Part shown: in pieces, positions 1-35,533 of the stretch
Layout: every line of letters begins with the position of its first letter
How positions within the stretch are numbered: the stretch's first letter is position 1
Source of the DNA: a virus
Length of the DNA stretch: 35,533 bases
Reading direction: 5' to 3' (one strand)
IMG/VR virus record: IMGVR_UViG_3300012831_000003
Program-made: the position numbers and the translations under genes
Notes under the pieces: model-generated
The model's database searches: none
What the model was told of the DNA's origin: nothing
The model's input: only the letters and a program-made list of their open reading frames with translations

Positions 1-123
1 GTCACCCTAGATCATGCTGGGTACAATTCGAGGAAGTGACGCAAACCACTTAAAACAAGGCGTTTTTTCACAAAACAGCTTGTTTTAAAGGGTCTGAAAA
101 TCCGTGTACTGTTTCCTGTGGAA
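1..123. repeat. Terminal direct repeat, copy 1 (identical to 35411..35533)
   Basis: Base-for-base identity read directly: gtcaccctagatcatgctgg...gtttcctgtggaa at both window ends. Confidence 0.98.
50..88. repeat. 10-bp inverted repeat TTAAAACAAG (50-59) / CTTGTTTTAA (79-88) inside the terminal repeat
   Basis: Read directly. The spacer itself holds GTTTT..AAAAC symmetry, in an AT-rich stretch of a GC-rich genome. Confidence 0.8.
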
Positions 124-160
124 ATCGCAGAAACTTGGCATGTAAGTGCTTGATTTCGTT

Positions 161-234
161 ATGGGTACAGTCAGGTTCGCGTCGCTTGGGTCTACTATGG
201 GTTCAATAGCGCGCGGTGAACCCAACTGAACCCA
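161..234. promoter_or_regulatory. TGGGTWCA motif array, candidate recombinase arm-type sites (downstream side of att gap)
   Basis: TGGGTACA at 162-169 and TGGGTTCA at 198-205 (forward). TGAACCCA, the reverse complement, at 217-224 and 227-234, 10 bp apart. A further TGGGTACA at 18-25 lies inside the repeat. Confidence 0.6.
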
Positions 235-248
235 GCGCCTGTACTGCC

Positions 249-274
249 AAAAGAAAAGGCGCCACGTGGGCGCC
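249..274 (-). terminator. Rho-independent terminator closing the cargo operon
   Basis: GGCGCC (258-263) pairs with GGCGCC (269-274) around a 5-nt loop, followed on the minus strand by TTTTCTTTT. It begins right after the TAG stop at 275-277. Confidence 0.7.
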
Positions 275-565
275 CTACTGCGTTTCCGGTGGTTCGCGCC
301 CGGCCCTTATCTGCTCCTGCTCGGCGCCCATGGCGCGATCAGCGGCGCGCGCGCCCTCCCTCCATCCCATCACCCCGGATGCCACGATGACGGCCGGCAC
401 GCTGGCCCACACTGCCACCCCGAGGTGCTGGGCAATCACACTGGCGACGTACCCCAGGGCGGCGGCCACACCGGCGGTCACCACGGTGACGCGCATAAAC
501 AGCCACCGATAGCTGTAGATCATGCGCAAAGCGAACGCCAAGCCATGCCGGATGTCGTAACTCAT
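275..565 (-). CDS. Small membrane protein, two predicted TM helices
   Basis: The ATG at 565 overlaps the upstream stop (ATGA). Hydrophobic runs VTVVTAGVAAALGYVASVIA and VWASVPAVIVASGVMGW. Third-codon positions are mostly G/C. Confidence 0.7.
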   Translation of the reverse strand: MSYDIRHGLAFALRMIYSYRWLFMRVTVVTAGVAAALGYVASVIAQHLGVAVWASVPAVIVASGVMGWREGARAADRAMGAEQEQIRAGREPPETQ

Positions 566-825
566 AGCCCCATCGCCGCCTGTAGCTCTTCCCTGGCGCG
601 CTTGTGCGCCGTGCGCGTCAGCCGGCGGCAGGCTTCCCACCGCTCGGCCAACAGCTCTTCCATGGCCACCCACACGGCCGGCGGGATGCTGCGCTCACCG
701 TTCACCCACTCGCGAACCCGGCGATCACCTACCCCCAGCGCGCGCGCCAGATCGGATTGCCAGCGGGTGCCATACAGGGTTTGCCCCATGTCGGCCAAGA
801 TTTCGCGGTCGGCGTCGGTGGTCAT
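562..825 (-). CDS. XRE/Cro-type helix-turn-helix protein (Aca-like or antitoxin-like position)
   Basis: 87 aa. WQSDLARALGVGDRRVREWVNGERSIP reads as a helix-turn-helix. Translationally coupled to the downstream membrane ORF. Confidence 0.7.
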   Translation of the reverse strand: MTTDADREILADMGQTLYGTRWQSDLARALGVGDRRVREWVNGERSIPPAVWVAMEELLAERWEACRRLTRTAHKRAREELQAAMGL

Positions 826-834
826 AAGCTCCCT

Positions 835-1344
835 TTAGTGTTTCTTGGCGTCACTGCGGTTGATGGCGTCACGGATCGCACCGGCCAGAACCCGTTTCTT
901 GTCCTCCGGGCTGGCATTCGGCGCAGGCGGCACCATAGCCCGGCCGGCGTCTTTCGCCAAATCCTGCAACTCGCGGATGCGCCGGAACTCTGCCACCTGG
1001 ATGGCCGTTTGCTCTTCCCGGCTCATCGGTTGGCCTGCCGCCTCGCGCTTTTCCGCAACGTGGTGGACAAGCTGGAGCGTGCGCAGCATCGCATCGGCGC
1101 ACATCAATACATCTTCACCCACGTTCGGCCCGAACGCCTTTACCAACATGCCGCCCAGGGACTGGCCGAACGATTGATAGAACACATAACCGGTATCGGC
1201 GAAGTCCGGGCGCTCTAGCTCGGCCTTGATAGCCGGCAGGATGAGCGCGGCCGCTTCATAGGCGCGCTCGGCGGCGGCGGCTTCGGCCGCTTCCAAGTTA
1301 CCCAAGCCGTCCTTGCGAAAGGCCATTTCTGCTTTCAAGGTCAT
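835..1344 (-). CDS. Hypothetical helical protein, tandem paralogue A
   Basis: ATG at 1344 with GAAGG 8 nt upstream (a TTG at 1359 is an alternative start). Shares RPDFxDT..F.QSF.Q.L.G.LV..FGP...DAM.R..Q and EPM..EEQ blocks and a C-terminal KH with 1356..1868. Confidence 0.75.
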   Translation of the reverse strand: MTLKAEMAFRKDGLGNLEAAEAAAAERAYEAAALILPAIKAELERPDFADTGYVFYQSFGQSLGGMLVKAFGPNVGEDVLMCADAMLRTLQLVHHVAEKREAAGQPMSREEQTAIQVAEFRRIRELQDLAKDAGRAMVPPAPNASPEDKKRVLAGAIRDAINRSDAKKH

Positions 1345-1355
1345 GGCGTGTGCCT

Positions 1356-1868
1356 TCAATGTTTGGTGGGGCCGTCGTCGATTTCCTTTACAGAATCGCA
1401 GAACTCGCCAAGCGTTTGGCTTACTTCTTCGGGCGAAGCGCCATCATCCAACTGTTCGCGAATCGCGGCGCTTGCTTTTGCAATGGTCGCATGCAAAGTC
1501 ATCGCTTTTCGGAAAAAGTCCGCTTGCATCGCGCCCTGCTCTTCGGGTGTCATTGGTTCGCCCGCTTCGCTTGCCTCTTTGGCCGCCACAAAGGTGGCTT
1601 GAATGGCGCGCGTCATTGCGTCCAGCACCATGACCACCTCAACCGCACCATACGGGCCGAACCCGCGTACAAGGCCGCCGGCCAATGCCTGTGCGAAAGA
1701 CTGGCCAAACACCACGGCGGTGTCGGGGAAATCCGGACGATCCCTTTCCTTTTCCAGCCCGTCCACCATCGCGGACACAATGGCAAAACTACGGTCAACC
1801 GCCGCGCGTTCGGCCGGGTCGGGGTTGTCGTTATATCTGGCGCTGAATTTAACTTCGGGCTTCATCAT
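1356..1868 (-). CDS. Hypothetical helical protein, tandem paralogue B
   Basis: ATGATG start overlaps the TAA of the upstream gene (TAATG). Clear similarity to 835..1344 along most of its length. Confidence 0.75.
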   Translation of the reverse strand: MMKPEVKFSARYNDNPDPAERAAVDRSFAIVSAMVDGLEKERDRPDFPDTAVVFGQSFAQALAGGLVRGFGPYGAVEVVMVLDAMTRAIQATFVAAKEASEAGEPMTPEEQGAMQADFFRKAMTLHATIAKASAAIREQLDDGASPEEVSQTLGEFCDSVKEIDDGPTKH

Positions 1869-2383
1869 TACGGGTTCCCCATCGCTACAGGTTGACCGGC
1901 ACCGGCCGGCAGGCGGCTTGCCCATTTCTTCATCTGCTTGCCTTTCAGCTTCACCGCAGGCCCGATGCTCGCGCCATCGGTCGCGGCCACATAGGTGCGG
2001 TCGGCACCTGCCAAGCGGTCAATGATCGCGCGATCCAATTTCACAAAAACCGTGGTGGTGGGCATACACGCCCCCACCAGGACGGTGCCCCAAAAACAGT
2101 TGGACGCGGAACTGCCCGCATACACCGGCAGACGGAACGGCGCTTGCCCTTCAATCCGGAAGCTCACTTCGGTGGCGCTGATTTTGCCGGCGTCGGCATC
2201 GGATAGCAGCACCAGCACCGGCTGCCCATCGATGGTGGCAAAGCGCAAATTAGCCTGCCATCCCATTTCGGCGCCGCTGTACAGGCACACGGTTTGGCCG
2301 GTCGCCTTGTTGATGTTGCAGGCGGTTGCGGTGAAGGCCGCGCCCAGGGCGAGCGCAGCAACGATGATGCGAATAGCTTTCAT
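1868..2383 (-). CDS. Secreted protein, candidate lipoprotein
   Basis: N-terminus MKAIRIIVAALALGAAFTATAC: a basic residue, a hydrophobic core, then a Cys at position 22. The lipobox is non-canonical (ATAC). Confidence 0.7.
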   Translation of the reverse strand: MKAIRIIVAALALGAAFTATACNINKATGQTVCLYSGAEMGWQANLRFATIDGQPVLVLLSDADAGKISATEVSFRIEGQAPFRLPVYAGSSASNCFWGTVLVGACMPTTTVFVKLDRAIIDRLAGADRTYVAATDGASIGPAVKLKGKQMKKWASRLPAGAGQPVAMGNP

Positions 2384-2405
2384 GGCGTGTCGGTTCTCTC
2401 AAAGC

Positions 2406-2427
2406 AAAAGGCGCCCTTGTGGGCGCC
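2406..2427 (-). terminator. Rho-independent terminator after the moron gene
   Basis: GGCGCCC (2410-2416) pairs with GGGCGCC (2421-2427) around loop TTGT. The minus strand continues TTTTGCTTT. Confidence 0.65.
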
Positions 2428-2434
2428 GGGTGGG

Positions 2435-2797
2435 TTACTTGCCTTCTAGCGATGCCAGCACGCGCACCGCGTCGTCGCGTTCCGTCTGCCACCACGTCAA
2501 CCGGTCAACCACAGACATGGTTTCGCCGTTGGCGTCGGGCCAGTGGTGGGCCACCAGCCTATCGGCATCTTCGCGGGTGTACAGACTCGGCATGCGATTG
2601 GGATACGGGCCAAGGGCCATCACCGGGTTGCCGGTGTCCGGATCGGTCATATGGAATACCCCGCGACAGTTCCACAGGCTGGAAACCACGGCCCAGTTGT
2701 GGGAAACGAGCGCATTTGATTTCAGGTACATGTCGCAGGTTTCGATGCGCTCTTGGGCGCTTTGGCGAACTTCGGCGATAGCGGCGGCGGTATTCAT
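2435..2797 (-). CDS. Hypothetical cytoplasmic protein (single-gene moron), 120 aa
   Basis: ATG at 2797 (MNTAAAIAEV...). High GC3 and no TM segment. Flanked by its own promoter and by terminators on both sides. Confidence 0.7.
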   Translation of the reverse strand: MNTAAAIAEVRQSAQERIETCDMYLKSNALVSHNWAVVSSLWNCRGVFHMTDPDTGNPVMALGPYPNRMPSLYTREDADRLVAHHWPDANGETMSVVDRLTWWQTERDDAVRVLASLEGK

Positions 2798-2825
2798 TTT
2801 GGCGTGTTCCGGTGGGTGTAACGAC

Positions 2826-2854
2826 ATCTTACATGCGCCTAATTCTAGGCGCAA
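2826..2854 (-). promoter_or_regulatory. Sigma-70-type promoter with embedded palindromic operator
   Basis: The minus strand reads TTGCGC-N17-TAAGAT. The spacer carries GCGCCT-AGAATT-AGGCGC (2835-2852). Architecture matches 6671-6699. Confidence 0.65.
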
Positions 2855-2866
2855 CTTACGGGGCAC

Positions 2867-2900
2867 AAAAAAGGCCGGCGCATTCAGGCACCGGCCTTTT
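2867..2900. terminator. Bidirectional rho-independent terminator
   Basis: AAAAAA-GGCCGG (2873-2878)...CCGGCC (2891-2896)-TTTT. On the minus strand the stem is followed by TTTTTTG. Confidence 0.7.
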
Positions 2901-2919
2901 ATAGCGAACTTACCCCATC

Positions 2920-3075
2920 TTATCGCTGGCGTGGGGTCTCGTTCGGGCCGGCTTCGTCGTCGTCATCATCCGTCTGACCCGGTACGCGGTTCGGATCATG
3001 GCCCGGCTCACCCGGCTGCGGATTCTTCGGCGCGTTGGGGTTGGTGGTGTTCGGGTTCGGGTTCGGCGTGGACAT
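2920..3075 (-). CDS. Small Pro/Asn-rich acidic protein, 51 aa
   Basis: MSTPNPNPNTTNPNAPKNPQPGEPGHDPNRVPGQTDDDDDEAGPNETPRQR. About 90% G/C at third positions in this frame. GGGAG lies 9 nt upstream of the ATG. Confidence 0.6.
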   Translation of the reverse strand: MSTPNPNPNTTNPNAPKNPQPGEPGHDPNRVPGQTDDDDDEAGPNETPRQR

Positions 3076-3334
3076 GTTGCGTAACTCCCAGCTCCGGCCA
3101 CATGGCCGCATTGGCCACGATGGCATGCGATGCGTTTTCAGTTGATGACACCGGCGCCGCGACGATGTGAAAGTCGCCCGCCGGCATGGCCAACAGTTCG
3201 GCCGCGTGTTCCATCGCGCAGGCCGCATCTTCCATTTCCCGAAGCAACCACACTGGGAAGCGCGTGCGCATCTGCGCGGTATCGCGCATCACGCCCGCAC
3301 GGCGGCGTAGCTCTGAGATGAACTTGTCAGCCAC
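3008..3334 (-). CDS. Hypothetical protein (start uncertain)
   Basis: Candidate GTG at 3334 overlaps the upstream stop. Good GC3 down to about 3085, then a weaker-coding 3' tail overlaps 2920..3075 in another frame. Confidence 0.5.
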   Translation of the reverse strand: MADKFISELRRRAGVMRDTAQMRTRFPVWLLREMEDAACAMEHAAELLAMPAGDFHIVAAPVSSTENASHAIVANAAMWPELGVTQHVHAEPEPEHHQPQRAEESAAG

Positions 3335-3977
3335 GCCGGTGGCCAATGAAAATGGCGGCGAAGTCTTCGCCCCCTTGGGCGCGCGAGTAGACCGGGACGG
3401 GGATGCGTTTGTGTTCATAGCGCAGCAACGGATGATGTTGGTGGGTGCGCATGTTGCCTATAAAAATCAGCTCACGGCATTGCGTCAGCAGTTGCACGTG
3501 GTCGGGGCCATGTTCGTTGCCGCCGCGCTCGTGCTGGCGCGGGTCATAACGGTGCGTCATCCATGCGGTGATGATGATGTCGGGCTTACGTTCCCGGGCC
3601 ACCGCATTGGCGTCGCCCTCGCGCACGTGCTTGCCATACTTGATCGTCGGTTGCCCCATCGCCGCATATTTGTTGGCGATGCTCTTCCACGATTGCATCA
3701 TGTTGTCATAACCAGGGATGCCCAGCGCTTCGCACAGCAGGCCGCGCCCGGCACATAGTTCTATAGCGTCCTGGCCTTTGCAGTGGTCGAACAACCATTC
3801 GCACAGTTCGCGGGTCGGCAGGTGATACAGGCCATGCACGTGGCCCAACAGCGCGCGCTCGTTGGGTGTCGTGGTTTTCCAATAGGCATCATTGCGCAAG
3901 CGCCATTCTCCGTTGGGATGGAAAACCTGCGAAGTGATGTCGCGGATATGGGCGGGGTCAATCACAGAAAAGGTCAT
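3327..3977 (-). CDS. Possible SAM-dependent methyltransferase-fold protein
   Basis: MTFSVIDP start. DAIELCAGRGLLCEALG resembles Rossmann motif I, with a later acidic GYDN and DIIITAW. No DPPY/NPPY motif is present. Confidence 0.45.
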   Translation of the reverse strand: MTFSVIDPAHIRDITSQVFHPNGEWRLRNDAYWKTTTPNERALLGHVHGLYHLPTRELCEWLFDHCKGQDAIELCAGRGLLCEALGIPGYDNMMQSWKSIANKYAAMGQPTIKYGKHVREGDANAVARERKPDIIITAWMTHRYDPRQHERGGNEHGPDHVQLLTQCRELIFIGNMRTHQHHPLLRYEHKRIPVPVYSRAQGGEDFAAIFIGHRRG

Positions 3978-3994
3978 CGGCGTGTGGTGGTGGT

Positions 3995-4264
3995 CTATTC
4001 GTCTACCGCCATGAATTGCAAGCGGTCGTTTTGATACTTGCGGCGCGGGTTTTCGAGCGCGGCATCGCGGGTTTTCGCACTGCGGTAGTTGCCGCGCCAG
4101 CGGCGCCATTCGCCCCATTCCTCCGGCTCTACGCTTCTCTGCGGGTTGCGCATCCAGACCTGCCACGGAAGACGGCGCGAATAGATCGAAAAGTTCGTGG
4201 CCTTGCGCGCGTGGCCCGGCGTTGGGCGGGTGTCGTCAACTTGCGGGTTGTTGTTTTGCTGCAT
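3995..4264 (-). CDS. Hypothetical Trp/Arg-rich protein
   Basis: ATG at 4264 with GAGGG 8 nt upstream. 89 aa. Confidence 0.6.
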   Translation of the reverse strand: MQQNNNPQVDDTRPTPGHARKATNFSIYSRRLPWQVWMRNPQRSVEPEEWGEWRRWRGNYRSAKTRDAALENPRRKYQNDRLQFMAVDE

Positions 4265-4463
4265 CACGGTAGCCCTCAATCCACTTGTTCACACGGTGGT
4301 GTAACCGGTGATCGTGGGGCCAGCGGTTCACTAGGGAACCATCTGCCAATTGGGCCACGCTCCAGCCGTCATACCACCCGCGAATCTCTATGAACAAAGT
4401 CCCTGGCGGGAAATCGTCGGTGCTATGGATGCGGCCGGGTTTGGTGTCGGTTTCCACGGTCAC
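4236..4463 (-). CDS. Hypothetical protein
   Basis: GTG at 4463 overlaps the upstream TGA (GTGA) and is preceded by AAGGAG. 75 aa. Confidence 0.55.
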   Translation of the reverse strand: MTVETDTKPGRIHSTDDFPPGTLFIEIRGWYDGWSVAQLADGSLVNRWPHDHRLHHRVNKWIEGYRDAAKQQPAS

Positions 4464-4699
4464 ATCTCCTTTTCGCCGTTGATGAAGCGCATCACCTTGC
4501 GGGTTTGACGTTCCAACTTCCACATGGCCAACACGCAATAGACGCCCACGGCCACGTCGAAAATTCCGGCGGCCAGCATCGCCCAGTCGGCCCACGAGAT
4601 TGGCGGCCTGATTGCTTTGTCAATGCATATCGCCGTGCCCACGGCCAGACACACCACCGAAACGGTGTAGGGATTTCGCATCAACCACCGGGTAATCAT
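4460..4699 (-). CDS. Small membrane protein, two TM helices
   Basis: YTVSVVCLAVGTAICI and WAMLAAGIFDVAVGVYCVLAMW. ATGA overlap with the upstream gene. Confidence 0.7.
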   Translation of the reverse strand: MITRWLMRNPYTVSVVCLAVGTAICIDKAIRPPISWADWAMLAAGIFDVAVGVYCVLAMWKLERQTRKVMRFINGEKEM

Positions 4700-5064
4700 T
4701 CCTTGCCCTCGCGTTTGGTCGCTTCATCGGCTGCGACCATCTTCACCAATGCCGCGTGGCGCTTGATCGCCACGTCGAAGCTGCTATGCCGCTCCACCCA
4801 TTCGGTGCCGAACTTGCCAGACACGGCCACTTCAAAAAAGGTATTCCCCGCCATCCGCATGGGCAGAAAAAGCGTAATTACATCCCGGTTGCCAATGACA
4901 TGGCGGCGCAACACTTCCGGTTTGAACTCGCGTACATCGTCGGCCGGCTCCACGTTGTGCTGCGGTGTCAGTCGATACACACCCGTGGCCGACACATGCA
5001 CACCGCCGGGCGGCTCGGGTTCGGCCGACACATTGCTGCGCCGGTCGTTGAAAGGCGTTATCAC
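4696..5064 (-). CDS. Hypothetical protein
   Basis: 122-aa ORF in the operon frame pattern. No recognisable motif. Confidence 0.6.
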   Translation of the reverse strand: MITPFNDRRSNVSAEPEPPGGVHVSATGVYRLTPQHNVEPADDVREFKPEVLRRHVIGNRDVITLFLPMRMAGNTFFEVAVSGKFGTEWVERHSSFDVAIKRHAALVKMVAADEATKREGKE

Positions 5065-5079
5065 GTTATCCCCCTGCGA

Positions 5080-5565
5080 CTAGGCCGACTGTTTCTTTCG
5101 CCACTCGGCCGCCAGCTCCCGCCGGAACTTGGCATTACTCCATCGTTCGGCCATCAACCGCAGGCCACCATCGCGCACTTGCATGATCGGCATGGCCAAG
5201 GGCGCGGCCAACTCAATCTTAAGGTGTAGCCCACATTGGCTACAGGTCACGATTCCAACAAATGCTTTTCCCGTTTCTTCCCGTCGCACGGTAGTGTCAA
5301 GGCGCACGGGGCCATGGCAATGCGGGCACGGTTGTTGGGTGACCTGATCCTGCGGAGGCGTGGCCAGCCATGTCTGCACGCGGCGGGAGAATATCCACCC
5401 AATCAGCATGCCCAGGATGAGCCCCACCACGGCGCCCACAGTCGGGGTGATGAAACCCAGTAGCTGGAAACCGATCACAGAACCGCAGGCCGCTACCACC
5501 GGCACAAGGAAATGGTGGACGAAACGCGGAGGGCTTTCCGGAACGTTGCTATAGCGCGGCATCAT
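5080..5565 (-). CDS. Membrane-anchored zinc-ribbon protein
   Basis: The ATGATG start overlaps the upstream TGA. Two hydrophobic helices are followed by CPHC-X27-CSQC. Confidence 0.65.
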   Translation of the reverse strand: MMPRYSNVPESPPRFVHHFLVPVVAACGSVIGFQLLGFITPTVGAVVGLILGMLIGWIFSRRVQTWLATPPQDQVTQQPCPHCHGPVRLDTTVRREETGKAFVGIVTCSQCGLHLKIELAAPLAMPIMQVRDGGLRLMAERWSNAKFRRELAAEWRKKQSA

Positions 5566-5762
5566 GGCGTGTCGCCGGTAGGTGTAACCATTCGGGCGGC
5601 CCAGCCTTTGCGGGTGCAGTAAGTGCTCACCCGTTCGCGGCTCCAGCCGTGCATATATTTCAGGATCGGGGCCGCTTCGGTCACCCGGTCGGTTTTGCTG
5701 CACCACACAAGCCCGGCCACGAAATGTGGCGCGGTGATTCTGACAAGCTCAACGTTTCCCAT
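5562..5762 (-). CDS. Hypothetical protein
   Basis: 66-aa ORF coupled to its neighbours. Confidence 0.55.
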   Translation of the reverse strand: MGNVELVRITAPHFVAGLVWCSKTDRVTEAAPILKYMHGWSRERVSTYCTRKGWAARMVTPTGDTP

Positions 5763-6021
5763 CGTCGCGGGGAAGCACTACCGGCGCCACATCGGCCCAG
5801 CGCTCCAAAACGTCCTGTAGCCATCCCGCACCGGTCGCCCGGTCAACATTGGCGATGTACTTCACGTTATGGCCTTCTACACAGGTCACTAGCATGAACG
5901 CCACGCGCTCACCGGCCGCCGCGTCGAGGGCTTCGCTAAGCGCGCGCGCTATCGGCGGCAGGATTTCCGACACCGCCACACTGGCGTCGCTGTGCTTGAT
6001 GTCGCGGTCGGTGTCGCTCAT
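5749..6021 (-). CDS. Hypothetical acidic protein
   Basis: 90-aa ORF. ATGA overlap with the upstream gene. Confidence 0.6.
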   Translation of the reverse strand: MSDTDRDIKHSDASVAVSEILPPIARALSEALDAAAGERVAFMLVTCVEGHNVKYIANVDRATGAGWLQDVLERWADVAPVVLPRDDGKR

Positions 6022-6218
6022 GGCACGGGCTCTTCTTCGGCATCCGGGTATTTCGTGCGGGTCATCGGCAACAGGTACAGGGCAAGGATCACCCCGACCA
6101 CATGGTCGGCCGGTACGGCAGCCAACTCGGCGATGCGCTCAATCGATCCGGCAAGCTCGGTTGCCACGCGGATGCGCACCTCTGCCTTGGCATCTTTCAT
6201 TGTCATGTCGGCTTCCAT
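6018..6218 (-). CDS. Hypothetical protein (start uncertain: 6218 or 6206)
   Basis: The ATG at 6218 overlaps the Cro-like stop (TGATG). The ATG at 6206 has GGAAG upstream. Confidence 0.5.
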   Translation of the reverse strand: MEADMTMKDAKAEVRIRVATELAGSIERIAELAAVPADHVVGVILALYLLPMTRTKYPDAEEEPVP

Positions 6219-6490
6219 CACGTAAACGGCAAGCGGCGTTGTGGTTTTTGTTGGTGTCGGGAAAGCCACTTTTCGGTGAACTCGCGACGCATGCGCACAT
6301 CTTCGTCAAAGTTGGCCAGCCAATCGGCGAACTCTGCCGGGAACGCCCGCGCCACCATCATGGCGTGGTGCGCCGGTATCGCCTCATCGCGTGCCAGCCG
6401 GTAAATAGATTGCGTCGATACGCCCAAGAATAGTGCCAGTGCTGCGGGCCGTCCCCCAAACGGCGCCGCCGCCTCGTCTCGCGTCATCAT
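6218..6490 (-). CDS. Cro/YdaS-like HTH regulator, first gene of the leftward early operon
   Basis: AALALFLGVSTQSIYRLARDEAIP reads as an HTH. Divergent from the plus-strand regulator gene across a 250-bp gap. Confidence 0.7.
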   Translation of the reverse strand: MMTRDEAAAPFGGRPAALALFLGVSTQSIYRLARDEAIPAHHAMMVARAFPAEFADWLANFDEDVRMRREFTEKWLSRHQQKPQRRLPFT

Positions 6491-6542
6491 GCCTTGCGCC
6501 CCAAGGTGCGCGGCCCATCCTGCGCCGCTGGTGTGGTGGGAG

Positions 6543-6572
6543 TTTCTACACGCCGGCCGGTGTGAATGTCAA
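6543..6572 (-). promoter_or_regulatory. Candidate early promoter for the Cro-like operon
   Basis: The minus strand reads TTGACA-N18-TAGAAA. The -10 overlaps one of two CTACACGCC repeats (6546-6554, 6607-6615). Confidence 0.4.
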
Positions 6573-6670
6573 ATCCGAATTTTTGTGAACCCCGGTCAGA
6601 AAACCCCTACACGCCCGCTTGTCACGCTTGCTTGTGTGCCACCTCCTTCACATACGGGATTTTTTGATGC

Positions 6671-6699
6671 TTGCGCCTGCGTTTAGGCGCTGTTAGCTT
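6671..6699 (+). promoter_or_regulatory. Sigma-70-type promoter with embedded palindromic operator
   Basis: TTGCGC-N17-TAGCTT. The spacer carries GCGCCT-GCGTTT-AGGCGC (6673-6690). It lies 45 nt upstream of the ATG at 6744. Confidence 0.6.
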
Positions 6700-6743
6700 T
6701 GCCCTGCGGCTGTTTGGCCGCCTCACTGACTTGGGGCACAACA

Positions 6744-8027
6744 ATGCTTGCAAAGCTCATGGACACCGCCGCGCTGAAACGCGCCTGCGGTTTGGAGACG
6801 GCGGAATATGCCAATGCGGCCACGCTCGGGTTGCTGCCCCGGGCATGCGGTCAGTTCAATGGCGTTCCGGTGTGGTTTGAAACAGACGTGCGCAAATTTG
6901 CTAATGAGGTTGGCAAAACGTTTGACGAAAGCTGGAGTGACATCCACATCACGTTGGCTTCTCAGATCACAAAAAGCGCGCCGGAAGCGCAGCAGGTTGC
7001 GCACGCGGAAGCTGATCGGCAGTGGCCCGAAGAAATGCACCAGGAACTTGCAGCGCAATACATGGGATGTGGCTCACAGGTGTTGCAGAAAGGCGTCAAG
7101 GCCGGTGTGTTGAACTTCCAACGCGATGGCCGGTTGATAGTGTTTCGTAAGGAAGACTTGGACGCCTATCGGGAACTGCCCATCTTCTCTCGGCGCATCA
7201 CGCGAAAGAAGCACAAGAAAGGCGACGCGGTGGTAGTGGCCAAACCTGCCGAACCGCACAACAAGGCCGCCATGGCCAACGCGCAAACCCTGTTGACGGA
7301 AAAAGGCGCGGCCGATTTCTTGGGCATCCACTACGGCGCGTTGGCGCTCTCTCGCAAGTATGGAACCGGCCCGGTGGTAGCAATCGATTCCGCCGGCGTG
7401 CCGCGTTATCGCCTGTGCGATCTACAGGAATTTGCCGAACGTCATTTGAAATCGCATGACCACACCGACACGCGCAGCCGCACCGAAGTGGTCAAATCGG
7501 TTCGGCTTGATGGCACAACGGTAGCGGTCTCCAAAGCCGTGGCGAAGTCCACCGGCGAAGTGGTGCCCGCCCAGGTCAAGCCGGTGGAACCGCAGACCGA
7601 TACCGCCCCCATCTTTCCCAAGCTGGCCAAGCTGGCCGCCGACAAGCTCTTGTCGATGGATGAGGTTGCGCAGTACCTCGGCGTAAAGGGGAAATCCATC
7701 GGCAATTGGCGCATGCGTGACGCCTTCGCCGATGCGGATGCAATGGTGCCAGGGCGCGGCAGTGAGGCGCCGCGTTGGCGGGCCGCTACTGTCCTGCAAT
7801 GGGCAGTGAAGAATGCGCACCGCATTGAACGGTCGAAGGCACAGATTGCGCATGGCCACAATGGCCCCGACGGCAAGGTAAAGAATGCCCACATCGGCAA
7901 TGGTGTGAAGAATGGCACCCGCCGCCCAGGCGCCAAAAAGGTGTTGAAAGCCACCAGCGCGCGGCGCCAGCCCACGCGCGTTGCCAACAGCCGCGCCACG
8001 CTTGGCGGCGCCCGCGTTCGCCATTAG
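6744..8027 (+). CDS. Multi-HTH DNA-binding protein (four excisionase/MerR-type HTH repeats); candidate prophage repressor
   Basis: ATG at 6744 with GGGG 7 nt upstream. There are four repeats of the pattern aliphatic-x-x-x-E/A-A-A-x-Y/F-L-G...W/F/Y: MDTAALKRACG.., ELAAQYMGCG.., GAADFLGIHY.., MDEVAQYLGV... The tail is basic. No S24 peptidase motif. Confidence 0.75.
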   Translation: MLAKLMDTAALKRACGLETAEYANAATLGLLPRACGQFNGVPVWFETDVRKFANEVGKTFDESWSDIHITLASQITKSAPEAQQVAHAEADRQWPEEMHQELAAQYMGCGSQVLQKGVKAGVLNFQRDGRLIVFRKEDLDAYRELPIFSRRITRKKHKKGDAVVVAKPAEPHNKAAMANAQTLLTEKGAADFLGIHYGALALSRKYGTGPVVAIDSAGVPRYRLCDLQEFAERHLKSHDHTDTRSRTEVVKSVRLDGTTVAVSKAVAKSTGEVVPAQVKPVEPQTDTAPIFPKLAKLAADKLLSMDEVAQYLGVKGKSIGNWRMRDAFADADAMVPGRGSEAPRWRAATVLQWAVKNAHRIERSKAQIAHGHNGPDGKVKNAHIGNGVKNGTRRPGAKKVLKATSARRQPTRVANSRATLGGARVRH

Positions 8028-8055
8028 CCGTTGGGGGTAACACAGAGCATGACTT

Positions 8056-8081
8056 GGGCGCCCTTCCCGGCGCCCTTTTTT
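8056..8081 (+). terminator. Rho-independent terminator after the plus-strand gene
   Basis: GGGCGCC (8056-8062), loop CTTCCC, GGCGCCC (8069-8075), then TTTTTT (8076-8081). Confidence 0.75.
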
Positions 8082-8274
8082 ATGCGTCAGCGGCGGTCGG
8101 TTCAACAAGGCGCGGGCCGCGAGGTTCTACCGGGGCCGGCTCCAGCGCGCGCGCCAACGTGGCCGCCGCTTCGTTGGCGAAACGCGCCGTGGGTTCAGCC
8201 GCAGTCGGCGGCAGCGTGCGCAAGAAATCGTTGGCGATGTTGGTTAGGTAATTCAAAGCTTCATGCGGGGTCAT
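8080..8274 (-). CDS. Small hypothetical protein downstream of the tail fibre
   Basis: ATG at 8274 with GAGG 8 nt upstream. 64 aa, MTPHEALNYLTNIANDF... Confidence 0.55.
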   Translation of the reverse strand: MTPHEALNYLTNIANDFLRTLPPTAAEPTARFANEAAATLARALEPAPVEPRGPRLVEPTAADA

Positions 8275-8284
8275 GGATGTAGCC

Positions 8285-10648
8285 TCAGTGCAGAGTGTCA
8301 TTTTCCAGCCGGCGCAAACGGGTGTTGATGCCGGCCACCATTTCGGCCAACAGGCCGACAATATCCAGGCCCAGGGGCTGGCCCTCTCCAAAGTCGCGCA
8401 CATAGCTGGGCGCCAACTCTTGCCAATCCTGCGCCATGGAACCGGTCAACAAGGGCGAGTCCTTTTCGGCGCCTTTCATCCGGTAGGTGTACAGGTGCAA
8501 GTGGTCGGCCAAATCTTCGCGCACGTCAATTTCGGTAATGTCCTGCTTGTGGTCGCGGTCGCACGTCGGGGTGAACTGGGGTGCGGTGCAACCGGTGGTG
8601 AAGATCGACAGGTGCGGCGTTGGCGTGGGGCCGGTACCGGTGGCCACGGCAAAGCGAATGGATGGATCGCCTTGCATCCACATGCGCGCCTGCACGCCAC
8701 TGTCCTGCATCGTCAGGCCACCACCGAAGGCGCCTTGCAGGTTGATGGCGGCCTCGCCCACGTTATTGCCATTCGAGCCGTTACCCACCATGCCCACAAC
8801 ACCAATGGCATTAATCCACATTGCCTCCTGTGCGCCTGCACCCAAAGCCACGCGGCGGTCACCACTGCCGAAATTGATAAAGCCCAGGGTGCTTGCATCC
8901 ACCGTGCGCCGCAGTGACCACGTGGCGGTATCCCACGCGCTGCCATTGGCAGTGCGCAGCATGTACATATTCAGCGCGTCCACGTTGTTGGTGGCCACAG
9001 TGAGGCGGAAATAGTTAGCACCTGCTCCCGCCGTGGTTCCCAACGCGGCATTGGTCTTGAGGTTGAACGTGCCGGCATTGCTGATTTCAAAGCGCCCGCC
9101 GCCGTTGGCGTTTTCCATCCACATGGACTGTGCAGAGTCCACCGCCACGCGCCCGTAGGTGTTGCCGGCGAATTCCCAACTGGCCACCGCATCAAGCGAG
9201 GCGCGGAAGATGCGGGTGCGCGACGCTTCAACAATGAAAGTGTTGCCGCCGGGCCCAGGCATGTTGATGACGGAACCATCAGCCGAAACCGTCCACGACG
9301 CGGTAATAGCGCTATCGCTGGCGCGCATCCAGGTAATCGAGCCGGTGGACATGATGATAGCCGCGCCGGAAAACGACACGGAATTTTGCACATTCCAGCC
9401 ACCGGCAGAATCCAGCACACGCGCCCACTGCGCTGGGGTGAACGCGCCGGCCGCTACAGCGCCAGGGGCGCGGTAGACATAGCCACCCGATGCCACGTAA
9501 TCGCCAAGCGCATAGGCCGCCGTGGTGGAATGGAAGCGCACAGGCAACATGGCGACATTGGCACCGGATGCGCCCACGAAAAGCTGCATCCGGCCCAGGT
9601 CGGTGCCCAACTGCCCGGTGGCCATCGCGGCAAGGTCGGCACCCGTGGTGCCACGCTGCGGCGAGATGACTTGATTGGTCGAGTCAATGACAAAGTTGGT
9701 CAACGGCACCGGCGTGCCCGCACGCCCCGCAATGCCGTTCACATTGTTGATCGCAAAGCCGCCCATGTTCAGGGGGCCCGCCATGGCCACGGTGCCATCG
9801 GTGCGCAGGAACCCCTGCATATTGATGGTGTTACCCATGCGGAACCACGCACCGCTGCCGTTGTAGGCAATCGAATCGCCGTTGAACACCGTTACGCCAG
9901 CAAGCGTGCCGGTCAGGTAGGTGTAACCGCCGGTGGTAAGCCCATCGATCACCCAAAAGTCGCCGATGGCCGGCGCCCCGCCACTGCCGTGGCCACCGGT
10001 GGTGGGGTATTCAAAATTCACCGCCGGGCGGAACGTGCCGCAGTACCGCAGGCCGCTTGCCACGCTCGGAATGAATGACGGGTCGATAGTGCCATCGGCC
10101 AACGTGCGCACCACGATGCCGGGCGCAGCCACCGTGCCGGTGGCCTGCCACGTCGGCAGTCCACCCGACACCGACATGATGGAATTGGCCACGCCGATGG
10201 CCATGGATGTCAACCAGCCCCCAGCGGCACCCACCAGCAGCGAACCGGCGGTGGCCGTGGGCAGTCGCACCTGATAGAGCGTGTCCGCCCACTGACGCGA
10301 CAGGGCGGCGTTGTTTGCCGGCTCATTGGCGATTAGGTTTAGAACACCGGTCATCGTGTCGCCGGCACGCAATACGCGCGTGTTGGCGTTTGCGTTGGCC
10401 GCTGACGCGGCATCGCGCGCTACCTGATCGTTGCCAATGTCAGACAGCCACGCGCTATTGGCCTGATTACGACGGCGCATAACGCCATCCCCACCGCCAG
10501 ACAGATCAAGCCACAGCATGCCGGGGAAAGTGACAGCAGGTTGCGTGGTGCCACTGTTGACGGTCACCACGGCCTGCAATGCGTTGTTCAAATCCGTGCG
10601 GAAGTTTAAGCCGGTGTCGTTGGCAATGTTGTAATCATGTTGCGGCAT
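8285..10648 (-). CDS. Tail fibre with C-terminal intramolecular-chaperone (peptidase S74-like) domain
   Basis: The N-terminus MPQHDYNIANDTGLNFRTDLNNALQ is typical of fibre anchors. The body is Gly/Ala/Thr-rich. The last 92 aa (CDRDHKQDI...YTYRMK...GSMAQDWQELAPSYV...) fit the S74 pattern. Confidence 0.85.
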   Translation of the reverse strand: MPQHDYNIANDTGLNFRTDLNNALQAVVTVNSGTTQPAVTFPGMLWLDLSGGGDGVMRRRNQANSAWLSDIGNDQVARDAASAANANANTRVLRAGDTMTGVLNLIANEPANNAALSRQWADTLYQVRLPTATAGSLLVGAAGGWLTSMAIGVANSIMSVSGGLPTWQATGTVAAPGIVVRTLADGTIDPSFIPSVASGLRYCGTFRPAVNFEYPTTGGHGSGGAPAIGDFWVIDGLTTGGYTYLTGTLAGVTVFNGDSIAYNGSGAWFRMGNTINMQGFLRTDGTVAMAGPLNMGGFAINNVNGIAGRAGTPVPLTNFVIDSTNQVISPQRGTTGADLAAMATGQLGTDLGRMQLFVGASGANVAMLPVRFHSTTAAYALGDYVASGGYVYRAPGAVAAGAFTPAQWARVLDSAGGWNVQNSVSFSGAAIIMSTGSITWMRASDSAITASWTVSADGSVINMPGPGGNTFIVEASRTRIFRASLDAVASWEFAGNTYGRVAVDSAQSMWMENANGGGRFEISNAGTFNLKTNAALGTTAGAGANYFRLTVATNNVDALNMYMLRTANGSAWDTATWSLRRTVDASTLGFINFGSGDRRVALGAGAQEAMWINAIGVVGMVGNGSNGNNVGEAAINLQGAFGGGLTMQDSGVQARMWMQGDPSIRFAVATGTGPTPTPHLSIFTTGCTAPQFTPTCDRDHKQDITEIDVREDLADHLHLYTYRMKGAEKDSPLLTGSMAQDWQELAPSYVRDFGEGQPLGLDIVGLLAEMVAGINTRLRRLENDTLH

Positions 10649-10660
10649 GGCGGCGGCCCA

Positions 10661-11149
10661 TCAAAGTGAAAGGGTGTCGAAATTGCTTAGTTCATCGATC
10701 TTTTCTGGCGTCACGTCATCCACCTTCGCGAACTGGCCAGCGGTGGACGTGTCAGCGCGCGGGTCTAGCATTGCCTCAACTTCGGCCAACACAGTGACGC
10801 GCCACAGGTTCGGGCCGATCATCGTTTGATTGGTGTCGGCGATGAAGCGGATACGGTGGTACATGCAATCGGATTTCGGCCGCCACACCCGCGCCGCGCC
10901 GGTCACCAAATCCATGGCGAACCATCCGTAGGCGAATTGATGGCAGAACATTTGGAAGACGGCCAATTGCGTGGTGTTCATACGCCACGACAAGTTGAAC
11001 GTACCCGGCATACCCCATTGCGTGCGGCGCTGGCGCGTGCTGCCGCCTTGCATGGTGGTGCGCAGCAGGCCGAAGCCCACCGTATATTGGTAACTGTCCC
11101 GGTCGGGCATGGGCAACGCGGCGGGCCAAATCGGCATCGTGATGGCCAT
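10661..11149 (-). CDS. Tail-associated hypothetical protein
   Basis: The ATG at 11149 overlaps the J-like stop (TAATG). Lies between the host-specificity protein and the fibre. Confidence 0.6.
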   Translation of the reverse strand: MAITMPIWPAALPMPDRDSYQYTVGFGLLRTTMQGGSTRQRRTQWGMPGTFNLSWRMNTTQLAVFQMFCHQFAYGWFAMDLVTGAARVWRPKSDCMYHRIRFIADTNQTMIGPNLWRVTVLAEVEAMLDPRADTSTAGQFAKVDDVTPEKIDELSNFDTLSL

Positions 11150-13878
11150 TAGGTCACCCACCCTTGCACAAAGGTGTCAACATATTTCGCGTCGCTGTAC
11201 TCAATGCCGGTAACGCGCACGCGCAACGGCCCGTTGGCCTCCAGGTCGGTCACCGAAAATTCTTTCAGGATTGATGTTGCCGCAGGTGCCAGCCACATGG
11301 TGCCGTCCCCCGTATTGTCACCGCCCTTCACCGGAACAGGCGGCACGTTCGCTAACACAACCTCATGGTCGGTAATCCGCGCGGCAATCGCCGCACCTTG
11401 CGTCACCGTGCCGTCGGCGCCCTGAAAATAGATCACCGTTGCATTGGCCGGCACTGGCCCATCAAGTGACAAGCGCAGGGTGTAGGGGTTCCAGGTCTGC
11501 ACCTTGCCCGACGTGCCGTTGTCGATCACCGGAATTTCTACTGCAAAACGTGTTAACGGTTGTAACAAGTACCCCTCGCCCTCCAGCTCAAGCTGCGCGG
11601 TGCGGCGGTTGGCCTTGCGCTCTTGCCATGTCAACTTGGCCCAATCGTGCGCCTGCTGCACCGACGTGCATCCGAACAGTTCCATGGATTCGGGCTTCAC
11701 GCCTTGGGTTGGGTAGTAATACCGCGCTTCCACAAAGGTGGCCGGGTCGGTATAGATCAGCTCCAGACAATCCGGTTCGTCTACCCCGTCGAAGTTGTAA
11801 CCAATTTGCAGGGTGTCCTGCACGATATTTGCCGGGGAGAAGATGAAGCTTCGCGAGCGCGGCGCATCCTGCGCGCAGCTAATCAGATTACCGATGGGTA
11901 GCGGGATCGCCTTCACGACACCCACCACGTTTTGCAGCGCTTCAATCACGGTGATTTGTGAGTCGAACACCGCATTAAAGCCGGCCGTGGTCGCCCACTG
12001 ATTGCGGAAGCTCACCAGCTTTGCGCGGTCAGTTTCCGCCGCTGGACGCTTGGCGCCATAGGCGGTATTTTCCAGCACGTCGCAAAAGATGTCTGCCGGG
12101 TTGGACGTGGCCACCAACGCCCCGTGGTTGATGTCTGGCACCTTGCGGGTACAGTCAACCTTGATGCGCCGATTGGCCGCCGCCGACAGGCCGGACGATG
12201 CCTGAAACTTCATCACCAGCAAAGTGCAGTCTTCATAGGCCGGCGTCCCGTAAGGGTGATACAGGCGCGAGCGAATGGCCGATAGTTCGGCCTTGCTGAT
12301 TTCCTTTGATGCGCGCTGATCGCGGGTGTTGGTGCGCGCAATGCGCACGCGGTAGCGCCCCACCGGCACGTTGTAGGTCAGTGTCCAGCGACGCGGGTTA
12401 GATGTGGCGCCGGTGAATGTTTGGTTGAATTCCATCACTGCGCCAGTGGGCGAACTGTTCGCATCGATGGGTTGAATTTGGATGCGCAACACAATCTCTT
12501 CGCGATTGTAGTCGCCCTTATCGGTCACCCACGCCAAGCCGCTGGGCATGTTGATGTCCACATACACCCGGTCGATAAAGGTGTCGGCGCGATTAGTCGC
12601 CCACCATCCGCGCCAGCGGTAAGGATCGGCAGCGGTCGGGGTGTCTGGCGTCCACTCCGTGATGGAGTAGGTCACGAATGCATTGCGCACCACGTCGAGT
12701 TGTTGCGACGGCCAGATGCCAATATCGGTGCCCGTGGTGAAACCCGGGCCCTGCCTGCGCATCCACACGCGGGTGGTGCCCACGGTGAACTTGTAGATTT
12801 GATATGGCCCATACAGCGCGCCCGATGCCCCGCTCGGGAAACGCACATAGATGATGTCGTTAAGTTGGACGTTCGGCACGTTGCTGTTGGCATAGAGCAC
12901 CTTAACGTCACCCTCTGCCGTGTCGGTGGCATCGATCAACTGCGCCACTACCGGGTGGATTTCCATTCCCACCGGCGCCGGCAACGGGCCATCAAACACG
13001 GCCGAGTTGTTGGGGCCGATGCCAACATACGTCAACACCGCCACACCGCCGGCCGAGTTGGTGACCACGTAACGCTTGCCAGGGACAAGGCCCGTCCACA
13101 CCGTGCCGGCCACGCTGCCATCGGGGGTTAGCGTGCCGCCGTTGACGGTGCCAGCGATGGTCACTTCGGCCGGGTCATTGGGCGCGGCGATGTCCACCCC
13201 GGTGGTTTCCGGAATGGTGTACATGTCTTCAACCACGCCGGTGGCCGCTTCAATGATGCCCATCCGCTGTTGGTGGTCGGAAGACTTGAAAATCCAGGCT
13301 GCCACGTTGCCGGCGGGAAAATCCGTGATGCGTGCGTCGCCCAAATAGATGTCGTGAATATCAAACTCACCCATCCCAAGGCACAGGATCATTGACACCT
13401 GTTCATTGTGGTTGACGTACTCCGCATAGGATTGCGCAGCGATGTCTGGCATCGCCAGCACGCGGCCATAGATGACCGGGATGGTCTGGCCAAGGCGCGC
13501 GGCGTTTTGTTCAATGTTGACCGAGTAGGCGGGGCTGGCCGTTTTGTTCTTACTCTTCGGCCGCATGATGTAGGAAATCAGGTAAGACACCGCCGCCGAC
13601 ACCAACGCGGTAATTACCATCTTGCCTACAGTTGCCCACACGCCACCGGCCACGATGCCTGGGCGCAGGCATAGCGCAATCTGCATGCCTTCACGCACCG
13701 GCGTGTCGGCCGGCGCGGTGTGCCCGTCGATCACAAACACCATGCGTTCGGCGTCAAGCTCGGGGAATGCCCGGGCCGCCGCTTCGGCAATGGTGCCGCC
13801 CTCCACTTCCACCGGGCGCAATTCGGCGCGGGTGGAGCGCATCAGGTTGGCGAAATAGTGGACAGTCACGGACGCCAT
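11149..13878 (-). CDS. Host-specificity / central tail tip protein, lambda gpI::gpJ-like fusion
   Basis: The N-terminal ~75 aa look ubiquitin-like and are followed by hydrophobic helices (GVWATVGKMVITALVSAAVSYLISYI), as in gpI. The rest is a 800-aa J-like body (IPVIYGRV...). Confidence 0.8.
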   Translation of the reverse strand: MASVTVHYFANLMRSTRAELRPVEVEGGTIAEAAARAFPELDAERMVFVIDGHTAPADTPVREGMQIALCLRPGIVAGGVWATVGKMVITALVSAAVSYLISYIMRPKSKNKTASPAYSVNIEQNAARLGQTIPVIYGRVLAMPDIAAQSYAEYVNHNEQVSMILCLGMGEFDIHDIYLGDARITDFPAGNVAAWIFKSSDHQQRMGIIEAATGVVEDMYTIPETTGVDIAAPNDPAEVTIAGTVNGGTLTPDGSVAGTVWTGLVPGKRYVVTNSAGGVAVLTYVGIGPNNSAVFDGPLPAPVGMEIHPVVAQLIDATDTAEGDVKVLYANSNVPNVQLNDIIYVRFPSGASGALYGPYQIYKFTVGTTRVWMRRQGPGFTTGTDIGIWPSQQLDVVRNAFVTYSITEWTPDTPTAADPYRWRGWWATNRADTFIDRVYVDINMPSGLAWVTDKGDYNREEIVLRIQIQPIDANSSPTGAVMEFNQTFTGATSNPRRWTLTYNVPVGRYRVRIARTNTRDQRASKEISKAELSAIRSRLYHPYGTPAYEDCTLLVMKFQASSGLSAAANRRIKVDCTRKVPDINHGALVATSNPADIFCDVLENTAYGAKRPAAETDRAKLVSFRNQWATTAGFNAVFDSQITVIEALQNVVGVVKAIPLPIGNLISCAQDAPRSRSFIFSPANIVQDTLQIGYNFDGVDEPDCLELIYTDPATFVEARYYYPTQGVKPESMELFGCTSVQQAHDWAKLTWQERKANRRTAQLELEGEGYLLQPLTRFAVEIPVIDNGTSGKVQTWNPYTLRLSLDGPVPANATVIYFQGADGTVTQGAAIAARITDHEVVLANVPPVPVKGGDNTGDGTMWLAPAATSILKEFSVTDLEANGPLRVRVTGIEYSDAKYVDTFVQGWVT

Positions 13879-14261
13879 GCAAACGCCTCCCAGCCAAACA
13901 CCGTGGCATCAATTGCCATCAGCGGCGCCACGTGCGTGCCCAGCTCTCGCGAGGCGGTCAGCACTTCCCGCTCATTGATGAAAAGCCCGATGTGGTACAC
14001 CGCGCCGGTGCGGTCAAACACCGCCAGGATGGCCCCAGGCTGCGGCTTGCACGGCTCCCACTGGCCGGTGGCCCAGGCTTGCCGCGCGCAGGCGTCAGCG
14101 TCGTGCAGGTGTGCCAGCATCGCGCCCGGGTCTGGCAGCTCCAGGCCAAACAATTGCCGCGCACCGGCGACAGTCACGCTCCAGCAATCGAAGGCGGCCG
14201 GGCCGTTGGATTTGAACCGGTATGGCTTGCCCACCAGTGCGTCGAGCGCTTGCATGTTCAT
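13866..14261 (-). CDS. NlpC/P60-family tail tip protein (lambda gpK-like)
   Basis: ATGA overlap at 14258-14261. FDCWS (Cys nucleophile context) and a later HIGLF (His). Confidence 0.75.
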   Translation of the reverse strand: MNMQALDALVGKPYRFKSNGPAAFDCWSVTVAGARQLFGLELPDPGAMLAHLHDADACARQAWATGQWEPCKPQPGAILAVFDRTGAVYHIGLFINEREVLTASRELGTHVAPLMAIDATVFGWEAFAWRP

Positions 14262-14758
14262 CGGATAAGCCCCGGCCAGCGCTCGGGGCGATACACCACA
14301 CCCGGCCACTTGTTGTTGATGATGTCGCTACGCGATGCGGTCAGTTGCACGGTGGAGACGGTGGCCACCACCTGATAGGCATATAGCGTGATGGGGTTTG
14401 CGGCCGGCGCCGTGGTGTCGCTGTCCAGGTAAGCGCGCCACACCACGCGGATGGGAAATTGTGGCTGCTGTTGGGCGATCTCCAGCGCTTGCCAGACTTC
14501 GGCATCAACATTGTCGATCAACACCGACATATCTTGCCGGCCTTTGGTGCCGGCGCCGGGCAAGTCAACTTGAAAGCCCAGCGGCATGGTTTCCAGGTAA
14601 CGTCCATCCTCGGCGATGACAATGCGCCGCGTCCAGGTGTTGGACAGGACATAAGAGCGCGTCCACCCCGGGTGCGTCAGCTCCAGCACGTCCCAGAATT
14701 GGTCATGCGGGTTGGCGTCGATCAAGTAATCTTTCAGTGCAGGGGTGGGGCCAATCAT
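14258..14758 (-). CDS. Minor/distal tail protein (lambda gpL position)
   Basis: 166 aa directly after the tape measure with an ATGA overlap. The assignment is positional. Confidence 0.6.
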   Translation of the reverse strand: MIGPTPALKDYLIDANPHDQFWDVLELTHPGWTRSYVLSNTWTRRIVIAEDGRYLETMPLGFQVDLPGAGTKGRQDMSVLIDNVDAEVWQALEIAQQQPQFPIRVVWRAYLDSDTTAPAANPITLYAYQVVATVSTVQLTASRSDIINNKWPGVVYRPERWPGLIR

Positions 14759-16815
14759 CTGCGCACCCCGTATGTACGTTCAATCGCCGATGCGAAACTG
14801 TTGCCGCCCCGCACCACGTCGGAAGACATGATCGAGCGCACGCGATCAACCACAATGCGCAGGTTCTCTTCGTCGCTTGTCACATCGATGCTTGCGCCGG
14901 AATAATTGAAAACCTGCACGTTGTGGCCGCCACCGGATACGCCAAGCTTGCCATCTGCACCGCGCTTGAGCGGCATCACCGCTTCGGGGCCATCCTCTCC
15001 CAGCACGCCAATGTTGCCGCCGCCGTAGCTAAACGCGGTGGGCGAACCAAACACCGCGCCTTGGGCAAAATATTTGACGCCGTTCAACCACGCGCCGCCC
15101 TTGGCCTGTGTCATCCACGGCCATTGGATTTGGCCGCTGCCGCCAAAAAGTTGCATCAGCTTGGCGGTGGCAATGGCCGTCAGCAGTTGCGCCACCAATC
15201 GCTTAACCGAATCGATGGCCGCATCACTGCCTTGCAAGATGCTGTTAAAAATGTCGGTAAAGCCCGATTCCAAATAGTCGGCCATCGCCTTGGTTTGCTT
15301 TTCCTGCTCTTCGCGCTGCTTCTGCTGCGAATCGCGCAAGGCGTCGGTGCCGTCCTGAAATTCCTTTAGGCGCGCCTGTGCTTCGGATAGGCGTCGGGTC
15401 ATTTCGTCGGCGCCGTCCGCATCCAAGCGCCACAAGCGGATTTGCTCTTCGGTCGCGCCATTCTGGCGCATCCGCTCTTCTTCAATGTCACGATACACAG
15501 CGGTAAGGGAATCCATCTGGCGCGCATATTCGTCGGCTGCGCGCTGGGCATCCTTGTAGGCGTCGTTATTCTCTTTCAGCGCTTTGGTTGATTCGCGCTT
15601 GGCGGCAGTGTTCTTCGTGGTCGCTTCGGTGTCGTCGTCGGTGGCGGCCGTCGAATTCTTCCGGGCCTCTACTGGCTCCAACTTTGCATTGGCAATGGCG
15701 CTGTTGGTGGCAGTCACGCGCGACTGCACAGCAGCCAACTTGGCGTTGGCTTCGCTTTCGATCCCTTTCAGCGTCTCGGTGAGGTTGCCAGCCTCGCTGC
15801 CGATCATGCCGCGTGCAGCTTTCCAGAAATCTTGATTGAAAAACGACGTGGGGTTGTCCACCAGATACCGCAGCGTATTCTGGTAGATGCCAAAAGCATT
15901 CATGATTGCGGCAAGCGATGAACCGATCGTTTTGCCCAGTGCCACGAATGCAATGCCGGTGGATTGCACCGCGCCGATGGTGTCATTCAGCACCGTTGCC
16001 ATTGCCTTGGACATCTCGCCAAGGCCCAGGTAATCCTTACCGGCATCTTCGGCCGCCGTGCCCGATGCGGTCATGCCTTTGGCCAGTTCGGTGAACGCCG
16101 GCAATGCCGGCTTGATCGCCTCGCCAATGGCCACACTCACGCTGTGCTGCATTGCGTCCCATGAATCGGCAAAATCGTCAGCGGCCTTGATCGCCTCATC
16201 GGAAAACACCACGGCCGCGTCGGCGGCGTCGCGCAAGCCTTGTTCGCCTTGGCCGATCAACGGCAGCAGCGTTTGCCAGCTCTTACCAAACAATGCCGAA
16301 CCGATGGCCGCCTGCTTTGCGCTGTTCTCCACGTCGCCAAGCGCGCCGGCCACCTTGATGAAGGCATCGGTAGGCGACATGTTCTTAAGCGATTCAATAT
16401 CCACGCCCAATTGCTTGAGCGCGGATTGCCCCGCTTTGGTTGCCGTCAGGCTATCCAGTTGCTTTTGCAGGCGGCCCGATGCGTTGGCTACGTCATCAAT
16501 GCTAATCCCGGCCAACTTTGCCGCTTGATCCAGGCGCTGAAAATTCTCGGCACTGTCTTGCAGGATGGAGAATTTATCGCCAATGTTGGCCATCTCTTCA
16601 ATGACCGACGAGACCTTGGCTTTGATTTGGTTGAACGCCTCGATGATGCCCAGCGTTTGCAGGGCATTGGAGATGTTCTTTCCCACCTTGTTGAATTGGT
16701 CGGCCCATTGGTCGGTGGCGTTACCGATGGCCTTATTTGTTTCCGCAAGCTCCCGCCGCAGGCTGGCCACCTCCAGTTCTAGCTGTACCTGCAATCGTCC
16801 AGCGCGGGCGGCCAT
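14755..16815 (-). CDS. Tail tape measure protein
   Basis: 686 aa, Ala/Gln/Lys-rich coiled-coil character with a Gly-rich C-terminus. Located after the G/GT chaperones. Confidence 0.85.
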   Translation of the reverse strand: MAARAGRLQVQLELEVASLRRELAETNKAIGNATDQWADQFNKVGKNISNALQTLGIIEAFNQIKAKVSSVIEEMANIGDKFSILQDSAENFQRLDQAAKLAGISIDDVANASGRLQKQLDSLTATKAGQSALKQLGVDIESLKNMSPTDAFIKVAGALGDVENSAKQAAIGSALFGKSWQTLLPLIGQGEQGLRDAADAAVVFSDEAIKAADDFADSWDAMQHSVSVAIGEAIKPALPAFTELAKGMTASGTAAEDAGKDYLGLGEMSKAMATVLNDTIGAVQSTGIAFVALGKTIGSSLAAIMNAFGIYQNTLRYLVDNPTSFFNQDFWKAARGMIGSEAGNLTETLKGIESEANAKLAAVQSRVTATNSAIANAKLEPVEARKNSTAATDDDTEATTKNTAAKRESTKALKENNDAYKDAQRAADEYARQMDSLTAVYRDIEEERMRQNGATEEQIRLWRLDADGADEMTRRLSEAQARLKEFQDGTDALRDSQQKQREEQEKQTKAMADYLESGFTDIFNSILQGSDAAIDSVKRLVAQLLTAIATAKLMQLFGGSGQIQWPWMTQAKGGAWLNGVKYFAQGAVFGSPTAFSYGGGNIGVLGEDGPEAVMPLKRGADGKLGVSGGGHNVQVFNYSGASIDVTSDEENLRIVVDRVRSIMSSDVVRGGNSFASAIERTYGVRR

Positions 16816-16818
16816 GGT

Positions 16819-17330
16819 TCAGTTCTCCGGTCGTATGCCCATGGCAGCGGCGATGCCATCGGCTCCAATGTCGTCAATGCTGGGCGGCTCACTGGCCGCT
16901 GATTCTTCGCGTAAAAACATGATCCACTTGGCCAATTCGCTGGCCGGCATTTCGGCTTTGAGCCGATAGACCGGTGTGGACAGCCGCTGTGCCAGCAGCA
17001 TCAACAGGCGGTCAATCGGCTTTAGGCGTTTTTTGTTTCGTCTTCCTCTTCCTCCGGAATGATGCTGTTGATGCGCAATGCCTGCGCACCCAGCCGCATC
17101 AATGCGCGGAACTTGCTCGCTGGCAGCGCTCGGATTTCCTCTTCGCTGAATCGCTGGCCGTTCACCCGAAGGGAAACGGCCAGCGTGGCCAGCATCAGCG
17201 CCCCGTTTTTGCCCTGCTGCGCCACTTCAAAAAGTGGCAGCAGTTCGTCCACGGTGCATTCTTCCAACACCACCTCTTCGCCCAGCTCCGGGGCATCCAT
17301 TTTTTCAACGCGGCGTGTTTGTTCAGACAT
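16819..17330 (-). CDS. Tail assembly chaperone frameshift product (gpGT-like), -1 shift at 17028-17034
   Basis: The -1 frame is open from the slip site (..KKRLKPIDRLLMLLAQRL..) down to the stop at 16819. Confidence 0.7.
17022..17330 (-). CDS. Tail assembly chaperone (gpG-like)
   Basis: 102 aa, acidic. Located between the major tail protein and the tape measure. Ends 2 codons after a slippery heptamer. Confidence 0.8.
   Translation of the reverse strand: MSEQTRRVEKMDAPELGEEVVLEECTVDELLPLFEVAQQGKNGALMLATLAVSLRVNGQRFSEEEIRALPASKFRALMRLGAQALRINSIIPEEEEDETKNA
17028..17034 (-). other. Programmed -1 ribosomal frameshift heptamer A_AAA_AAC
   Basis: The minus strand reads ACA AAA AAC GCC TAA in the G frame, which fits the X_XXY_YYZ pattern. 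Confidence 0.7.
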
Positions 17331-17342
17331 GCGGATGCCTCA

Positions 17343-18023
17343 TCAGGTGGTGATGTAAGTGGGCTTCGTGCCCAAGGTGAATTCGCCGGTAAAGGCAGCG
17401 GCGGCGTTGACGCCAAACGATTCACTAAAGCCGGTGGCGGTCACGCTCGGGAAGATGATCGCGCCGTTACCGCTGGGCACTGCCGTGGTCGGCAGCTTGA
17501 TAACCAGCTCTCGGGGCTGCTGATCGTCCACCGCCTTCATGAACTCCAGGTAGCCCGGCTTTTGGAAGTCCACAAAACCAGCAATGGACAACGTACCCGC
17601 CTGCGGCTCGCCGGCAATCTGTGCGCTCGGGTCACACGTGGTGCCCACGCTGATCGCCTGCGCGGGGCTCTGCGCATAGTCGATGGTGGAAAGGCAAAAT
17701 TCCACAAGGTCGGCTTCGATATTCGTCACCGTGCCGGTGGTGGCCGGGGCCGACTCGCCGGACGCATCGGAACCGGCCAGGGCGAACGCATATACATCAT
17801 CGCTCACCGCGCCCACCACAAAAGTTTTGCCATCGAGCGATACCCAGCCCGTGCCGGCGATGGTCACCACGTCGCCCTGCTGAAACTTGTCAATGTCGGT
17901 CGTGCTTACCGTCACCGTCGCCGGCTTGGAATTGGTCACGTTTGAAATGCTTACTGGTGCGGGGCTTGTGCCGGGAACCTTCTGTAGCCAGACGGTCAGC
18001 CCCTTGGTGGAAAAAGCGGCCAT
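17343..18023 (-). CDS. Major tail protein
   Basis: 226 aa immediately upstream of the G/GT chaperones. The call rests on position and size. Confidence 0.75.
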   Translation of the reverse strand: MAAFSTKGLTVWLQKVPGTSPAPVSISNVTNSKPATVTVSTTDIDKFQQGDVVTIAGTGWVSLDGKTFVVGAVSDDVYAFALAGSDASGESAPATTGTVTNIEADLVEFCLSTIDYAQSPAQAISVGTTCDPSAQIAGEPQAGTLSIAGFVDFQKPGYLEFMKAVDDQQPRELVIKLPTTAVPSGNGAIIFPSVTATGFSESFGVNAAAAFTGEFTLGTKPTYITT

Positions 18024-18038
18024 CTTGAATCCCTCCTG

Positions 18039-18440
18039 TTAGGGACTGATCGGAACGGTTGGCGCGTCATCCCAAACGCGGTACATCTGCGACACCATCC
18101 AGGCGCGCAAATCTGGGTCGTAAGTTTCGTTTTCCGCCTCCAGGCTTGGCTGCTCGGGATTGGTCAGCAGCAGCGCCCGCGTTGCGTCGGCCTGTTGGCG
18201 CGCCTCCTGGGCGCCACGCGCCACATGCACCACAGCCACGTTGACCAACGCCGGCAGCAATCGCGTGCCGCAGATGTCGGTCAACCATTCGGTGGTATCG
18301 CGCTGGAGAATCAGCAGCGGCAGGCCGGTGATTTCGCTTTCGTCATCAGCCGGCGTATAGCCATAACTGATCGTCGCCCGGGTGATAGCCGGGTCGGTCG
18401 AAGTAACGAGCGCATCCATCAGGATCATTTCCACGCTCAT
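18039..18440 (-). CDS. Tail completion / tail terminator-like protein
   Basis: 133 aa between the gp10-like and major tail genes. Positional call. Confidence 0.5.
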   Translation of the reverse strand: MSVEMILMDALVTSTDPAITRATISYGYTPADDESEITGLPLLILQRDTTEWLTDICGTRLLPALVNVAVVHVARGAQEARQQADATRALLLTNPEQPSLEAENETYDPDLRAWMVSQMYRVWDDAPTVPISP

Positions 18441-18931
18441 GTTGGAAACCTCAACTTGTCGATTTCCTTAGACATGGTGTCGCGGATTTTTTCGGTCACC
18501 TGCCCATAAGTGGCGTCCATCGCTGGGCCAAGGAACGGGCGACCGGCATACACCCACCCATTGCGGTGGAAGCCGTATTCAATGAAATGTGCGTGCGGCG
18601 CCTTGTTGGAAAACTTGCCTTTGACGCGCTGGCCCCGCGCCACAATGTTGAGCCGGTAGGCGTTGCGGTCATCGCGTGGGATGTACCCTTTGCCAATCTT
18701 GATTGACTTTGGGATGCGCCCATAGCGCAGATAGAGTTGCCCATTACGGTCACGCACTGCGCCCTGATCGCCCAGGCCCAGGGAACGCGCATTGCGGGCA
18801 CCAGCCGTGCGCACGATGCGCGCGCCGGCCGCCATGCCTTTCTTGATGATGCGGCCGACAATCTTGTCGGAACCGAACGCAATCAGGTTCCGTTGCAGCT
18901 CGGCCAGCCCGATGACTTTGGTGTCAACCAT
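18437..18931 (-). CDS. HK97 gp10-family neck protein
   Basis: APHAHFIEYGFH...GRPFLGPAM matches the YA..EFG...PFL.PA signature of the family. Confidence 0.8.
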   Translation of the reverse strand: MVDTKVIGLAELQRNLIAFGSDKIVGRIIKKGMAAGARIVRTAGARNARSLGLGDQGAVRDRNGQLYLRYGRIPKSIKIGKGYIPRDDRNAYRLNIVARGQRVKGKFSNKAPHAHFIEYGFHRNGWVYAGRPFLGPAMDATYGQVTEKIRDTMSKEIDKLRFPT

Positions 18932-19262
18932 CTGACACCCCCGACCGCGCGGTGATGGTCAGCATGGAACGTTTGTCATCAAACAAAACGCCAGTGATTG
19001 CGTAGGTGATTTCTCGGCGAATGTCGGTCGCGCGGCACTGCGCATTAACGCGCATACCCTTGGGGTTGTAGCGCATGCGGATCACAACCGAATTTGCCGA
19101 TTCCTCGCGGTTGTTGGCGTAATACTCGCGGGCGCTCACCGTATCGATTTGTGCGGCCGCTTCCCACAGCGGTTCCCACGTGCGTTTCGGCGCACGCAAG
19201 GCGTCCACGCCATTGACGCATTCGTCAATCCGCACCCGGTCATGCATCGGCCCAATTCGCAT
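18924..19262 (-). CDS. Head closure / head-tail adaptor protein
   Basis: MRIGPMHDRVRI...WEPLWEAAAQIDTVSAREY...VVIRMRY...ITYAITGV fits the SPP1 gp16-like adaptor pattern. Confidence 0.75.
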   Translation of the reverse strand: MRIGPMHDRVRIDECVNGVDALRAPKRTWEPLWEAAAQIDTVSAREYYANNREESANSVVIRMRYNPKGMRVNAQCRATDIRREITYAITGVLFDDKRSMLTITARSGVSDG

Positions 19263-19264
19263 GG

Positions 19265-19900
19265 TCAGACCCTCGGCTGCCAAAACAGCGCCCAAGCGCG
19301 GTTGACCCAATCGGGGACATCGGCCATTTGCTTATCGGTAGCCGCTTCGCGGTTCTCCCACAGGAATAGGCAATAGCGAAATAGGACATCCACCACGGCG
19401 GGTGGGTACAAATTGACGTTAGGCGTCGTGCCGGATACCAACGGCCCAGCGCTCAGCATCACCACGTCACCGGGCTGCACTCCATCGGCGCTGGACAAGT
19501 ACGCCTGCCCGAAATCCGGGTAGAACGTGTCGCCCGTCAAACTAAAGTCGGCCGATACGTCGGTGCCATCGCGATCAACGCGGAAACCGGCGATGCCCAC
19601 GATAGGCACCGGTACCTGCTTCCATGACGCACGGGGCGGAACGTGCCGGCACATACAGGCCAAACGATTGTCGTCCTGTTCGGCAAGTCCCATGCCGTTG
19701 GCCTCGCGGGGTACCCAACGCCAAGTCGAAACATTCAGCACCACGCCCCATTGGCGCTCTAGCAGATCGAGACCGCGCATCAACGTCAGGCCAAGTGAAC
19801 CGTCGTCGTCGTCGTGATCGATGCGCGCCCACTGTTTGAACGCGATCAAAAGCGCCTCAATCATGGTGTCGTAATCCACGCCGGTGCGAACGATGCTCAC
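19265..19900 (-). CDS. gp6-like head-tail connector with extra C-terminal half
   Basis: The N-terminus (DYDTMIEALLIAFKQWARIDHDDDD) fits the connector pattern. At 211 aa it is about twice the usual length. Confidence 0.6.
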   Translation of the reverse strand: MSIVRTGVDYDTMIEALLIAFKQWARIDHDDDDGSLGLTLMRGLDLLERQWGVVLNVSTWRWVPREANGMGLAEQDDNRLACMCRHVPPRASWKQVPVPIVGIAGFRVDRDGTDVSADFSLTGDTFYPDFGQAYLSSADGVQPGDVVMLSAGPLVSGTTPNVNLYPPAVVDVLFRYCLFLWENREAATDKQMADVPDWVNRAWALFWQPRV

Positions 19901-20853
19901 GGCGCGCCCTCCAGGTAAATCACCGGCATGGCCACGCGATGCACCGATTGGTCGGTGAGGGTGAACACAAGGTCGGCGCCTTCGGCAGTGATGCGATCAA
20001 TGCCCACGCCATCGCGCCCGGCTTCGCCTTGCAAACCGGAATCACCCTTCGCCCCAGGCTGCGGGGCACGGATCATCACCGCCCAGCCTTCGCCGGGTAG
20101 GGTCTGGCTTTCGGCATCACGCACACGCACCCACGTGGCGCCCTCGTTCGTCACCACGTCATTCACCGCATAGGTGTTGGTGGCGTGATAAATGCCGCGA
20201 TAGCGCATCCCGCGCCCATCCTGGCCATGCGCCACTACCATGGCCCAGGGCGCCTCATCGTCCCCCGGAATCTCGTAGGTGTCGCTTAGGCACTTGGCCA
20301 CGGCCCAGCCGGATGGGTGACCAAAAGGCAGCGATACGACATCGCCAGCCCGGTAGATTTCGCCCACCTGATAGGCGCGAACTTCGGCGATGCTGCCGTC
20401 GCGGCCATCTTGTCCAGGTTCGCCGGGCAAACCTTGCTCGCCCTGATCGCCATTGCGCAGCGAAGCAATGGCACTTAACAGCGCCGATGTGGCCACTGCC
20501 CACCGCTCATTGTCTTCTGCGGCCATGCGCGCAGTGGCGCTTTCCATGGCAGCGGTAACGCCGGCCAAGGCGGCATCGATGGCCGCACGCGCAGCGTCGG
20601 CCTGCTCGGCCGCGCGGGTAACGGTCGCATCCACGATATTGCGGCATCGCTGCGCTTCCACTTCAATCTGCGCGGGCTGTTCGCCCAACGCATTAACCAT
20701 GGTGCTGACTTCCAAGCGCAGCGCGTCCACTACATAGCGCAGTTGTGTCACCGCTTCGGCCAAGGGCGAAATAGCGGCTTCGCGGCGCTGCACTTCGGCG
20801 TCGATCAGCTCGCCAACAATGGCGCCAATCTCGCGGGCTTCGTCATCGCGCAC
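19897..20853 (-). CDS. Coiled-coil / collagen-like repeat protein, candidate head fibre or decoration protein
   Basis: Two runs of six G-X-Y triplets (GDQGEQGLPGEPGQDGRDG and GAKGDSGLQGEAGRDGVG). Ala-rich helical N-terminus. Two Y..GD.V...G.W-like segments. Confidence 0.7.
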   Translation of the reverse strand: MRDDEAREIGAIVGELIDAEVQRREAAISPLAEAVTQLRYVVDALRLEVSTMVNALGEQPAQIEVEAQRCRNIVDATVTRAAEQADAARAAIDAALAGVTAAMESATARMAAEDNERWAVATSALLSAIASLRNGDQGEQGLPGEPGQDGRDGSIAEVRAYQVGEIYRAGDVVSLPFGHPSGWAVAKCLSDTYEIPGDDEAPWAMVVAHGQDGRGMRYRGIYHATNTYAVNDVVTNEGATWVRVRDAESQTLPGEGWAVMIRAPQPGAKGDSGLQGEAGRDGVGIDRITAEGADLVFTLTDQSVHRVAMPVIYLEGAP

Positions 20854-22345
20854 GGTTTTTGCCCTCCATCACCATGGCGCGGAGGTTCCCGATTCGCGCG
20901 GCGCGCTGTTCGTCGGATTCCTCCGGCTCTGGCGCACCGGTAGGCGCCGCAGGCGCGGGCGGCGGCGAAGGTGGATTGAGGATGTTTTCGGTTTGTGCTT
21001 CGGTGTAAGCGATTTGTGCGTCGGCCTGCTCTTGATCCTGGCGCAGCTTTTCGTCCCAATAGGTCAGCGGCACCACCTGCTGCTGCATGCGCGGTTCGTC
21101 GCCTGCTTCTACCGCCGGCAAACCCTCACGCGCGCGACCTTCATTCGGCGTCAGTACGCCACCCTGCACGCCACGCACAATGCCCTCGATGCGTTCCTTA
21201 AAGTTGGAGCGCAACAGCGCATCGGTGTCCAGTTCCACATACTCGTTTGCGGACAGGTCAAAAAACATGCCCAACGAATTCTCGATGTGATCCAGCAGGA
21301 ACCCCAGGCCCGATGCAATCCAAAACTGCATCAGAACTTCGGTGGTGCCGAAAGATTGCGAGTCTTCGCCGATCAGCGGCAGCGGGATGCGCAGCACCCG
21401 GGCGATGTCAGCGGTGGAGAGCTTGTAATAGTCGATCAACTGCGCGTCGGCGCTGCTCATCGATAGCGCTTGCCACTTCAAACCCGATGAAAGAACTGGA
21501 ACGCCACCCAAGGCAATGCCGGCCGAATGCTCGGCCCATCGCGCGCGCAGTTCGTTGGCCTGCGCCGCATTCAACACCATGTCGGTGTTCAATGTGCCAG
21601 ACGGTCGCGACATGTTGCGGAAAAATGTCGCCTGCTGCGCGGTGATTGAGCCCTGCGCAGCCATCGATGGATAGGCCGCCTGCAACGGCGTTTCACCGAT
21701 CAACGGTGATTTGGTGGTGGCAAGTTTGCAGTGCCAGACATAGCGCGCGGGTACCATGCGCTGCATGTCCAGGGGCCAGCCCTTCACCGCATCGGCCGGC
21801 GTCATATCCGTGGGTGCGATGGAATAGAAAACGTCGCCCGATTCCGGGTTGATGTAGGGCATCGCGTTGGTGGGATACAGCGGGTGCAGCGCAATGGGTA
21901 CGTCGTTGGCATCGGTCTCGGCCAAGGCGTAGCAATTGCCGCGTAGCAGCAATGCGCGAACCTGATTCAATACAAAGTCGCTTCGCGTCTGATAGCTGTT
22001 GGGCTGGCGCAGAATCTTGGCCAGTGGCGTTTGCGGCAGTTCCTGGCGCCCGCCGTTGGGTAACGTCTTCCACACTTTTGCCGGCAACATGGCGGCCGTC
22101 TGCGCGTAGGCGCTCACAGCGGCTTCAACCGCTGCGGTGACGGGCGAACCCTCGCCGGTGTAACCCTCTTGCCAATAATTCAGATCAAAGCACCACGGCA
22201 AGAATTTTGAATCTTGCGTCCAGATGCCATCCTGCGTGACCGGGCCGGGATACACCCAGGTCGGGAATGCCTTAGCGGCTGCGCGCTGCATCGCCATACG
22301 AATGCGGCTGGGCGCGCGCACGGTCGGCAGCGCCACGGCGTTCAT
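20843..22345 (-). CDS. Portal protein, HK97 family
   Basis: 500 aa. Family-typical stretches: QPNSYQTRSDFV, LLLRGNCYA, and a Pro/Ala/acidic tail. Confidence 0.9.
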   Translation of the reverse strand: MNAVALPTVRAPSRIRMAMQRAAAKAFPTWVYPGPVTQDGIWTQDSKFLPWCFDLNYWQEGYTGEGSPVTAAVEAAVSAYAQTAAMLPAKVWKTLPNGGRQELPQTPLAKILRQPNSYQTRSDFVLNQVRALLLRGNCYALAETDANDVPIALHPLYPTNAMPYINPESGDVFYSIAPTDMTPADAVKGWPLDMQRMVPARYVWHCKLATTKSPLIGETPLQAAYPSMAAQGSITAQQATFFRNMSRPSGTLNTDMVLNAAQANELRARWAEHSAGIALGGVPVLSSGLKWQALSMSSADAQLIDYYKLSTADIARVLRIPLPLIGEDSQSFGTTEVLMQFWIASGLGFLLDHIENSLGMFFDLSANEYVELDTDALLRSNFKERIEGIVRGVQGGVLTPNEGRAREGLPAVEAGDEPRMQQQVVPLTYWDEKLRQDQEQADAQIAYTEAQTENILNPPSPPPAPAAPTGAPEPEESDEQRAARIGNLRAMVMEGKNRAR

Positions 22346-22617
22346 GCCTTGCCCTTGGCCTTGCTTGCCGGCGCCACGCCAAGCTTGCCGTCGGTGTCAC
22401 GCTTCACAGGCGCCACCACTTCGGCCGGCTCTTTGGCCTTGGGCTTCGCGGCGTCGGCCGGTGGTTCCGGTTCCAACTCCAATGCCTGATCGTAAGTTTC
22501 TGACGCTTGGCCGCCTTTCAGCAGCTTGGGCACCAGTTCGTCGGGCACGTCCACGAAACCCTGCGCGTTGTTCAACGCCTGCACCCGCTTGAACACCCAT
22601 AAAACGGCCATGGTCAA
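22342..22617 (-). CDS. Hypothetical protein with Lys/Pro/Ala-rich tail
   Basis: 91 aa. GAGG RBS. ATGA overlap with portal. Confidence 0.6.
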   Translation of the reverse strand: MTMAVLWVFKRVQALNNAQGFVDVPDELVPKLLKGGQASETYDQALELEPEPPADAAKPKAKEPAEVVAPVKRDTDGKLGVAPASKAKGKA

Positions 22618-22631
22618 AACCTCACGTTAGA

Positions 22632-22650
22632 AAGGTGGGGCCGCCACCTT
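22632..22650 (-). terminator. Intergenic hairpin downstream of the capsid gene (possible attenuator)
   Basis: AAGGTGG (22632-22638) pairs with CCACCTT (22644-22650) around a 5-nt loop. The minus strand has only a weak U tract (TTTCT). Confidence 0.35.
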
Positions 22651-22861
22651 GGGAATGGCGGCACCCGGCGCCGGGCAACCGACTGTTGAAACGGCGCAAC
22701 CGGGTTGACGTACCGGCGGACGTTATGCGGGCCGCCCATGGCTACAGCCCGCAAAACTCACTGCACGTAAAACGACACGATGACCAGCGCCGCCAACACC
22801 AGCGCCGCACCGATCAGTGCGGCAAAGGTGCGACCACGGGGCGACAGCGCGGCCACCTACA

Positions 22862-24772
22862 TCACCACGCCACGCCCGACAGGCCGGCGATCATGCCCGG
22901 GCGACGCATGCCCCAGGACACGTCCTGAATCATGCGCACACCAATGCTGGCGGTCTGCCACAAGCTGCGAACCGGCGCGGCCGCCGTGCCGTCGCCGGCA
23001 ACAATCGGGGCCACTGCGGTGGGGCTGCTTTCCATATGCAGGGTGGCCACGTCGGACACGTCGTAAGTCGGTTGATCGCCGGTCGCGCTGGCGAAGTCGG
23101 CCAAGTCCATCAAAATGACGGTGCCCACCGGCATATTCAGCGACGTAATTAGGGTGATGCCCAACAGATTGCCGCCTTGGATTTCGGCCTGATAGGTGAA
23201 GTCACCGGATGCGGACTGCACCATGCCCAGGCCCACGGCGTGAACCGGGTTCATGACGAAAGCAAGGCGACGGCCGCCGCCGGCTGACGTGATCGCGGTA
23301 AGTAGCGTTTTCAGGTCGGTGACAATCTGCGCGTTGGTACTGCCGGCGCTCGGTGTGAGCGTGACACCATTCAACAAACCGGCCGGGCGAGTGGAACCGG
23401 CGGCCACGTTGTCAAACAGGAACTTGTCCAGCGCGTTGGCGGTGTCCTCCAGAATCATCTGGCGGATAAGCGCCTCAATCTGCGGCGTGCTGTGCGCGGC
23501 AAGCTCGCGGGTGAACGTCGAAATGACCGCCAGCTTGTGCGGCGATAGGGTCACACCAGTGATGTTGCCTTGCTTCACTGGGATGGGCGCGCCTTCGCCG
23601 ATCCAATCACCAGCCAAGTCACCGGTCGTGCCGCGCCCTGGCACCACCACCTTGCCAGACCGGCCGAAGGTAAAGCGGATACCACGGGCGGTAAGTGCGG
23701 CATACAGCGAATCACGCTGCAACGAGTCGATAAAATCGGCCGTGGTCTGCGCCACCAACTCTGCCGCCCACCCTGGGGTGACGGTATCGGCCGGCGCGCT
23801 CACCGCGCGGATGTAATGCTCAAGCTCGTTATTGCCCGCATAGCGCTCGCGCAGCACATTGCCAAGCGGCGTGCGGGTGACATGCGCCAGCACCATGGCG
23901 GCGGCAGTCTTGAAAATGAGATCACCCTGCACCGGCTTGGGCTGGGCGCGGACGATGATCGATGACGGGCGCACGCCAGCCGGCACCACCGTGCCCGAAA
24001 CTTGGCGCGGGGTGACCGGCGCCACAGCACTGGCACTCATGTTGCGTTCGCTGCGTTCCAACGCCTCCAACTCGCGTTGGTCCGTTTCAATCTCGGCGTT
24101 GAGCCGTTCAATTTCGGCGCTGCGCTGTTCGTCGATCACGTCGGCGTCAAGCTCGGCGGCCAACTGCGCGCGGTTCGCCTGCAACGCGGCTTTGCGCGCC
24201 GCGATCTTTTCGGCAATGGTCATTTTGGTGTGTCCGGTTGGATGCGCGGCGGTGCCGGCGTGCTTGTGATTGCTCGCGGACGGATCGCGGCCCGGTACGG
24301 CGTAGGCTTTAACAGCGGTGATCGCGGCGGCGGCATTGGCCGGAATGGTCACGGCCGACAATTCCAGCCATTCCCATTCGGAAAAGATGAGACCGGTTTT
24401 CCCTGGCTGCGTTTTGAGCGCGCGAAAACCGATAGAGAAGAAGCGCACAAGGCCCGCTTTCAGCTCGGCCCAGTGGTTGTCAATGGCATTCAAGGTTCCT
24501 TCGGGCGCGAATTCCGCCTCAACCTCGATGCCTTCGCTTGTGACCTTGGCGGACACGACATTGCCCACCGGGTAGGTGGGGTCGTGTTGCCACAACAGCG
24601 GAATGGGTAGCTGAAACTTCGCGCCTGCCGGCAGCACCACATCGCCCATGCGATCCACATCCGGGGTGGTCGCAATGCCGGTGATGCGACGGCGCCCGCC
24701 GTCCTCCACCGCTTTGATGGTGGTTCGCAGGTCTAAAACATGATCCACGCATTTTTCGCGGACTACGTTCAC
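22862..24772 (-). CDS. Prohead protease (S78/U35) fused to an HK97-family major capsid protein
   Basis: The N-terminus (GIATTPDVDRMGDVVLPAGAKF..LLWQHD..FSIGF..LELSAVTIPAN) is the protease. It is followed by a coiled-coil delta-like segment and then a capsid fold region. GTG start. Confidence 0.9.
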   Translation of the reverse strand: MNVVREKCVDHVLDLRTTIKAVEDGGRRRITGIATTPDVDRMGDVVLPAGAKFQLPIPLLWQHDPTYPVGNVVSAKVTSEGIEVEAEFAPEGTLNAIDNHWAELKAGLVRFFSIGFRALKTQPGKTGLIFSEWEWLELSAVTIPANAAAAITAVKAYAVPGRDPSASNHKHAGTAAHPTGHTKMTIAEKIAARKAALQANRAQLAAELDADVIDEQRSAEIERLNAEIETDQRELEALERSERNMSASAVAPVTPRQVSGTVVPAGVRPSSIIVRAQPKPVQGDLIFKTAAAMVLAHVTRTPLGNVLRERYAGNNELEHYIRAVSAPADTVTPGWAAELVAQTTADFIDSLQRDSLYAALTARGIRFTFGRSGKVVVPGRGTTGDLAGDWIGEGAPIPVKQGNITGVTLSPHKLAVISTFTRELAAHSTPQIEALIRQMILEDTANALDKFLFDNVAAGSTRPAGLLNGVTLTPSAGSTNAQIVTDLKTLLTAITSAGGGRRLAFVMNPVHAVGLGMVQSASGDFTYQAEIQGGNLLGITLITSLNMPVGTVILMDLADFASATGDQPTYDVSDVATLHMESSPTAVAPIVAGDGTAAAPVRSLWQTASIGVRMIQDVSWGMRRPGMIAGLSGVAW

Positions 24773-24828
24773 GCGAATGACCCCAATTGAACCGGGGCCA
24801 TCCTCGCGGCGAATTTGTTTACGAGGGT

Positions 24829-25056
24829 TTACACCTTGCGGGTGTGTTTGGCATGTACCCGTTGCAGCGCGGCGACAGTTCGATATTCAGGGCATCGCCC
24901 ACGCTCGCCGGTGGCCAACAGCGTGATGGTGGTTCGCGACAAGCCGGTCTCGCGCGCAATCTGCGAACGGCGCAGCGGCACCGCCTCAAGTGAGGCGATC
25001 AACGCGGACACATCAAGGGGCACGTAATGGCGCGGCATGGGCGCATTTTCTGTCAT
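24829..25056 (-). CDS. Small HTH DNA-binding protein inside the head module
   Basis: ATG at 25056. RRSQIARETGLSRTTITLLATGER reads as an HTH. High GC3. Confidence 0.6.
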   Translation of the reverse strand: MTENAPMPRHYVPLDVSALIASLEAVPLRRSQIARETGLSRTTITLLATGERGRCPEYRTVAALQRVHAKHTRKV

Positions 25057-25105
25057 CGCTTGCAAACAGGGCGCAAGCCAATCACACACCGTCACCCTCG
25101 CGCAC

Positions 25106-25132
25106 AAAAAAAGCCCCGACAAACGCCGGGGC
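25106..25132 (-). terminator. Rho-independent terminator directly after terL
   Basis: The minus strand reads GCCCCG-GCGTTTGT-CGGGGC followed by TTTTTTT (plus-strand A run at 25106-25112). Confidence 0.75.
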
Positions 25133-25170
25133 AATATTTGTTCACTGCGCCGAGGAAGCGCGCGCGCAGC

Positions 25171-26727
25171 CTACGCGATCATGGCCGCCACGTCAGCGGT
25201 GGGCACCGGCTGGGTGGCGCCGCGCATAGCCATGGCCAGCGCTTGCGCCGGGTCAATGCGTCGATTCTTCATCCGTTTGTCGAACTTGCGGCCGCCGGCT
25301 GGGTCACGCTGCACCGCTACGTTGGCGATTGACCAGCGCAACACCGGGTTGCCGCCGTGGCGAAGCTGGCGATTCAAAACTACAGACTCCAGCGCGTCCA
25401 CTGCGCCGGTGAAATCCTTGTATCCCTGGCCCATTTCCACCAGCGGCAGCATTACGCCGATTTTGGCAAGCTGCAATTTCAACTCTGCGATACGCCACCG
25501 GTCGAATTGGATTTGCGTCACCGGCAGATCGGTACAGATTTCGGCGATGCGATAGGCCAACAGTTCGTAGTCCAGCATCGATCCTGGCAGCGTTTCGATA
25601 TATCCCTCTTTCACCCATAGCTCATAGGGTGCGCGGTCCTTGCCCTGCCGGTCGATAAGCGTATCGGCCGGCGTCCAGATGTGCAGCCGCGCGTGCCAAT
25701 TACCGGCGTCATCCTGCGCAACCAACGCCAGTGCCGTAAGGTCATGCCGCGAAGATAGATCAAGGCCGCCATACACTGGGCCGCGCAAGAATGGGTCATT
25801 AGATACCGCGCCGCCGCAGTCGTCCCACAGGTTGGGTGGAATGAAATGCTCGGTTGCGCGCACGCGCTGATTCAAGATGAAATTGCGGAACGACGATTCA
25901 CGCGACGGCATGCGCTTGGCTTCGCTCGCTTGGCGCTCCAGGTCAGCGCGATCCCGCACGCCATAGGCCATAGCGGGGTTGGCCGCTTCCCATGCGGCGG
26001 GATCGTCAATTTCGCAGCCCACCGGCGCGGTGTGTAGATGGCAAACGATGGCCGGATCGGCGCCACTGAGCGCGTCATCGATCAACTGCGAAAGTAGGTC
26101 ACCATCGTTTGCGGCCTGCGTCGAGATGATGATTTCCAGTGAATCAGGATAGGAACCCATGGCCGATGTCAGCGCGTTGAAAAGCGCGTCATTGGGCCCT
26201 TCTACCTGCCCCAGTTCGTCGTGGATGCATAGACGCACACCAAAGCCCACAGCCGTGGTGGCTTCGGCGGACAGGGCGCGGTAGGTAGTGCCGAATTGCG
26301 GACACACAATTTCTTTCGCCGAGTCGCGCACCACAAAATGCGATGTCAGACCGGAGGCGCGAATCATTTTTTTGCAGTATTCAAACACCACGGATGCCTG
26401 CTGACGTGACCGCGCGGCCGATAGCACCAGTGAATTTGGCACCATCAACGGGCCGAAGAGCGCGGCCAACACGATGATTGCCACCGTTGCAGTTTTGGTG
26501 TTGCGACGTGCCACCGACAGGATGGCGCGGCGCACACCATCGCGGAACGCATCGGCGATGAAATCCACTTGAAATGGCATTAGCTCCAGCGGCTGGCCCA
26601 CCAGGACACCCTCTGGCACCATCAGGATGTTGGAAAACTCCAGCACCTCCAGGGCACGACGCGATGGTCGGCCGCGCTTTCGGCGACGTACGGGGCGCGG
26701 TGCGGCCTTACGCTTCGCTTGAGACAT
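25171..26727 (-). CDS. terL: Terminase large subunit
   Basis: MSQAKRK start at 26727. Walker-A-like SVARRNTKTA, Walker B LCIHDELGQ, and a C-terminal nuclease-type region. Confidence 0.9.
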   Translation of the reverse strand: MSQAKRKAAPRPVRRRKRGRPSRRALEVLEFSNILMVPEGVLVGQPLELMPFQVDFIADAFRDGVRRAILSVARRNTKTATVAIIVLAALFGPLMVPNSLVLSAARSRQQASVVFEYCKKMIRASGLTSHFVVRDSAKEIVCPQFGTTYRALSAEATTAVGFGVRLCIHDELGQVEGPNDALFNALTSAMGSYPDSLEIIISTQAANDGDLLSQLIDDALSGADPAIVCHLHTAPVGCEIDDPAAWEAANPAMAYGVRDRADLERQASEAKRMPSRESSFRNFILNQRVRATEHFIPPNLWDDCGGAVSNDPFLRGPVYGGLDLSSRHDLTALALVAQDDAGNWHARLHIWTPADTLIDRQGKDRAPYELWVKEGYIETLPGSMLDYELLAYRIAEICTDLPVTQIQFDRWRIAELKLQLAKIGVMLPLVEMGQGYKDFTGAVDALESVVLNRQLRHGGNPVLRWSIANVAVQRDPAGGRKFDKRMKNRRIDPAQALAMAMRGATQPVPTADVAAMIA

Positions 26728-27040
26728 GGCCCGACACCACAGCGGTGTGCAGGCGCTGCAATCCTTCAACGGCTTTGCGCAGATCGCGCTCACGTTCAAA
26801 GTTGAGATTGTCGCGCGTGATGGGTAAGTCGGGCATGTCGTGAAGCACGCCGGCCAGTTGGTAGCGAACGGCCAGCTTCAACTGCCGCAGCTCCGCCAGC
26901 TCGGTGAGGGCTTGATTGATTCCGCGCTCAACGGTGCGGTATGCGTCCTGATATTTTGCCCCGCCATCGCGAGGCAACGGCAGTTCGGCCAAGTCTTCCA
27001 ATGCGTGCTTGATTTCGCCGGCGGATGGGTAAAGGGTCAT
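26708..27040 (-). CDS. Hypothetical coiled-coil protein between terS and terL
   Basis: The ATG at 27040 overlaps the terS stop (ATGA). 110 aa. Confidence 0.6.
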   Translation of the reverse strand: MTLYPSAGEIKHALEDLAELPLPRDGGAKYQDAYRTVERGINQALTELAELRQLKLAVRYQLAGVLHDMPDLPITRDNLNFERERDLRKAVEGLQRLHTAVVSGHVSSEA

Positions 27041-27468
27041 TTGCCTTTCCCCTTCACCGGCACCAAAGCGCGCCATCCTTCGCCCTGCTGCGCGCCGGCC
27101 GATTGTCCGGTTGGACTGTTGGCCATGCTGCCGTGAATCTCGCGGTGGGTTCGCGTGGCCGGATACATGCGCAAGTCTTTTTGCAGACGATGCACCTGCT
27201 TTGCGTACTCCAGGGCGATGCGATGCATCTTGATGTCGGGCTTTCCGGCCTTGTCGGCGGCGTCCAGGGCGCGTTGCATCGCGCGATGACGTTGCAGAAT
27301 TTCCAGGTACATCAACAGCCCGCGCATGTCGGCGGGCACAAAGTAGCCGGGCGGGAAGCGCGAAAATTCCTCATCCCAAATTTTTCGCGTGGCGGGCGAC
27401 AAATCAGCCGGCGGCGCCAACTGCACGTTGATTTTGCGCAAATTCGGGTCAATCTGCGGACGGGCCAT
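27037..27468 (-). CDS. terS: Terminase small subunit, P27-like
   Basis: ATG at 27468 with AGAGGTG upstream. 143 aa. Positioned downstream of HNH and upstream of terL. The family call is partly positional. Confidence 0.65.
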   Translation of the reverse strand: MARPQIDPNLRKINVQLAPPADLSPATRKIWDEEFSRFPPGYFVPADMRGLLMYLEILQRHRAMQRALDAADKAGKPDIKMHRIALEYAKQVHRLQKDLRMYPATRTHREIHGSMANSPTGQSAGAQQGEGWRALVPVKGKGK

Positions 27469-27538
27469 GGGGTTGCACCTCTTGTGGCGGTGGTTGCGGT
27501 GATGCGCCCAAATGCTTGAATTCGTGGGCGGTTGGAAT

Positions 27539-27853
27539 TTAAAAAAGGGCGGGGATGGGGGGTCGGTTAGATCGGTTCGTCTCCAATTTTTTTGATCCCC
27601 CCCCGGGGTTTTGTCCCCCGGCCGGTTCAATGCGAGCGCGAATGGCTTTCAACACTTCCATTCCATACGCGCCCACCTCGCCTGCCATGGCACGGGTGTG
27701 CAGGGTGTGCCGTGCTTGCAGTTGGCGGACGCGCTCGCGCGTGCATCCCAGGCGCTGGCCTACAGCCTCCAGCGTCAAACCTTGCGCGCGATACGCGGCC
27801 ACCACTGCATCCCGTACCCGTGCCCGCTCTTGGATCGCGTCACGGTCTGTCAC
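27539..27853 (-). CDS. Sigma-70 region-4-like HTH protein
   Basis: LTLEAVGQRLGCTRERVRQLQARH matches the region 4.2 pattern TLEEIG...GVTRERVRQIE. GTG at 27853 with AGGGG 8 nt upstream. The 3' end runs through homopolymer tracts. Confidence 0.55.
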   Translation of the reverse strand: MTDRDAIQERARVRDAVVAAYRAQGLTLEAVGQRLGCTRERVRQLQARHTLHTRAMAGEVGAYGMEVLKAIRARIEPAGGQNPGGGSKKLETNRSNRPPIPALF

Positions 27854-27864
27854 ATCGCACGCCC

Positions 27865-28542
27865 CTACCCCTGCGTTACTCCACGCACGCGACCATGCGC
27901 AGGTGTGTAGCCCGATGGTGCGGGGGCTGGCCCCATCCATCGGCGCAAGGCGTCGTTACTTCCATTGAACCGATCACCATCCACCGGGCCAGTGATACCC
28001 GGCACGGTTGCGCTATCGGTGTACTGCCACAGCGTCCACACAGGCCATGTGGCCTTGGGCCAGCTCGGGGCGCTGGCCGTGGTGTACTGGGCCACCCACA
28101 GTGCGGTGGCTTCCAAGGATTCATCCACGGCACCGGATGGAACCTGATCCTTAATCAGATGTCCCGAATAGATGGCCACTTGCAGGTTGCGTGGGTCGGC
28201 GGCGAGATAGGCCACGGCCGCGCGCAAATCATCTATGGACGGGTCGGGGTGACCACTCAACGGCTCGTGGTCAATGCAGACGCGCTCGCCATACACAGGT
28301 TGCACGGTGTCGAGATAGTGCGCCATTTGTGCCGACACATTGCCGGCCTCAAGGAAATGGTAGGACGCGAACAGCAGTCCCGCTTTCTCTGCCGCTGCAC
28401 GACGTGCGGCAAACTTGGGATCAACGTATGACGTGCCCTGTGTAGCCTTGTGGAAGATGCCCACCACGCCAGCCGATGCGACCTTGGCAAAGTCCGGGTC
28501 GCTGTTGTGGTGGGACAGATCAATTACCGATGGGACGGTCAT
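27865..28542 (-). CDS. Endolysin, glycoside hydrolase family 25 muramidase
   Basis: VIDLSHHNSDPDFAKV..GIFHKATQGTSYVDPKF...WQYT...GPVDGDRFNGS. ATG at 28542 with GAGG 5 nt upstream. Confidence 0.85.
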   Translation of the reverse strand: MTVPSVIDLSHHNSDPDFAKVASAGVVGIFHKATQGTSYVDPKFAARRAAAEKAGLLFASYHFLEAGNVSAQMAHYLDTVQPVYGERVCIDHEPLSGHPDPSIDDLRAAVAYLAADPRNLQVAIYSGHLIKDQVPSGAVDESLEATALWVAQYTTASAPSWPKATWPVWTLWQYTDSATVPGITGPVDGDRFNGSNDALRRWMGPAPAPSGYTPAHGRVRGVTQG

Positions 28543-28549
28543 ATCAACC

Positions 28550-28894
28550 TCATTCGTCGGTGTCATTGGCACGTGCCTTTTGATAGTCAAAGGCGTTCCA
28601 CCAGTGACGGGGATCGCGTGGCTGCCCTTGCTTTGTTGCTCCCCATTCATTGCCGCCGTGTCCTTTCTCGATATGGCGTTTGTTGTCACAAGTCGGGCAC
28701 AACGTGCGCAGGTTGTCAGTGCGCATGGCCAACTCGGGCGCTTGCCGTCGCGGCACGATGTGGTCAACGCGGGCCATGCCCTTGTAGTGAACCTTTGCCC
28801 CGCACATCACACAGAGCCACCGGTCACGGCGCAGCACCGCTAGGCGAATGTCACGCCAAGCGGCCGACAGATAAAAGGGGTCTGCCTTTTTCAT
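28550..28894 (-). CDS. HNH endonuclease (packaging-associated)
   Basis: CVMCG...VDHIVPR...NLRTLCPTCDNKRH. Upstream of the terminase genes, as in HK97-like cos phages. Confidence 0.85.
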   Translation of the reverse strand: MKKADPFYLSAAWRDIRLAVLRRDRWLCVMCGAKVHYKGMARVDHIVPRRQAPELAMRTDNLRTLCPTCDNKRHIEKGHGGNEWGATKQGQPRDPRHWWNAFDYQKARANDTDE

Positions 28895-28896
28895 CG

Positions 28897-29190
28897 CTAC
28901 GGTTTCAGCCCTGCATGTTTCGCATCTGCGGTGGCTGGCACTTCCACAGCGCGCGCGGCTTTAAATGCGTTGAACTCCGCAGTGAGTCGCGCCGCCTCTT
29001 CTTCATCGTCCACGGGCTCACCGAAGCGGACGAACACTTCCAACGTCGCGCGCCACAGGCTCTCACCGGCTACACCTTCAATGTGAACCGCGTTGCATGG
29101 AATCTCCGCACCATCTGGCGTGCGCACGCAACTACCCGCCACACATGGGGCACCATCGCGCACTCGCTGGTGAACCGTGATGCATTTCAT
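28897..29190 (-). CDS. Hypothetical protein
   Basis: 97-aa ORF in the operon. Confidence 0.55.
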   Translation of the reverse strand: MKCITVHQRVRDGAPCVAGSCVRTPDGAEIPCNAVHIEGVAGESLWRATLEVFVRFGEPVDDEEEAARLTAEFNAFKAARAVEVPATADAKHAGLKP

Positions 29191-29909
29191 GGCGAGGGTT
29201 CCTCTTCTTCGCCTTCATCGTCCGGCGGTTGCACGATGTTGTGATCGCCCACCGGCAATGGCGGGGTGTTCGTCCATTCGTTCGCCGTTTGCTGGGCAGC
29301 GGCAGTGGGCGATTGCCATAGGCTGGCGTCATCACCGAATTGGCTTTGTTGCTGCTGTGCTTCCAACTCGCCCTCTTGCTGGGCATCTTCGGCGGTGATG
29401 TCTGCCACTTGGCCCAGATACTGGGCAAAAGCTTCGATCCAGGCTTGCGGGGTCATGGTGTTGTGAACTCCAGTTAGGCGCACCAGCAATGCCGCGATGG
29501 CATCGCGTTGGCGGTAAGTAAGGTGAAGGCGGCGGCGTTGGTGCTTGCGCACAGCCACACGGGTGCCGTGCAGCCAACGCAAGGCGTTGCGAATCTCACC
29601 CGCGCTGCCCGCCGCGATGTGCATCACCACATGTTCCTGGGCATCGGCGCGAATCGTCAGCCGGCCCACATCCTGTGCGACAAATGAAGATCGGAATTCT
29701 TGCGCCAATAGTTCGCGCTGCAACTCGGCAAGCCCAGGCGACGGATTGCGTTCCGGCGGCGGTGCTGAACCTGAAACAGTCGGCAGCGGGAATATCCATC
29801 GCCCGATGCGTCGGATAACATGCATCACCCCGTGGGTGGCGCTGGCGTGTCGTCCCGCCGGGGTGGCGGGGCGCTTCGGCGCCCCGTCTTCGTTGGTGGT
29901 TGTGTTCAT
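29187..29909 (-). CDS. Hypothetical protein with acidic Gln-rich tail
   Basis: The ATG at 29909 overlaps the VRR-NUC stop (ATGA). 240 aa. Confidence 0.6.
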   Translation of the reverse strand: MNTTTNEDGAPKRPATPAGRHASATHGVMHVIRRIGRWIFPLPTVSGSAPPPERNPSPGLAELQRELLAQEFRSSFVAQDVGRLTIRADAQEHVVMHIAAGSAGEIRNALRWLHGTRVAVRKHQRRRLHLTYRQRDAIAALLVRLTGVHNTMTPQAWIEAFAQYLGQVADITAEDAQQEGELEAQQQQSQFGDDASLWQSPTAAAQQTANEWTNTPPLPVGDHNIVQPPDDEGEEEEPSP

Positions 29910-30223
29910 AGCTTCACCCTCCAGCGCGCGCGCCACTGGGCCACCAACACCAATGCTTCGTCCGGGCCATGGCACAACCAAACCGGTGAACCGCGCCAGT
30001 CGCGGGCAAATGCGGATTGATCGCGGTTCAAGCCCGAACGCCCATAGGCCGTGTCGCGGTTCTTTACTTCCACAAGATGGGATTCACCCAGGACGCCCAC
30101 CAGCATGTCGGGGAAGCCCGGCACGCCTGCCAATGCCATATCCGCGACGCTGCACCCGGCACCCTCAAAGGTGGATCGCACAGCGTCGTGGTTGCGGTCG
30201 CGGCTGCCCCGGTAGCGATTCAT
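29906..30223 (-). CDS. VRR-NUC domain nuclease
   Basis: PDMLVGVLGESHLVEVK is a PD-(D/E)xK motif in a ~100-aa protein. Confidence 0.75.
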   Translation of the reverse strand: MNRYRGSRDRNHDAVRSTFEGAGCSVADMALAGVPGFPDMLVGVLGESHLVEVKNRDTAYGRSGLNRDQSAFARDWRGSPVWLCHGPDEALVLVAQWRARWRVKL

Positions 30224-30549
30224 GGATCGTCATCCCCAGGCGCAGGCTTGTCTGGCATGGTGGAATCGAGAAAGCCGGGCTCGGTCGGCATCCTGCCGAA
30301 ATAGAACTTGACCACGTAGTCTAGTTTTGCGGACAGGTAGCCCAGCGCCACGCCAAGGAATCCGGCCACGGCCGCATCGTTCACCACAAGCGTGCCCAGG
30401 ATTTCCAGGGTTGCCAGTGACAGGAACCCAATCATCATCACCAGCGCCAGCACGTGGCGGACAAAGGCGCGTTGCAGATACAGCCATTCCACCGTAGTGG
30501 TTCGGTTGATCCATTGGCGCAACACGCCCATGTGCCGTTCTTCGCTCAT
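30220..30549 (-). CDS. Membrane protein, two TM helices
   Basis: VLALVMMIGFLSLATLEILGTLVV and AVAGFLGVALGYL. Confidence 0.65.
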   Translation of the reverse strand: MSEERHMGVLRQWINRTTTVEWLYLQRAFVRHVLALVMMIGFLSLATLEILGTLVVNDAAVAGFLGVALGYLSAKLDYVVKFYFGRMPTEPGFLDSTMPDKPAPGDDDP

Positions 30550-30875
30550 TGCAGGAACTCGGCCAATGCGTCAGCCACATCCATGGGATGGGCGCGCTTG
30601 TCCAGCACCATGGCGATGGTGGCTGGATCGGCATCGGCCGGGCGCTCCAGGTACACCCGATCCCGCACCACGGTGACCGCCGACAGATGGCCATTGCGGA
30701 ATGAGCGCTTGCGCACCACCGCCACCGCCACTGCCGCTATTTCGTCCTGGGTGTGCAGGTGGAGCATTCCCACCATGAGGGGATAGCCACACAGGGTATC
30801 CATGCACAGGAAGCGCGCACGCGCGTCTGCGGTGCGCTGGCGTTCGTACAGGGTCACCAGCTCATCCCGCCGCAT
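30546..30875 (-). CDS. Hypothetical protein
   Basis: 109-aa ORF. ATGA overlap. Confidence 0.55.
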   Translation of the reverse strand: MRRDELVTLYERQRTADARARFLCMDTLCGYPLMVGMLHLHTQDEIAAVAVAVVRKRSFRNGHLSAVTVVRDRVYLERPADADPATIAMVLDKRAHPMDVADALAEFLQ

Positions 30876-31050
30876 GGCTGCACTTCCCGATCAAGGCGAC
30901 GAATCCCAGCAGCAGCCCGCCGGCCAGTGCCCATGCCAGCGCCTCCAGGATCACGCCCGCGCCCTTGGGGTGGTATCCGCCGGGTGTGGTGCTGTTGATC
31001 GATTCTGCTGCGCCTCTTGCCCATGCATGCTCGTCGTCGCGCTTTTCCAT
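30862..31050 (-). CDS. Small C-terminally anchored membrane protein
   Basis: VILEALAWALAGGLLLGFVALI. First ORF after the non-coding island. Confidence 0.55.
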   Translation of the reverse strand: MEKRDDEHAWARGAAESINSTTPGGYHPKGAGVILEALAWALAGGLLLGFVALIGKCSHAAG

Positions 31051-31141
31051 GAGTCACCATCCCAAGTGATGCGGCCCGAAGGCCGGCGGTTTTGACTTCG
31101 ACTGTCTTTCACTCGCGCGCCCGCGCGTATGGATATGGAAA

Positions 31142-31163
31142 GCTTTTAAAAGCTTTTAAAAGC
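31142..31163. repeat. Two overlapping copies of the perfect palindrome GCTTTTAAAAGC
   Basis: 31142-31153 and 31152-31163. This is the most AT-rich stretch seen in the window. Confidence 0.9.
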
Positions 31164-31178
31164 GCAAGGCGCGTGCCA
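31164..31178 (-). promoter_or_regulatory. Sigma-54-type -24/-12 element candidate
   Basis: The minus strand reads TGGCAC-GCGCC-TTGC, an exact core consensus spacing. It points at the 30862..31050 operon. Confidence 0.35.
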
Positions 31179-31265
31179 AATTTTTCGCGTCACCCTCTGG
31201 AAAACTCGGGCAATTTCGATCACCCTGTGTCATGCGTGATGCGGTGACTTCCATCCGCATGCGTC

Positions 31266-31308
31266 TGTAGATAAGTCGGTGGATAACCGGTTCGTATGTG
31301 GTGGACAA
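31266..31308. promoter_or_regulatory. Cluster of DnaA-box-like 9-mers
   Basis: The reverse complements read TTATCTACA (31266-31274), TTATCCACC (31278-31286) and TTGTCCACC (31300-31308), against the consensus TTATCCACA. Confidence 0.5.
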
Positions 31309-31359
31309 CTTATCGCCACATCAATTTCTAGGGTCTGCTTCAATCACCCACGGTCAAAC

Positions 31360-31755
31360 TCAACTGCCGCGCTTGATGCGCTTTTGTTTGTCGGCACTGC
31401 CCTTGGGTCGGCCCGGCTTGCCGCGTCGCACGTACAGGCTTTTGGGTGAGTTGTTGGACGATGCGGCCGCGCGAAAGCCGGCATGACGGATCACACCGAG
31501 TTTCAGCGCGCGCACGGTGACACCACCAAAGGCGCGGGCATCGGGCGGCGGCGGCAGTTCCATCTGCTCCTGTGCCACGGCGCGGAACTCTTCAATGGTG
31601 AAAGGCCGTTCGCCACGGTCGGCGGTGTAAAGCACCAGGGCGGTGAACGCGCGGTCGGCCCAGCCACGTGAGGAATGCTCGGCGTGCAGGATCGAATCCA
31701 CGATGCCCTTGTCGCGGCGTGTCCTGGCGCTGGCGAAGGCGTCAGCCTTGTTCAT
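31360..31755 (-). CDS. Hypothetical protein with C-terminal AT-hook-like motif
   Basis: ATG at 31755. The C-terminus RRGKPGRPKGSADKQKRIKRGS contains a GRP core flanked by basic residues. Confidence 0.6.
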   Translation of the reverse strand: MNKADAFASARTRRDKGIVDSILHAEHSSRGWADRAFTALVLYTADRGERPFTIEEFRAVAQEQMELPPPPDARAFGGVTVRALKLGVIRHAGFRAAASSNNSPKSLYVRRGKPGRPKGSADKQKRIKRGS

Positions 31756-32005
31756 TGGGTTTGACCTCCAGCGCGCGGCGGCGGGCACATACGGCGTCCA
31801 GGTCATTGGCCAACTCGCGCAGGTGTGAGGCGAAGCGCCACACGCTGTGCAGGTTGGCATGCTCGGCGGTGGCCAGCGCAAGGAATGCAATGTCCACTTG
31901 AAACGGCTCATCCGGCACGCGGTCGAAGGCGATTTCAAGTTGTGCGCCGCTATCCTCCGGATCGGTCATGCATCGCAGGCGGCCGCAATACTGAACTGAC
32001 ATCAC
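31742..32005 (-). CDS. Hypothetical protein
   Basis: 87 aa. ATGA overlap with the upstream gene. Confidence 0.55.
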   Translation of the reverse strand: MMSVQYCGRLRCMTDPEDSGAQLEIAFDRVPDEPFQVDIAFLALATAEHANLHSVWRFASHLRELANDLDAVCARRRALEVKPNEQG

Positions 32006-32817
32006 GGCGCCACCTCATAGCGACCGATAAAAATGGGTGCGCTGATTTCTTCGCGCAGGGCGGCGACGAAACACAGCGCCACATCCGTGTTGATGCGATC
32101 CTTGGACACAAGGCGGGCGCGGATGTTCGGCTTTGACGCGCCGGCATGCTGCACGTACAGGCGCACGGTCGCGTAGACATCGGCAAGCCCTTCGGCCGGT
32201 TTGAAATTCAGGCCCAGGCGGGTGGGGAACTTGAGCGCGTCGCGCACCTCCACCGTTTCCATGATGCCCCGCTGCTCTTTCATGTCCTCTTGGACATTCC
32301 GGGCCGTGCGGGCGGTATCGATGGAAATGTCGCGGATGGCGGCAAAGGCGGCCGGCTGTTGGATCACCTCCCCGTCGGCGGTCATGTACGCGGTAACGAT
32401 ATGGCCCCAGTCCTCCAGCCATTCGATCAGTTCGGCTTGAGTGAGGTTGTCGCCATCCAGCGCTTGCACCGCCGCCCATTCCGGGGTTTGCCGCAGTTGC
32501 AACGATGCGGTGTGATCGCCCTGGCCCGGATCGCCACCGATGGATAGATTGAAAAAGGCGCGAGCGTGCAAGCCTTCGGCCGACGCATACACCACGGCAT
32601 TGGGTTGCTGGGCCACGGCTTCGGCGAAGCTGGGCAGGTGCGGTGTATCGAAGCGCCCGCGCCAGCGGCGGCGAATTTCGTTGATGCCCTCCAGCGATTG
32701 CAGGCTGAACCCGTTGGGCACGATCACCATATCGGTGTCGTCTAGCTGCATCTGCAACTGATTGCCCGCCGCTTGGGTCAGGCGCTCGATTTCACGGATA
32801 GCGGATTCGTCAACCAT
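32002..32817 (-). CDS. YfdQ/DUF2303-like prophage protein
   Basis: 271 aa. The overall pattern is recalled from Rac-type yfdQ homologues. Not verified by any search. Confidence 0.55.
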   Translation of the reverse strand: MVDESAIREIERLTQAAGNQLQMQLDDTDMVIVPNGFSLQSLEGINEIRRRWRGRFDTPHLPSFAEAVAQQPNAVVYASAEGLHARAFFNLSIGGDPGQGDHTASLQLRQTPEWAAVQALDGDNLTQAELIEWLEDWGHIVTAYMTADGEVIQQPAAFAAIRDISIDTARTARNVQEDMKEQRGIMETVEVRDALKFPTRLGLNFKPAEGLADVYATVRLYVQHAGASKPNIRARLVSKDRINTDVALCFVAALREEISAPIFIGRYEVAP

Positions 32818-32824
32818 TGGCGTG

Positions 32825-33166
32825 TCACTCCGGCTTGGGTGGTTCGTTGTCGAACTGGAATCGGGTTTGCGTGTCGGGCATCAGGGTAAGTTTTCCGTTT
32901 TGGCCGACATGCAACGGGGTTTGCGTGGCGTCATGCTCGCCGCGCTTTCCGCGCAGGGTCGGCATGGTGAAATCGATGGCGTGGGTTAGCGTCACCTGAT
33001 TGGAATCGCCTATGCGTTCCATCGTGAGGGTGATTTGCACCTGTCCCTTTTTTCCTTTGTCGCCGTTGTGGATGGTGGCTTTTGCGGCGGCGCCCAAAGC
33101 GGTGTCCAGCTTTTCCAGGAATCGCCCTGCATCAAGGTCGGGTAGCAGTTCCAACACGGTGGACAT
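32825..33166 (-). CDS. Hypothetical protein
   Basis: 113-aa ORF between xis and the DUF2303-like gene. Confidence 0.6.
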   Translation of the reverse strand: MSTVLELLPDLDAGRFLEKLDTALGAAAKATIHNGDKGKKGQVQITLTMERIGDSNQVTLTHAIDFTMPTLRGKRGEHDATQTPLHVGQNGKLTLMPDTQTRFQFDNEPPKPE

Positions 33167-33170
33167 GGGT

Positions 33171-33428
33171 TTACCTCTCGGTTGCGAGGCGCCGGCCGGG
33201 CGCGGAAATGGTCACCACCTTGCGGCCTTCGGCGAAGGCCAGCAGATCGCGAAGGCGGTAGCGCACGCTGCGGCCGATCAACACGTACGTGGGGCCAATG
33301 GCCTGCACGCGCCACTTTTCCAACGTGGATGGCGCCATGCCGAAGAAATCCGCCGCCTCGTGGGTGGTCATCAATTTTTCTTCGTTATCCGGCGCTGCAT
33401 CAGCGTTGATCGTGATGTGCTTGGGCAT
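33171..33428 (-). CDS. xis: Excisionase / AlpA-type HTH protein
   Basis: MTTHEAADFFGMAPSTLEKWRVQAIGPTYVLIGRSVRYRLRDLLAF is a typical HTH_17 pattern. The start may be 33371 instead. Confidence 0.75.
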   Translation of the reverse strand: MPKHITINADAAPDNEEKLMTTHEAADFFGMAPSTLEKWRVQAIGPTYVLIGRSVRYRLRDLLAFAEGRKVVTISAPGRRLATER

Positions 33429-33776
33429 CTGTCAATCCGGCTTAGTCATGCTCGGGGTGACAACACTGCGCCTCACTGCGACGAAAACAAATACACAGGT
33501 CGCGTGACAGTTCTTTTTGCGCGCACACGTTGCACACGCGAGTTGAACAGCGCGCGTACCGGCTCATGGGTGATGCAGGGTGATTGTTCAAAGCGCGATG
33601 CCACCTTCGGGTGGTGCATCAGCTTCTCAGTAAAATTACCGTGCGCAGAAATTGACACGCGCGCGTTTCCAAACGCATTGCGCTCGGCGCAGGGTAGGCG
33701 TAGCTTCGCGGGGCAGCATCCGGATTTGCTGCCGCGTTCGGTTCGCATCAGGCCCTAGTCAGCCGAGAAACGAAAA

Positions 33777-33804
33777 GGGCGCCCTTCGCGGGGCGCCCTT
33801 TTTT
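33777..33804. terminator. Bidirectional rho-independent terminator after int
   Basis: GGGCGCCC (33777-33784), loop TTCGCG, GGGCGCCC (33791-33798). Flanked by AAAA upstream and TTTTTT downstream. Confidence 0.7.
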
Positions 33805-33834
33805 GTGTTCCACGCGGAACTAAAAAGCGGTTTG

Positions 33835-35280
33835 CTATTTCTTGCGCGCCAGTCCTGCCCGCTTCACCGCTGCCCGCTTCTTATATTCGCGCTCGCGCTT
33901 GTTGCGGAAGAGCCGGGCATCAACCATGCGCGAATCCGCCATGTCGTTGACCTCCTTCATTTCAGCGCGCGTGACCGGGCGCGTCAGGAACTCATCCACC
34001 GCCGCCGATGCCGGGCGCGCTTCCTTGCATAGCTCATCCAGGGGATGCACCAACAGGTAATGGCGGTCATTCACATCCTTGGGCGAGTGGGCCATCAGGA
34101 TGAGACATTGGATATGGCCGGCTTTCGTTTTGGCCAGCGCGAAGGAAAACAGCTTGCGGCCGTCGTGCAGGCTGAAATGCTGGGGCAGGACAATTTGCGA
34201 CAGGTCGGTGACGCGGGCCGGTTTGTCAGGGTTGCGCACCGTGCCGAAGACTAGATCGCTCTTGGCGGTGCGCTTGCGGGCTTTGAGGATCGCCAACAGC
34301 GTGGGCGGAATCGGCAGCAGGGCGCCGCGCTTGTTCTTCATCGCTTCCGGCGGCACCGCCATGGTGGCCTTGCGGAAGTCGATCCACGTATAGGACATGA
34401 GTTGGATAGTGCGTTGGCGCAGGCCCATGAAACAGGCCGTCAAAAGCATGGTCAGCTCGGTGGCCATCGCTGGGGCACAGTCGCCCTCTACCTTGTCCAG
34501 CATCCACCGCAGCACGCCGGGGGCAAAGTCGGTGGACAAGCGGGCGCGGCGCGGATCGGGCGGCGTCATCAGCTTGGCCGACACTACCTTTTGCGTCACC
34601 ACCGGCAGGTTGTAGAACCGGCAGATGGCGCCCAGGGCGGCAATAGCGCGCTGCGCACCGGCCACGCTGCCCCGCATGCGCTCGCGGCCGGTACGGTCAT
34701 GCCCTGGCGTCTGCTTACTGCGTGCATGGAAAAGGCGCAACACCAACTCGGGGGTAAGTTGGGCCATCGGCCGGTGGTAATACTCGCCCAGCAGTGGCGG
34801 CACGTTGGCGCGATAGCAAACGCCGGTGTCCTCCGACAACGGGCGGTTGGCCACTCGTTTGGTGATTAGGTATTCCTCCAGCAAGGCCGAGACGGGGCGC
34901 GAACGAACGTCGGCCACGTGTTGGGATTCTCTGACCTCTTGCGTGGTCGGTTGCTCGCCTTTGCGCACCGCCAGCGTGGCCGCAGCGGCCAACTGCCGCG
35001 CCATGTCCGGGGTCAGTTCCCGATGCGTTCCCAGGGCGACACGTCGGCGCGCACCGGTGGCGTTATCCCACACCATGACCGAATAGCTGGCCAGATTTGC
35101 TGACACGCGCACCCGTAGGTTGGGGTTCTCAGCGTCCGCATATTCCTTTCGGCTTCGGGCGGCTTCGGCATCCTTCAACCACTGGCGCACTCGCGCCACG
35201 GTGAAGTTGTCTTTCTTGCTGCTGCGCTCAGTGGCGGCCGGCGCCTTGCGCGCCGGCAGTTGGATCACATTTGATTTCAT
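33835..35280 (-). CDS. int: Tyrosine integrase
   Basis: MKSNVIQLP start at 35280. GLRQRT...WIDF, LHDGRK and MAHSPKDVNDRHYL supply the R...H-x-x-R...H...Y catalytic pattern. Confidence 0.9.
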   Translation of the reverse strand: MKSNVIQLPARKAPAATERSSKKDNFTVARVRQWLKDAEAARSRKEYADAENPNLRVRVSANLASYSVMVWDNATGARRRVALGTHRELTPDMARQLAAAATLAVRKGEQPTTQEVRESQHVADVRSRPVSALLEEYLITKRVANRPLSEDTGVCYRANVPPLLGEYYHRPMAQLTPELVLRLFHARSKQTPGHDRTGRERMRGSVAGAQRAIAALGAICRFYNLPVVTQKVVSAKLMTPPDPRRARLSTDFAPGVLRWMLDKVEGDCAPAMATELTMLLTACFMGLRQRTIQLMSYTWIDFRKATMAVPPEAMKNKRGALLPIPPTLLAILKARKRTAKSDLVFGTVRNPDKPARVTDLSQIVLPQHFSLHDGRKLFSFALAKTKAGHIQCLILMAHSPKDVNDRHYLLVHPLDELCKEARPASAAVDEFLTRPVTRAEMKEVNDMADSRMVDARLFRNKREREYKKRAAVKRAGLARKK

Positions 35281-35355
35281 GGCGTGTTGTCCCGTCTGGC
35301 CGGGGCAACTGCACCCGGCTGGGTTCAATATCGCCCACCAGCGCCGCCCCGCGCA

Positions 35356-35383
35356 ATGGGTACAGTCTGGGTACATGGGTTCA
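35356..35383. promoter_or_regulatory. TGGGTWCA motif triplet (int-proximal side of att gap)
   Basis: TGGGTACA at 35357-35364 and 35368-35375, TGGGTTCA at 35376-35383. The 12-mer ATGGGTACAGTC (35356-35367) recurs at 161-172. Confidence 0.6.
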
Positions 35384-35410
35384 GTCCATAAGCCGATTCA
35401 GGCCATTTCG

Positions 35411-35533
35411 GTCACCCTAGATCATGCTGGGTACAATTCGAGGAAGTGACGCAAACCACTTAAAACAAGGCGTTTTTTCACAAAACAGCTTGTTTTAAAG
35501 GGTCTGAAAATCCGTGTACTGTTTCCTGTGGAA
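35411..35533. repeat. Terminal direct repeat, copy 2 (identical to 1..123)
   Basis: Read directly. Confidence 0.98.

Follow-up and report, generated by a model that had tools for sequence, protein, structure and literature searches.

Five small genes packed closely together at one end of a phage genome raise the question of whether they form a single functional system, and of what such a system might do for the phage. The genes lie in the IMG/VR record IMGVR_UViG_3300012831_000003, a contig that is circular, its two ends overlapping by 123 nt, and whose whole stretch of 35,533 nucleotides we call the window. A sequence-only reading of this DNA had described a cargo operon of five genes, here named A to E in order of transcription, and had suggested a defence or exclusion function, with an anti-defence operon or a toxin-antitoxin pair as alternatives.

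Five coupled genes next to the attP region

All five predicted ORFs are present on the minus strand: A (1868..2383, 171 aa), B (1356..1868, 170 aa), C (835..1344, 169 aa), D (562..825, 87 aa) and E (275..565, 96 aa). Codon-position GC is coding-like in each of them (0.67/0.52/0.83 for E). The junctions, read directly from the sequence, also proved to be as described, with A and B overlapping at TAATG, 11 nt between the TGA of B and the ATG of C, a 9-nt gap between C and D, and the start of E overlapping the stop of D at ATGA. The genes share one orientation, are tightly coupled and are bounded by a terminator. As for the terminator that had been placed after E, a hairpin with a T-run closes the cassette there (256..276, minus strand), but its stability is unremarkable when compared with shuffled sequence (z = -0.9), and for this reason we assign it by form and position rather than by stability alone.

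The position ascribed to the block was borne out as well. The gap between E and int spans 405 bp on the circle and contains nine copies of TGWACCCA, where 1.7 would be expected across the whole window. These copies occur in both orientations in the attP region (1..234, continued on the circle at 35281-35410), which also holds an imperfect inverted repeat of 25 nt (42-96), and they are putative integrase arm sites. The circular contig and this repeat-rich gap support an att gap beyond the block, which accordingly lies at the attP-proximal end, opposite int. A DNA search with positions 1-5000 against 50,697 phage records gave no match, an Rfam scan of the window found no family, and PDB sequence searches were uninformative. 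When GTDB genomes were searched with A as the query, they yielded no integrated copy.

We found, in agreement with the sequence-only reading, that no product resembles a virion, lysis, replication or recombination protein when Pfam, PHROGs, NCBIfam and PADLOC are consulted; for A, B, C and E, these scans gave nothing. The proposal of defence cargo fared less well, as PADLOC-DB 2.0 gave no match at E <= 0.1 for any of the five proteins or for the product of the 120-aa gene described below.

The transcription unit most likely begins upstream of A

The five genes stand as described, but the unit to which they belong most likely starts about 470 nt further upstream, with a promoter/operator and a 120-aa gene. 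A hairpin with a T-run (AAAAGGCCGGTGC...GCGCCGGCCTTTTTT; 2867..2900, minus strand, inverted repeat I17) lies at the upstream edge of the cassette and ends the early genes that come before it. The hairpin is followed by the putative cassette promoter (2826..2854, minus strand), which consists of a -35 element TTGCGC (2854-2849), a 17-nt spacer and a -10 element TAAGAT (2831-2826). This promoter is weak relative to consensus (3/6 and 4/6 positions), and a generic promoter scan did not flag it. The first cargo gene (2435..2797, minus strand) encodes a cytoplasmic protein of 120 aa with no match in Pfam, PHROGs, PADLOC or NCBIfam.

Between this gene and A lies a second hairpin (2410..2427, minus strand), directly upstream of A and 27 nt from its start. 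It is a GC hairpin of 7 bp (-16.4 kcal/mol, z = -3.1) followed by TTTTGCTTTG, and is a candidate internal terminator or attenuator. If D is made from the promoter that it is thought to target, this hairpin must be partly read through. In the related locus L005 the hairpin is absent and a 73-aa ORF is found instead; the homologue of the 120-aa protein, which is 65% identical, is encoded there in one overlapping gene string with a homologue of A. Three of these features are missing from the sequence-only account, namely the hairpin (2427-2410), the promoter/operator (2854-2826) and the first cargo gene (2435-2797).

Homologues of the five genes are scattered

A coherent five-gene system should travel as a unit, and neighbourhood comparison finds the homologues scattered instead. 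The A family has four known members (the window, P0004, P0005 and L011); a word-index protein search with A returned two relatives, and tblastn of A against the 50,697 phage records gave no match. Homologues of A occur in L004, L005 and L011 without B, C or E, although L005 ends just past A, so that absence there is not judgeable. In L004 and L011 the A cassette sits between TerL and the HTH_31-MCP genes, unlike the attP-proximal site of the window, where the same TerL-capsid junction contains only HTH_31. The D homologue of L004 is followed by a gene for DUF3085, a domain that is enriched on broad-host-range conjugative plasmids and adjoins RadC there (PMC12826799). E is an orphan, as a word-index search found only E itself among 5.8e9 clusters and a related-locus search in IMG/VR returned nothing.

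B and C are paralogues, as had been recognised (BLASTP, 38% identity over 132 aa, E = 3e-24), and both end in Lys-His. Their family comprises four clusters among 1.84e9 representative proteins in an exhaustive HMMER search with a B+C profile, two of them beyond those of the window, and the four sequences are too divergent for pattern scans of their alignment. The two homologues, in L006 and L007, are found without an A, D or E relative nearby. Other searches recovered only B and C themselves (word index) or nothing at all (tblastn of B against the 50,697 phage records; a related-locus search in IMG/VR with the B/C family). The model of B shows four helices (pLDDT 83.8), and a fold search in PDB and BFVD gave no match. 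As very rare helical proteins with no fold match and a conserved C-terminal Lys-His, B and C merit structural and functional study.

Gene structure, the paralogy of B and C and the mosaic distribution of homologues are thus established by computation. Judged from these neighbourhoods, the block appears to be a patchwork of independently acquired phage accessory genes, and no five-protein machine. We propose that only the promoter/operator, A and D, which relatives share, would form its recurring backbone, to which the tandem B-C pair, E and the 120-aa gene would be lineage-specific additions.

A palindrome in the promoter spacer and the D family

D had been described as an XRE-type HTH protein, and profile searches agree. 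It matches HTH_3 at 26.9 bits (Pfam cut-off 23), falls just short of the cut-off for YdaS_toxin (PF15943; 29.7 against 30), and belongs to the phrog_3626/phrog_12690 family (E = 3.6e-15 and 1.2e-17, respectively). The spacer of the cassette promoter is filled by a perfect palindrome, GCGCCTAGAATTAGGCGC (2852-2835, minus strand), of the form GCGCCTA-N4-TAGGCGC. Sites with at most one mismatch to this palindrome number two in the window, against 0.005 expected. The only perfect core site is that at 2838-2849, and the next best, at 6676, falls in the immunity region. There, a second copy of the promoter/operator (6671..6699, plus strand) consists of TTGCGC, GCGCCTGCGTTTAGGCGC (6673-6690, one mismatch) and TAGCTT, and lies 45 nt upstream of a 427-aa HTH_17 gene, in a divergent region shared with a Cro-like gene. 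This second copy suggests that D may act on that gene too. The 427-aa protein is an alternative candidate for the binder of the palindrome; it has no homologue in the 50,697 phage records.

We found that the same arrangement heads related cassettes. Where the window has TTGCGCCTAGAATTAGGCGCATGTAAGAT, L005 has TTGCGCCTAAATTTAGGCGCAGATAGAAT in front of the homologue of the 120-aa gene, the 73-aa gene and the A homologue, and L004 has TTGCGCCTCAATTGAGGCGCATGTAGGAT together with a second operator copy in front of genes of 61 and 102 aa, the A homologue, the D homologue and DUF3085. In Mannheimia phage 535AP2, GCGCCTATAATTAGGCTC overlaps the annotated -10 element of the gp34-gp33 operon, in which gp33 contains a D-like domain. 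In Xanthomonas phage OP2, TTGACA-TGTT-CCTAGTATTAGG-CACAAT precedes ORF61 and ORF62, both of which are D-like.

Among IMG/VR loci with a D-like gene, the CCTA-N4-TAGG core is found at 43 sites in 40 of 80 loci, compared with 6.6 +/- 2.5 sites in shuffles that preserved mononucleotide content only; the exact core is absent from the other 40. Many of these loci are near-duplicates, which brings the independent cases closer to 30 than to 40. Of the 43 sites, 34 are found 120-1100 nt upstream of the HTH match, one at a greater distance upstream, and the remaining eight just downstream of the D-like gene. Nearly all are situated between a TTGAC(A/T) -35 element and a -10 element, or contain the -10 element. 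Binding specificity also seems to track the recognition helix. The helix RRVREW is common to D, its L004 homologue and Mannheimia gp33, all of which are associated with GCGCCT(A/C) half-sites; in OP2 the helix reads RAVRAW and the operator flank has diverged. A literature search on the operator sequence, and on PF15943 together with anti-CRISPR, found nothing relevant; an AT-rich D-family cassette sought in E. coli genomes gave no match, and a Pfam scan of the cargo genes of other D-family cassettes detected no families.

It is a computed result that the operator is associated with D-family genes and that it sits within promoters. Because the operator heads related cassettes and its core lies inside the promoters of operons for D-like HTH proteins, D is most likely the autorepressor of the cassette, acting through the palindrome in the promoter of its own operon. 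If D does bind the palindrome, phrog_3626 and phrog_12690, both annotated as of unknown function, would gain a role and a DNA site. The entries for these two families, like those for YdaS_toxin and HTH_3, carry no function or DNA site, and the operator and autoregulation of D are additions that we propose here.

A proposed self-repressed cassette with mosaic cargo

The reading that best accounts for these observations, to which we give a probability of about 0.62, is that the block is the downstream part of one self-repressed, moron-like cassette with mosaic cargo, in which D would bind the operator. The phage would be a temperate HK97-like siphophage of 35.4 kb, with the cassette at its attP-proximal end. 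Transcription would start at TTGCGC-N17-TAAGAT (2854-2826), pass through the 120-aa gene and partly read through the hairpin at 2427-2410, beyond which A, B, C, D and E would be expressed by translational coupling until the hairpin at 276-256 stops transcription before attP. A dimer of D would bind GCGCCTA-N4-TAGGCGC and, since this palindrome fills the promoter spacer, would shut off its own operon. We infer both the read-through of the internal hairpin and the timing of cassette expression. Against this reading, the presence of a good intrinsic-terminator-like hairpin between the promoter and A to E suggests that D may come mainly from read-through of the long Cro-led early operon, rather than from the promoter with its operator. 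As for the cargo, the products might target the host rather than phage assembly. A would then work in the envelope or periplasm and E at the inner membrane, as in exclusion or conversion systems. B and C, which are acidic and helical and do not look like enzymes, would perhaps be cytoplasmic binders or inhibitors, as would the 120-aa protein.

Morons are promoter-gene-terminator units found between conserved genes in lambdoid and HK97-like phages, lambda bor and lom being examples. The cassette resembles them in having its own promoter-like site (2854-2826) and hairpins (2900-2867, 2427-2410 and 276-256), in lying at module junctions (near attP here, TerL-capsid in L004 and L011), and in being present or absent at a given junction, that between TerL and the capsid gene being empty of the insert in the window. 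It differs from them in being multi-gene and in having what would be its own repressor.

Alternative roles for the cargo

The feedback logic proposed for D would be that of the Aca repressors of anti-CRISPR operons, two of which, Aca1 and Aca2, switch off the acr promoter by binding inverted repeats within it. As in acr-aca operons, small phage genes that evolve fast and lack annotation form a short operon with a small HTH gene at its 3' end or close to it. The core promoter is overlapped by a palindromic operator, presumably bound by D here, and the cargo varies among relatives while the regulator and promoter are kept. D itself comes after the 120-aa gene and A to C, all on the same strand and joined by coupled junctions, which is the acr-aca gene order. 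At the level of regulation, the acr-aca-like layout that had been raised as an alternative is favoured among the alternatives, with D-family genes consistently associated with the palindrome in the promoter of their own operon. The block differs from acr-aca operons in its secreted and membrane cargo, its greater length and its internal hairpin.

A strict anti-defence operon, in which the 120-aa protein or B and C would inhibit host immunity early and D would then damp a strong promoter in the manner of Aca, appears unlikely. Beyond the layout of HTH gene and promoter palindrome, it draws on the properties of B, which is cytoplasmic, acidic (29 D/E against 17 K/R) and helical, with no catalytic-looking conserved residues, and on the extreme rarity of the B/C family, which many Acr families share. 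Moreover, in L006, too, a small HTH gene comes after the B/C homologue, though it belongs to another family (HTH_17), and the L004 cassette carries the plasmid-enriched DUF3085 (PMC12826799). However, comparison of D with PDB profiles gave only Aca7 (E = 0.93) and 7xi5 (E = 0.03), so that D shows no significant similarity to a solved Aca protein, and this search placed it in no described Aca family. The secreted A and the membrane protein E are also unlike Acr cargo, and the position of the cassette is not immediate-early but distal in the early operon, with two hairpins ahead of it.

We are similarly doubtful of superinfection exclusion or lysogenic conversion, according to which A, possibly with E, would act on an envelope receptor or on DNA entry, altering or blocking it, and the other genes would be bystanders. 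The signal peptide and Cys22 attributed to A hold up, with an N-terminal hydrophobic segment at residues 4-22 and an AXA/lipobox-like site before Cys22. The residues preceding this Cys in the four A homologues (ATA|C, AGA|C, ASG|C and QAG|C) would suit AXA cleavage by SPase I at least as well as a lipobox, and the four conserved Cys (22, 33, 96 and 106) favour a soluble periplasmic protein, probably with two disulfides. A also behaves as a mobile single-gene moron, at the TerL-capsid junction in L004 and L011 and near attP in the window. There, at the prophage end, the cassette is equipped with a promoter and terminators of its own. In addition, this promoter is similar to the one in front of the putative repressor gene, which could mean co-expression in lysogens. 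Against this, no homology to Cor, Llp, Sie, Imm or any PADLOC model was found; Cor/Llp-type likeness was sought through PHROG, Pfam and tblastn matches and significant fold matches, with none obtained. The structure model of A is a predicted beta-sandwich (pLDDT 67.9), whose best PDB fold matches, Bartonella IalB and Burkholderia 3fjv, are non-significant (E of about 1e-2, TM-scores 0.26-0.44). Proteins of this type are secreted periplasmic beta-sandwiches, as is predicted for A (about 150 aa), but no sequence similarity to A was found, and together with the non-significant fold match this leaves A unassignable to the IalB/3fjv type. Nor are the five genes conserved as a group. A was also considered as a spanin and rejected, being too large, structured and devoid of a C-terminal TM segment.

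The B/C homologues of L006 and L007 point elsewhere, towards lysis, since both lie directly after, or one gene after, a gene for a GH25 endolysin that is 54-60% identical to the GH25 protein of the window (27865-28542). B and C could accordingly be regulators among lysis accessory genes, and E, as a class-II-like holin or antiholin, could have moved away from the endolysin gene, a reading that we hold to be improbable. The GH25 protein of the window lacks a signal or SAR sequence and has no recognisable holin or spanin beside it. The two TM segments proposed for E are indeed predicted, at residues 22-40 and 43-61, and its small size and charged, hydrophilic C-terminal tail fit the form of a class II holin. 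However, L006 and L007 are related to each other, and their GH25 adjacency is therefore a single observation. In each of the three phages, B/C genes simply come last, or nearly so, before the gap preceding xis-YfdP-DUF2303. A spanin role for B and C is out, as they have no TM segment, and they were rejected as i-spanins on the same ground. E has neither a homologue nor a match to a holin PHROG, the GH25 gene is some 7 kb away on the circle, and three other two-TM proteins in the window are equally good holin candidates. PHROGs assigned none of the other small TM proteins there as holin or spanin. In L007, a 108-aa gene upstream of GH25 was considered as a truncated B/C relative and rejected (hhalign probability 0.3%). 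A search for attP-like arm repeats in L006 and L007 found nothing clear.

Finally, D and E had been suggested to be an antitoxin and small membrane toxin or an abortive-infection pair, and their ATGA overlap and the weak matches of D to HigA/HipB-type antitoxin models and YdaS would suit this, but the conserved two-gene pairing of type II (HigA/XRE) systems was not found. A TM-containing ORF directly follows just 2 of 63 distinct D-like genes, and 35 of the 63 lack any coupled ORF downstream. With DUF3085 following the D homologue in L004, E an orphan, NCBIfam antitoxin scores far below their cut-offs and no PADLOC match, such a pair is highly improbable.

Possible reach of the D family

The proposed self-repressed cassette may have a wider counterpart. 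We consider, speculatively and with more doubt than belief, that the CCTA-W4-TAGG operator and the D-family HTH mark widespread, unannotated, self-repressed cassettes in phages of Proteobacteria, and that B/C and the 120-aa protein would be immunity inhibitors. The aca genes opened up anti-CRISPR discovery, and, were this broader idea true, the D family could similarly anchor a guilt-by-association search for anti-defence or host-takeover proteins. Binding of the palindrome by D would in itself provide a regulator-operator pair that can be searched for in phage genomes, delimiting accessory cassettes and their fast-evolving cargo. The D-family HTH and the operator occur together at at least 40 IMG/VR loci, in addition to the Mannheimia and Xanthomonas phages.

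Genomic setting and composition of the block

An exact 123-nt direct repeat at its two ends (1-123 = 35411-35533) shows that the window is a phage genome that assembled as a circle, 35,410 bp in length. This ~35.4-kb genome was found again as 11 contigs from several samples. PHROG scans of the window identified TerL, a protease-capsid fusion, the portal, the tape measure, a J-like tail protein and a tail fibre, and its TerL is 46% identical to those of Burkholderia, Ralstonia and HK97-like phages. Almost all genes lie on the minus strand. In transcription order on the circle, int, xis (HTH_17), YfdP, DUF2303 and other early genes are followed by HNH, the GH25 endolysin, terminase, and the head and tail genes. 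Next come a single reverse gene (427 aa, HTH_17) opposite a Cro-like 89-aa gene and then about eleven small genes, which lead into a 120-aa gene (2435-2797, minus strand), the five ORFs studied here (A to E), a 405-bp gap, and int. The gap holds nine copies of TGWACCCA in both orientations, against 1.7 expected across the whole window, as well as a 25-nt imperfect inverted repeat, and in this it resembles an attP with its arm sites for integrase. Such a gap makes it reasonable that, as had been proposed from the sequence alone, the block would sit at the prophage end opposite int.

We found the five minus-strand ORFs, A (1868-2383), B (1356-1868), C (835-1344), D (562-825) and E (275-565), exactly as they had been described in position, length and all four junctions: TAATG (A/B), TGA-11 nt-ATG (B/C), a 9-nt gap (C/D) and ATGA (D/E). 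Each shows coding-like GC at the three codon positions. The earlier characterization of the products also held. The N-terminus of A is of the signal type and Cys22 is present; B and C are paralogues (38% identity over 132 aa, E = 3e-24); D, the HTH protein, exceeds the HTH_3 cut-off in Pfam, falls just short of that for YdaS_toxin, and in the PHROG scan matches phrog_12690 and phrog_3626; and E has two predicted TM segments and is followed by a hairpin with T-run at 276-256. The hairpin/T-run regions on either side of A-E are alike (241-292 and 2393-2433, 71-78% over 23-24 nt, GGCGCCCAC..GGCGCCTTTT), which may be a recombination trace at the cassette borders or mere convergence. The decamer ACACGCCATG occurs four times on the minus strand (1342-1351, 2381-2390, 5563-5572 and 35278-35287; 0.28 expected), and in all four cases its ATG is a start codon, namely that of C, A, a 161-aa gene with two TM segments, and int. 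In L005, a locus with an A homologue, comparable leaders, GAGAACACGCC-ATG, stand before genes. The decamer may be a context for translation initiation that these genes share, or a "boundary" sequence for recombination.

The structural model of A is a beta-sandwich of modest confidence (pLDDT 67.9) with weak fold matches (IalB, 3fjv at E ~1e-2). With four conserved Cys and AXA-type sites, A looks at least as much like a two-disulfide periplasmic protein as like a lipoprotein. B is modeled with good confidence as four helices (pLDDT 83.8) and had no match in PDB or BFVD. A C-terminal Lys-His is present in all four members of the B/C family.

A putative promoter with an embedded probable operator heads the cassette

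Three features upstream of A had been overlooked in the sequence-only reading: a hairpin near A, a hairpin before a promoter, and a palindrome within that promoter. The first, a GC hairpin with T-run (2427-2410, minus strand; -16.4 kcal/mol, z = -3.1), lies 27 nt upstream of A, a distance too short for any promoter. The second, also with a T-run (2900-2867, minus strand), lies upstream of the 120-aa gene and is followed by a putative promoter, TTGCGC-N17-TAAGAT (2854-2826, minus strand), whose spacer is filled by the perfect palindrome GCGCCTAGAATTAGGCGC. A second copy, which has one mismatch and stands between TTGCGC and TAGCTT, is found where transcription diverges in the immunity region. 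It is 45 nt ahead of the 427-aa gene (6744-8027), the window's only plus-strand gene, which carries its HTH_17 in the C-terminal third. The promoter region of that gene (6671-6699, plus strand) shares its TTGCGC-operator layout with the cassette promoter. It lies ~100 nt from the promoter (TTGACA-N18-TAGAAA) of the Cro-like gene (6218-6487, minus strand) that faces it. Per shuffled genome, 0.005 sites with no more than one mismatch would be expected, against the two observed.

The putative operator recurs with D-like HTH genes

With a D-family profile we gathered 158 IMG/VR matches and examined 80 of these loci. The core CCTA-N4-TAGG occurred as 43 sites in 40 of the 80, against 6.6 +/- 2.5 in shuffles; 34 of the sites fall 120-1100 nt ahead of the HTH match, a single one is further upstream still, and the other eight are just beyond the gene. 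All spacers are A/T-rich, and the palindrome continues into the flanks. Nearly all sites either fall between a TTGAC(A/T) -35 and the -10, or contain a TATAAT-like -10 with a TTGCAA -35 at 16-17 nt upstream. The full 18-nt operator of the window type was found again in four IMG/VR loci (L012, L013, L016 and L030). At eight loci (L012, L013, L016, L023, L026, L028, L030 and L031) a conserved ATGGGATGGCC(A/G) element lies 20-30 nt downstream of the operator. This element, which is not present in the window, sits just after the promoter in many D-family cassettes and would read 'MGWP.GPP...EPTM' if translated; it may encode a leader peptide or belong to the 5'-UTR.

D-like HTH domains are also encoded by cultured phages that infect other hosts. 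Mannheimia phage 535AP2 has an operon of two genes, gp34-gp33, whose annotated -10 overlaps with GCGCCTATAATTAGGCTC; gp33 carries a C-terminal domain with 56% identity to D. Xanthomonas phage OP2 has TTGACA-TGTT-CCTAGTATTAGG-CACAAT behind a terminator and at the head of an operon with the D-like paralogues ORF61 and ORF62. These are tandem paralogues (3668-4745), each with an N-terminal domain and a D-like HTH, which indicates that the regulator itself undergoes tandem duplication in the D family.

For the other candidate binder, the 427-aa protein, 50,697 phage records gave no homologue, which leaves the D-like domain as the one protein that all of these operons have in common. D, its homologue in L004 (another locus with an A homologue) and Mannheimia gp33 have the same recognition helix, RRVREW, and they also share GCGCCT(A/C) half-sites. 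We infer from these sequence correspondences that D is an autorepressor of the promoter at 2854-2826. The 120-aa gene and A-E would then form one transcription unit, within which the hairpin at 2427-2410 would act as a partial stop. This putative regulator-operator pair, D and its palindrome, is the new and useful element of the block, and we found no description of it in the searchable literature. An acr-aca-like layout had been offered as an alternative, and it is supported at the level of regulation only: by analogy, the regulatory logic would fit an anti-defence operon, and B is acidic, helical and without catalytic-looking conserved residues, but A is secreted and E membranous.

The block is a mosaic

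The five genes do not travel together as one system, as had been envisaged; homologues of A, B/C and E are scattered or absent. A has three relatives, in L005, L004 and L011. The L005 contig starts with TTGCGCCTAAATTTAGGCGCAGATAGAAT, the same promoter/operator as in the window cassette. Three genes there follow one another with overlapping starts and stops and no intervening hairpin: a homologue of the 120-aa gene, one of 73 aa, and the A homologue. In L004, from a phage with 69% TerL identity, TTGCGCCTCAATTGAGGCGCATGTAGGAT and a second operator copy head a string of genes for products of 61 aa and 102 aa, the A homologue, the D homologue (50% identity to D) and DUF3085. The insertion site of this string is flanked by TerL and by a small HTH_31 gene, behind which comes the capsid gene. 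L011 has an A homologue without D at the same junction. In the window, this junction holds only the small HTH_31-type gene (MTENAPMPRHYVPLDVSALIASLEAVPLRRSQIARETGLSRTTITLLATGERG..., ~24860-25050, minus strand, between TerL and the protease-capsid gene). That gene is kept in L004 and L011, where the A-containing cassette sits just upstream of it. The last gene of the L004 cassette (2441-2782) encodes DUF3085, which a 2026 study reported as the factor with the strongest enrichment on broad-host-range conjugative plasmids, where it is a neighbor of RadC (PMC12826799).

A word-index search of 5.8 billion clusters with B and C returned only themselves, and exhaustive HMMER with a B+C profile against 1.84 billion representatives added only two further clusters, P0006 and P0007. 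Their loci, L006 (451-1897) and L007 (9371-10483), belong to related phages that have GH25, YfdP and DUF2303 in common; no relative of A, D or E lies near the B/C homologue in either. In L007, a 469-aa integrase gene lies upstream of the GH25-B/C group, not after a gap. Sequence searches with E returned no homologue. Given this scatter, the recurring backbone is, as far as the sequences compared indicate, promoter/operator ... A ... D, and the other genes are lineage-specific.

The position of the B/C homologues, directly after the GH25 endolysin or one gene later, is suggestive of a lysis role for B, C and E. The neighboring endolysins are 54-60% identical to that of the window (27865-28542), which lies between the HNH gene and a small Sigma70_r4-like gene, has no signal or SAR sequence, and lacks a recognizable holin or spanin neighbor. 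However, L006 and L007 come from related phages, TM segments are absent from B and C, and E is one of four two-TM proteins in the window. Small two-TM proteins are scattered away from GH25 (30220-30549, 4460-4699 and 5080-5565), so that the window's lysis cassette appears dispersed.

The proposal that D and E are an antitoxin/toxin or Abi pair is not supported, as a TM protein lies downstream of only 2 of 63 distinct D-like genes and 35 have no coupled downstream ORF. For the suggested defence cargo, PADLOC models match no product of the block. A five-gene functional system is not supported, and the block is best described as a mosaic accessory cassette, presumably self-repressed, that sits in a temperate phage at the end next to attP.

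A small gene, probably uncalled, lies elsewhere in the window at 5565-5747 (minus strand), a stretch that carries no gene in the contig's gene calls; by tblastn it is 58% identical over 62 aa to a 72-aa L007 protein.

Follow-up and report, generated by a model that had tools for sequence, protein, structure and literature searches.

The Arc operator of phage P22 sits between the -35 and -10 hexamers of Pant, in the immI region. In phiC31, the repressor binds conserved inverted repeats, and in mycobacteriophage L5 the protein gp71 binds stoperators. Activation of the MerR type, which works by DNA untwisting, is defined by a promoter spacer of 19-20 nt. Autoregulation is common among repressor genes. 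The lambdoid moron, as described by Hendrix and colleagues, is an additional gene, equipped with a promoter and a terminator of its own, that lies between conserved neighbours.

The locus described here comprises two candidate promoters, A and B, 3.8 kb apart in the genome of one phage (the window, meaning the whole stretch of 35,533 bases that was analysed) and with the same short dyad in their spacers. Like Pant under Arc, it has a short two-fold site inside the core promoter, from which a putative repressor would exclude RNA polymerase, and it likewise forms part of a temperate phage's secondary control region; unlike at Pant, no protein of the Arc/MetJ type was found, and the two promoters are far apart instead of forming one divergent pair. 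As in phiC31 and L5, a short motif that may be read by one regulator occurs at several units, including the region of the putative regulator's own gene. However, only two copies are present here, both in promoter spacers, whereas those phages have many, and the L5 stoperators are asymmetric and act on elongation. With the MerR-regulated promoters merO, PcopA and PzntA, the locus shares a dyad centred near -24.5 between the -35 and the -10, and an adjacent gene that encodes HTH_17 domains of the MerR/excisionase clan. In contrast to those promoters, the spacer is 17 nt long at A, at B and in the related contigs L003 and L017, which rules out MerR-type activation; the window proteins tested gave only HTH_17 matches and neither a MerR nor a MerR_1 domain, and no coiled coil or effector domain was detected in the protein concerned. 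By analogy, the arrangement appears to be a new example of a familiar design, that of the spacer operator and of dispersed repressor sites. Current ideas of phage gene control are not overturned by it, and its value would lie in a clean testable example and in an entry to a family of multi-wHTH proteins.

The window is a circularly assembled genome whose ends overlap by 123 nt, so that its true length is 35,410 bp, with a GC content of 61%. It encodes an integrase, a terminase, a portal, a fused protease-capsid protein, a tape measure, a J-like tail protein and a tail fibre, and nearly every gene is on the minus strand. The order on that strand starts at the divergent region (about 6490) with nine small early genes, a 51-aa gene, a terminator, a 120-aa gene and another terminator; it continues with a lipoprotein gene and with genes for proteins of 170, 169, 87 (XRE-type HTH) and 96 aa, followed by a terminator, and it ends with the attachment region, int, an excisionase-like gene and then the replication, packaging, head and tail genes. 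Several public assemblies, among them ENA ERZ27245287 and Logan SRR6474708, contain the same genome. Cultured phages are only remotely related: the TerL of the window is at most 46% identical to those of Ralstonia and Burkholderia phages, and a near-identity search of GenBank phages with positions 5500-9500 of the window gave no nucleotide match. The source is an uncultured temperate soil phage, probably a betaproteobacterial one. No Rfam family matched the window at the gathering score, the sub-threshold matches being only terminator-like and near 33770, and a target search for a candidate small RNA returned no targets.

Site A (6671-6699, plus strand) reads TTGCGCCT GCGTTT AGGCGC TGT TAGCTT and site B (2854-2826, minus strand) reads TTGCGCCT AGAATT AGGCGC ATG TAAGAT, with the common pattern TTGCGCCT-N6-AGGCGC-N3-TA...T. 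The preliminary description had reported two 29-mers with a shared -35, a 17-nt spacer, a -10 of the form TA...T and inverted arms in the same register, and its letters were confirmed exactly. The elements of both sites are:

6671..6676, plus strand: -35 hexamer TTGCGC of promoter A (P_A); L017, L011 and L009 have TTGCGC or TTGCAT at the equivalent position
6673..6690, either strand: 18-bp dyad GCGCCT-GCGTTT-AGGCGC of P_A, a candidate operator; a dyad in the same register is present in L017
6694..6699, plus strand: -10 hexamer TAGCTT of P_A, after a 17-nt spacer; TAGGTT in L017, TAGTTT in L009 and L011
2849..2854, minus strand: -35 hexamer TTGCGC of promoter B (P_B); identical in L003
2835..2852, either strand: 18-bp spacer dyad GCGCCT-AGAATT-AGGCGC of P_B; GCGCCT-AAATTT-AGGCGC in L003
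2826..2831, minus strand: -10 hexamer TAAGAT of P_B, after a 17-nt spacer; TAGAAT in L003

With the -10 hexamer placed at -12 to -7, the dyad of either promoter covers positions -33 to -16 and is centred at -24.5. It overlaps the last four bases of the -35 and fills the spacer.

About 6% of the genome is intergenic. Both sites fall in this fraction and face a start codon, A lying 44 nt before ATG 6744 and B 28 nt before ATG 2797; B starts 12 nt past the T-run of a strong terminator. The pattern TTGNNN-N16-18-TANNNT had 11 matches genome-wide, and the three intergenic ones were A, B and 33678-33706. At both A and B, hexamers 16-18 nt apart were oriented towards a gene, as in sigma-70-type promoters; they match the E. 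coli consensus weakly (3/6 at the -35, 3-4/6 at the -10). The hexamers were kept in the orthologous regions amid diverged non-coding DNA, for A in L017, L011 and L009 and for B in L003. It is therefore well supported, at the level of sequence, that A and B look like real sigma-70-type promoters of one class, TTGCGC-17-TA...T. The neighbouring control elements are:

2867..2896, minus strand: intrinsic terminator immediately upstream of P_B, closing the leftward early operon; 8-bp stem GGCCGGTG/CGCCGGCC, then T6
8056..8075, plus strand: intrinsic terminator closing the multi-HTH transcription unit, from a terminator consensus scan
33678..33706, plus strand: third promoter, TTGCGC-17-TAGCTT, with the hexamers of P_A and without the GCGCCT/AGGCGC dyad; an intergenic match to the promoter pattern
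6543..6572, minus strand: leftward early promoter TTGACA-18-TAGAAA (-35 at 6572-6567, -10 at 6548-6543)
6549-6564, minus strand: a different, near-perfect 16-bp dyad, CACGCCGGCCGGTGTG, in the spacer of the leftward early promoter; unique in the genome

Since the third promoter has identical hexamers yet lacks the dyad, the promoter consensus does not by itself produce the dyad, and the presence of the dyad on two of the three promoters of this class points to an added layer of control. The leftward early promoter also has a spacer dyad, of different sequence, which suggests that spacer operators are a habit of this phage; two different spacer dyads imply at least two distinct regulators that read them.

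The gene downstream of A encodes a 427-aa protein with multiple HTH modules:

6744..8027, plus strand: gene for the 427-aa protein, with four tandem HTH_17/excisionase-like winged-helix modules and a basic tail, from Pfam and PHROG matches

As in the lambda cI/cro switch, this gene is a regulator gene on the opposite strand, divergent from a small Cro/HTH-like gene, here the first of the leftward operon. Unlike in lambda, the two promoters are about 100 bp apart with separate and different dyads, there is no shared tripartite operator, and the 427-aa protein does not have the CI/S24 architecture. The preliminary description had called the multi-HTH gene the only plus-strand gene, in the repressor position; it is the sole clear protein gene on that strand of the window, and its divergent slot is conserved, but the likeness to a repressor of the CI type does not extend to its architecture.

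With up to one mismatch, GCGCCT-N6-AGGCGC was found at A and B alone on both strands of the 35,533 bases, in keeping with the earlier remark that no third copy could be seen by eye. When the gap was widened to 4-8 nt, one further match appeared, with one mismatch, within coding sequence at 27737. A comparison of the motif with shuffled sequence, proposed along with it, also went in its favour, since 25 of 2000 dinucleotide-preserving shuffles (1.25%) contained at least one exact copy of the dyad and none contained two. However, 14% of the shuffles repeated some family of 6-6-6 palindromes at least twice, which is the look-elsewhere effect to be set against that figure, and the real genome has a second repeated family of this kind, the GGCGCC terminator stems. 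Four of the six left-arm bases fall inside the -35 TTGCGC, a hexamer also used by the dyad-less third promoter, so that only about 8 nt of the match between A and B are independent of the promoter consensus. The overall identity of A and B (19/29) is unexceptional among intergenic 29-mers, another intergenic pair reaching 23/29. On these three counts the bare statistics carry less weight than they seem to, and the case rests on context and on the relatives. The surroundings of A and B showed no similarity outside the cassette, which argues against a recent duplication. Enrichment of k-mers in intergenic DNA returned terminator stems and A/T repeats and no additional operator candidates, and searching the early regions for repeats in bulk gave nothing informative.

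Two contigs from one metagenome (ENA ERZ27235513) cover the orthologous positions. L003 codes for a homologue of the 120-aa protein (65% identical, with 64% identity of the coding DNA) and starts g TTGCGCCT AAATTT AGGCGC AGA TAGAAT. Compared with B of the window, it keeps TTGCGCCT, TTAGGCGC and TA...T, that is the -35, both arms and the TT that precedes the right arm, whereas the centre, the 3-nt linker and the leader are changed, the latter being 47 nt long instead of 28 nt. All 12 arm bases are thus identical in A, B and L003, around the centres GCGTTT, AGAATT and AAATTT, respectively. L017 codes for an N-terminal fragment of the multi-HTH protein (66% identical), and its upstream sequence is TTGCGC CGGCTTTTCGGCGCTGC TAGGTT. 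The spacer dyad in it, GCGCCG-GCTTTT-CGGCGC, is exactly in the register of that of the window, and its arms differ only by a T to G change on the left and an A to C change on the right, a complementary pair at the symmetric innermost positions; the chance of such a pair is about 0.05 as a rough estimate for a single event. When the whole intergenic region of L017 was aligned with that of the window, the cassette and the leader were conserved islands and the rest had diverged.

The search for the motif in a related phage, also proposed along with it, found the cassette conserved at both orthologous positions, with the innermost arm pair changed in L017, and a chance origin of the cassette was rejected on this conservation. 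The arms were conserved around a free centre and, in L017, were changed at one symmetric pair, as expected for a dyad-symmetric operator. Invariant arms, varying centres and the symmetric double change in L017 support the view that the dyad behaves like a selected site, and the preserved arms together with that change suggest that the two-fold symmetry of this spacer element is under selection. L003 and L017 appear to derive from one phage, because they share a sample and are equally divergent from the window. If both belong to a single genome, the two dyads of that genome are not the same at the innermost base of the arms (T/A versus G/C), and the shared recognition core may be only 5+5 bp, which is not very specific.

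More distant relatives were sought by several routes. Back-translated patterns of the multi-HTH protein found none in viral contigs and none in metagenome contigs, and in genome contigs only L004, a weak and unrelated match. Syntenic relatives were reached through homologues of the J-like tail protein; in viral contigs this search gave L008, which stops short of the region of interest. In L009, L010, L011 and L012/L013, a multi-HTH_17 gene on the opposite strand, coding for 362-411 aa, separates the tail-fibre block from the divergent early genes, whereas the same slot in L014 and L015 holds an unrelated protein of 264-297 aa with no Pfam family. The DNA comparison left out P0002, the only other full homologue, and the contig of P0011. 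The promoters of the multi-HTH gene, compared by anchoring on the -10, are:

Window (P_A): -35 TTGCGC, spacer 17 nt, -10 TAGCTT, 44 nt to the ATG
L017: -35 TTGCGC, spacer 17 nt, -10 TAGGTT, 44 nt to the ATG
L011: -35 TTGCGC, spacer 18 nt, -10 TAGTTT, 43 nt to the ATG
L009: -35 TTGCAT, spacer 18 nt, -10 TAGTTT, 42 nt to the ATG
L012: -35 TTGACG, spacer 17 nt, -10 TCACAT, 43 nt to the ATG

L009 and L011 kept the hexamers and the 42-44 nt to the ATG, and their spacers were unrelated to that of the window; no spacer dyad was found in the distant relatives with the multi-HTH gene (L009-L012). The leader contains a further element:

6706..6721, plus strand: hairpin or dyad GCGGC-tgtttg-GCCGC in the 5' UTR of the multi-HTH gene; conserved as GCGGC-N5/6-GCCGC in L009 and L011

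In L012, this element is GCGGG-N5-CCCGC, with both sides changed. The full cassette pattern, TTGCGCCT-N4-TTAGGCGC-N3-TA-N3-T, had one chance match in each of the viral and metagenome collections (L005 and L006). Both were rejected as cassettes, L005 being low-GC coding sequence and L006 an unrelated hairpin.

The same promoter and dyad at two units, kept at both in a related phage, indicate that one DNA-binding protein probably switches both. Judged from the sequence comparisons, A and B are probably two sigma-70-type promoters that are co-repressed by a regulator binding the same 18-bp candidate operator. A dimeric protein would bind the operator core GCGCC-N8-GGCGC, centred at -24.5, at both promoters, and the bound dimer would block RNA polymerase at P_A and P_B. 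Silencing and release of the multi-HTH gene would thereby coincide with those of the unit that begins with the 120-aa gene, the predicted transcription starts being at about 6705 (plus strand) and about 2820 (minus strand). Transcription of the second unit may continue past a terminator into the lipoprotein gene and on through the genes as far as the attachment region. As the 17-nt spacer is already optimal, a bound protein is expected to repress and not to activate in the manner of MerR. We infer that a protein binds the dyad, that its binding represses and that the same protein acts at both sites. The preliminary description had instead suggested that the 120-aa gene, taken as a moron, is expressed with the lysogeny regulator; this is not supported in that form, the position of the dyad predicting common repression. 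If confirmed, the arrangement would be a regulon of two promoters in an uncultured soil phage, probably a betaproteobacterial one, and would link an accessory module by the attachment site (genes for the 120-aa protein and the lipoprotein, and others) to the repressor-slot gene; the 18-bp site could be used to fish for the regulator.

The 427-aa protein belongs to a very rare family, with about 10 clusters at E<1e-10 among 1.84 billion representative proteins; no match was found in 50,697 GenBank phage records and no relative among PDB sequences. ATG 6744 is its true start, according to the conserved N-terminus of the homologues (ML.K/R..D....RACG). Its AF2 model shows a beta-alpha-alpha-beta-beta-alpha pattern four times, with linkers of low confidence, and at a pLDDT of 44 was too poor for a fold search. 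As in the single-domain wHTH proteins BldC, Xis and RdfS (PMC5859096, PMC11963761), the modules match HTH_17/excisionase-like profiles, but here four of them are fused in one chain. BldC, a small protein of the same fold, is reported to bind direct repeats as head-to-tail multimers, and not dyads (PMC5859096). In L009 and L011, a phased direct repeat, GTCCCGC, stands at promoter starts with a spacing of 10 or 20 nt; one copy in L009 lies right after the -10 of the multi-HTH promoter, and the motif is also present at two distant promoters. Such a repeat fits the binding mode of BldC-like proteins, and its occurrence at the multi-HTH promoter and at distant ones shows that a shared-site arrangement recurs in the group. 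The four-wHTH family is a candidate immunity regulator and the most promising lead.

Whether this protein binds the dyad, autoregulates its own promoter and controls the 120-aa unit was weighed in this light, and such a role is conceivable but doubtful. Its gene is directly downstream of A in the divergent, opposite-strand slot typical of an immunity repressor, a kind of gene for which autoregulation is common; L017 keeps both the protein and the dyad, and the L009 homologue has a promoter that shares GTCCCGC (at +1) with two distant ones. Nevertheless, the protein consists of four tandem wHTH modules joined by disordered linkers, with no coiled coil or other dimerisation element evident, small proteins of this fold such as BldC bind direct repeats, the motif that recurs in L009 and L011 is itself a phased direct repeat with no palindrome, and relatives that have the protein (L009-L012) are without any spacer dyad. 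No link was found between the dyad and the 427-aa protein, or any HTH protein, and the model implied earlier, in which the product of 6744..8027 sets both promoters, is not supported. A four-domain wHTH protein is a less likely binder of a two-fold symmetric site than the small HTH proteins, which are the more natural candidates for the 18-bp dyad:

6487-6218, minus strand: 89-aa Cro-like protein, first gene of the leftward operon
825-562, minus strand: 87-aa XRE-type protein, in the unit downstream of B
33428-33171, minus strand: 85-aa HTH_17 protein

In a broader and less probable version, the central regulator of the phage group would be a hitherto undescribed single-chain array of four excisionase-like wHTH modules and the cassette a portable plug that wires an accessory module into the immunity circuit, the protein or a partner reading the dyad here and GTCCCGC direct repeats in the sister lineages; if true, this would be a new phage repressor architecture with a switchable site geometry. 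The binder could also be a dimeric regulator encoded by the host, which would wire both units to a host signal independent of phage proteins. In a second phage the 120-aa gene again comes with the cassette, as expected of a host-regulated module, and no phage regulator has been tied to the dyad, but the dyad is not known to match any host regulator box, the pattern scans gave just two unrelated chance matches and the motif is thus not widespread in the viral and metagenome collections, and even among close phages the dyad has drifted (T/A to G/C in L017), which is more typical of phage-specific immunity specificities. A host regulator is accordingly unlikely.

Co-repression by one regulator was also set against readings in which no protein joins the two sites. 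A and B could simply belong to one promoter class, the palindrome being a duplication remnant, a chance product or possibly a matter of spacer DNA shape. The arm bases contributed by the -35, the dyad-less third promoter with the same hexamers, the 14% of shuffles with some repeated palindrome and the 19/29 identity would all be compatible with this. It is nonetheless very unlikely, given that A, B and L003 share AGGCGC and the left-arm CT in the same register while centres and linkers vary, that both arms in L017 are changed symmetrically and otherwise intact, and that the similarity of A and B is confined to the cassette. Least credible of all is that the inverted repeat acts as a nucleic-acid hairpin, either an intrinsic terminator or an RNA stability element. 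The terminator consensus scan does list 6673-6690 (plus strand) as terminator-like, and the symmetric change in L017 would preserve a hairpin too. However, no proper T-run follows the copy at A or that at B, whichever strand is read, no plus-strand gene upstream of A needs termination, a genuine terminator already stands directly before B, and the repeat would lie upstream of the transcription start, hence untranscribed, if the promoters are real; the hairpin reading was rejected on the first two of these points.

The unit downstream of B contains the following features:

2435..2797, minus strand: gene for a 120-aa acidic protein, the first after P_B; no Pfam or PHROG family
2410..2427, minus strand: intrinsic terminator downstream of the 120-aa gene; L003 lacks it and has a 73-aa gene next
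1868..2383, minus strand: lipoprotein gene with a LAACN-type lipobox; located after the 120-aa gene in the window and in L003, with a more distant version in L007

The AF2 model of the 120-aa protein (pLDDT 70) had no fold match in the PDB, and no relatives were found in viral contigs. The preliminary description had taken its gene for an insulated, single-gene moron. As in the lambdoid morons, the gene in the window has its own promoter (P_B) and is bracketed by terminators (2867-2896 and 2410-2427), and to this extent the claim stood. Unlike a moron, the homologue in L003 heads an operon: its stop codon overlaps the start of the 73-aa gene, which is followed by the lipoprotein gene (71% identical) with no terminator. 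No pair of relatives showed the 120-aa gene as an insertion between otherwise adjacent genes, and its composition does not deviate (60.6% GC, compared with 61.2% for the genome). The search with the lipoprotein led to L007, which has a distant version of the 120-aa/lipoprotein pair without the cassette, whereas L009-L015 are without the whole module. The start context is native as well, as ACACGCC abuts the start codon of the 120-aa gene, int, the lipoprotein gene and four others. The operon in L003, the pair in L007, the genome-like GC content and this start context all argue against a recent single-gene insert; it is more apt to regard the 120-aa gene as opening a conserved accessory module close to the attachment site.

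The leader of the multi-HTH gene, which encodes a protein with four tandem winged HTH (wHTH) modules, contains a hairpin or dyad, GCGGC-N5/6-GCCGC, that was also located in three syntenic relatives carrying this gene (L009, L011 and L012):

Window, 6706-6721, plus strand: leader dyad, conserved.
L009, about 16930-16945, minus strand: leader dyad, conserved.
L011, about 9873-9887, minus strand: leader dyad, conserved.
L012, about 18533-18547, minus strand: leader dyad, as GCGGG-N5-CCCGC.

The L012 element is thus altered on both sides compared to the GCGGC-N5/6-GCCGC of the others. This dyad could form a stem-loop at the 5' end of the mRNA or could serve as a further operator spanning roughly +5 to +20.

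GTCCCGC direct repeats, phased with a spacing of 10 or 20 nt, were detected in two of these relatives:

L009, 19779/19799, 22406/22426 and 16947 (minus strand): GTCCCGC direct repeats.
L011, 13031/13041/13051 and 10115 (minus strand): GTCCCGC direct repeats.

The phased repeats adjoin the downstream side of the -10 of strong promoters ahead of the int operon and of an excisionase-like gene, and in the multi-HTH promoter of L009 one GTCCCGC lies immediately 3' of the -10. In both phages these repeats are putative operators of the four-wHTH protein.

In L017, a locus of the close relative, the reading frame of the multi-HTH gene ends after 185 codons (1340-1897) and is continued by another ORF, 173 codons or longer (1913-2431); the gene may truly be split, or this is a frameshift or an error of assembly. 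Two further syntenic relatives fill the slot behind the tail fibre, on the opposite strand, with the gene of an unrelated protein of 264-297 aa, which has the N-terminus MN[VI]GI.GLLPEQVR and no Pfam family:

L014, 15661-16554, minus strand: protein unrelated to the multi-HTH protein.
L015, 15927-16721, minus strand: protein unrelated to the multi-HTH protein.

The slot thus behaves as an exchangeable cassette.

Two further promoters were read in the window:

6543-6572, minus strand: leftward early promoter, TTGACA-18-TAGAAA.
33678-33812, plus strand: third promoter, TTGCGC-17-TAGCTT, with a downstream terminator.

The spacer of the leftward promoter contains a near-perfect 16-bp dyad (6549-6564, CACGCCGGCCGGTGTG), which differs from that of site A, the promoter ahead of the multi-HTH gene, and occurs only once in the genome. 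This separate dyad implies a second dyad-reading regulator.

In its hexamers the third promoter matches site A exactly. A strong bidirectional terminator (33779-33805), at which int also ends, follows ~75 nt downstream; the two delimit a candidate small RNA of ~95 nt on the plus strand, with a hairpin, GGCAGCA-N8-UGCUGCC, at its 5' side and a fold z-score of -3.8. It had no Rfam family and no homologue among the relatives examined, and a target search gave no obvious target. The same terminator belongs to a set with a near-identical stem, GGGCGCC/GGCGCCC:

256-276, 2410-2427, 8056-8075 and 33779-33805: intrinsic terminators.

The second family of repeated 6-6-6 palindromes that the statistics showed for the genome is explained by this shared stem.

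Positions 1-123 are identical to 35411-35533 over 123 nt; the assembly is therefore circular, and its true length is 35,410 bp. An inverted repeat (42-96) falls within the probable attachment region, as do three copies of GTACCCA upstream of int (about 35355-35430); the search for a tRNA gene was negative.

The heptamer ACACGCC lies 0-3 nt upstream of ATG in at least seven genes, with a purine-rich Shine-Dalgarno-like stretch just 5' of it:

Window, 35280, 32817, 5565, 3977, 2797, 2383 and 1344, all minus strand: associated start codons.
L003, 68 and 1191, and L017, 168 (minus strand): associated start codons in the close relative.

In the window ACACGCC occurs 16 times, nine of them ahead of a start codon, and the association was absent from L009-L015. 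Possible roles of the heptamer are a fixed SD-ATG spacer, a boundary sequence between genes that serves module exchange, or a site of translational control.

Finally, further intergenic elements were located:

About 31206-31234: 29-nt element, copy 1, in the gap that precedes the 31050 gene block.
About 35398-35426: 29-nt element, copy 2, upstream of int.
31164-31178, minus strand: sigma-54-like site TGGCACGCGCCTTGC, matching the -24/-12 consensus TGGCAC-N5-TTGC.

The 29-nt copies match at 23/29 positions, and their core, GGC[A/C]ATTTCG[A/G]TCACCCT, did not occur in shuffles. The sigma-54 consensus has one further match in the genome, within coding sequence; TGGCACGCGCCTTGC points at downstream genes and is directly followed by a tandem or palindromic run, GCTTTTAAAAGCTTTTAAAAGCTTT (31140-31165).
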